A stretch of 64,000 nucleotides of DNA from Piromyces finnis finn (taxonomy: Eukaryota; Fungi; Neocallimastigomycota), in NCBI GenBank assembly GCA_002104945.1, contig MCFH01000011.1, positions 62,001-126,000 of the forward strand. The letters are read 5' to 3'. Position numbers and translations under genes: made by a program. A model generated the notes under the pieces. It saw nothing but the letters and a program-made list of their open reading frames with translations. It was not told the DNA's origin and searched no databases. Positions 1-64,000 of the stretch are shown piece after piece (within the stretch, counting starts at the first letter, position 1; each line of letters starts with the position of its first letter).

Positions 1-342
1 AAAATCGTTTTATAAAGAATAACAAAATAAAATCAAATAGTATTTATAAACTTAATGACAAAATAATAAAAAAATCAACTCTCAGTTTTTAAAATATATA
101 TATATATTTTTTTTCTTTCTTTTTTTTTTTTTTTTTTAGTAATTTACAAATTTTAAAATTTCTATAATTCAAAAAAAAAAAAATATATATATATATATAT
201 ATACAAATAAATTATTTTTAAAATTACTAATTTCAAAATTTGAAATCTAATTATTAAAATCTATCTATATATAATATAATAAGAACAAAGCATTTTAACA
301 TTGTAATATCTATATATTGTTATTTATTTTATATTTTAAAAG

Positions 343-2148
343 TATGTAAAATTCCAAAATCTTCTATTTTATCTGTTAAAACAAGTAGCATAGCAAACAT
401 TTTAGGTAAATTAAATATAAATATAATTATATATATAGTTATATATTAAATATATAAATATATATTGTTTTATATTAGAAATTATTATAATTAATTCTAT
501 ATTCAATTATATCAAATAGAGGAACAACTATTAAAGGGTGGAATTGGTCTTGCAGTTGCTGTAATGTATGAAATTGGTATTGGTGAAAAGTCTAAATGGT
601 ATGGCTATATTCAATCTATTCCAAAAAAGGAGCCATTACCAATGTTTTGGAATGATGACTCTTTCCGTCATTTGGCTGGTACAGAATTAGAAAAGAGCGC
701 CAGAGAAGATCGTGAACTCTTAGAAGGTGATTTTGAATCAGTTGTTTTACCACTAATTGAAACCTATCCAGACGTTTTCACCAAAGAAATTTGTACTTTA
801 GAAAACTTTTTAAATGCTTCTTCTTTAGTTTCTTCTCGAGCCTTCCAAGTTGATAATTACCACGGTGATGCAATGGTTCCATTGGCTGATATGTAATTAT
901 TTTTTTTATAATATTAATATTTATTAATAATAAATGGTTCCAAAAAAAAAAATTTCTAATATATATTCATATAAAAATTTAATATTATAAAAAAAAAAAA
1001 AAATACAATATAACTTCTTTTTATATTAATTCATAGCTTTAATCATAAAACCGGTGCTGAAAATGTTCACTTAGAAACTGAAGGTGATTTATGTGAAATT
1101 TGTGGTAAAATAGAAGAGCTTTGTAGTTGTGATGGTGATAATAATACTGATAATAATGGCCATGACCATGACCATGACCATGAACACGAACACGAACATG
1201 AACATGATGATGAAGATAATAATGAAAATAAAGGAAAAGAAGAAAAATTAAGTCCAGAAGAAGAACAAAAGATTGCTGAAATGATTGATATTCGTATTGT
1301 TAGAGCCTGTAAAAAGGGTGATGAAGTATTTAATACATATGGTGAACATGCTAATGCTTCTTTATTAAATAAATATGGTTTTGCTGAATTAAATAATAAA
1401 TATGATGTTGTTTCAATAGATATTAAAACTATCATGCGTATTATGTGTCCAAATGATCGTAAAAAGCCAAAGATGATTGAAAGAGCTATGTTTTGGTTTG
1501 AAAATAGAATGAAATTTCTTCCACCAGAATTCCATGATCCAAATAATACTGAAAATGATGATGAAATTGAAGATATTAACGATTTCTTCTTTAGATTTGA
1601 AGCCACTACTGAAATTGATCCAGATTTAAGAGGTCTTCTTTTAGTTCAATTAGTTGATGGTGGTCTTTTCCAAAATTGGAAAAAAGACAAAAAAGCTTTC
1701 AACCGTTGGTTAAAATCCCTTCCAACAGAAGAAAAAAAGAGAAAGTTTAATCAACCTTCTTTAAAAGAAAAAATTTGTCAATACGTTTGTCAATTTGCCG
1801 AAGCTAGACTTAAAAATAGTCCAACTACTTTAGAAGAAGATTATGAAGAATTAAAACCAATTGTAATATATTTAATTAAAAGTTTTTTTTTTTTTTAAAG
1901 TATAGAAATTTTAATAATATAATTTTTTTAAATATATATCTATCAATTTTTAGGATGAAGATAAATATAAATTAAAGGAAAAAGTTCCAGAAGATGTTTT
2001 ATACCATCGCTTTGCCTTATTATTAAGAATTGGTGAAAAGGAATTATTAAATAAATATATTAATAGATATAAGGACGGAAAGGATTCTGAAGAAGGAAAG
2101 ACTAATGATACCCAAGAAGAAGAAAGTAATAAAAAGAGAAAACTTTAA
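343..2148 (+). CDS. SET-domain N-lysine methyltransferase, SETD6/Rkm3-Rkm4-like (multi-exon, 5' end not resolved)
   Basis: Exons ~343-405, ~520-892, 1037-~1863 and ~1954-2148 are joined by GT-AG introns. They translate to CKIPKSSILSV..., MYE...KWYGY, SSRAFQVDNYHGDAMVPLADMFNH (SET motif), VFNTYGE..NASLLNKYGF and end EEESNKKRKL*. The start codon was not located. Confidence 0.85.
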
Positions 2149-2674
2149 ATTGATAATAGACCTCTAAAATAGTAAAATCCTTATTTATATAAAAAAAAAA
2201 TAGAAAATTGCTTTATAGTAATCCAAATCATCCTTTTTTTTTTTTCTCAACTTTTAAATGAGAATAAAACAATTTTAATAAAAACAATATTATTTATCCT
2301 ACATTATATTATTTATCTTACATTATATTACTTTTTTCTACTTTATAAAAACACATTTAATCATTTTTTTTTTTTTCATTATAAAACAATTAAAATAAAA
2401 TATACAAAATAATAAACGATATAATATAATATAATATAATATATATAAACATTTTCTAAAATTATTATCAATATATATATATTTCTTTAGTTCTTATTAT
2501 TATTATTATTGATTACTATATTATATATTATTATAATTTTTTTTTATTCTATATTTCTAGAGATAAATAATAAAGTAATTTATGTATTAAATTTAAATCA
2601 TATATTATTATTAATATCCCTAGTCTATTAAAGTATATAAATATTAGGTTATAAATTTTAATTGTTAAATATGC

Positions 2675-2804
<130 letters not shown>

Positions 2805-3118
2805 TGGTTTTGTTTATTTGTTTTTTGTCTTATTTTTTTTTTTTTGTTGTTGCTGTTTTGTTTATGTTTATTTTGTGCTATTGTTTATTTTTTTTATATT
2901 ATATTATTTATTATTTTGCTTTGATTTTTTTCTTTTTTTTTTTTTTTATTTATTTATTTATTTATTATTGTTATTTGTTGATATTATTTATATATAATTA
3001 TATTAAAATTACTTTTTTTTTATACATATATGTTTTAATAAATTAGGTAAAAATATTTTAGTTATAAGTGTTATTTGTTTTTTGTTTTTTGTTTTTTTGG
3101 CTATTACTTAATAGTGAT

Positions 3119-6100
3119 TTAGTCTTTTTTTTCATTATCAAAATCAGGTATTTCTAAGTCATCATCGAAATCCCATGAATTTGATTGTTTCATGGTATTA
3201 TCTTCCATTATATCAATGAGTTTATTATTGCTATCCGGTATATCATTATCAAAATGGAGTAAATCATCTACTTTAACATCATTCTTTACTTCTACGACTG
3301 GTGCACTGTCATTAAGATTAAGTAAATCATCTACTTTAACTTCATTCTTTACTTCTATGGTTGGTACACTGCCATTAAGATCGAGTAAATCATCTACTTT
3401 AACTTCATTCTTTACTTCTACGGCTGGTGCACTGTCATTAAGATCGAGTAAATCATCTACTTTAACCTCTTCTTTAATGGCAGGTGATTCTTCGCTAGGA
3501 TTTATTAAATTATTAGTCTCTTCTTTTAAAGTTTCCTCTGTAGTAATTTCTTTTTTAATTCCCTTTTGGTTCTTTTTATTCTTATTCTTATTTTTTTTAT
3601 TCTTCTTTCCCTTCTTCTTATTTGCCTTAGTACCATTAATCTTTGTTGGTGATTCTGGCTCAATGACTTTTCTGCTAATAGTTTCATATTTGTCACCATC
3701 TTTAACTTCAATAAGTTCTTCCACTACTTCAACAGTTTCAATTATATTTGGATTATTTGGGTCAATTTCATCAACTTCTCTTACAATTTCAATGACCTTT
3801 TCCTCAATAATTTCAACATCATCCATTAATTCACCGTTTTTATTTTGACCTTTAACTACTTCAACAGCTTTCTCAATAATATCTTGATTTTCACTATCCA
3901 TCTTTTCTTCGATATTTTCAGATTCCTTTGATGTTTCTTTTCTATCTGTTTCAGGAATATCTAAATTATCCTTTAAATCTAATAAATCTTCTGTTTCAGT
4001 ATTTTCAGCTTTAGTTTTTTCTTCTTTTGGTTGGTCTTCTATAACCGATTCTTCAACAACTGGTTCTTCAATCTTGATTTCTTCTTCTATTAATGACTTT
4101 TCTACTGTTGATTCTTCAATAACTGGTTTGACTGGTTCTTCTGGCTTCTCTTCTTCAGTTTTAGTTTCTTCAATAATTGGTTCTTCTGGTTTACTTTCTT
4201 CTTTTATTTCTGGAACATCAAAATCATCATTAAAGTCCCATGAACTTACTGGTTCTTCTGGTTTATTTTCTTCATTTATAATTTCTTCAACAATTGGTTT
4301 TTCTGGTTCTTCTGGCTTCTCTTCTTCATTCTTAGTTTCTTCAGCAACAGGTTTTTCTGGTTCTTCTGGTTTCTCTTCTTCATTGTTAATTTCTTCAACA
4401 ACTGGTTCTTCTGGTTTCTTTTCTTCTTTAACTTCTGGAATATCAAAATCATCATTAAAGTCCCATGAACTTGCTGCTTCATTAACCTTTTCTTCATTTT
4501 TAGTTTCTTCAGCAACAGGTTTTTCTGGTTTCTCTTTTTCATTGTTAATTTCTTCAACAACTGGTTCTTCTGGTTTCTTTTCTTCTTTAACTTCTGGAAT
4601 ATCAAAATCATCATTAAAGTCCCATGAACTTGCTGCTTCATTAACCTTTTCTTCATTTTTAGTTTCTTCAGCAACAGGTTTTTCTGGTTCTTCTGGTTTC
4701 TCTTCTTCATTGTTAATTTCTTCAACAACTGGTTCTTCTGGTTTCTTTTCTTCTTTAACTTCTGGAATATCGAAATCATCATTAAAGTCCCATGAACTTA
4801 CTGGTTCTTCTGGTTTATTTTCTTCATTTATAATTTCTTCGATAATTGGTTTTTCTGGTTCTTCTGGCTTCTCTTTTTCAGTTTTAGTTTCTTCAATAAT
4901 TGATTCTTCTGGTTTCTTTTCTTCTTTTATTTCTGGAATATCGAAATCATCATTAAAGTCCCATGAACTTGCTGCTTCATTAACCTTTTCTTCATTTTTA
5001 GTTTCTTCAGCAACAGGTTTTTCTGGTTCTTCTGGTTTCTTTTCTTCTTTAACTTCTGGAATATCGAAATCATCATTAAAGTCCCATGAACTTACTGGTT
5101 CTTCTGGTTTATTTTCTTCATTTATAATTTCTTCAACAATTGGTTTTTCTGGTTCTTCTGGCTTCTCTTCTTCATTCTTAGTTTCTTCAGCAACAGGTTT
5201 TTCTGGTTCTTCTGGCTTCTCTTTTTCAGTTTTAGTTTCTTCAACAATTGGTTCTTCTGGTTTCTTTTCTTCTTTTATTTCTGGAATATCGAAATCATCA
5301 TTAAAGTCCCATGAACTGACTGGTTCTTCTGGTTTATTTTCTTCATTTATAATTTCTTCGATAATTGGTTTTTCTGGTTCTTCTGGCTTCTCTTTTTCAG
5401 TTTTAGTTTCTTCAATAATTGATTCTTCTGGTTTCTTTTCTTCTTTTATTTCTGGAATATCGAAATCATCATTGAAGTCCCATGAACTTGCTGCTTCATT
5501 AGTCTTTTCTTCATTTTTAGTTACTGGTTCTTCTGGCTTCTTTTCTTCTTTTATTTCTGGAATATCGAAATCATCATTAAAGTCCCATGAACTGGCTGGT
5601 TCATTAACCTTTTCCTCATTTCTAATTTCTTCAACAACTGGTGCTTCTGGCTTCTTTTCTTCTTTTATTTCTGGAATATCGAAATCATCATTGAATTCCC
5701 AAGAGCTGACTTGTTCATTGGTCTTTTCTTCATTTTTAACTTCTTTAATTTCTGGCATCATTGGAATTTCAAAATCATTATTAAAGTCCCAAGAATTATT
5801 TGTTTTTTCAATATTCATATTTTTATCAAATACAGCATTATTGTCTGTTTCTTTAATATTTGGGATTTCATTCCAATCATCTTTAATATTAAAATCACCC
5901 CATCCATCAGAAATTTGCTTATTAGTGTTTTCTATCTTGGATTCACTTTTTGTGCTATCTACATTCCAATTATTGCTCTCTGCTGGACCTTCGATATCAT
6001 CTAAATCATCCCAACCACTATTTATTAAATCAGCTTCTTCATTTGCAATGGAATCAAAATCTGATAATACTTTATTCTTTTTACTTGATTCAACATTGCT

Positions 6101-8028
6101 TGATCTAAGAGGTGAAGTTGATTTGTTAAATTTATTGAGTGATAAAACGGAGTTAGAATTTGATAAAGTATTTGGTGAATCATTACTAATTAAGGACATG
6201 ATATCTTCAATTTTTTTATTTTTAACATCGTTTTCTTTCTTCTTTTGAGACTTTAATTTTTGCATTTTATTTAAATCTTCTAACTTTTTTTTCAATGATG
6301 ATTCTTTATTATCCTTCTTTTTACCTAATTTCATTGATTTCATTGATGAACCAGCTGGAGCTTTGTTTACTGAATTAACAGTAGTTGCACCAGTAATAAT
6401 TGGTTTTTTAACAACAGGTTCAGCAAATTCATCATTTTCTTCTAGATTTGATGCAATATTTTCACCAGAAACATTACTTTCTTTATCTAATTTACTTATA
6501 TTATTTTCAATTTTATCAAACTCTTGTTTTTCTTTTTCATCACCTTTTTCATTTCTTATATTCATAGAATTATCATTTTCTTCCGAGTCACTCCAATCAA
6601 AATTCCATCCATCATTTGCTTTTTCATTTTTATCATTAAAGCTATCCCATGCTGATGATGGTGAAACTGGTTTATTAGTCTCTGATATATTAGAAACAAC
6701 AGTTTTCAACTTAGGATCATCATTAGCAATATCATTACTTATTAATTTATCATCTGTAAAATCATTAATTTCATTTTTACTTTCCATGTCCCTTATTTTA
6801 GTTGGACTTTCTTTATTTGGAATTTGTTGGGCTATTATTTTATTATCATTCTTCTTATCTGGAATATTAAAACTATCCTCTTTTTTATTGACGACATCTT
6901 CTTGAAAATCTATTCTTGAATTTGAATTAGAAGATAAATTCAGTGAAGTAGAGGAAATACTGTTTGTATTATTTCTAGATAAAGTTTTTTCTGTTTTTCT
7001 TACAGGACCTGCCTTTATAAAATGATATTTTTCCAATGTTTGAGATTTATTTGAGTATATATTCTTCAATTTCTTAACATTGGATGATGTATCTTCTCCA
7101 ATTAAATTATTTTCTGGACAGTTTGATAAATAATCTAATAAATTGTGGAGGATTAAAATTTCTGAATTTCTTACATTTCTAATTGTAAATCATCAAATAT
7201 ATAGATAAAAATATAAATTATATTAATTTTGATTTTATTTATAATAATATCAGCTAGATTTTTATTAAAAAAAAAAAAAAATAGTTACAAAGTAGATCTT
7301 GGAAGATGTGCTACAAGTAATGTCATTATATATGATGAAACATAATAAAATCCAAATGCATCTGGTTTATTTAGAATATCTTTTAAAAATATATTATTGA
7401 AGAGTGATTGTAATTCATCTTCCTTGAAAAGTTTTATTATAAATTTCATTGTCTTTAATATACTAAGATTTATTGTTTTTGCGGTCTGGCCAACATCAAA
7501 GTCATCCTTATAATAATGTTATATATGTTTATATAATTTTATAATTAATTCCTATTTAATATAATCAATATTTATCATATTTATAAAAGATATTAATATT
7601 AACTTTTTCAATAGAAATAAAATGCTTCCAAAGTTCAACAACTTGATTTAATGATTCAATTTTTTGATCTTTATTATCAGAAATTTGAATACGAACAAAA
7701 TGAGGAATAACAAATCTATTTATTAAAGTATTTATATTAAGATAAGAACTATCACTTTTTTCAGGAATTGCCATTATTTTTTCATTTGCGTTTGAATTTT
7801 TTCTATTTCCAATAGTAGAAAGAGTTTCATCTATATTCTTATCATAATTTTGATTATTACTTTCATTCTTCAAATTGATTTTCATTAATATTTTAGTTAA
7901 TGCATTAAATGAATTTAAATATATATCTTGATCCACATCTTCCAAACCTATCAAAACCTTTAATATTATATTATATACATAGTTATATTAATAAATCATT
8001 TTGAATAAATATTTTTTTCTTGCTTATT

Positions 8029-8077
<49 letters not shown>

Positions 8078-9875
8078 CACCTCTGTAATAATAAGTTCTC
8101 TATTTTTATTTTCCTCATTATCATAGCGAATAAAAGCATCAAAATAATTATCAATTAGCTATCATATAAAATATATATTATTATTTATGAGTATATGTTT
8201 ACTATCACTTTACAATAATATATGTTTTAAATATTACCTTTAATAACACAATACGTGTTCCCCATTGACGTAATTTAATTGTTTCCATAATATATGGAAT
8301 TATTTTATTCTTATAATAATCTTCACTAATCATAATGTTTCCTTTAATTGGGTCTTTAAATATTTCTGAAAAAAGAATGTCAGAAAATGAATCATTTATA
8401 ATTTCTTTCTGTATTATTTCTGGAATAATATTTTTTTCTAATATATCTCTTGACATGAGTTTCATTTTACTTTGTAAGATGCTATTTAGATAATTAATAA
8501 TAATTAATATAATGAATTGTTTATATAATAATATATATTTGAATTTGATTGTTTTCAAAAAAAAAAAAAAAAGAGTCTAAATATTTTAATAAATACCTTA
8601 AGCAATTTCTTCTTTCATTTTCATCTTTAATCTTATAATTCTTAATATACTCCAAAACTTCAATTACAATATTATTGTTGAAAAATGGTTCATTTATAAC
8701 TTCTGTTACTGATTTTCTATTTTGTGGATTTGGATCTTGCATTTCCAATGAAATTTGCTTTAATTGACTCCAATTGATATTTGATGCTTTTTTATCACCT
8801 TTATCACCACCGACATAGAATTCAACTATTTCTTCAATTAATTTTCCAATTAACCAATAATCTCTATGAAAACCATTTTCTTCCTTCTACACAAAAAAAA
8901 TATAATAATAATAAATAATAAAGTAGATATAGTAAAGGTGTTAATAAAACTAGCCGGAATAGCATAATTTAATAAATATTTTTATTAATTTACATTATTT
9001 TTAGCTGGTTGTAATCTTAATGGTATCTTTTCTATAATTTTGTTACTTTCACTTTTTGAAGTACTTATAGGAATAGAGTATTGAAATTCCCCAATCAACC
9101 ATTTTGTATAATTATCTTTTAATCAACAATGTTTAAAAATAATTAGCTTATTTAAAATTTTTTATCTTTATAATGTTTTTTCTTTTAATATACATACTTC
9201 TCGGTACAAAAATAGATTCAAGGCAAATGTTATTATATACTAATTTACAACTTTGATGTAAGAATTCAATTGTTTTCTATATAATAATTTTTATTATATT
9301 AATAATGAATATAAGAGATTTTTAATTGGACAATGATATAATATGTTATTAAAAGAAAAAGTACCAATAAATTAAATATTCCTGTACAAAGATTTTCCGG
9401 TGTTATATCATTTAATACAGAATTTAATGATACAACACTTTCTGTGATAATTGCTGGTGATTCTGAATATATATCAGCATCTCTAAATCTAATAATTCCA
9501 GGATGTCTAATTGTTTTTATTCGCTTTTGTTTTTTTTTTTTTTATTTTGTTTTTTTTTTTACATTTAAAAATTTTACAAATTTAATACAAAAAATAATAA
9601 TGATAATAACGAAAAATAAGTATTCATTTTACTTTATTACTTTATTATTTATTTTATTGTTTATTGTTTACCTGTATAGCATTTTTAAATAAAATATTTT
9701 CTAAATCTTCAGCAGCACCTTTGTCTGATAATTTTAATTTATTTTTATATTTAAATATTGAAACATTATTTGAATTATCCTTTTTCGAAATAGCCTCTAA
9801 TACTGAAAAATAATCATTCTCGATTAAAGTACGTTTTATGTTATAATTTGAAATTCTACTTTCCTGATTACCCAT
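3119..9875 (-). CDS. SCY1-like pseudokinase (SCYL3/SCYL1/Cex1 family) with HEAT region and very long acidic repeat tail
   Basis: The N-terminus MGNQES is a myristoylation-type MG start like SCYL3. The next exon reads IKRIKTIRHPGIIRF...IITESV (SCY1 kinase-like N-lobe). It is followed by MQDPNPQNRKSVTEVINEPFFNN, HEAT-like exons (WGTRIVLLK, LDVGQTAK, VRNSEIL) and the terminal exon containing ORF 3119..7069. Confidence 0.8.
4200..5800 (-). repeat. Coding tandem repeat: 11 modules of SSW[DE]FN[DN]DF[DE][IV]PE plus variable KPEEP/EET linkers
   Basis: AAGTCCCATGAAC recurs 9 times on the + strand between ~4230 and ~5590, with two variant copies near 5695 and 5785. The modules are visible in the 1316-aa ORF translation. 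Confidence 0.95.
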
Positions 9876-10771
9876 TTATTTTTAATTGTGTATTACCTTT
9901 TATATATATAATTTTTGTTTTGTTTATTTAATTATTTATCTTTTTGTTTTCTTGTTTGCTGTTTATTTATTTATACTATTTTAAAGAATATCATATTAAC
10001 ACAAAAAAAAAAAAAAAAAAAAAATCGAAATTGTATTTTTTAGGAACAAAAATGTAATTCCGAAAAAAGAAAATAATAAGAATTGTTTACTTTCTTTATT
10101 AATCTTTATTATAATATTGTTTGTTATTAATTATTATTTCTATTATTATTTTTTTTTTTTTTTTACTTGCTTTTTGTTTTTGTTTTTGTAATATCTATTT
10201 TTAAGTTTTATTTATCTATATTATATTTTTTTTGTAATACTCTTTTATTTACAAATAGTATAAAAAGAAAAGAAAAAAATTCAATGTAAAAATGAATTAT
10301 AAAATTTAATTTACAAAAAAAATATATAATAAAACTTGGTTGGTAAAATAATTTATAAATTTTAATTTATAATATTTTAAATTGTAAATATACAAATGAT
10401 TTCCTACACACACACACACCATCCCATAACATCCATACAGAAACTTTTTTTATATATAAAGTATTCAACTTTTAATAAAAAATTGATTTTAAATAATAAA
10501 AAGAAAAAGAAAAAAAGAAGAGAAAGGATACATATTTTCTTTAAAAGTTTTGCTTCTAAAAGTTTTATTTTTATAAATATAAAAATTGATAATATTATAT
10601 TAATAAAATGATTTGATGGCTATTTATGATGAGGTGTTATCAAAAAATGATTAAGTATTGACAATATTATTATTTTACTAAAAATAACTGGTTTCTATAT
10701 TAAAAAATGAAGGAAGGAGATAATAAAAAAAGACTTTTTATATAATTACAATTTTAAAATTATAATTAATA

Positions 10772-11819
10772 TTACAAGTCATCTAAATCAAGATCTAAGA
10801 ATGATTCTTGTACATCTTCTGGCAATGGGTCCAAACTTAAATGATAACCAATATTGACCTTAGCATCTTCTATCATATTATTATCCGCGTTCTCAACTAT
10901 TAATAATAATTACATAAAAAAAAGAAAAAGAAGAAAAAAAATTAATATAAAAAAACATAAATACTTCAATCAAAACTATATATTATATAAAATCTATCTT
11001 ATGGAGAAAAAAAAAAAAAAAGAGAGAAAAATAATAATAATAATAATAATATATATATATATATATATACCATCATTAAGGGTATCCTCAGTAGTAGTTC
11101 CATTATTTTGATATAAAGCACTTAATCTAAACATTGATTCTTCAGGAATTGGTGGTCTATTTGGTATATTATAAAAGCCATCAGTATCTTTCCAATTTGG
11201 TGGTGCTGAGGTATATGTAGCAATTCTTTGACTATATGATACAAGTTCTTTGTAATCTAATTTATCTAGTTTTTAAAATGTTAATTGTTAATATATATAA
11301 TACAAGGTTTTTTTTATATTAAATTTGAGAATTATATATTTACTTTGATTGGCATCCTTTAAAGTCTTTAATTTTATTTTAGCATTAGATAATACATTTT
11401 CTAATTCTTCTTCAGCCGATTTTAATTTTCGTATTAAAGACAACAATGCAACATTATATATTTCTGAAGTTTTTTGAGCTGATTCGATTTTCTTTTGTAA
11501 ATATTGGTGTTCCTCCACTTTCATTATCATTTTTGTTGTTTTAATATAAAATTTATTAATGTTACTTAAACTACATATATATGATTTATATATGATTTAT
11601 AATAAAATAAGAATAATAATGCTTACATCCATTTAATGCAATTTGCAAACATTTATCAATTTCAATAATATCTTGTATAGTTGTTTGTATTGAAGGTTCT
11701 GGTTTGTTTCCTTGTGATAAAACTTCCATAGAATCAAACAGTTTTTTTATAAGATCTGTATATTTTTGCAATATATCATTAAAAATACTTTTTTGAGAAT
11801 AGCTTCTATTAACTTTCAT
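10772..11819 (-). CDS. MED4: Mediator of RNA polymerase II transcription subunit 4
   Basis: Four exons give MKVNRSYSQKSIFNDILQKY...EEHQYLQKKIE...LDYKELVSYSQRIATYTSAPPNW...PPIPEESMFRLSALY...FLDLDLDDL*. This matches the Med4 'ELLSYA.RI...T..P..W....P.P.E..MR' signature and acidic C-terminus. Confidence 0.8.
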
Positions 11820-12512
11820 TTCTATTATTATTATTTTTTTTTTCACTTTTTTGGTTATCTATAATATTTGATTTGGTGAAAATTTTAATTTTTTAAAATG
11901 TTATTTATATTAACTATGTATTTAATAATTTTATATAAAATATGTTCTTATAATAAATTAGTATTGAATTTTCAATAAATAATTGTTCAAAAAGAATTGC
12001 TCTAATCTATTAATTGTTATATTATTATTAATTCTTTAGTTATTTTATTTCTATTATTATTATTAAAATAGCATTTATTAAAAACAGAAAGATGGTTATT
12101 CTAAATACAAATATATTTTAATATATGTTTTAATAAAATATTAAATATGAAAGAATAATAATAATTATAATAGCAATAATAAACCTTTTATTTCTTTTAA
12201 AACTTTGAATATAAGAACATTTTATAAAAAATAATAAAAATATAATATATATATTAGAATAATATTTTTTAAAATTATTATATATATTAAAATGATTAAT
12301 TAAAATTTTATATATATATATATATATATTATATTTTATATTTTTGATAATGTAGATTAAAATTGTTCTTTCTCTTCTATTTTATAAATCACACCTGTTT
12401 TTTACTTAATTATTAAAAACTATCATTTCAACTATTTGTTATCTAGTATAACTACTATTATATTTTTATTGGAAAATCAAATAATAATACATGTTTCTTC
12501 TTTTTATAAAAA

Positions 12513-15466
12513 ATGAATAAATCAGTATCAAAATCAAAAAAACCTCTTTTTGGTACCAGCATTCCTGGTACAAGTTCAATGGATTTTTTCGATTTCCAAA
12601 GAAGAAGATACTTTAAAGGTTATAATAAAAGCCAATTATTAATTATATTAAAAGAATTACTTCAAAAGAAAAAATTTGAATTAGCAACCCGAGTTGCGTT
12701 AATTATTTTTAAAGATTCAGATACTTCAATTGAAATGCTTTGGAAAATCGGAATGGAAATTTTAAGAAATAAAAAAAATAGTAATAGCTACTGTCAACGT
12801 TTTTTTAATCAATTACTTTCATTAAATTCTTCCCATGTATGTATTATATATCAGTAAATATAATAAGTAATATAATACAATACATTAATTATAATCTCTT
12901 ATTATAATTTGTATTGAAAATAGAACGAAGAAATTTTATTAGAATATATATTTTACTGCATAAAAACTGAACAGTATGAAGAAGGAATTAATAAGTTATC
13001 AGAGTAATTGATACAATAGATTTAATTACATTTAATTAATAATATTTATATATATAATTGATTTTATTTTAATTTTTTTTTTTTTTTTTTTTATAATTTT
13101 AAATTTAATAATATAGATTCATATTTTTATCACCATATAAAGAAAATTCTATACTAGTTGGATATACAGGAATTTTATATTTTATATTATGGGAAAAAAG
13201 TTTACCAGATAATTTAGTAAATAAATTTCAAATGTTTGATTCTAGTAATATGGATAATGATGATAAAGGTTATTATTCATTTATTTATTTATTTTTACTT
13301 TCTAAAATGGAGAAACAAAACATAATAAAATGACATTACTTTTTTTTTAAAAAAAAATAATAATAATAATTTATTTTAAAATTTAAATAGATGAATTTGT
13401 AAATCAGGAATATTATAAAACAAAAAATTTCAGAAAAAATGCAAAGAAAAATTTTGAGCAATCTCTCAAATTAAATCCATATAACGATTTTATTTTACAA
13501 TATTATATTAAAGTAAATTTATATAAAATAATATTTACAATAACTTATTTTAAAAAATAGAAAAACAAACTAAGAATAAATTTGTTTAAATAATAATGAA
13601 GATTTTAGTATTTGAAAAGAACTTTGAAGAAGCATATGTTAATTTAAAGAATTTTTGCGATATCAATCCAAATAATATAATTAGTCTAAGGTACGTAATT
13701 TATGTTATTTAAAATATATATATTTAAATAAGCTATTATGTATTAATACTATGATTATATAATTTATTATTTCTCAACATATAAAGATTGTTTTTAAAAT
13801 TCATCAAAGCATACTCTCCTGGTGATACAAAATGGATTGAAGTTACAGAAAATATAATAAAAATTGATAACTTTTGTGATAGAGAAACAATATTTCTTCC
13901 TTTAATAAACCATTATTTTAAATTATATTGTTAGTGTCCAACGATTGGAATATATATAAAAATTCTTCATATTTAACAATTAAAAATTATATATTATTTA
14001 TTAATAGTATTTTATCATTTTACCATATATAAAGATAAAGCTGCCCTTAAGGAAGGTTTAAAGTCTTATCCTTCCAAAACTTCATCTCTTCATTATATAA
14101 AATTAATAGAAAAGCTATTGGTAGAACGTTTAGATTTTGAAATAGGTAATACCCAACTATGGAAAAAACTTTCAAAAGCTCTCTATATAATAAAGTAAAA
14201 ATATAATAAATATATCTTTATTATTTATATAGTTATCAAAGAAATTTCTTTTAATAATTCTTTTTATCATTTTTATTAGTGAGAAATACTTGGATGTTGA
14301 TAACAATATATGGAAAAGTAGAAGAGATTGGTGGAAATCTTTTCATTTTGAAAATAAAGAGATAAAATTTGAATCAACTGAAGATTCAGGTAAATTATTA
14401 TGGAATAAATAATCTTTAAATTTCAAATATATAAAGTATAAAAGACTAATACGTAAAATTAAATATCTTTTATGTAGAATTTTTCGTATATAGAGCTATT
14501 TGTTCGGTTTATATTTACGGGAAAAATGTAGATTTAAAAAGCAATTATGTATACAATATATCTGAGAAATTAGAAACAATTATTAAAGACCATGGATTTA
14601 CAGAGAAAGAAATATACCCAGAATGCAGTAACAAGGAATTAAAACAATATAAAAATAGTTATAAAAATGAAATAATAAATGGAAATATTAAAGATAAATC
14701 CAATAAAGAAAACTATAATAATATCTTAGAAGTAAAAACCATTTTAGGAAGAAAAGTAGTACCATGCTTACGAAATTATATAATACGTAGAAAAACATCA
14801 ATGACCGAAATTGTAGATGAAAAAATTAAAGCTTATCTAGAAAGAATTTCATATGAAGTAGATTGTCTTAATAAAGTATATTCACCAAATCTCTTAAAAA
14901 ACCCAGAATATCAAAAAGATATTTATGAATTTAGAGATCTTGTATTATCAAGACTTCCTAAATTAAAATCATTTTATAAAAATTATCGTAATATAAACGT
15001 ATTCCAAATACTAATCAATTATGGAGTATCAATTTTCCATTTAGAATTTTTAGATTTCGAATATAAACATCCAGATGAAGCCAAATATTTTGAAATTTTG
15101 AAAGATAAACTATTAAAACTCGATGAAAACCAATTTAAAAAATTAAACCCAGCTGTTATTTTTGTGAAACAAAATAATAATTCTGGATTTATTACTGAAG
15201 ATCCATTAATTGAAAATAAAAATAAGAATCAAGAAAATAAGCTTTTCATAATTAACAAAATTAAAAGTAAAAACAAAAAGTTAAATTCTATCGATGAAGA
15301 AATTGTAGATAATTATATTGACTTAAATTCTAATCTTTCAAAAAATGACCAAGAAATAGATGATATTAATGATTTGATATCCCAATGTCATGATATATGT
15401 ATAAAGCATTCCATACCAAATTATATTATTAAATATATTTTCGGAATACAATATTTAACTTTTTAA
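12513..15466 (+). CDS. Rrn11/TAF1A-like RNA polymerase I core factor subunit (TPR-like, multi-exon)
   Basis: LLIILKELLQKKKFELATRVALIIF...LWKIGMEIL resembles the fungal Rrn11 motif (L..CLL..D..RA......W.IG.EIL). It is followed by SPYKENSILVGYTGILY and TPR-like FEQSLKLNP exons, with in-frame splicing to ORF 14801..15466. The family call is from memory of motifs and needs an HMM check. Confidence 0.55.
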
Positions 15467-15609
15467 ATTAAATTAAATACAATAGAATAAAAAACTATCT
15501 CTTTTTTTTTTTAGTAGTACTTAATTTCTAGTTTTTTTTTTAATTTTTTATATATAATAATAAAGTAATAAAGCATTTTAAATAAAGAAAGTGACAATTA
15601 ATTGAATAT

Positions 15610-15762
<153 letters not shown>

Positions 15763-15940
15763 TAAAAAAAGTTCTATTAGCAAAATTATTAGTTTTGATA
15801 TTAATTATTTATTTTATATTAAATTTTTATTAAGTAAAAGATAATTAAATTAAAATTTATTAATTAATTTTTCTCTTTCTTAACATTATAACTGTTGTAT
15901 TTCGATTTATTCTATTTGGATATTATTTTAAGGAATTTAA

Positions 15941-18900
15941 ATGACTACAAAGGAAGAAAATTTAAATTTAACAATTTCACCTTTAAAAAGGAAATTTGAT
16001 CTATATTGTTGTATTAATAATGACAATAATATAGATCAAAATCCTTTTAAACCAAAGGATGAAAAATTTATTGAAAGGTTGGAATCATTTAAATCTTATA
16101 CTTGGTATCTAAAACCAAAACAATTAAATTCTTTGGAATGCGCTCTTCATGGCTGGTGGAATATTTCAGAAAATAAATTAGAATGTCATGATTGTAAAGC
16201 TCGTTTAATAATAAATATCAACTTAAACGACAGAGACATTGGTAAATGTTTATTGCTATTTTATATAGCCATATTTTATAATTATTTATAATTATTTATA
16301 AAATAATTTATTTTAAATTAATTTTTAATATATAAAAGATTCTTCTTTCATAAAAAAATATCATGAACAATTAAAACTATCTCATGCAAAAAGCTGTAAA
16401 ATGCATTGGCAATCATGTAATGGTAAACTTGAAATTATTCATTCTTTTTTCTTTCTTTTTCTCTCTCTTTTCTTTTAATAATATAGTATTAACTGAATTT
16501 ATTTAAATATTATATATTATATATTAAAAAATGAAGAATCAATATATCGTTTTCCAATTCTCCCATCAATTCGTGCATTCAACTTTTTTAAAAATAGAAT
16601 AAATTCATTGCTCCAAATTGAAAAATATTTACCAAAAATTAAAAAACCAACAATTTCATTTGTAAGTACTTTAAAAAAAAAAAAAGTAAATAAAAAAAGA
16701 TTTGATATTAAAATAAAATATAAAAAATTAATTTAATATTTATTATTATTAAATAATTAAAGGATGAAGAAAAACTAGAAAAATTAATTTATATATTAGA
16801 TTTACCTAAAACTTATTCCAAAGATATAATTGAAACAGTTATATACTTATCTATGTATGGTTGGCAAGGTTATAAAATTAAAGGAAAGGGATACATTCAA
16901 TGTCTATTTTGTAGGAGATTAGTTCAACTTCAAAATTTCGTTTCTCATAATCTTTCACATAATACTAATAATAATAAAAGCATTACAGAACAACAAGGAA
17001 ATATATTTGATATAAATAAACCATGGCATAATATAAATTTAAAAAGATTAAACGAAATACTATCAAAGAGAAAAGCATCAGAAAATATAGAAAATAATAA
17101 TAAAAAATTAAAAACAAAAAATGATGAAAATCAGGATGATGAAAATAATGAGGAAGATACAGCTATAGCTTCTAATGAAACTTCTCAATCTAAAAATAAT
17201 GAATCTGATTCAGATATCAATAATAATAATGTTAATACTCAAATACAGGATGAATCTTTTTATAATAATGATGAAGCAGGAAATATAACAAAAATTGAAG
17301 AAACTATCAATACTCAAAGAAACGAAATAAATAAAATAATGAAAGAACATGATGTTGTATTGGATAGTTCATTTTCGAACCTTTCGGGAGATGTATCAAA
17401 AATAAATGATATCGAAACAGACATACTAAATGACCATGATGCAACTGATAATTCGAAATTAGACTCCATAGATAATAATAATGAAACAATGGCCATTGAT
17501 AATAATGAGAAAATTTTAGATACTAATAAAATAAATAACGAAATAAGTAGTCATTTAAATAACCTCAATGAGAAAAATGGTCTTGTTAAAGAAAGAGAAG
17601 TAAATGAAAAAATAAACAAATCTATTATTAATGGCAATATAAATAATCAAGAAAATGAAGATATTGATAATGAGAATGAAAACCTTCGAAAGCAAGATAA
17701 ACTAAATGAAATTAAGAAAAACTTTATAAATTCCAAAATGGTTTCTGAGTCTGATAAAACAGAATCAGTAAATAAAACACAAATAGAGATGGAAGAAAGT
17801 AATTCGGAAAATGGTATTTTAAAGGATTCTAACACAGAGGATGAAAAAGATATAAATGAAAATTCAAAACCAAAAGAATATAAATTAGAAAATGACAATA
17901 AAGAAATGGAAGAAGAAATTAAAAAGGATTCAACATCTACTGATTCAGCATCGGAAGAACAAAAGATGAAAACAACAGCAGAAAAAGAAAATAATAATAA
18001 CGATAAATTTGATATTAAAATGGAATTAAAGAATAAAGATGATAGAATAGAAAATATGGAAACTGAAGAAAATTTAAATAGTCAAATAATAAATGAAAAA
18101 AATGAAAATGAAAAGAGTCATGATAAAGAAAATATAATTATTACTAATTATTCTGTAAATAAAAAGTCACAAGATAGTTTTAAACTCAAAATAATTGATT
18201 CAAACGAAAACAAAAATGAATTTGAAAATTCAAATAATCATCAATGTAATAATGAAGAAGAAAAGGAGAGTACGATAAAGCAAAAGAATGAAGAAAATAA
18301 AAAAGATGATACTAAAAAAGACGAAAAGAATAATATAAGCTCTGGTAATATAAATGAAAATGAAAATGAAAAAAATAAATTATCAAATAAGGATGAAAGA
18401 GAAAAAAATGAAATTAAAGAAGCTAATATTACCCAAACTATTACATCACATATCAAGAGTAGTAATGTTGATAGTAATGATGCTAATTTAAATAAAAACG
18501 AAAGTAGCAATTTAGATGAAAGTAAAAATAAGAATGTTGAAAATAAGAACACTGACAATAACAAAGATAATTCAATTAAAAATGAAAGTGGAAGTATTGA
18601 TAGTAACAACGATGATAACTTTGATGAAAATAAAGATGAAAATATTGTTAATAACAATAATAATTCAGACCAACATAAAAATGAAACTATTGACAGTAAC
18701 AAAGATAATTTAGATAAAGATGAAAGTGAAAATGTTGATAGTAATAATGATGATTTAGATGAAAATGAAAGTGAAAATATTGATAGTGATGACAATAATT
18801 TAAATAAAAATGAAAGTGATGATAATGATAATGATAATTTAAGCGGAAGTGAAAATGACAATGAAAATGAAAATGATAATAATGATAATAATAATAATAA

Positions 18901-20776
18901 TAATTTAAGCGGAAGTGAAAATGACAATGAAAATGAAAGTGATGATAATGATAATAATAATTTAAGCGGAAGTGAAAATGACAATGAAAATGAAAGTGAT
19001 AATAATGATAATAATAATTTAAGCGGAAGTGAAGATGACAATGAAAATGAAATTGATTTTAAAAAACATAATAATATCAATATTAAAAAAGCAAGTGATG
19101 AAGAAAGTGAAAATGAAATTGAAAGTGATGAAGATGACCAAGAAAATATAATTGAAAATCATGAAGTTACTGTAATTGAAAATGATAATGAAGATACAAC
19201 TGAAGATCGCGAAGTAACTGAAACTGAAAGTAGTGAAGGTGATATGGAGATTGAAGATAGTGAAATTAAAAACAATAGCGAAAATGAAAGTGAAGCTGAA
19301 AGTAATATTGAAGGTGATATGGAAATTGAAGATAGTGAAATTAAAAGCAATAGTGAAAATGAGTGTGAAACTGAAAGTAATGGTGAATTTGATAGTGAAA
19401 GTGAAGATGAGAATATAGAAAAATCAAAAGAATATTCTTCAGAAGCTGAAAGTAAAGATGAATTTGAAAATTATCAAAATGATTTATACAATGGAAATCA
19501 TTCTGATAATGAAAGTGATAGCAAATTTTCTAATGAAGAAGATGAGATGGATCAAAAGAATTATAATATGTACCAACACAACAATTTATCTGATAGTGTT
19601 ATCTGCCTTGATACCGATGAAAATAGTCAAAATTCATCAGAAGAAGAAACAAACTCTAGTAGTGAAAGTGAATTAGAAAAAACAGAAGATGAACAAATAG
19701 ATATAGATACGGAAATGGTATACAATCATTCTGAAATGAATAATAACTCACACCCATCAGATAGTTTGAATGAAAATAAAAAAGCTATATATGGCAACTC
19801 CCATAATAAAGATATATCACAAGATTTTACTGATGAGACTGATGAAGAAGAAGGAGTAATTGATATGACTATTGAAACTCCTGGATTTTCAACAATTTCA
19901 AATAGCCTAAATAATGATGATAATAGTGATAGTAGCAATAATAGTAATACATCAATGAACATAGATTCAGATCTAAATAATAACTCACCAAAACATCAAA
20001 TTGTTAAAGAACATAAAATAGAAGATAGAAATAGTAAGGATGAAAATATCGTTGAAGATAGTGATGATGATGATAGTGATGAAGAAAAAGTTGATAGTTC
20101 TGATAACAATGATAAAAGTAATAGTGAGGAAGATGATGATGATGACGAAGTTGAAGAAGAAGAAGAAGAAAATGGTGTTACTAATGATGCTGAAAATAAA
20201 AAGGAAAAAATAGATAAAGTAGAGGAAGAAGAAAAGCATACTGATGATAAGGATAAAAGTAATGATGAAACAAATAAAGAAGTCAACAATAAGAATGATG
20301 GTGATAGTAGTATAAATACAACTACAGAATTAAATAGTAACAATGAAAATCATTTTGTTTCATTAATAGAGAATTCAGAATCAACATCAGATTCTAGTAG
20401 TTCAGATCATGATAATAAAGTACAAATATTGCCTGCACCAAAAGAAAAAATAAAGAATACAAATAATAAAAACGAAAAGTTAATTGATTCTACAAAATTA
20501 AATGAAATCAAAAAAGATATGGAAAATACATCATTATTATTAAATATCGAAAAAGAGCATAAATCATACTGTCCTTGGATTTGTAAGAACGATAATGAAT
20601 TATCTGGATGGCAAATGACAATGAACGTAATTATTGCACAATTAGAACCAAAACCAATTATTACAGATGAACAAAAAAGATTCTCGTTAAAGGATACCCA
20701 TAACTTATTAAAACATATAAAATCAACACTTTCATCATCGATTCATAAACCTCAAAATAAAAAACAAAAAATCTAA
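15941..20776 (+). CDS. NIPA/ZC3HC1/Rsm1/Pml39-like C3HC zinc-finger (BIR-like) protein
   Basis: FIERLESFKSYTWYLKPKQLNSLECALHGW...LECHDC...HAKSC is the zf-C3HC domain. The second module starts LSMYGW...IQCLFCRR and is completed by EHKSYCPWI near the C-terminus. Four exons. Confidence 0.85.
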
Positions 20777-21321
20777 AATAAATAAAAAAAAAAAAAAAAG
20801 TTTAGCTCAATAATATTTATAGAATCTAGATTAAATTTAATAATAAAAATAAAAAAATAAAAAATGCAATTATTTTTGTATTCTATAATTTTGTTTTATT
20901 CTTTTTTTTTATTTTATTTTTATTTATTATTTATTACTATTAATAAATAATATAAATGAAACTTAAATATAGAGAATTTCATAATATTTCTGAAACTATT
21001 TTTTTTTAACAATCGTGCATATAAAAACAAAAATTTTATCTTTTTAATATGAATATTATGTACAAAAAAAAAAATAATAATAATAATAATAATAATAAAT
21101 ATATATATAATTATAACTATATAATTATAATAATATAATTATAATAAATAACTTTTTTTTTATCATCTAATAAAACATAATTAAATTTAATAAAATTAAT
21201 GATTTCTTTTTATATATATATATATATATATAATATTGCTTCAATTATTTTATTCATAAGCAAGCAAATATAAATAGTACGTTAAATGAAAAAAATATTT
21301 AAAATTATATATAATAAAAAA

Positions 21322-21827
21322 AAAAAAAAAGCATTATAATAAAGTAAATGACTTAAATAATAATACATAGACTAATTTAATATCTACATTTTTACAAAAT
21401 AAATTTTAAAAAAAAATTAAAGAATTTAAAAAAGAATTTCGTCCAATAACTATTACTATAAGCAGAATTAGTCACTTACTCAAGCCAGCTATCTCAATCA
21501 CCGTATCAAGCGAGTGGTTTTCGCTGCTCTGTTACCAGCCTCACGCATTACCCACTTCGTTAATAACCTTGTCAAGGAACCTACATCCCTTAACCAATGT
21601 TAACTCAATACTTGAATAAGACCGACTCTCTACATAAGTAGATCCTAAATCAGAATCTCATAGCTCATATTGTTCTACATTCAGTTGCTCAGAAGTTTAG
21701 CTTACAGGTCAACACCACTCAACCCAACTGTTTTATTTATTCTTTTTCTTTTCCTTATAAACCACTTTTTTCTAATATTCTCAAATTTTGGTGAGTCTTT
21801 TAACTTTTACTATGATTGGTTTATATT
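21322..21827. repeat. Left arm of 506-bp inverted repeat (partner 25914..26419)
   Basis: Compared block by block: position x pairs with 47741-x, with one mismatch (21389) across the arm. Confidence 0.95.
21431..21729 (-). ncRNA. Signal recognition particle (SRP/7SL-like) RNA, copy 1
   Basis: Exact reverse complement of the + strand copy at 26012..26310; the T6 terminator reads as A6 at 21428-21433. Confidence 0.9.
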
Positions 21828-21953
21828 GTTATTAAATATTAATTATTACTACACTACATTAATGTATAAACCACACAAATGTATTATAGGATTATTGTAA
21901 TTAAATTTAATAAGTACAATAATTAATTAACTGTTTACTATTATAATATATTG

Positions 21954-21984
<31 letters not shown>

Positions 21985-22057
21985 TCATTATTTTTTTTTC
22001 AATATTGCAGTTATCATTATATAATTATATTTTCTTTTTTTAATAAATTATATAGAA

Positions 22058-23289
22058 ATGTCTGACGAATTTTATGTAAGATACTAGTAAGTTATCAATC
22101 TCATTAAAGACAGTATATAAACAATTGATGGAATTGTAAAATTTAATAAAATTTAAACAATCAAGATTTTAAAATTCAACCTGTATTCTATTAAATTACA
22201 ATTAAACAGTTATAAATAAAGGCGAAAAACATTTCAATTGAAAATTAATCAATTAATTATGAATAAATTTCACATTCGAACACAAATTAAATTTGCATAA
22301 TTTTATTAATAAAAACAATTGATTAAAATGAGCACTTTTTTAATGGGAAAAAAATAAAAATGATAAATAATATTAATGTATTAATAATATAAAGTCATTG
22401 AATTTTGATTGTTAAATAAAGCATTGCATATATAAATTATAATTTAAATATATATTATTAACCATACTATTTTATTTAATTTAATAATTAATTATAAGTG
22501 TTGGTCATATGGGAAGATTTGGCCATGAATTTTTAGAATTTGAATTCAGACCAGATGGTAAACTCAGATATGCTAATAATTCTAATTACAAAAATGATTC
22601 AATGATTAGAAAAGAAGGTTAGAATAAACAATATTATAGCTTTTATATCAAATTCTAAGTAAAGTTATTATTAATGCAATACTAAATTGTTCCCAATAAA
22701 ATATTATTATTAATTTATAGTTTATGTCTCAAAGACTGTAATGAATGAATTAAAAAGAATTGTAGAAGAAAGTGAAATTATGAAGTAATTATACAACAAT
22801 AACAACAATGATAATATTAATAAATAATAAACAATATATATTAAATATGTTTAATTCTTTTAATATATAAAATAGAGAAGATGATAAATTATGGCCATTA
22901 GCAGATAAAGTTGGTAGACAAGAATTAGAAATTGTATATGGTGATGAACATATTTCTTTTACTGTAAGTATTTTTTGTATTAATTATTATAAGTAATTAA
23001 TAGAATAGGAATGTTAATATATAATGTTACTATATTTAGACTTCAAAATTAGGTTCCTTAATTGATGTTCAAGAAAGTGAAGATCCAGAAGGAATGAGAG
23101 TTTTCTATTATTTAATTCAAGATTTAAAATGTTTTGTATTCTCTTTAATTTCTAGTCATTTCAAGGTACAAAAAACAATTAAATTATAATTTAATTATAA
23201 TTATATAGTAATAGTAATATGAAAGATTGAAAATAATGATTAATTTCTATTATATATACTATTTATATTTATAGATTAAGCCAATCTAA
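22058..23289 (+). CDS. MAGO: Mago nashi, exon junction complex core protein (6 exons)
   Basis: Exons 22058-22086, 22499-22617, 22721-22784, 22876-22963, 23040-23165 and 23275-23289 give [49 protein letters not shown]...[15 protein letters not shown]. Absent from the ORF track. Confidence 0.97.
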
Positions 23290-24149
23290 GAAAATTACTA
23301 TGTAAAACTGACAAATATAAGATTAATTAAATCATTATTAAACCAAAAATCCAAAAAAAAAAAAATATTAATAATAACCATTATAATTCATCATGTAATA
23401 ATAATTTAACACATTAATTATCATAAAGATATTTCGTTCAAATCAAACATTTAAATATTTAATCTATTAATTAAAAATATATAAAAAAAAACATATAATA
23501 TATATAATAAAATAACAGATAAAATATAAAAAAAAAAAATAAAATAACTGTGTACTAGTGTTTATAAATAATGACTGTTTATTGTTGTTGGTGGTGGTGG
23601 TGGTGTTAATATATCATTAATATTACTGATTAGTAATATTATTTATTAATATATTGATCAATGTTTAAAATAAGATTTTCAAAAACATGTAACATTAATC
23701 ATATTCAATGTTTAATTATTAAATTATTAAATGAATAAATGTTTACTTTGTTATTATTTTATCATGTATTGATAAAAACTAAATGATTATGGTCAATTGT
23801 TTTTAATAAACTAGTTAAGTATATACTTTTTTTATTTTTATTTTATATATATTTTTTAGTATTGATTGACATGAATTGTTATAATATAGTGTTAAACAAC
23901 AACAACAACAACAAATAAACGTATATTTATTATGAAATAATAAAAAAGGTATATGTATATTATAATAAAAGTATACTAATTAAATTGAATATTCGTTAAA
24001 ATCTAGGAGTGCTTTGTATAAGATTTTTATGTATTTAGTATTATTTTTAAAAAGACAAACTCTAACCATTATTAAATTACATGGATTAGGTTATTAATAT
24101 ATTATATTTTACATTATTGTAATTTGTACATAAAAAAATATTTTATTAA

Positions 24150-24196
<47 letters not shown>

Positions 24197-24361
24197 ATTT
24201 TATTTTAAATTTTTTATTATCAAAAATTTAAATAATATTAATTGTATAAATATCATTCGACAATAAAAAAGATTAATTTCATAGAGAATATTTAAGCAGA
24301 AAAAAAATTATTAATCCCATTTTTTTACTAAAATATTTTTACTATTAAATATTAAATCAAA

Positions 24362-24999
24362 ATGTCTGGAAACGGTAATTTTTATTATTTTTAATCTAAA
24401 ATTATTATTATTATTATTATATATGTAAAGTAGTAGAAAGAATAAAATGAAAATAAATTGATAATTGAAAAATTGTGATTTAATATTTTTAAAATTAAAG
24501 ATTATAAAATAAAACAAAAAATAATAAAAACAAAACATAGTAAAAATTAATATACTATTAATAAAATATAAATGCTAATTATTTATATATTATATATATT
24601 TAAATTTGTTAATGATGTTTATATAAAATATAGATAAATTCGATACTGCCGCTGTTGAAGTTAAACAACTTACTTACAGACCAAGCGATTCTGAACTTTT
24701 AGAATTATATGCTTACTACAAGCAAGGTACTGTTGGTGACAATGAAACCGAAAAGCCAGGAATTTTTGATCTTAAGGGTTCTGTAAGTAGATAAATAAAT
24801 TTTAAAATTAAAATAAATATGAACAATGGCAAAATTCATTAATTGTATTTATTTTTTTTATTAATGTATAAATAAATATATATATATTTTTTTAAAATAG
24901 GCTAAGTGGAAGTCCTGGAATAAACTTAAGGGTATGAGCAAGGAAGAAGCTCAAGCTAAGTACATTGAACTTGTTGAAACTTTAAAGGCTAGAAACTAA
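24362..24999 (+). CDS. ACB1: Acyl-CoA-binding protein (3 exons)
   Basis: Exons 24362-24374, 24634-24782 and 24901-24999 give MSGNDKFDTAAVEVKQL..RPSDSELLELYAYYKQGTVGD...KPGIFDLKGSAKWKSWNKLKGMSKEEAQAKYIELVETLKARN*. Confidence 0.95.
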
Positions 25000-25980
25000 G
25001 AACAAAAGAAATTTTTATAATTGTAAAATACTAATCAATTAAATTCAATTGTGAAAATATCAGCTTTTTAACTATACATAAATGATAAATTTCATTTATA
25101 TATTGTAAAATTAATTAAATCCATATAAATAGAAGCTATTTTTATAGAATAGTAAAATAGTAACAAAAAAAAAAAAAAAAAAGTAATAAAAAATAAACAA
25201 CAACAACAACAACAAAAATCAAATTAAAATTTTAATTTAATAATGTAATGAATGGTTTATTGTATATTAATGCTTCCTTTTCTTATTATGTAAAAGTTAA
25301 AAAAGAAAAAGTGTTATAAAGTTAAAGTTTTTTTTTTTTATTTTTTAATTTGAATTATATAATTTTTAAATCTTGAAGAAATAAATATAATATTAAGTAT
25401 ACTGTTATTAAATTTACCATTTTATCTATATTAGTATAATTATACTTTTTTTTTTTTTTAAAAGAAAAGAAAAAGTTTATTTATATTATGAAATATAAAT
25501 GAAAAAAGTATAAACAAACAAACAAAAAAAAAAAGATAAAATAAAGGAATATAATCAATGTATAGAGACATTATTTGATAGAATAATACTAGTATTTTTA
25601 ATAACAAAGGTTATATATGTATAAATTATCACATATATAGGTGAATTTGTATTCTTTTACTTTTCCTTTTTCTAAAATGCCATATATTTACAAAATTAGA
25701 TGATTAAATTTCTTTTATTATTATGACAAAAATTGGAGGTCACCTTCAGCTTATTTTATCTATATTTAATTAGGTTCGTTGGTTTATACTAAATCACCTT
25801 ATTAAACTAATTTTATTAATATAATTATTAATTAATAACAATTTTTTTATTGATAATATTTAGGTTCCACAAAATTATATTAATTAGATAAATAATTAAT
25901 AATTAATAATAGTAATATAAACCAATCATAGTAAAAGTTAAAAGACTCACCAAAATTTGAGAATATTAGAAAAAAGTGGT

Positions 25981-25988
25981 TTATAAGG
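25981..25988 (+). promoter_or_regulatory. TATA-like element ~31 nt upstream of the SRP RNA gene (Pol III)
   Basis: TTATAAGG at about -31 from the inferred 5' end, duplicated in both arms. Weak evidence in an AT-rich genome. Confidence 0.35.
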
Positions 25989-26011
25989 AAAAGAAAAAGA
26001 ATAAATAAAAC

Positions 26012-26310
26012 AGTTGGGTTGAGTGGTGTTGACCTGTAAGCTAAACTTCTGAGCAACTGAATGTAGAACAATATGAGCTATGAGATTCTGATTTAGGATC
26101 TACTTATGTAGAGAGTCGGTCTTATTCAAGTATTGAGTTAACATTGGTTAAGGGATGTAGGTTCCTTGACAAGGTTATTAACGAAGTGGGTAATGCGTGA
26201 GGCTGGTAACAGAGCAGCGAAAACCACTCGCTTGATACGGTGATTGAGATAGCTGGCTTGAGTAAGTGACTAATTCTGCTTATAGTAATAGTTATTGGAC
26301 GAAATTCTTT
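26012..26310 (+). ncRNA. Signal recognition particle (SRP/7SL-like) RNA, copy 2 (~299 nt)
   Basis: Helix 8 is GAGG-CTG-GTAA-CAG-AGCAG (26199-26217; SRP54-binding loop plus GNRA tetraloop). Helix 6 is GTTAAGGGA...TCCTTGAC with a GTAG (GNAR) loop. The Alu domain has a UGUNR motif (CCTGTAAG) and AGTTG/CAACT pairing. Long-range helix 5 pairs include CTATGAG/CTTATAG. It ends at a T6 Pol III terminator. Confidence 0.92.
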
Positions 26311-26313
26311 TTT
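26308..26313 (+). terminator. Pol III oligo-T terminator of the SRP RNA gene
   Basis: TTTTTT lies immediately after the 3' strand of helix 5, ~300 nt from the 5' end. Confidence 0.7.
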
Positions 26314-29084
26314 AAATTCTTTAATTTTTTTTTAAAATTTATTTTGTAAAATTGTAGATATTAAATTAGTCTATGTATTATTATTTAAGTCATTTACTTT
26401 ATTATAATGCTTTTTTTTTCTTTTATTTATTTTTAATTATTAATGATATACATTAATATACCATTTACATCATAGTATTGAATATAAAACGTTAGCAATA
26501 AGTGTAATTTATTGAAAAACAAACAATTTTTAATGTATTATAAATAATAATTATTATCTAATCTTTAAAGAAGCATTCTTATTTTTTTTTAAAAAAAGAA
26601 ACATATATATTAATAAATAAATATTGAATTTTAAAATTCAGAGTTTTATAAAAGTATGAAAAGTGCTATTGCATGAATAAAATTTTTAAATATATGATAT
26701 ATAGTTGTTATTGTAATCTACCTATAGAATTTGTTTTTACAAAACTAAAATATGTATTATAAAATATTTAAAAGTATACATAAAAATAAAATTTACTATT
26801 ATGAAATATCATTTTATTTAAAAATATAATCAATATTGTTTATTATCATTGTTATATTTATTTTTCAAGTATGAATTTAAAAGCAATAGTTTCAATATTT
26901 TTCATAAATCATTTTTAAAATAATTAGTTATATATATAATTTTTTAAATGAAAATATATTCTCATTAAAATAAAAATCTTCATTATACAAGTTAAATAAT
27001 ACTTATGGATAAATTATATATTATTATTACTAATCTTAATTTTAATATTTTTTTTTTTAAAATAATAAAATTCACACTTTTATAACTTTTAAATTATTAT
27101 AATAGTAATCACTGGTAAACTATTACATTAGCCAAGTTTTTCTTTTTATTACTTTTTTTAATTGTAAGCACAACAGCTGTAATGTATTTAATATGAATGA
27201 TATCAATTAATTTTAATACTACTTTTCAAAAGAATAAAAAACAAAAAACAAAAACAAAAAAACCTTAATTCGATTATAGTTTAAGATTCATTTCTAATAA
27301 AAATATTAAAAAAAAAAAAAAAATTAAACAAAATAATTCATTTTTAAATAATAAAGTAATAATCTAAATTTAATATATATATATTTTACATTTGATAAAT
27401 CTACAACTTTTTACTAATAGTTGAATTATTAAGAAATATCTTTTTAAAGCGAATATAGAATATATATATATATTTGCTATTAGTTATGTTGAATAATATG
27501 GTTAATAATATTTATTTCTTTTAAATATTTTTTAATATAATACTTTATTTTTAAATAAAGTTTTTTAAGTTTAATTTTTTATAATAAAAAAAAAGAATAA
27601 TTAATAATTATGTTTTGATTATTTTAGTGAAAATATTAAAAAACAAGATAAACAAACAAATATTAATAAAATAAAACAAAACAAAATGAAAAAAAAAGTA
27701 TAAAATAACCTAATTTATTTGTTATTTTTTTAACTTTTCTGATTAAATTATTCGTTTTTGAAGTCTCCAAATTCATTTTAATAAAAACATTTTTTTTAAC
27801 TCCGACATTAATTTTATTTTTTTTATTAAATTTCCTTTATAGTATTTTATAAACAATAGAAATATTATAAACAATTATTATTATTATTATTTTTTTTCAT
27901 AATAACATATATATATAAAATTTCTTTATACAGTATATTAAATTTTAAGAAAACTAATTTATTATAAAATGGATTTTTAAAACAGACGCTTTAAATAAAA
28001 GAAATTGTTTATTAAAGATTAATAAATACTAAGAAAAAATTATATAATTTGAAAAGTTTTGTTTATATATTTAATGCTGTCGTACTATTTTCCTATTTTA
28101 TTTATGAATATTTTTGAAAATATATATATATATTAAATAACAAAAAAATTAAATTGTTTAACTTTTGAAGTAATTAAAAAAAAAAAAACAAAAAAAAAAA
28201 AAAAAACATAATCTTTCTCCAATATTTATTTTCCTTTTATATTGTTAATGTAAATGATCTAGTCAAATGAAGCATCATGATACTACTATATTTATAAAAT
28301 TATTATGGTTTCCTTTTAATACTATTCAATATTTAAAATCATATCCATAAATATATAATGAATGACCTTTTTAATTAAAGTATCATTTTTAACAATAATA
28401 TATATAAATAATAAATAATTATTTACAGGATTAATTAAATTTAAAATGAAAGATAATAAATTAAGAGTGTATATAACTTAAAAATGTTTAAAATTCTATA
28501 TTTAAACAATTTTATATTGTAATAATAATGAATGAATAAATGATATATATTGTTTAAATAGATCCAAGTATTAATATGCATATTATATACATAAACTAAT
28601 GAAATATATATCTTGTAATATAATATTACAAGTAAATGTAATAAATGTTAAGTATAGTTTATTGATAACAATTATTAATATTAGTTAAAGTTTATAGAGT
28701 TTAAGAATAATTGAATATTATTATTCAGTAATATTGTAATATTATCAAAAGTATTATTAAATACATTATCAAATAATCATTGGTTTTGAATTGTAAAAGT
28801 TTTAAACATATAAAATATTATTTAATAACCTTTTTTTTATCGATTATGTATTTTATTAATATACATTTTAACCCAAATGGTTTTTTATTAAAATTATATA
28901 GTAAAAATTATAATAATTAAATAAATTTATTATTTAATATTACATTATATATATATAAAACCTTTTTTTCCTTTTTTTACTTTTTTTTTTTCTTCTTTTC
29001 TTTTTTTTTTAAAATTTTTTTTTTAAAAAACCTTTATACATAGATTGATCAAAATATGTATAAATATTGTTGTATATAGTTATA

Positions 29085-29127
<43 letters not shown>

Positions 29128-29700
29128 AGATATTTATAAACCATTAAAAAAATATAAAGCATCAATCTATGATTTAATATTTAATTAAATAAAAAAATAT
29201 ATATATAAAAAAAAACAATTATAATATATATAAATATATAAATAATCGATTAATTCATTTTTAATTGCGTATTATCATTTCCTCAATATTTCCATGTAGC
29301 TATTATGATATAGAAGATAGTAAAAAAAAATTAGAATTCGTATTTTTGTTAATAGCAATTTAATATACCGAATAATATCATCACAATTTAAGCTTAATTT
29401 ATTAATAAAAATATTGATTTATTTATCATTACTTATTACATGATATAAAAAACTATTCTTATTTTAACAAAAAAATAAAATTTCTTAATTAATAGAATAA
29501 AACAAGAAAATCATATATAACTTTCTTATATTAATTTAATCATAATAAATTTATACTTTATAAAAATTTAAAAAAAAGTACATTAAATTTTACTATCAAA
29601 CGTAATAAAAATTAAATTTCTTGTTTAATAATATTAATTATCAAATATATATATTTATAAAAGATTATTTAATAATAGATTATAAAATTATATAATAAAA

Positions 29701-36926
<7,226 letters not shown>

Positions 36927-37807
36927 AATAGATAAAGAAACAATTTATAACAAATACAATCCCTTTATATCGAATAAAATGTTGAAATAAAGCATAAGAA
37001 CCAATTGCCAAAAAAATATATATATATATAAACTATGTAAAATTATCATTCTGAATGGAATAAAAAATTAATTTCTAACCAACTAACAAATAAATCATAA
37101 TAACAAACATTATTAATAATAATAATAACAACAATAACAATAATTCAAAATCAAAAACCGTAAAAAAAAAAAAAAAAGTAAAATAACAAGATATATTATC
37201 ATTAATATAAACAATCTCTATTTGCTATTTATTATAGAGGATTATTTTTTTCTTAATTATTATTAATATTACAAATTACATTTCGTATTTTTTCTTCTTT
37301 TTCTTTTTTTCTTTTTTTAATTATTTTTAAATATATTTTAAATAGTTATTTAAAAAAAAAAGATATTATAATTATATTAAAATATTGTTACTTTAAAAAA
37401 ATGATACCCTTTTTTAATTATTTTACTCTATATATTTAATATTTAATATTACTTATTTAAATCATAGTATTATTATTTACGTATATTAATATGTATTATA
37501 CCCAAGAACATACTTAAATATATTTAAAAATATATATAATTTCACTAATTAATATTCATTATTATTAATTTTTTTGATATGTAAGCATAATATTTATTTA
37601 CTTTTTTACTAATTATTTAATTCTTTCTTTTTTTATCAATTAAAATGTAAAAACATTAAGCAAAAAAAAAAAAAAAAATTAAAAAATAAAAAAATATTAA
37701 ATACACATTTTTGTTGTTAATATTATATATATAATTAAGATGTTTAATGCATTTTTTTTTTTTTTTTTTTTTCATTTTTTATTATAATATTCATTTTAAT
37801 TATTAAA

Positions 37808-41062
<3,255 letters not shown>

Positions 41063-41510
41063 TATCAATTTTTAATATATATATATAAATATTTATTATA
41101 TTTTTTTTTTTTTAAATAATTTCAATTTTATTTTTTAAAAATTAACCAGGTTTATATTTATTATTGATATATTTTATTTCTTTTATTGATTTAACGTAGT
41201 ACATAATTACTCAATTATTAAAAAAATATTAAAATTTCGAAGCGATAAATTTAGCTGAATTTATGAAAGACTCTTTTATATATTTTCTAATGGTTATCCC
41301 ATAAAAAAAATTTAATTCTATTTTTATTAATAAAAAAAAAAAATTTTTTTTTTAAAAATCCAATTTTATTTTTGAAGAAACAATAATATATTTCATAGGA
41401 TAAAACATAGATATAAGTATTAATATGCTTATTTTTTTTTTATTTAAAAAAAGACAATTATATAAAAACCAACAAGTATAGATATATAGCGTTAATATTT
41501 AGTTTATTCT

Positions 41511-42123
41511 TTATTTTATTCTTACTTTTTTATTTATATTTTTACATGATATATCTTTTTTAATAAAACTAGAAATAAAGAAACCAATAGTATCATCTTT
41601 GAAACATATACTATCCCCAGGATCAAATCTTAGAGTATATTGATTAATTTTCTGAACAATAGATGGTGATACTGCAATTGATTTTTGCTCATCTATATCA
41701 TCTATATTTTTAAAATTAATATTTTTTATTATAATTTTCTCTTTTGCAAATGAGGATCGTTCTCTTAGATTTTCTAATTTCATATCTTTAAAATTTTCTA
41801 AAATCCATGCAACTTGCTCTTCATTTTCTTTTGGATTAAATGTACTTTTTTTTTTTTTTAGAAAAAAGAAAATAAAACAATTAAAATAAATATAATATTA
41901 TTCTTAATAATAATAAATAAATAAATAGAAAAAAAAGGTTAATTACCATGTAGAAAAAACCATTCTACCACCAGGTTTTAATAATCGATGGGCAACTTTT
42001 ATTAATGGTCTTTGATAGGAATGGAATGTTAACAAATTCTCAATTGTCATGTCACATAAAAACATTGGTCGTTGCCCTATACAATATATAATTTACAGTA
42101 TATATATAACGATTTATAAATTG

Positions 42124-42175
<52 letters not shown>

Positions 42176-42269
42176 TTATTCTTATTCTTATTCTTATTCT
42201 TATTCTTATTATTCTTATTCTTATTATTATTATTATTATTCTTATTATTCTTATTATTCTTATTATTAA

Positions 42270-42342
<73 letters not shown>

Positions 42343-44613
42343 AATTACTTAAAAATAGTATTACCTAATGCTGAACATGGTGGATCTAATAATATGGCAT
42401 CAAAAGATTCATCAGGGAAAATTGAACAACGAACATTTTGCAAATGATTAATTTTTTTATTTAAAATCATGTAGTCATCGTCTTTATGTTTTATTTTATA
42501 TATATATATATATTAAAAAAGAGTGTGTTATTGTTTAGATAGTTTAAATTAAAATGTGAAAAAAAAATAATAAATGCAAATTATATTAATAGAGCAATAT
42601 ACCATCTATTATATTTTTAATAGTCGATTTTTTTATTTGATTTATAGGTATTTTGTTTTTATCAGTAGGAAGATATTGCATCACTGTATCATATGAAAAT
42701 TGATTATTAGTTATATTTAACATTTCCATAATTAATTCTGGTTTTTTTAATGATAAACAATCCTCTTTTGTTAATTGAGAAGCAAGTTTTGTTGCATCAA
42801 CATTATATGCTTTTATTGATGTAAAATCATGTTTTTTCAATATTTTATTTAATGATACAATTTTTGGAAATGATTTATCGAAAGCTATGATTTTAGCCTA
42901 AAATCAATAGTTAACATTTATGATATAAATATAAAATAATAATATATAATATTATTAAATGAAGTAAAAGATACCAATTATATTTCTTTTTTATATACCT
43001 TATTTTTTGTTATGTTAGCTATATGCATAGTTTTTCCACCAGGTGCTGAACACATATCTAATATAAGTTGATTTTGCTTTGGATTTAATATTTCTGAACA
43101 CAAAAGAGACGGAAGGTTTTGAAGAAATACTCTATCATCAATAGTTTTGTCAGATCCAAATGATGGTGATCTATATATTGTATCGATCATTTTAACACCC
43201 ATACCTTGTAATTCTTGTGGCGTTTTTGAAAATATATCATTTCTATTCTTTTTTTTTTTATTGTTGTTTATTATTAATACAATAATAATACAAATTAATT
43301 AAAAGTCAATGTTTATAATTATCAAGTCATTAATAACAAATAAACATGTAATAATAATAATAATAATAATAATATATATATATATATTTAAATAAATTTA
43401 TAGTTTAATTTTTTAAATAACATACGACTAAAATCTGACCATTTCCAACGTAAATAAGGTTCGTTTCATAAGGTTCACATGATCCTCTTAAAACCTTACT
43501 GTCAATATCAATATATATTGAGACATAGTCATACATTTCAACTTTATATTAAACAAATAGTTGGTTTAATATTATATTTTTAATAAAATAATTTGTTATT
43601 GCTTATACTCATTTAAATATATCTATCTATAGAAGTTTTTAAAAATTTTATGTTATATATTACCATTTTGAGACATAGCTAATAATCCTGGCTTTATTAA
43701 TATATTAAATGAATGGATTTAAAATTTAAAAAAAAATACAAATTATATATGTAATGTAATACTAATTCCTTATTAATTATACCTACAGCATAGATATCTG
43801 AACCACGTAATACAGACTTTCCACAAGAAACATCAATGATTACCTCTATAATTATATTTTATAGATTTAAAAAATAAAATTCGTGAATTACTAAAAAACA
43901 TTTACATAAAATAACTTTACATATATATAACATTTCCATATAAAGTTGAATGATTAATTTTACTTTTTTCATATCTTTTATAACTTTCAAAAGTATCCTT
44001 ATCTATGTTTTCTACAGGGAAGCATAATACTTGATTGGATAATTTATCAAATGGGCATTTCTGAATTTTCATTTTTTTCCATTGCTTTTCTTCATATTGC
44101 TAATATATATATTTTTTTAAAAAAATAAAAATAAAAATCATTATTAATATTAAATTATTAGTTTTTTTTTATGGTCTAATTAATTATTATATATTTTTTT
44201 TGAAATTATTATTATTTTTAGGTCTATTATTTTATATAAATGTTTCGAAAAGTGAAATTTTATCAATTTTAGATTTCAATAGATTTTAGAATTAAATTTC
44301 TTGAAAACTAATAAGAAATTTAAAATTACCAATATATATATATATAAATAAAAACAAAAATTTTAAAAAAGAAAAAAAAAAAGGTAAATACTTTATCTAT
44401 GAATTGTTGAATATCTTCTTTGAAACTATCAATATCAGCAATATCAGCGGTCTCGTTATTTTCACAATTGTTAGATTTTGCTTGACGAAAATAGGTTGTT
44501 AATGGAGGTGTTGCTAATGCCTTACAAATATTTTCATAATGAGATTCTGTAAAATATTTCTTAAAATGTTGTTCAACCTCTTCTCTAAATTTTATGGGTT
44601 TAAAATACTCCAT
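41511..44613 (-). CDS. NSUN6: NSUN6-like RNA cytosine-5 methyltransferase (PUA plus RsmB/NOP2 SAM domain)
   Basis: Spliced exons give LATPPLTTYFR, VIIDVSCGKSVLRGSD (PUA), QNLPSLLCSEIL...ILDMCSAPGGKTMHIA, FDAILLDPPCSALGQRP (motif IV) and LLKPGGRMVFSTCTFNPKENE (motif VI Cys assembled across the intron). The GQRP after DxPCS is characteristic of NSUN6. Confidence 0.88.
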
Positions 44614-45652
44614 TTTAAATTTTTTAAATGAGAATGGTTTATATAAAATTATAGTTTTTTTTTTTTATATAAAAAATTAAAATGTCACCAAATTGTTTAT
44701 GATTCTTATTATTTATTGATGGAAAAATGTAAAGTTAAATTTTTGGAAAGTTAAGGTTCAAGTGTGGGTAGGTGTGCATATTTTTTTTTTTTTTATTATA
44801 TTTTTTATTATGTTTTTTTTTTTTTTTTAATAATAGAAATAAAAAATGGTTGTAAATGTTATGGTAATATGTTATCAAAGGAATTTAAAGTATTATTTTA
44901 TGACTAATAAAAGAGGTATCTACTTAATTATTTATATTAATAAATGCGCTAACATTCAAGTTAATTCTAGTTGATAATTAATGTAAATTTTATATAGAAA
45001 GATGAATTATTAGTATAACTCATTCTTTATATTATAAATCCCATTATATCATAAACATACAAGTTTAAATATAAAGTATTATTAATACCTTTTAATATAT
45101 CATGCATTTTTTTTTGAACCATTATTATTATTTGTGAACCTTATCACTACTGAAACCACCACTACTATTAATGATAATAATAGAAATAGTAATACTACTA
45201 TTAACAAATTCATTTTTAGATATTCTTTAGTTTTAAGATAATTATGAATTCTAGGATTAAACCTTTAAAATCGTAAATACTTTTTAAAAAGGATTAAAGA
45301 AAAAAAAAAACTTTATACTTTATATGTACATATTTTTTCAATAACACTATAACTTTTAAATATTAAAAATGGTTTGGTTATACTTTTTTTTTTTTTATTT
45401 CTTAAATATCTATTTTTATTTACTATATATTTTTTTTTTCTTTTGACTATTTATGAAAATATTACTAATACGATTTTTTTTTTTTCTTACTTTCTATTTA
45501 CTTAATTATTTACATTTATTTTATAAAAAATTAAGATATCTATTGTTCTTTAACGGGTACCCTAATATTTTTATATATATATATATTTCTATAAAACTTT
45601 CTTTTTTAAATTTTGTTATTTATTTTTATATTATTCGAACTCTATAGCCTTC

Positions 45653-46241
45653 TTATGATTCTTCAACATAGTCGACATACCATTCACAGAATTCTATTTT
45701 TTTTTCCGAAAAATAATTATTAATAAAAAAACAAAACAAGAATGTTATTATTATTATTATTAATAATGGTAAAATATAATAAATTAATAATTTATTGTTC
45801 GAGTTTCTATTAATTTCTAAAATAATTACCTCTTTCAGAAATTTGGCCATTACCGTTATCATCGATTTCAAGGAAAAGTTTTCTAATTTCTTTTAAAGAC
45901 ATTTCAACACCTAAGTTGTCATTGACAACAGCACTAAGTTCTTTTTTTTTTTTTTATATTAAAAAAATATTAATTTATATAATTATATAATTAATACTTT
46001 GATATTTTATTTATCTTTTTACTTTTATTTTTAAAACTATATTGTTTTACCTTTGTATTGAAGGGTTCCATTTCCATTTCTATCTTGTTGTCTAAAGAAG
46101 CGACTAGCTCTTAACATTTTTGGGATTAAATCTTCTGGAAGATTATTTGGTAATACATATGGTTCATTCTTTTTGTATGGACAGCTGTAAGTGTAGTGTG
46201 ACTTTATAATAATAATAATAATAAAGATATAAATAACAATT

Positions 46242-46308
<67 letters not shown>

Positions 46309-46679
46309 TGTTGTAATAAATAATAAATATAAAAAATATATTAATTATATTTATAAATTTATATAAAAATTTAGTATGATTTCATTGAAACTTTATTCTT
46401 TATTTTTATTATAGTTTTCATATACTTTAATAGTTATTTCATTATTATTTCGTTATTATTATAGTACAAATAGTCTAGTCTAGTCTAGTCTAGTCTAGTC
46501 TAGTTTTTTTTCTCCTTGTTGTTATATGAATAACATTCTTTTTATTTAGGTTTTTTTTTTGTAATATCATTGCCTAGTATTTAAATGAAAGAAACTTTAT
46601 TGAATCTTTATATTCCTTTTTTTCATAAGATTTTTTATTAATATAAAAGGTTTAACTATTGAAATTAGAAACTTACCAT
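45653..46679 (-). CDS. Small two-EF-hand calcium-binding protein (101 aa, 4 exons)
   Basis: Exons 46679-46677 (ATG only, followed by GTAAGT), 46201-46051, 45940-45830 and 45693-45653 splice in consistent phase. They give MSHYTYSCPYKKNEPYVLPNNLPEDLIPKMLRASRFFRQQDRNGNGTLQYKELSAVVNDNLGVEMSLKEIRKLFLEIDDNGNGQISEREFCEWYVDYVEES*, with two canonical EF loops. Confidence 0.85.
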
Positions 46680-47876
46680 CTTTATTATTGTTGAATAACT
46701 TTTTAAATTTCAAAGTTGAATTATTGAAAAATAATAAAAATAAGTGAAAGTAAATAAAATCTTTTTTGATTATATACACCTCAAAAAATAAATGAATAAT
46801 ATTATAATGATTTAAATAAATAATTAATTTATTAAAATAAGTAAATAAATATATATTAATTATTTAAATAAACAGCAATATATTATAAGTGTACTATATT
46901 TATATATTATATTATATCATATTATCTATTAATAATAAAATTTTATTTTTAAAAACTGTAATATAATAGAATATATTCTAATATATATTATAATTATTAT
47001 ATCATATGAAAATGACAGAAAAGTATAATTAAGAATTATTCATTATTTTTTTATAAAATGATAATACTAATAATAATAATAATAATAATCAAAAAAAAAA
47101 AAAGAAATGTAGGTAATTAAAGCTATAATAAACTAATTATTTAGTTTCTAAAGCGATAAATGTAGCATTAATCCAAAGTTGACTGTTGAATAATAATGCT
47201 TTTTTTTATATTTTCTTTTTAGGTGCATTCTATTTTTAGATTTATTAAACAAGTTAAAGTAATATTGAATTAAATTATTTATATATTCACTTATTTATGA
47301 TTTAAATATTTATTTAGTTAATATTTATATATCCATTTACTTTTATAATAATAATTAAAATTAATTAAATTTGGAAATGTATTATCAATATATTAATTTA
47401 TATTTTAATATATATTTAATTGAAATGTCAATAATACTATAAATTAAAAGTGTAGGTAGACTAAATTGAAAAATAATAAAATAATAGTAATAATAATAAA
47501 AAAACCTTGTATATATATAACTAAATGTAAATAAGAAATATTACTTGTCTTTTATATTTTTATTGAGAAATTATTATTCTTTTGAACTAAATTCCATTGT
47601 AATCCATCCACTTTTTTATTTTTTTAAAAAATTAAAATAAAATTATTTCCAAGTAATTTCTAAAATTAAAAAAGTTTATTCTTAAAGTAATTAAAACTTT
47701 ATTTATAATGATAGGATAATGACATACAAATAACAACAATCGCACAATAGGCACTAAATGTGAGGATTATAAAGATGATGAATAATAAATAACAATGACA
47801 ATAACGATAGTAATAATAACAATACCAATGATGAGAATAATAAAACTAATAATGAAGATAATAATGCTAATGATGA

Positions 47877-47926
<50 letters not shown>

Positions 47927-50729
47927 GTAGAAGAAGTAAAACTAATGATGAGGATAATGATAATGGATATTAATATTATTAATAATAATAATTAATGGTT
48001 ATACAATTAGTGATAATATTTTTGATAGTGTTTTTTAATTATTTTAAAAAAAAAGTGGTGTATCTACAACTATAAACTATATTTTTTTTAGTAAATAATT
48101 AGACAAATATTAATAATAATAAAAAGAGATATTTGTTTCTTCATATTCTATATATTCTATATTCTATATACATTATACTCATAGAATAAATTATCTCAAA
48201 CAATTTTTATTCATTTACATTATTTCACCTATTCCAATTGATCCGACCTATTATACTATAGAAGTTATTTACCTACAATTTATTCATATGCTTTATTATC
48301 CAATTTTATATATTTATTATTATTCTACCTTTTGATTCTATTTTTAAAAATAAAAGGTTTCTTTCTTTCTTTTTTTTTTTTTTAATAAAATATATAATAA
48401 ACGTTTTTTTTCTTGGTTAAAAAACGACCTCTTTCAATCCACTTTTAGTGGTGACGTTTATTTCTGTTTAATTTTTTTATTCTAATCCACACAAAAATAA
48501 ATATAAATTTGTGTAACCCTTTTTAATTAATATTTTCTAAGCAAATAAAATTCCCTCAAACTTGTTTTAAACAAATAGAAATAATATATTTAATATATGA
48601 ATAAAATATAATTTTAATTGAATAAATATAAAGCATACCAATAAATTATATATATTATATATATTCTACAATTGAATATAATATATGTTACAATATTATT
48701 ACTTTTAAATCATCCATTTAATTATTGATAAAAAGAGAAGTAAAGAGAGAATAATCATAGCATAAAGTAATAATACATAATAATAATAATAATAATAGCA
48801 TCACAAGATACAGGATAGTAGAGATGGTAATAGCAAGATGAGATATTACTATAAGTAATACGTAATACTATTCCATTTATAACTATGGCAATAATGATGA
48901 ATACAATCATGAATACCACCACCATTACTACCACCACCATTACTAATAACAGAATATTCTTAATATTAATAATACTATAATTATCTATATAATTACTATT
49001 GCTATAATTACCTCTTTTTATCTTTCCATCCTTCTATCCAACTCTACAATGTCACTCTTTACTACTGAATTATAACATTCAGCCTTTTTAGTAATGCACT
49101 TCTCATGGTATAATACATTCAGAAGCACCACCACCATCAACCATGATAAATTCAAAGTTATCCTAGATTTACCACTCACGTGATCACATCAGAATTAGTC
49201 ATAATAGGAAGGTGTCAAGGCAAGGTGTTTACCTACAAAAGATAAAAGATACACCGCTAATTGAGAAGATGGTAGTAATAAAATAAGAATAAGAAAATAT
49301 ACATCATTTTTATTTTTTAAAAAAAAAATGAATTGTAATTATTGATATTCATTAGTTTAAATTTATTTAGAAAATAGGTTCAACGGACAAATCCATGGCA
49401 TGACATAGTGAATTATAATTTCATATTCTTTTTGCCATATTGATAAATAACATTCCTATTGATTTTTTTTTATTTCAATCAAATTTTATATTATTTAAAT
49501 ATAATTAAAAGGATTATTTGAAATTTGAAATAGTAAAGTTAAAAAAAAAAAACAAACTTCTTCTTCCTACCTTTACAAGTTTTTTTTTTTTAATTAAATA
49601 ATAAGAAAAAAAAAAAGTCCAAAAAAAATTTTTTTTATTAGGATTGATGAAACTTTATAATTAAAAAATATTATTTATTAAAGTTTTGATTTTAATATAA
49701 TTTTTTTTTATTAATAATCTTAAATTCTAAGGAAGAAATAAAAAAAGTTTAGGGAGGGAATGAACCAGAAAAATGACTTTTTTCTTTCTTTATTTTCTAC
49801 CTCTAAAAATAATAAATATTTTTTTTTTTTATTTTTCTATCTTTAAAGTAACATTCCTTTAGAGACAGACACCATTTAAAAAAAAAAAAAAAAGAAAAGG
49901 AAAGGAAAGGAATGAAAAAGGAAACATAATAATTAAAATAAAATTAAATAAAATAAAACCTTTTTTATAAATAGACATTAAAGAAAGAAGAAAGTAAAAA
50001 AAAAAAAAAATTTGTTTTATCATTAGAATAATAAATAAATAATAAAAAAAAGGCAAATAGAAGAGAAACAAAATAAAACTGATTAACAACAATACTAGTT
50101 ATATATATTTATAATAAGTAAACTATATAATAGTAAATATTCTTAATTATAAAATATATATTGTTGTTGATTTATTTTTTAATATTAATTAATTTCATAA
50201 CTATTGGGTGTAAGAAACAATATTTATTAACAAAATATTATAATCCAAATAAATCAAAAACTTGTAATACTTGTGATAGTATATAATAAGGACTAATTAC
50301 TTGGATTCTTGGATAATATTTAAATATTTATTGTATATGGTAATTAAAAAATAAAATTATTATTATAGTATATGGTAGTAGAAACAGCTGCAGTAGATTT
50401 TTTTTATATTTAGTAAATAAATTTGTAGTAAAACCTACTTTAATAAATACTGGCAAATCAAAAAGTAATAGCAATAAATGTGAAATAATGTAAAGTTAAA
50501 GCGACAGCAGTAATAACAATACTGGCAACAATAACAACAACATATATAATTACTATTACATTTGCCACAAAAACAATGATAAAAAAGCTTTTTTTTTTTA
50601 CTATTCTTCAAAGATATAAATCAATTATTAAATAATTAATTAATGGAATGAAAAAATTGAAAAAGTGATTAGAAAAAAGAAAACAAACAAATTTAATCAA
50701 AAATCATATACTGTTTATCCCACTCTATC

Positions 50730-51120
50730 TAATTATAAATATCTTTAGTTATTCGATAGTTACATTCTATTATAAATATTCTAGTTATTCAATAGTTACA
50801 CTCTATTATAAATATCTTTGGTTATTCAATAGTTACATTCTATTATAAATATCTTTGGTTATTCAATAGTTACATTCTATTATAAATATCTTTAGTTATT
50901 CAATAGTTACATTCTATTATAAATATTCTAGTTATTCAATAGTTACACTCTATTATAAATATCTTTGGTTATTCAATAGTTACATTCTATTATAAATATC
51001 TTTAGTTATTCAATAGTTACGCTCTATTTTAAATATCTTTAGTTATTCAATAGTTACGCTCTATTTTAAATATCTTTAGTTATTCAATAGTTACACTCTA
51101 TTATATTAAATATCTTTAGT
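50730..51120. repeat. 36-37-bp minisatellite, ~10.5 copies
   Basis: The TAGTTAC anchor occurs at 50757, 50793, 50830, 50867, 50904, 50940, 50977, 51014, 51051 and 51088. The unit is approximately CTATTATAAATATCTTTAGTTATTCAATAGTTACATT. Confidence 0.95.
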
Positions 51121-51337
51121 TTCTAACATATATATATTATATATTTTTTAAAAAAATTATATATACATTTATAAAGTACCATACCTTTATTCATATGGTT
51201 GATATTCCAAAATATTTTTATTAATAATAATTTAAGAAAAATAGCTCAATATTTAATGAATATTTAACCAAAACGTATAAACAAAATAAAATATAATTTT
51301 TTTTATAGAAATATACTTACTACTACAATAAATTAAA

Positions 51338-54300
51338 ATGTTAAATATAAATCATGAAAATCTTTTTAAAGAATTAAAAACCATTGAAAGCCAATTGGAT
51401 ATGGTATATATTGAAATTTAGAAATTATTTAATTTTATACATTATTACTAATATATATATACTTTGTTTTTGTAATAAGGCTTCTTTGGAAAATTGTGTA
51501 TCTATGATACAACTTTTATCAAATTCTTTAAAAATAGTTGATATCAAGAAAAAAAGTATGTATTTTTTTATTTATATTTATAAAAAAAAAAAGAGACAAG
51601 ATATTTAATACCATTTAAACTATTTTTTTTTTTCATAGCAAATGATGTAACAGAAGAAGAATGGGAAAATTACATTAACAAAACATATGAGTTAGCAAGT
51701 TTTATGTTAAAATTAATCCAATGCTATAGTAGTCGTCTTAATGGTTTTCTTATGAGAAAAATTAATAGACAAAATTCAAATTTGATGGCATCATCTTCAA
51801 ATCTTATAAATGATGAAGAAATTATTAAAACAAATTCTGTTAAAACGGATTATATTCAAAGATCTTTAACATCTAATTCAAAAGGTATTTTTAAATATAT
51901 ATATATATATATTAATAGTTATCAAAATTTTAAGATTTAAAGTTAAATTCAATAATCTAAATAATAGATTAAAAAAAAAAAAAAGAGGAAAAAATAGTAA
52001 TTAAATGAAATTTATTTTAATTTATTAATATACATCATTTATAGATAGCAATGCTACTGTAGTAAATAGAAATAATACTTCCAAAATTACTCCGGTTCGT
52101 CAACAAAGCGTTTCTCAATCTATAGTTAAACAAAAGACATTAAATAAGGGAAAAGGAATTGATGACTCTTTTGTCTCAGATAAAGCTAGTATAAAAAAAG
52201 GTTCAACTCTTAGAAAATCAACTAATATTGATGGTACTGAAATAAATTATGATGACAGTGAAGAATCAAAGTATGTACAATCAAATATATATAGCGAAGA
52301 TGAAGCAAGTAGTATGAGTGAAAATAAAGAAACCCTAAATATTCCATTGACACCAAATTCAGAATCAGGTTTATCAAGACCTCGTATTAATAGTTTTAAT
52401 AGTGTAAATAAAGTAAATAGTATTCGCTCTTCTCCATCCTACACAAGCAAAAGCAAATATTATAATAATAATCGTTTAAGCCTTTCCAATGCAATAAAGA
52501 GAAATTCATTAGATACAATAAATCATACAATTAATAATGAAGGAGTAATGAATTCGGCTGCTTCATCGAATGCATTATCTTCAAGTTTCAATAGTAATTA
52601 TATGACTCAAATGCAAGATCAAGCAAATAGCAATTATAGTAATAACAGCAACAGTAATTTGATAAATAATAGCAATATTAATATCAATAATAATATTGAT
52701 AACAGCAGCAACAACAACAACAACAACAATAACAATAATAACAACAACAACAATAACAACAACAACAACAACAACAACAATAATAATAATTACTATTTCA
52801 TGACTCAAGGTCAACAATTCCAGAATCAAAATTATATGGACTATAACCAAAATTTCATGGATTCAAACCAAAACTTTATGCTTCAAAATCAAAACTACAT
52901 GGATCAAAACCAAAACTACATGGATCAAGGTCAAAATTACATGAATCAAGGTCAAAATTATATGGATAATCAAACTTATATGGATCAAACTTATATGGAT
53001 CAAAATTATATGGATCAAAACCTTCAATTCCAAAATCAAAACTTTATGAATCAAAACCAAAACTTTATGAATCAAAATATGAATTACTATTTCGATTCAA
53101 ATGGAGATTTTCAGTTTAATCCATCTCAACAACAAAATTTCCTTCAAGAAAAATTTAATATGCTTTCTGAAGGTTGTTTCGGATCATTTAACAATAACTT
53201 TACTACCAGTACCAGCAACGGTAACATAACCAATGATATAAATAATATGAATGCTATGAGTATGGGAAGTACTAGTATACCAACCAGTATGTGTAATATT
53301 CCTAGAATAGAAGATCCAGAGCATTATCAATCTAGTGAAGGTTCTGTCGATGAAACAACCGAAACTAGTAAAGACAACTTTATTGGTAATTATATTTGCA
53401 TTAAAAACTATAAAGCTGAAATGGATGCTTATATTGATTTGGAAGCTGGTGATATTGTTTCAATTTCAGAATTTTCTGGTGAATATGCTCTTGGTTTAAA
53501 TTGTAGAACTGATCGCTATGGTTTATTCCCAATTTATGACATTGATTCATTGAACGGTTTTGCAATTTTCTATAGAGTCATTGCTGACAATGGTCCTGAT
53601 GCTTCTAAAAATGATGCCATCTTTATTATATCTGAAGCTGATAATGATCTTTTAGTAGGTTATAACATCACCAAGGGAGATACATGTTTATTTAATATGG
53701 ATCAATTGGAAGTGTTACAATTTGATAATGATAATAATCCAATCTTTGATGAAAATGTTCTTAATAATCAACAAATGATGCAATCCATGAATACCATGAT
53801 CACTAATGGTCCTCTTTTAATGACCTATGATGCTCTTGGTCAATCAGGATTGCCATATAATAATAATGTTTATCCAAATAGTAGTTTTGACATGGGCTAT
53901 TCCAACTACTATAATAACAATGGATTGATCAATTATCCATTAACAGAAGATAACAACAATCAAAGTAGTAATAACGATGTTAATGAATGTTCCAATATAT
54001 TAGATGAATTAACAATTGGAGAAAATGTTCAAAGCACTGAACCCAAGAAACCTAGAGTTAAAAAGGTTCAATCCACAAATCATCCAAAGATTAAATATAC
54101 TATTCAGCACTATATTGAGAAGGAAACCGAATTTAATGATAAGATGAAGGCGACCATCAACATTCTTAAGGATAGTCTTGAAAAATACGTCAATACTAAT
54201 GAAGAAATTTTGAACAAGGTTGAAATTGGTATTCTCTTTAAGTACTTCCCTAAGCTCTATTCATTCAGTAATGAATTATTAAGAAATTTAAATGATTGTT

Positions 54301-55163
54301 TATCAAGGTACGATACCGAAGGTTTAACAACCATTTGTAAAATATTTGACAAGAATACCTTTAACTGTTCTGCATTTATCAAGTATTCCGAAAACTATGA
54401 ATACTCCTTGGATGCCTTTGACCGTATAAAGAAGGATATTATTAAGTTTGATAAGGTAGAAAAGATTCTCAAAGCCAATAAGGATGCTTTCCACAAACAA
54501 GAATTTAAAGATCTTCTCTTAACCCCAATTAACCATTTTGTTACGTACAAGTTAATTTTGAATGATATTAAGAAGGAAGTTTTTGAAGATGACATCTACG
54601 ACAAATTAGATGAAGAAATTGAATACATTAAAAAGATTGGTGATCAAATGAACATCAAAGTTGGGGAATCGATTCAAATTCGTAAATTCTTTGCATTAAA
54701 GAAAATGGTTATGGGTTTCCCAGCAGATTTCATATCCTACACCACCAGAAAACTTATTACCGATTTTGAAATTATGGGTAATGTCAGAGGTACCTTTAAG
54801 AAACATGTCTATTTATTCAATGATTGTGTTGTTGTTGTCAGTACAAATAAGGATGCCAAAAAGAAGGGCTTTGACTATGTTCTTGAAAATATTATTTACT
54901 ACAAGGATTATGACTTTGAAAAGGTAGAACAAGGCAATAAGATTTGTATCAAGTGTGTATGTAAAAATAAAGATATTATTAACGGACAATACGATTCTCG
55001 TTTAAAGAATAAAAGAAATGGTATATTTAAGACGTCCAAGGGTAGAAAACCAACGTATGATGAAGACAATTCTATGTACTTGTACTTTAACGATATCAAT
55101 TCCTATAATGTATTTTATGAGGAATGTAAAACTCAAAAAAGTAATTTAGAAGGAAGTCAGTAG
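51338..55163 (+). CDS. SH3-DH-PH Rho guanine nucleotide exchange factor-like protein (4 exons)
   Basis: SH3 (YICIKNYKAE...IDLEAGDIVSI...GLFP), a second degenerate SH3, DH-like helices (YIEKETEF; AFIKYSENY; FKDLLLTPINHFVTYKLIL) and PH (RKLI...HVYLFNDCVVV). Three short upstream exons from MLNINHENLF (51338) splice into the long exon; the start is tentative. Confidence 0.8.
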
Positions 55164-55259
55164 GATTCTTCCTCCTCCTCCATCGCCACCCCTTCTTCCT
55201 CCTCTTTACATTAAATAGAAATAAATTCCGGCCGGCGAAGAGGCCCTTCCCCCTAAATC

Positions 55260-55302
<43 letters not shown>

Positions 55303-56410
55303 TTCCACCACTAACACAACAAAAATAAAAAAAAAAAAAATCTCAACCACCAAATTAATAAATTAAGGATAAAAATTTTTTTTTAAATAAATTAATCTAT
55401 CATATCATTTTAGTATTTTTTTTTTTTTTTAAAAAAAAAAAAAAGTAATAATAAATATTAATTCCTATTCATTTATATCAAAGAAAATTTAATTTGTATG
55501 CATGCATTACACTTGTTTATGTATTTATCATTTATTATCTCATAGTTTAAAAAAAAAAAAAATCCCTCAAGGATAAAAAATATATTTTAAAATTAAAAAA
55601 AAAAAAAAGATATATTACAATTTTAAGTAAAAATGTATAAAAACAAAGTAAAACAAACCAACCAACAAACGAAAAAAAAAAAAAAAAAAAAAAAAATCAA
55701 ATAATTATTATAATGTAAAAAAAAAAAAAATTGAATAAAATAAACCAATTCTTTTATAATTATTATTTATAAAAATAAATAAAAGCAAAAAAAAAAAAAA
55801 AAAACTATTTTTTTTTTATATCAAATGTTTATTACTATTTATTTTATTTTTTTATTAAAAAAAAAAAAAAAGTCCAAGTCTAAATAAGCCATTAAAAAAA
55901 AAAAAAAAGTTTTTACAGAATATTATTATATCTTTTCGAACCATCATTCTTTTTTTTTTTTTATTCATTTCATTATCAAAAAATAAAAAAAAAATCAATA
56001 TTTGAATTACTTTTTCATCGGTATAAACGCCTTTTTTTTTTTTTTTTAATTTATTTTTTTAATTTTCTATTTCCCTTTTATTCTTATCATTTGTTGTTAC
56101 TATTTAATTTATTCTTTTGGAAAAGAAATAAAGAATACACTTTTTTTTTTTTTAAGTGAGGTGAACCATCGGAAATGCGGAATTTGTGATTGGAGTAAAA
56201 AGTCAAAAAATTTTTTCTTTAATTTTTTTTATATAATTAATTAATTAAAAATGTTGTATAAATATATAAATAAATAAAATAGAACCTTTTTTTTTTATTT
56301 TAAAAAAATAAAAAGTATAGAATTATTTTTATTTACACAAACAATACTTATAATTAAAAGAAAAAATAAACAATAACACAACACCAACACCTATAGTAGT
56401 ATAAAAAAAA

Positions 56411-57064
56411 ATGACTATATCAAGTGAAAAATATAAACAATTATCTATTAAAGAATTTAATAAAGCTGCTGAAAAATATGAAAGTGACGAAGCTGGCATA
56501 TACAAATTGTGTAAAGAGGATTATCTACCTATTTTAGATGAAATAAAAAAAATTGAATTTGAAACCTTATTAGATGCTGGTTGTGGTACAGCACCTATGG
56601 CTTCTTTATTAAAAGAAGCCTATCCCAACAAAAAGTATACGGGTATTGATTTATCAGAAAAGATGATTGAAAAAGCCAAAGAAAAAAATTTAGAAAATAC
56701 TGAATTTATGGTTGGTGATTGTGAAAATTTACCTTTTGAAGAGGGTAGTTTTGATGTTGTTATTAATAGTCAAAGTTTTCATCATTATCCAAATCCTCAA
56801 AACTTTTTCAATAGTGTTTATAAAGTTTTAAAACCAGGAGGTCGACTTATCCTAAGAGATAATACTAGTAATGGAGTTCTTCGATGGATTATAAATTATA
56901 TTGAAATACCATTATTTAATCTTACCGGTCATGGGGATGTTAAAATTTATTCCATTGAACAAGTCAAAGAATTCTGTAAAAATGCCAATTTGGAAGTTGA
57001 AACTATACAGAAACAAAAACATTTTAGACTTCATTTAGTCGCCGTTAAAAAAGATAAAAATTAA
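56411..57064 (+). CDS. Class I SAM-dependent methyltransferase (Methyltransf_11/UbiE-like), intronless
   Basis: LLDAGCGTA (motif I), GIDLSEKMIEKA, VGDCENLPFEEGSFDVV and FHHYPNPQ...VLKPGGRLIL, in a single uninterrupted 217-aa ORF. Confidence 0.92.
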   Translation: MTISSEKYKQLSIKEFNKAAEKYESDEAGIYKLCKEDYLPILDEIKKIEFETLLDAGCGTAPMASLLKEAYPNKKYTGIDLSEKMIEKAKEKNLENTEFMVGDCENLPFEEGSFDVVINSQSFHHYPNPQNFFNSVYKVLKPGGRLILRDNTSNGVLRWIINYIEIPLFNLTGHGDVKIYSIEQVKEFCKNANLEVETIQKQKHFRLHLVAVKKDKN

Positions 57065-57118
57065 AAAAAAAAAAAAAATTATAAAAAGACCTTAGGTCTA
57101 CTATTATTTTCGCTCAAT

Positions 57119-57158
<40 letters not shown>

Positions 57159-58015
57159 TATAATTATATATGAATAATCATTCATAATAAATATATAAAG
57201 TTATAATAGTATTTTATAACAATTAATTTCATCATCATTATTAATATCAATATTATCAATATCAATATCAATATTCTTTTTTTTAAAAAAACAACAACAT
57301 ATATATAGTAATAACGAACAATAATAATAAAAAAATAATAGTATATATTAATTTATAATAATAATAATAATAGTAATATTAATATTATTGTAAAAAAAAA
57401 AAAATTAAAAATATCTCTATAAATACGCATAAATATACTATCTTTTAAAAAATAAAAAACTTTTGTTAAAAAAATATTAAATATATATATATATAGCGAT
57501 ACTATTAAAAAATAAAAACAAATACTATAAATAATTTAAATAAAGGTTATTAATAAAAATAATATAAATAAAACAATAACTATTTTAATTTTATATAATT
57601 TTAATGGTTTTTATGTGGAGAGGGTGTTGTTGGTGGGATGAATTCTATTTTCAGTTTGGTTAATTTTTTTTAATATAATTCAAAAAAGTGGTGGTGAAAT
57701 TGATGGTAATAAAATGATAATGGCAACAGCATTAAAACATCTTTTTATGTAAAATGAAATTATTAGGGGGAGGGGGGAATGTCTAGTATTTTTGATCTGA
57801 TTTTATGATTTCAAAAAAAAAAAGAAAAAAAGAAAAAAACTAAAGAATTAAAAGTTTTAAGGATCAAAATGGGTATGAAATTTTATAATGGTGATAATGA
57901 TAATCGTTGATTTTTTTTTTTAAAAAAAAAAAAGATTATAAAATTATATATATATATTATTATTATTATAATATTAAGTTTTCTTTTTTTTTTTTTAATA
58001 ATACCTAATCAAAAT

Positions 58016-58028
58016 AAACCATTTCAAA
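58016..58028 (+). repeat. 5' target-site duplication of the LINE (AAACCATTTCAAA)
   Basis: The identical 13-mer follows the poly(A) tail at 63735..63747; exact length is ambiguous because of flanking As. Confidence 0.85.
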
Positions 58029-58029
58029 A

Positions 58030-58274
58030 CCCTCTTGGGAACGTGCCTTCATTTATTTAATAAATGTAGTTTCTCAAGGGGGTCTACTCATGCTCATGGT
58101 ACTGAGAGAGTAGAAAGAATTAAATCCAAGTATTGCGCAATGGATGCTTGGTGCCCTCTTAGGAACGTGCCTTCATTTATTTAATAATGGAGTTTATCAA
58201 GGGGGTCTACTCATGCTCATGGTACTGAGAGAGTAGAAAGAATTAAATCCAAGCATTGCGCAATGGATGCTTGG
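58030..58274 (+). repeat. Two tandem ~123-bp monomers at the LINE 5' end
   Basis: Copy 1 is 58030-58151 and copy 2 is 58154-58274, with only a handful of differences. Confidence 0.92.
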
Positions 58275-58918
58275 TTAGTCTTTAAGGGAAAATTATTAGG
58301 ACTAAGCTCATGGTACTGAGCGATTAAAAAACATTTTATTCATCGAATTAAGTATTTGATGAATAAGTTGAATGTTTGATATTCAGGTAAGTTTGTATAG
58401 TATTTAATTAGAAGAGTAATACATTTTGTTGCTGTTTTTTTTCTTTTATTCATGTATTCATGTAGTACTACTCTTCTCTTGTAAGAATCCAATGTAGTCA
58501 ACTTTAGCATTTGCATTGTATTTTTATATTCACGTAGCTATTGTTGTATTGTTTCTTGTAAGAGACTGATTCACTCTACATCATGTAAAAATACTATTCA
58601 CAAGCTTTCTGGTGTCGACATTCTTGATTCAAATTTTTTACCAATTTAAATATTTAATGAAAAGTAAGTCAAACAAGTTTAGTGTCAAAAAGCGATTCGA
58701 ATTTACTAACAACAAACCAAAACTAGAATTTTTAAAGAAAATTTACAACTAGAATTCAAAAAAAGAAACTTTAAACAAAGCATCGTAACAATTTTTGTAC
58801 TATCCAGTACTTTTAAGAAGAGAGAGAGAGACAGATTTTTTTTTTCCATATACGTTATATTTATAATTTTTATTAGTATTTATTTTATATTCAATATTTT
58901 TAATTAGAATTTATTATC

Positions 58919-61900
58919 ATGTCAGTCCTTTATATTAAAGACAAGAATTATATCAGACGTGGTACCCGGTCTTATGGTATCCCCTTAGATGATATTCGCT
59001 CCTTCTTTATCCGTGGTATTCGATCATGGTCAGTAAATATGCTATGGGAAAAACTCGAGGTTATTCTAGAAGATAAATTTAATTCAGTTATTAGTGTTAA
59101 ATATTTTCAGACTTTCAATGATCACTTTTTCTTAGTCAAGGTTCATGGTTCATCGAAAGATTGTATTAAAATCTTACACATGTTAAAGAAGAAACTTTCA
59201 GTTACCTCAATTTCCTTTTCAGCTCGTAGTAGAAGGAATCACAAATACACTTTTTCCACTCTCAAACGTAAAATTTTAGTTTCTAATAAACATCAACATT
59301 CTATTCAACAATCATTTCAACAATCAGTTCAACAATCTCATCAACAATCCGATCCTCAACTAGATCTTCAACAAGATCTTCAACAAGTTTCCAATCATGA
59401 AAATATTCCAGATCTACAGCAAACACAATTTCAATCTCAACATTCAACAATTAATTCTAATAGCTCTATCAACTCTGATAACAGTTCAATAGTTGATAGT
59501 TCTTCAGTTTCACAGCCATCTAGTAATAGTTCTACTTATTCCTCTGATGCATCATCCATTAATAACGATGACTTTAATAATAATAATAATAATAGCAACG
59601 ATTCTTCCTCATCCAACAAGCCTGATAACTTTTCTTTTTGTCTTAGTTGGAACACCAATGGGTGGAATCACGAAAAGAGAGATAGTATTAGCTATTTCAC
59701 AGCTATTTTCAAACCATTATTTTTATGTTTCCAAGAAACTGGTAATGGTTCTGGATCGAATACAGATTATCCTTGTCGTGTTACTTTGCGAAACTATAGA
59801 CACTTTTTCAAGAAAGCTGACGAATCAGTTCCGGGAATGAGAGGTTTATATTTAGGTTTTCACAATTCATGTCAAGCCTCACTTGAAAACTTCTCTGGAA
59901 AGTATATTATTTCTATTTATACTTTTAGTCTCTGGAATAGATTCAAATGCTCGATTGGTAATGTTTATATGCCTCATAGTCATCACAACATCTATGTTGA
60001 TCATGCAAAGTTAGAAGTTCGCTTGTGGTTACAAACTCATTCATCCCATCCATCGATTCTTGTTGGTGATTATAATATGTCTAAAGTAAAATTATCCAAC
60101 TGGTTATCAACTAATGGATTAGGAGATTGGGAAATTCTTCCGCTTAGAGGGTCGACTATCTCTTGGACTCGAGGTGATCAATCTTCCGACATTGACCATG
60201 CTCTTATCAATTCGAAGATGAAAGATCTTATTCACTCAGGATCATTTATAAATAATTTTTATCCTGTATCAGACCATAAGCCACTTCTTATTAATGGTAA
60301 AATTATTCCTATGGAAGATTTTTCTAATGACTTTAATGTTCCTAAGAAAATTCTGAAATGGAATAGATTAAAATGTATTGAGGAAAAGGAATCTATTATC
60401 AGTCATAATAAATTCCAAATACTTTCAGCAAAATCCAACGATCCTAATGTTTCTACAGATGAACTTTCCAAAGAGTTTACTTCAACTGCTTTTTCAATTG
60501 CAGACGAGCTCAGTATTACCTCAGCAAATAATGTTATAAAGTCTTCATTTCATATTTCACAACAAATTTTTAATCTTCAAAAAATCAAAATGAAGTTGTA
60601 TAAGAGATTTAAAAAAGAAAGAATTTATGATATAGATGAATTTATTAAAAGAATTAAAATCTACCGTAAGCTCATTGATTACATCCACAAAAGATGTAAT
60701 GAATTTAGGAAGCAAGAATATCTTCATTGGATTAAAACAGGATGTGAGTATATGAAGAGTCATAATCCTAAGAAGGCCTGGAAATGGATCAAGAAAACTG
60801 CAAAAATTGGAAAAGATTCTTTCTTTATTGCTCAACCAATTAAAAATAAAAATGGAGAATTAGTTGTTGCTACGGAAGAACAACTAGATGTGTGGCATGA
60901 TCATTTCGAAAATCTTGCATCAGATCCAAGTGGTGTAAGTCTTGATTTGGAGCATTGGTATGAAGAACCAATGAATAAACGTTTTTCACTTCCTATGCTT
61001 GATGAGTGGGATATCAACCAAGATATTAGTATTGATGAAGTCAAGTCAGCTATCCTCTCTACTCCAAATTATAAAGCATCAGGTCCGGATGGTATTCCAA
61101 TTGAATTTTACAAAGCATTAGTTCCATCAAGTAATGATTCTAATAATGCTACAGATAATAATTCTTCTGGTAATACTACTTCAGATAATGATGCTCATGG
61201 TTTAAATTTTATTCTTAAATTATTTAACCGTATTTGGGATGGAGATTTCCCCAACTCATGGAATGAATCCAGTATTGTTTCTATTCCTAAGAAGGGAGAT
61301 TTGACAGATTGTGATAACTATCGAGGTATATCACTTATCAATAATGGTATTAAGTTGATTTCCAAAATTGTCACCACTAGAATCTCAGAATATGGTTTAA
61401 AGAATAATTTCATTAGACCTGAACAATTTGGTTTTCGAAAAAAGGAAGAAAGTATTAGTCTTTTCATTTCAATCCAAGAAATATGCCGTAGACGTCAATT
61501 AGATAATAAAGAGACATATTTGGCCTTTTTAGATCTCAGGAAAGCATACGATTCAGTCCCAATCGGTAATATTCTCCATAAATTAGATTGTTTAGGAATC
61601 CGAGGTAAGAGTTTACAATTCATCAAAAATTTATATTTAACATCTAAGGCTAATGTCAAATTAGATGGACAATTCTCGAAATCTTTTGATGTGAAGAAAG
61701 GAGTCCGTCAAGGTTGCCCTCTTTCTCCTATTCTCTTTAATCTCTTTATTAATGATATATTTAGAGAGTGCGAAGATCTAGGAGTCAGTTTAGGTGACAC
61801 TCGATGCTGTGGTGGACTTTTTGCAGATGATATAGTTATTTGTGCTCCAACAAGAGGATGCTTAAAAAAGATGCTTAGAAGAGTTAATGAATGGGCATTG

Positions 61901-63445
61901 TATAATGAAATGGAATTTGGTATCCAGAAATGTTCAACGATGGTGATTCGTCCTGAATCAATAGAAAATCAGAACAAGAGAGATCCAACATTTTACTTAG
62001 CAGGACAACCCATTCCAACTACTGACTGCTACACTTATCTTGGTGTTCCATTTGATAAGAATCTGTCCCTTAAACCAGTAATTAAAGCTCTTAATAACAA
62101 GGTTTTGAAAGGACTTTTCTCAGTCAGTAAATTCTTAAGAAATCCTAATATTCCTATTCCTTTCAAAAAACTAGTACTTAACTCACAAGTGATTAGCAGA
62201 GTTTCATACTTTGCACCATTACTTGGATCCAACAAAGCTAGGTCTAGGATTGCTCAGAAGCATGTTAACAAAGGATTACGATGGGTTGCCGGAGTTCATA
62301 AAGCTGTATCGTTTATATCTTTATACTCTATTTCAAAAGATTTGAATATTCCTCCATTGTCAGCCAAATGTGCGTTAGCTCAGGTTAGATGTTTTAACAA
62401 ATGGAAAAACTCAAATTGTATTATCTCACACCTTGTCAATTACATTCCTAAATTTAGAAAATACACGTGGTGCAAATCAAGTAGGACACTTGATAAAAAA
62501 TTAAAGAAACATGGAGATGTTAAAGCAGTTAAAAACTTTTATTGGAAAGATCTCAAAGGGAATTCAATCAAAGCGCAATATTATGATGATAATAAATTTA
62601 TTGAAACTAAAGATTTTATTAAATTATGTTATGAGTACCCAGAGTTTGCCTATGGCTTCTACTGGCTATTGAAAGCAAGAAGCGGATACAAGTTGGATGC
62701 TAGAGTTGCCAAAGCTGCCAAATTTGTTGATCCAGTTTGTCCTAACTACTGTCCATGTTGCAAGTGTGGAGATCAAAGTATTAAACATTGGTTATTAGAT
62801 TGTCCAACATTTAGAGATATCCGTATTAAACATTATGATTCCATAGTCCAGCTATTAAATTTTTTCAGTCAACGTAATTCCAATAGTCCTATCAATAATA
62901 ATGAAATTGATAATATCAGTAGAGATAGTAATAACATTAATAGTAATAGTAACAATAGTAGTAATAACAATAGTAATAGTAACAATAGTAATAGTAACAA
63001 TAGTAATAATAACAATAATAGAAATAATAATATTAGTAATGATAGCAATAGTGAAGATAATAATTCTAATTTAGATAGTAATTTAGTTAATGATAGTAAT
63101 AGTTCTAATAATCCGGTGAATATTAATGTGTATGATTATTCTAGTGTGTGCAGTAAAATATTTAAATTCCTTCTTGGGGGAAGAAGTTTTAACAATATTA
63201 ATTACAATTCAAGGGAATGGAAAGAACTTTGTAAGCGTCAGATTCAATCTGGTACTAATGAAGGAGCACCATTCTTGACGGTAACCGCGGAACTTCTAAC
63301 CAAAATCATGCCTTTTGCTATTGGCCAGCAATGGTCAATGTTCAAAAGGTTTGAAGCAACATCCAAGAGCGTCAATGCTGAAGAAACAGTAAGACAGGCC
63401 AGGAGGGCCAGCGCAACCAATGGAGATCATAATTTTGTTCCATGA
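58919..63445 (+). CDS. LINE polyprotein: N-terminal extension, APE endonuclease, reverse transcriptase and C-terminal Cys/His knuckle (1508 aa)
   Basis: APE: SWNTNG, FQET, GDYN, IDH, SDH. RT: GPDGIP, YRGISL, QFGFR, FLDLRKAYDSV, GVRQGCPLSPILFN, FADD, YLGV. C-terminal CPCCKCGDQSIKHWLLDC. Confidence 0.95.
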   Translation: MSVLYIKDKNYIRRGTRSYGIPLDDIRSFFIRGIRSWSVNMLWEKLEVILEDKFNSVISVKYFQTFNDHFFLVKVHGSSKDCIKILHMLKKKLSVTSISFSARSRRNHKYTFSTLKRKILVSNKHQHSIQQSFQQSVQQSHQQSDPQLDLQQDLQQVSNHENIPDLQQTQFQSQHSTINSNSSINSDNSSIVDSSSVSQPSSNSSTYSSDASSINNDDFNNNNNNSNDSSSSNKPDNFSFCLSWNTNGWNHEKRDSISYFTAIFKPLFLCFQETGNGSGSNTDYPCRVTLRNYRHFFKKADESVPGMRGLYLGFHNSCQASLENFSGKYIISIYTFSLWNRFKCSIGNVYMPHSHHNIYVDHAKLEVRLWLQTHSSHPSILVGDYNMSKVKLSNWLSTNGLGDWEILPLRGSTISWTRGDQSSDIDHALINSKMKDLIHSGSFINNFYPVSDHKPLLINGKIIPMEDFSNDFNVPKKILKWNRLKCIEEKESIISHNKFQILSAKSNDPNVSTDELSKEFTSTAFSIADELSITSANNVIKSSFHISQQIFNLQKIKMKLYKRFKKERIYDIDEFIKRIKIYRKLIDYIHKRCNEFRKQEYLHWIKTGCEYMKSHNPKKAWKWIKKTAKIGKDSFFIAQPIKNKNGELVVATEEQLDVWHDHFENLASDPSGVSLDLEHWYEEPMNKRFSLPMLDEWDINQDISIDEVKSAILSTPNYKASGPDGIPIEFYKALVPSSNDSNNATDNNSSGNTTSDNDAHGLNFILKLFNRIWDGDFPNSWNESSIVSIPKKGDLTDCDNYRGISLINNGIKLISKIVTTRISEYGLKNNFIRPEQFGFRKKEESISLFISIQEICRRRQLDNKETYLAFLDLRKAYDSVPIGNILHKLDCLGIRGKSLQFIKNLYLTSKANVKLDGQFSKSFDVKKGVRQGCPLSPILFNLFINDIFRECEDLGVSLGDTRCCGGLFADDIVICAPTRGCLKKMLRRVNEWALYNEMEFGIQKCSTMVIRPESIENQNKRDPTFYLAGQPIPTTDCYTYLGVPFDKNLSLKPVIKALNNKVLKGLFSVSKFLRNPNIPIPFKKLVLNSQVISRVSYFAPLLGSNKARSRIAQKHVNKGLRWVAGVHKAVSFISLYSISKDLNIPPLSAKCALAQVRCFNKWKNSNCIISHLVNYIPKFRKYTWCKSSRTLDKKLKKHGDVKAVKNFYWKDLKGNSIKAQYYDDNKFIETKDFIKLCYEYPEFAYGFYWLLKARSGYKLDARVAKAAKFVDPVCPNYCPCCKCGDQSIKHWLLDCPTFRDIRIKHYDSIVQLLNFFSQRNSNSPINNNEIDNISRDSNNINSNSNNSSNNNSNSNNSNSNNSNNNNNRNNNISNDSNSEDNNSNLDSNLVNDSNSSNNPVNINVYDYSSVCSKIFKFLLGGRSFNNINYNSREWKELCKRQIQSGTNEGAPFLTVTAELLTKIMPFAIGQQWSMFKRFEATSKSVNAEETVRQARRASATNGDHNFVP

Positions 63446-63683
63446 CAAAATTTTGATCTTTGGCTCGGTGTCCCATTGGAAGTCAAATACAATTATTATA
63501 CTTTAGTATGATAGTGGCTTTCTTACTTTAATTAAAATTACTAGAATACATTATACCCAAATTTTATTCATTTGTGTTTAATTAAACATATTTTTTTTTA
63601 TTTTTATTTTTATTTTTAATTTTTTTATTACATGTATTATAATTTTAATTAAATTAATAATAAAGTTTAAAATATTTGATGCC

Positions 63684-63734
<51 letters not shown>

Positions 63735-63739
<5 letters not shown>

Positions 63740-63747
63740 ATTTCAAA
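63735..63747 (+). repeat. 3' target-site duplication of the LINE (AAACCATTTCAAA)
   Basis: Matches 58016..58028. Confidence 0.85.
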
Positions 63748-64000
63748 TGGTATAAATAGGATTTAAGAATTTAATTCTCTTGATGTTTTATTATTATTAT
63801 TTTTTTTTAATCTTTAATTTTTATAAAAATTATCCTATGGTAATATAGTAATTCAATTCGTTGTTGTTGATAGTAAAATTATTTGTTGATAGTAAATCTT
63901 TTTTTTTTATGTTATGAATGTATAAATGTATTTTTTTTTGTTTGGTTTTGTTTTGCTTACCTATTCTATTTAAATTTATGTTTTTACGCTTTGTATAATT

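Follow-up and report, generated by a model that had tools for sequence, protein, structure and literature searches.

An inverted pair of SRP RNA genes around Mago nashi and ACBP in an anaerobic fungus: a DNA-level duplicate possibly kept identical by gene conversion

Eukaryotic SRP (7SL) RNA genes often occur as small multigene families, the human RN7SL1/2/3 genes and the 7SL families of plants among them. Inverted repeats with a recombinational history are known from quite different settings: the palindromes of the human Y chromosome and the plastid inverted repeat are homogenised by arm-to-arm gene conversion, and the latter, which carries rRNA genes, exists as flip-flop isomers. Site-specific invertible segments include that of the 2-micron plasmid, in which the FLP/FRT system works with 599-bp inverted repeats, and the invertase switches of bacteria. 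Pol III genes have a further known association with chromosome organisation, in that tRNA-gene/TFIIIC insulators are chromatin boundary elements. The locus described here, from Piromyces finnis, touches on each of these.

Within the window (the whole stretch of 64,000 nucleotides that was analysed), two 506-bp arms at 21322-21827 (minus strand) and 25914-26419 (plus strand) are complementary to one another at 505 of 506 positions. The sole mismatch, 21389 against 26352, lies 68 nt from the outer end, and identity stops beyond the arms, where the nearest mismatches are 25913/25912 (inner side) and 26420 (outer side). As the in-register match in the flanks beyond is only 15-55%, chance could not account for so long a stretch of identity between the arms. 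Each arm comprises an SRP RNA gene extended by 99 bp upstream (99/99 identical between arms) and 110 bp downstream (109/110). The left gene is on the minus strand and the right on the plus strand, and the outer ends, read in gene sense, fall within a T run: 15 T in the left arm and nine T, a C and four T in the right. The inner ends lie outside any homopolymer, so that only the outer pair of arm ends is placed in one, and A/T runs of at least nine make up only ~4% of the local sequence. The sequence-only reading of this stretch had described arms differing at one base, each with a full SRP RNA gene and about 100 bp of either flank, with the genes pointing outward and the outer ends in an A/T homopolymer, and all of this is borne out. 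The twin ORFs that it had judged spurious are likewise both present, at 21670-21900 (plus strand) and 25880-26071 (minus strand), and these two ORFs are hereby corrected.

The SRP RNA genes, at 21432-21728 (minus strand) and 26013-26309 (plus strand), are 297 nt long, full-length and letter-identical, with complete Alu and S domains. They were called with cmscan and the RF00017 covariance model (Metazoa_SRP, clan CL00003), against which both score 149.4 bits, well above the gathering score of 70, over model positions 1-299 (E 1.5e-38 for the left copy). The alignment pairs CCUGUAAGC and GGUAAC/AGCAG with the RF00017 consensus, and the Alu-domain helices with their UGUAA motif can be recognised together with S-domain helix 8, its GNAR tetraloop and the conserved internal loops. 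At the 3' end of each gene a T6 run read from the sequence (21428-21433, minus strand; 26308-26313, plus strand) is a putative Pol III terminator, with more T runs beyond the left one.

Upstream, a CCAAT[C/A]A box that the earlier reading had missed follows the start of each arm by 6-8 nt. It is present as CCAATCA at -91, at 21813-21819 (minus strand) and 25922-25928 (plus strand), and is kept at -91/-90 in all four SRP genes of the genome. A CCAAT[C/A]A box is found upstream of 13/13 small-RNA genes examined in the genome, among them SRP, U6, U2, U4 and MRP genes, against a background of 1.5%. Standing at a fixed upstream distance, the box may be regarded as a candidate promoter element of snRNA type. 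A TATA-like box lies closer to the gene, as TTTATAA at about -33 to -27 in the left copy (21755-21761, minus strand) and near -30 in the right (25980-25986, plus strand), with a similar motif at the same place in the U6 genes and in the SRP genes of contig C172, considered below. From these features each arm is predicted to be a whole, self-sufficient Pol III transcription unit, consisting of distal box, TATA-like box, gene and T-run terminators. A bacterial promoter and terminator scan of the locus gave no excess over shuffled sequence, and is irrelevant to a eukaryote.

The genome contains four SRP genes, two more than the sequence-only reading had recognised. Both additional copies are on contig C172, solitary and 166 kb from one another; they score 145 and 140 bits against RF00017 and are 88-92% identical. 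Among the paralogues, 13 of 91 predicted base pairs have changed on both sides and yet are still paired, with only four cells broken; the SRP RNA structure is thus backed by compensatory change, and the S-domain core is unchanged across all three SRP RNA variants. Segmental paralogy of the C172 loci was considered and rejected, their neighbours being unrelated (a mannosyltransferase and CotH in one case, Hsp70 in the other). Since the C172 genes are solitary and diverged, homogenisation, or concerted evolution, is confined to the inverted pair. The U6 genes are also solitary.

Between the arms lies a spacer of 4,086 bp (21828-25913) in which, as the earlier reading had it, two housekeeping genes reside, both on the plus strand and each present as one copy in the genome. 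Their exons were searched one by one against Pfam. Mago nashi has six exons (22058-22086, 22499-22617, 22721-22784, 22876-22963, 23040-23165 and 23275-23289), with splice sites read from the sequence; PF02792 matches the four that were tested, in order, over profile positions 7-138. The gene for acyl-CoA-binding protein (ACBP) has three exons (24362-24374, 24634-24782 and 24901-24999), of which exons 2 and 3 match PF00887. Both genes start and stop within the spacer, their own 5' regions included, and beyond them the spacer contains no recombinase, no ORF of at least 50 aa and no further Pfam or Rfam match.

Metagenomes were scanned for relatives of the locus. An exact-pattern scan for 31 nt that do not vary among any of the SRP copies found nothing. 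A metagenome scan with ACBP exon 2 identified one close relative (L005; 92% amino acid identity) on a 2.4-kb contig, on which no SRP gene was found. Its ACBP gene and the neighbouring beta-tubulin gene lack introns that are present in this genome, where the closest beta-tubulin copy is on another contig. The L005 contig may be cDNA-derived or chimeric and for this reason is given no weight as evidence on synteny.

How did the pair arise? A transposon with terminal inverted repeats, or a foldback element, was rejected because the arm flanks occur at only these two places genome-wide; nor was any convincing direct repeat of the target-site duplication kind seen at the arm junctions. An SRP retrocopy or SINE, for which a 3' A-tail, no accompanying upstream promoter and usually a truncated S domain would be expected, was also rejected: in the arms 99 bp of promoter accompany the full gene, and the gene is followed by T runs rather than an A-tail. 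With promoter and downstream DNA included, the S domain kept and no A-tail, the duplication must have been at the DNA level. The sequence-only reading had inferred that the inverted duplication was recent or that conversion was still going on, and this is sound in that even the non-coding downstream flank is near-identical between the arms. No part of those 110 nt is common to the C172 loci, so the flank is not conserved for function and selection alone is an insufficient explanation of its identity.

The reading we prefer, with confidence that is moderate at best, is that a complete SRP RNA unit was duplicated in inverted orientation and that gene conversion between the arms has since kept the two copies identical. 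A duplication of ~0.5 kb would have created the pair, and arm-to-arm conversion would have kept it letter-identical, a case of local concerted evolution that the 4-kb distance would favour. The repeat has the form that conversion would leave, its arms being near-identical throughout, non-coding DNA included, around a unique spacer. Inverted repeats of such size convert much faster than they mutate, and do not delete. An arm start close to the promoter box is also to be expected if conversion has acted, because unconstrained upstream DNA decays whilst the constrained part retains the homology that conversion needs; identity on the promoter side would thus end where functional constraint ends, and on the 3' side at a T run of variable length. 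The benefit, if any, would probably be no more than a double dose of one SRP RNA variant from the predicted genes.

A very young segmental duplication (~0.5 kb, in inverted orientation) that has had no time to diverge, and was perhaps joined by template switching at the A/T homopolymer, would need no conversion at all. This is distinctly possible, and we rank it just below conversion, as nearly as likely. It accounts well for 505/506 identity with sharp boundaries, for arm flanks that are unique in the genome and for an outer junction in a T run despite the scarcity of such runs locally; on the other hand, a random breakpoint must then land no more than 8 nt away from the distal promoter box. 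Sequence beyond the arms bears on both readings. At the inner boundary a weak remnant of similarity is seen (75% and 55% identity in the 20-nt bins spanning and preceding the boundary), the local alignment score on this side being equalled by 6/300 shuffles (empirical p from 0 to 0.08, which is marginal). This colinear remnant counts weakly for conversion acting on a decayed pair and tells against a new duplication. Past the outer end, local alignment against shuffles detected no significant decayed homology, which fits the recent origin and counts against conversion, as does the perfect identity up to both edges, where a gradient of differences is expected of an old converted pair. Old and young pairs are both compatible with this test. 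Nor can identity alone date the pair, because inverted repeats, once formed, are expected to persist and convert, a consideration that also weighs against the need for a very recent origin.

The other suggestion of the sequence-only reading, a maintained invertible cassette bounded by non-coding RNA genes, finds no support, and we regard as most improbable the idea that the arms are recombination sites and that the orientation of Mago nashi and ACBP matters functionally. Its appeal is geometric: homologous recombination can work on near-identical inverted arms of 506 bp that lie 4 kb from each other. No dedicated recombinase lies in or next to the segment, however, and the spacer and flanks contain no other ORF or RNA family. 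Nor would orientation alter expression, as no promoter or part of a gene crosses a boundary, the SRP genes lying wholly inside the arms. The assembly shows one orientation. Crossover between the arms leaves the SRP genes intact and the spacer genes keep their upstream regions, so that flipping would change nothing obvious; a flip of the Mago-ACBP spacer by occasional crossover is possible and would be neutral, a by-product of the paired arms and not a switch. It is very unlikely, too, that the genome itself carries a single SRP copy at this place and the second is an assembly artefact. The assembly statistics fit PacBio/Falcon/Quiver, which can yield inverted chimeras and homopolymer errors, but the structure is embedded ~83 kb deep in a contig that exceeds 468 kb, each arm joins unique and differing sequence on both sides, and the arms differ by one base and in the terminal T run. 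Moreover, the reads are far longer than the 506-bp repeat, and chimeric reads produce full palindromes that lack a unique 4-kb spacer with intact single-copy genes. By analogy with tRNA-gene insulators, the divergent Pol III genes might be a chromatin boundary pair isolating Mago nashi and ACBP, with both copies under selection. Two active-looking Pol III units do bracket a short gene pair, but the solitary state of the other two SRP genes and of the U6 genes makes such a role very doubtful. A broader proposal, that small structured-RNA genes of this fungus recurrently form exact inverted twins bracketing resident protein genes, through a boundary role or perpetual copy-correction of an essential RNA gene and with two flip-flop isomers, seems to us unlikely, if somewhat less so than the boundary pair taken by itself.

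If conversion has indeed acted, the locus shows, cleanly and on a small scale, how an essential Pol III gene can undergo local concerted evolution in a fungus that is early-branching and extremely AT-rich. Should the twin inverted layout prove recurrent and conserved for RNA genes of anaerobic fungi, a selected genome architecture would be indicated. New here are the view of the arm as a Pol III unit with a box at -91, the exclusion of a transposon and a retrocopy, the absence of switch features and the annotation of the genome's four SRP RNA genes. The CCAAT[C/A]A box may turn out to be more useful than the twin genes, both for annotation and for expression tools in fungi that are hard to engineer.

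Set beside the described systems, the P. finnis pair shares with 7SL families an RNA of ~297 nt with Alu and S domains, a U-run terminator and several slightly differing copies, but in this case two copies stand as an exact inverted pair with unrelated genes between them, and the predicted promoter is of an upstream, snRNA type (CCAAT[C/A]A at -91 with a TATA-like box) common to U6, U2 and U4. Additional genomic 7SL-like copies are also the hallmark of the SRP-RNA-derived retroposons Alu and B1; the arms differ from these in having 99 bp of upstream promoter, 110 bp of downstream DNA and the S domain, and in lacking an A-tail. Like FLP/FRT and the invertase switches, the locus has inverted repeats of similar length around a segment of a few kb, although it lacks a recombinase gene, a short specific site and an orientation-dependent promoter. 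There is a likeness, too, to the Y-chromosome palindromes and the plastid inverted repeat, where near-identical arms similarly surround a unique spacer, non-coding DNA is as identical as the genes and inversion of the spacer by crossover is expected, whereas the arms here are 0.5 kb long and carry a single Pol III gene, with conversion and isomers inferred from the sequence of the pair.

A base-by-base comparison in register places the core of the repeat at 506 bp, 21322–21827 against 25914–26419, with a sole mismatch (21389 versus 26352); a repeat search of the window reported the arms as 21297–21848 and 25893–26444 at 97%. Identity drops sharply beyond both ends of the core. Each arm consists of 99 bp of upstream DNA, a 297-nt SRP RNA gene and 110 bp of downstream DNA. 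The left gene occupies 21432–21728 (minus strand) and the right 26013–26309 (plus strand), each matching RF00017 over model positions 1–299 with 149.4 bits (gathering score 70 bits), so that the two are transcribed in opposite, diverging directions. Read in gene sense, the outer arm ends fall in a T run (15 T for the left arm; for the right, 9 T, C, 4 T), and the inner ends show no homopolymer. A sequence-only reading had described just such a 506-bp inverted repeat differing at one base, with a complete, outward-pointing SRP RNA gene in each arm and homopolymers at the outer ends, and these features are all confirmed. It had also called the twin ORFs spurious, and the two ORFs in question (76 and 63 aa, overlapping the SRP genes) are indeed ORF-calling artefacts. 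A permissive Rfam scan identified no further RNA family in 20700–29800. Elsewhere in the window, 33760–34190 and 38110–38460 give imperfect long inverted matches (82–96%) between short-period coding repeats in a pair of large, oppositely oriented ORF regions; the similarity is one of low complexity and marks no structural inverted repeat.

The 4,086-bp spacer (21828–25913) was said to carry two conserved housekeeping genes, and this holds: reading the exons from the sequence gave Mago nashi (22058–23289, plus strand, six exons) and ACBP (24362–24999, plus strand, three exons). With single exons searched separately, four Mago exons match PF02792 colinearly over profile positions 7–138 and two ACBP exons match PF00887. 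Each gene is present in one copy in the genome. No other ORF of at least 50 aa and no recombinase-like sequence is found in the spacer. Beyond the right arm, 26420–29700 is a stretch of ~3.3 kb at 15–17% GC (the window ranges from 15 to 32%) with no ORF longer than 47 aa and no RNA-family match, which is either intergenic DNA of unusual length or a missed intron-rich gene. To the left, a single ORF of 1,307 aa (16853–20776) encodes acidic and asparagine-rich low-complexity repeats, with periodic units of 75 nt and 66 nt near 19000–19460 and a weak C-terminal match to NuBaID_C (PF08600, E 3e-6).

Alignment of the regions upstream of all four SRP RNA genes in the genome revealed only two conserved elements, a CCAATCA box at −91/−90 (21813–21819 in the left copy, 25922–25928 in the right) and a TATA-like box near −30, ~60 nt further downstream. 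The first of these, as CCAAT[C/A]A and with a TATA-like box ~60 nt beyond it, is found upstream of 13/13 small-RNA genes examined at a roughly fixed distance: at about −91 in the two SRP genes on contig 172 (L003 and L004), at −89 in two U6 genes (L015, as reverse complement, and L016), at −101 to −117 in five U2 genes and one U2-like gene (L022–L027), at −102 in the U4 gene (L029) and at −66 in the RNase MRP gene (L028). Its background frequency is 1.5% of AT-rich 130-nt windows of the stretch. We infer that it is a candidate PSE/USE-like element of an snRNA-type promoter in this fungus. The identical arm begins 6–8 nt upstream of the box. At the other end, the 3' end of the gene has runs of T6, T9 and T4, T runs being the signal at which Pol III usually terminates. 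Each arm therewith makes up a complete, self-sufficient transcription unit plus ~75 nt without evident role. The left SRP gene and Mago nashi are divergent, with only ~330 bp from the SRP start to the Mago ATG, and their control regions may therefore overlap. The interval from the left SRP promoter to this ATG contains a run of 29 A (21954–21982).

A search of the whole genome (56,455,805 bases, 232 contigs) found four SRP RNA genes. The two outside the repeat, C172a (L003:1501–1797, at C172:269514; 145 bits against RF00017) and C172b (L004:1501–1798, at C172:435182; 140 bits), are 166 kb apart in direct orientation. Each is solitary, with unrelated neighbours (one gene sits beside a mannosyltransferase and CotH, the other beside Hsp70) and no inverted partner within 5 kb on each side. 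The two arm copies are 100% identical over the gene, compared with 88.9% for the arm copies against C172a, 88.0% against C172b and 91.9% between C172a and C172b; homogenisation is confined to the inverted pair and is not genome-wide. Differences among the three variants concentrate in the Alu domain and helix 6. All three are under structural constraint and their divergence is old, since 13 of 91 predicted pairs have changed in a compensatory manner with pairing kept and only four cells are broken. The genome thus has three different SRP RNA variants, all of them apparently functional.

An exact 31-nt SRP pattern had no match in the metagenome collection, and a scan with ACBP exon 2 gave one close relative at 92% identity, a 2.4-kb contig (L005) that carries no SRP gene. 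On this contig, which comes from a related anaerobic fungus (L005:366–2225), an intron-less ACBP of 86 aa stands head-to-head with an intron-less beta-tubulin. In P. finnis each of the two contains introns and they are on separate contigs, the best beta-tubulin match being interrupted, apparently by an intron. The L005 arrangement may be a cDNA-derived or chimeric contig, or a real rearrangement, and for that reason carries no weight here. The literature searched yielded no paper on anaerobic-fungal genes for SRP RNA or snRNAs.

How did the pair arise? Three origins were considered and rejected: the arms are neither transposon ends (their flanks, 99 nt upstream and 110 nt downstream, are absent elsewhere in the genome), nor retrocopies (the upstream promoter is included and there is no A-tail), nor a section of some larger duplication (the window's other long inverted matches are only low-complexity coding repeats). 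The downstream 110 nt, identical from arm to arm at 109 positions, are not common to the contig 172 loci. Purifying selection therefore cannot explain this identity, which requires recency or gene conversion; the argument made earlier from the near-identity of the flanks is thus sound. We give roughly an even chance to conversion acting on an established inverted pair, in which arm-to-arm exchange would hold the copies identical and upstream DNA would decay where constraint ends. This older, converting pair is favoured because the inner boundary coincides with the promoter edge and because a weak colinear remnant is seen at the inner end: identity is 75% and 55% in the 20-nt bins spanning and preceding the boundary, with an alignment score reached by 6 of 300 shuffles (empirical p between 0 and 0.08 for the different lengths and directions). 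Past the outer end there is no decayed homology (local-alignment z <0 against dinucleotide shuffles; empirical rank 0.35–0.95 against other AT-rich segments). A very recent duplication is somewhat less probable, and has in its favour identity that is perfect up to both edges and an outer junction in a T run, A/T runs of at least 9 making up only ~4% of the local sequence. In inverted repeats of 0.5 kb that lie a few kb from each other, conversion is much faster than mutation and, unlike in direct repeats, there is no deletion, so that identity is a poor clock.

The maintained invertible cassette that had been offered as an alternative is unsupported, and as a functional device it is very improbable: there is no recombinase in the spacer, the spacer genes are self-contained and retain their own upstream regions, a crossover leaves both SRP genes intact and the assembly has a single orientation, in which Mago and ACBP are co-directional with the large ORFs on both sides. 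Crossing over between the arms would invert the Mago–ACBP segment, and probably does so at some low rate. Likewise very improbable, and speculative, is the idea that the paired Pol III units form a boundary or insulator. It is similarly improbable that the repeat is an assembly artefact, as it lies ~83 kb from the end of contig 13, which is >468 kb long, different unique DNA adjoins each arm on both sides, and the reads behind such an assembly are far longer than 0.5 kb. The P. finnis assembly (56.46 Mb, 232 scaffolds, 21.2% GC) was built from PacBio data with Falcon, FinisherSC and Quiver (PMC12341934, PMC5622200).

The feature, then, is a local duplication of a multicopy RNA gene with homogenised copies. 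On contig 146, three U2 snRNA genes are arrayed head-to-tail at a period of ~922 bp (C146:599794–601833, L022–L024), their gene bodies scoring equally and their spacers 86–94% identical; local duplication of small-RNA genes is therefore not limited to the inverted form.
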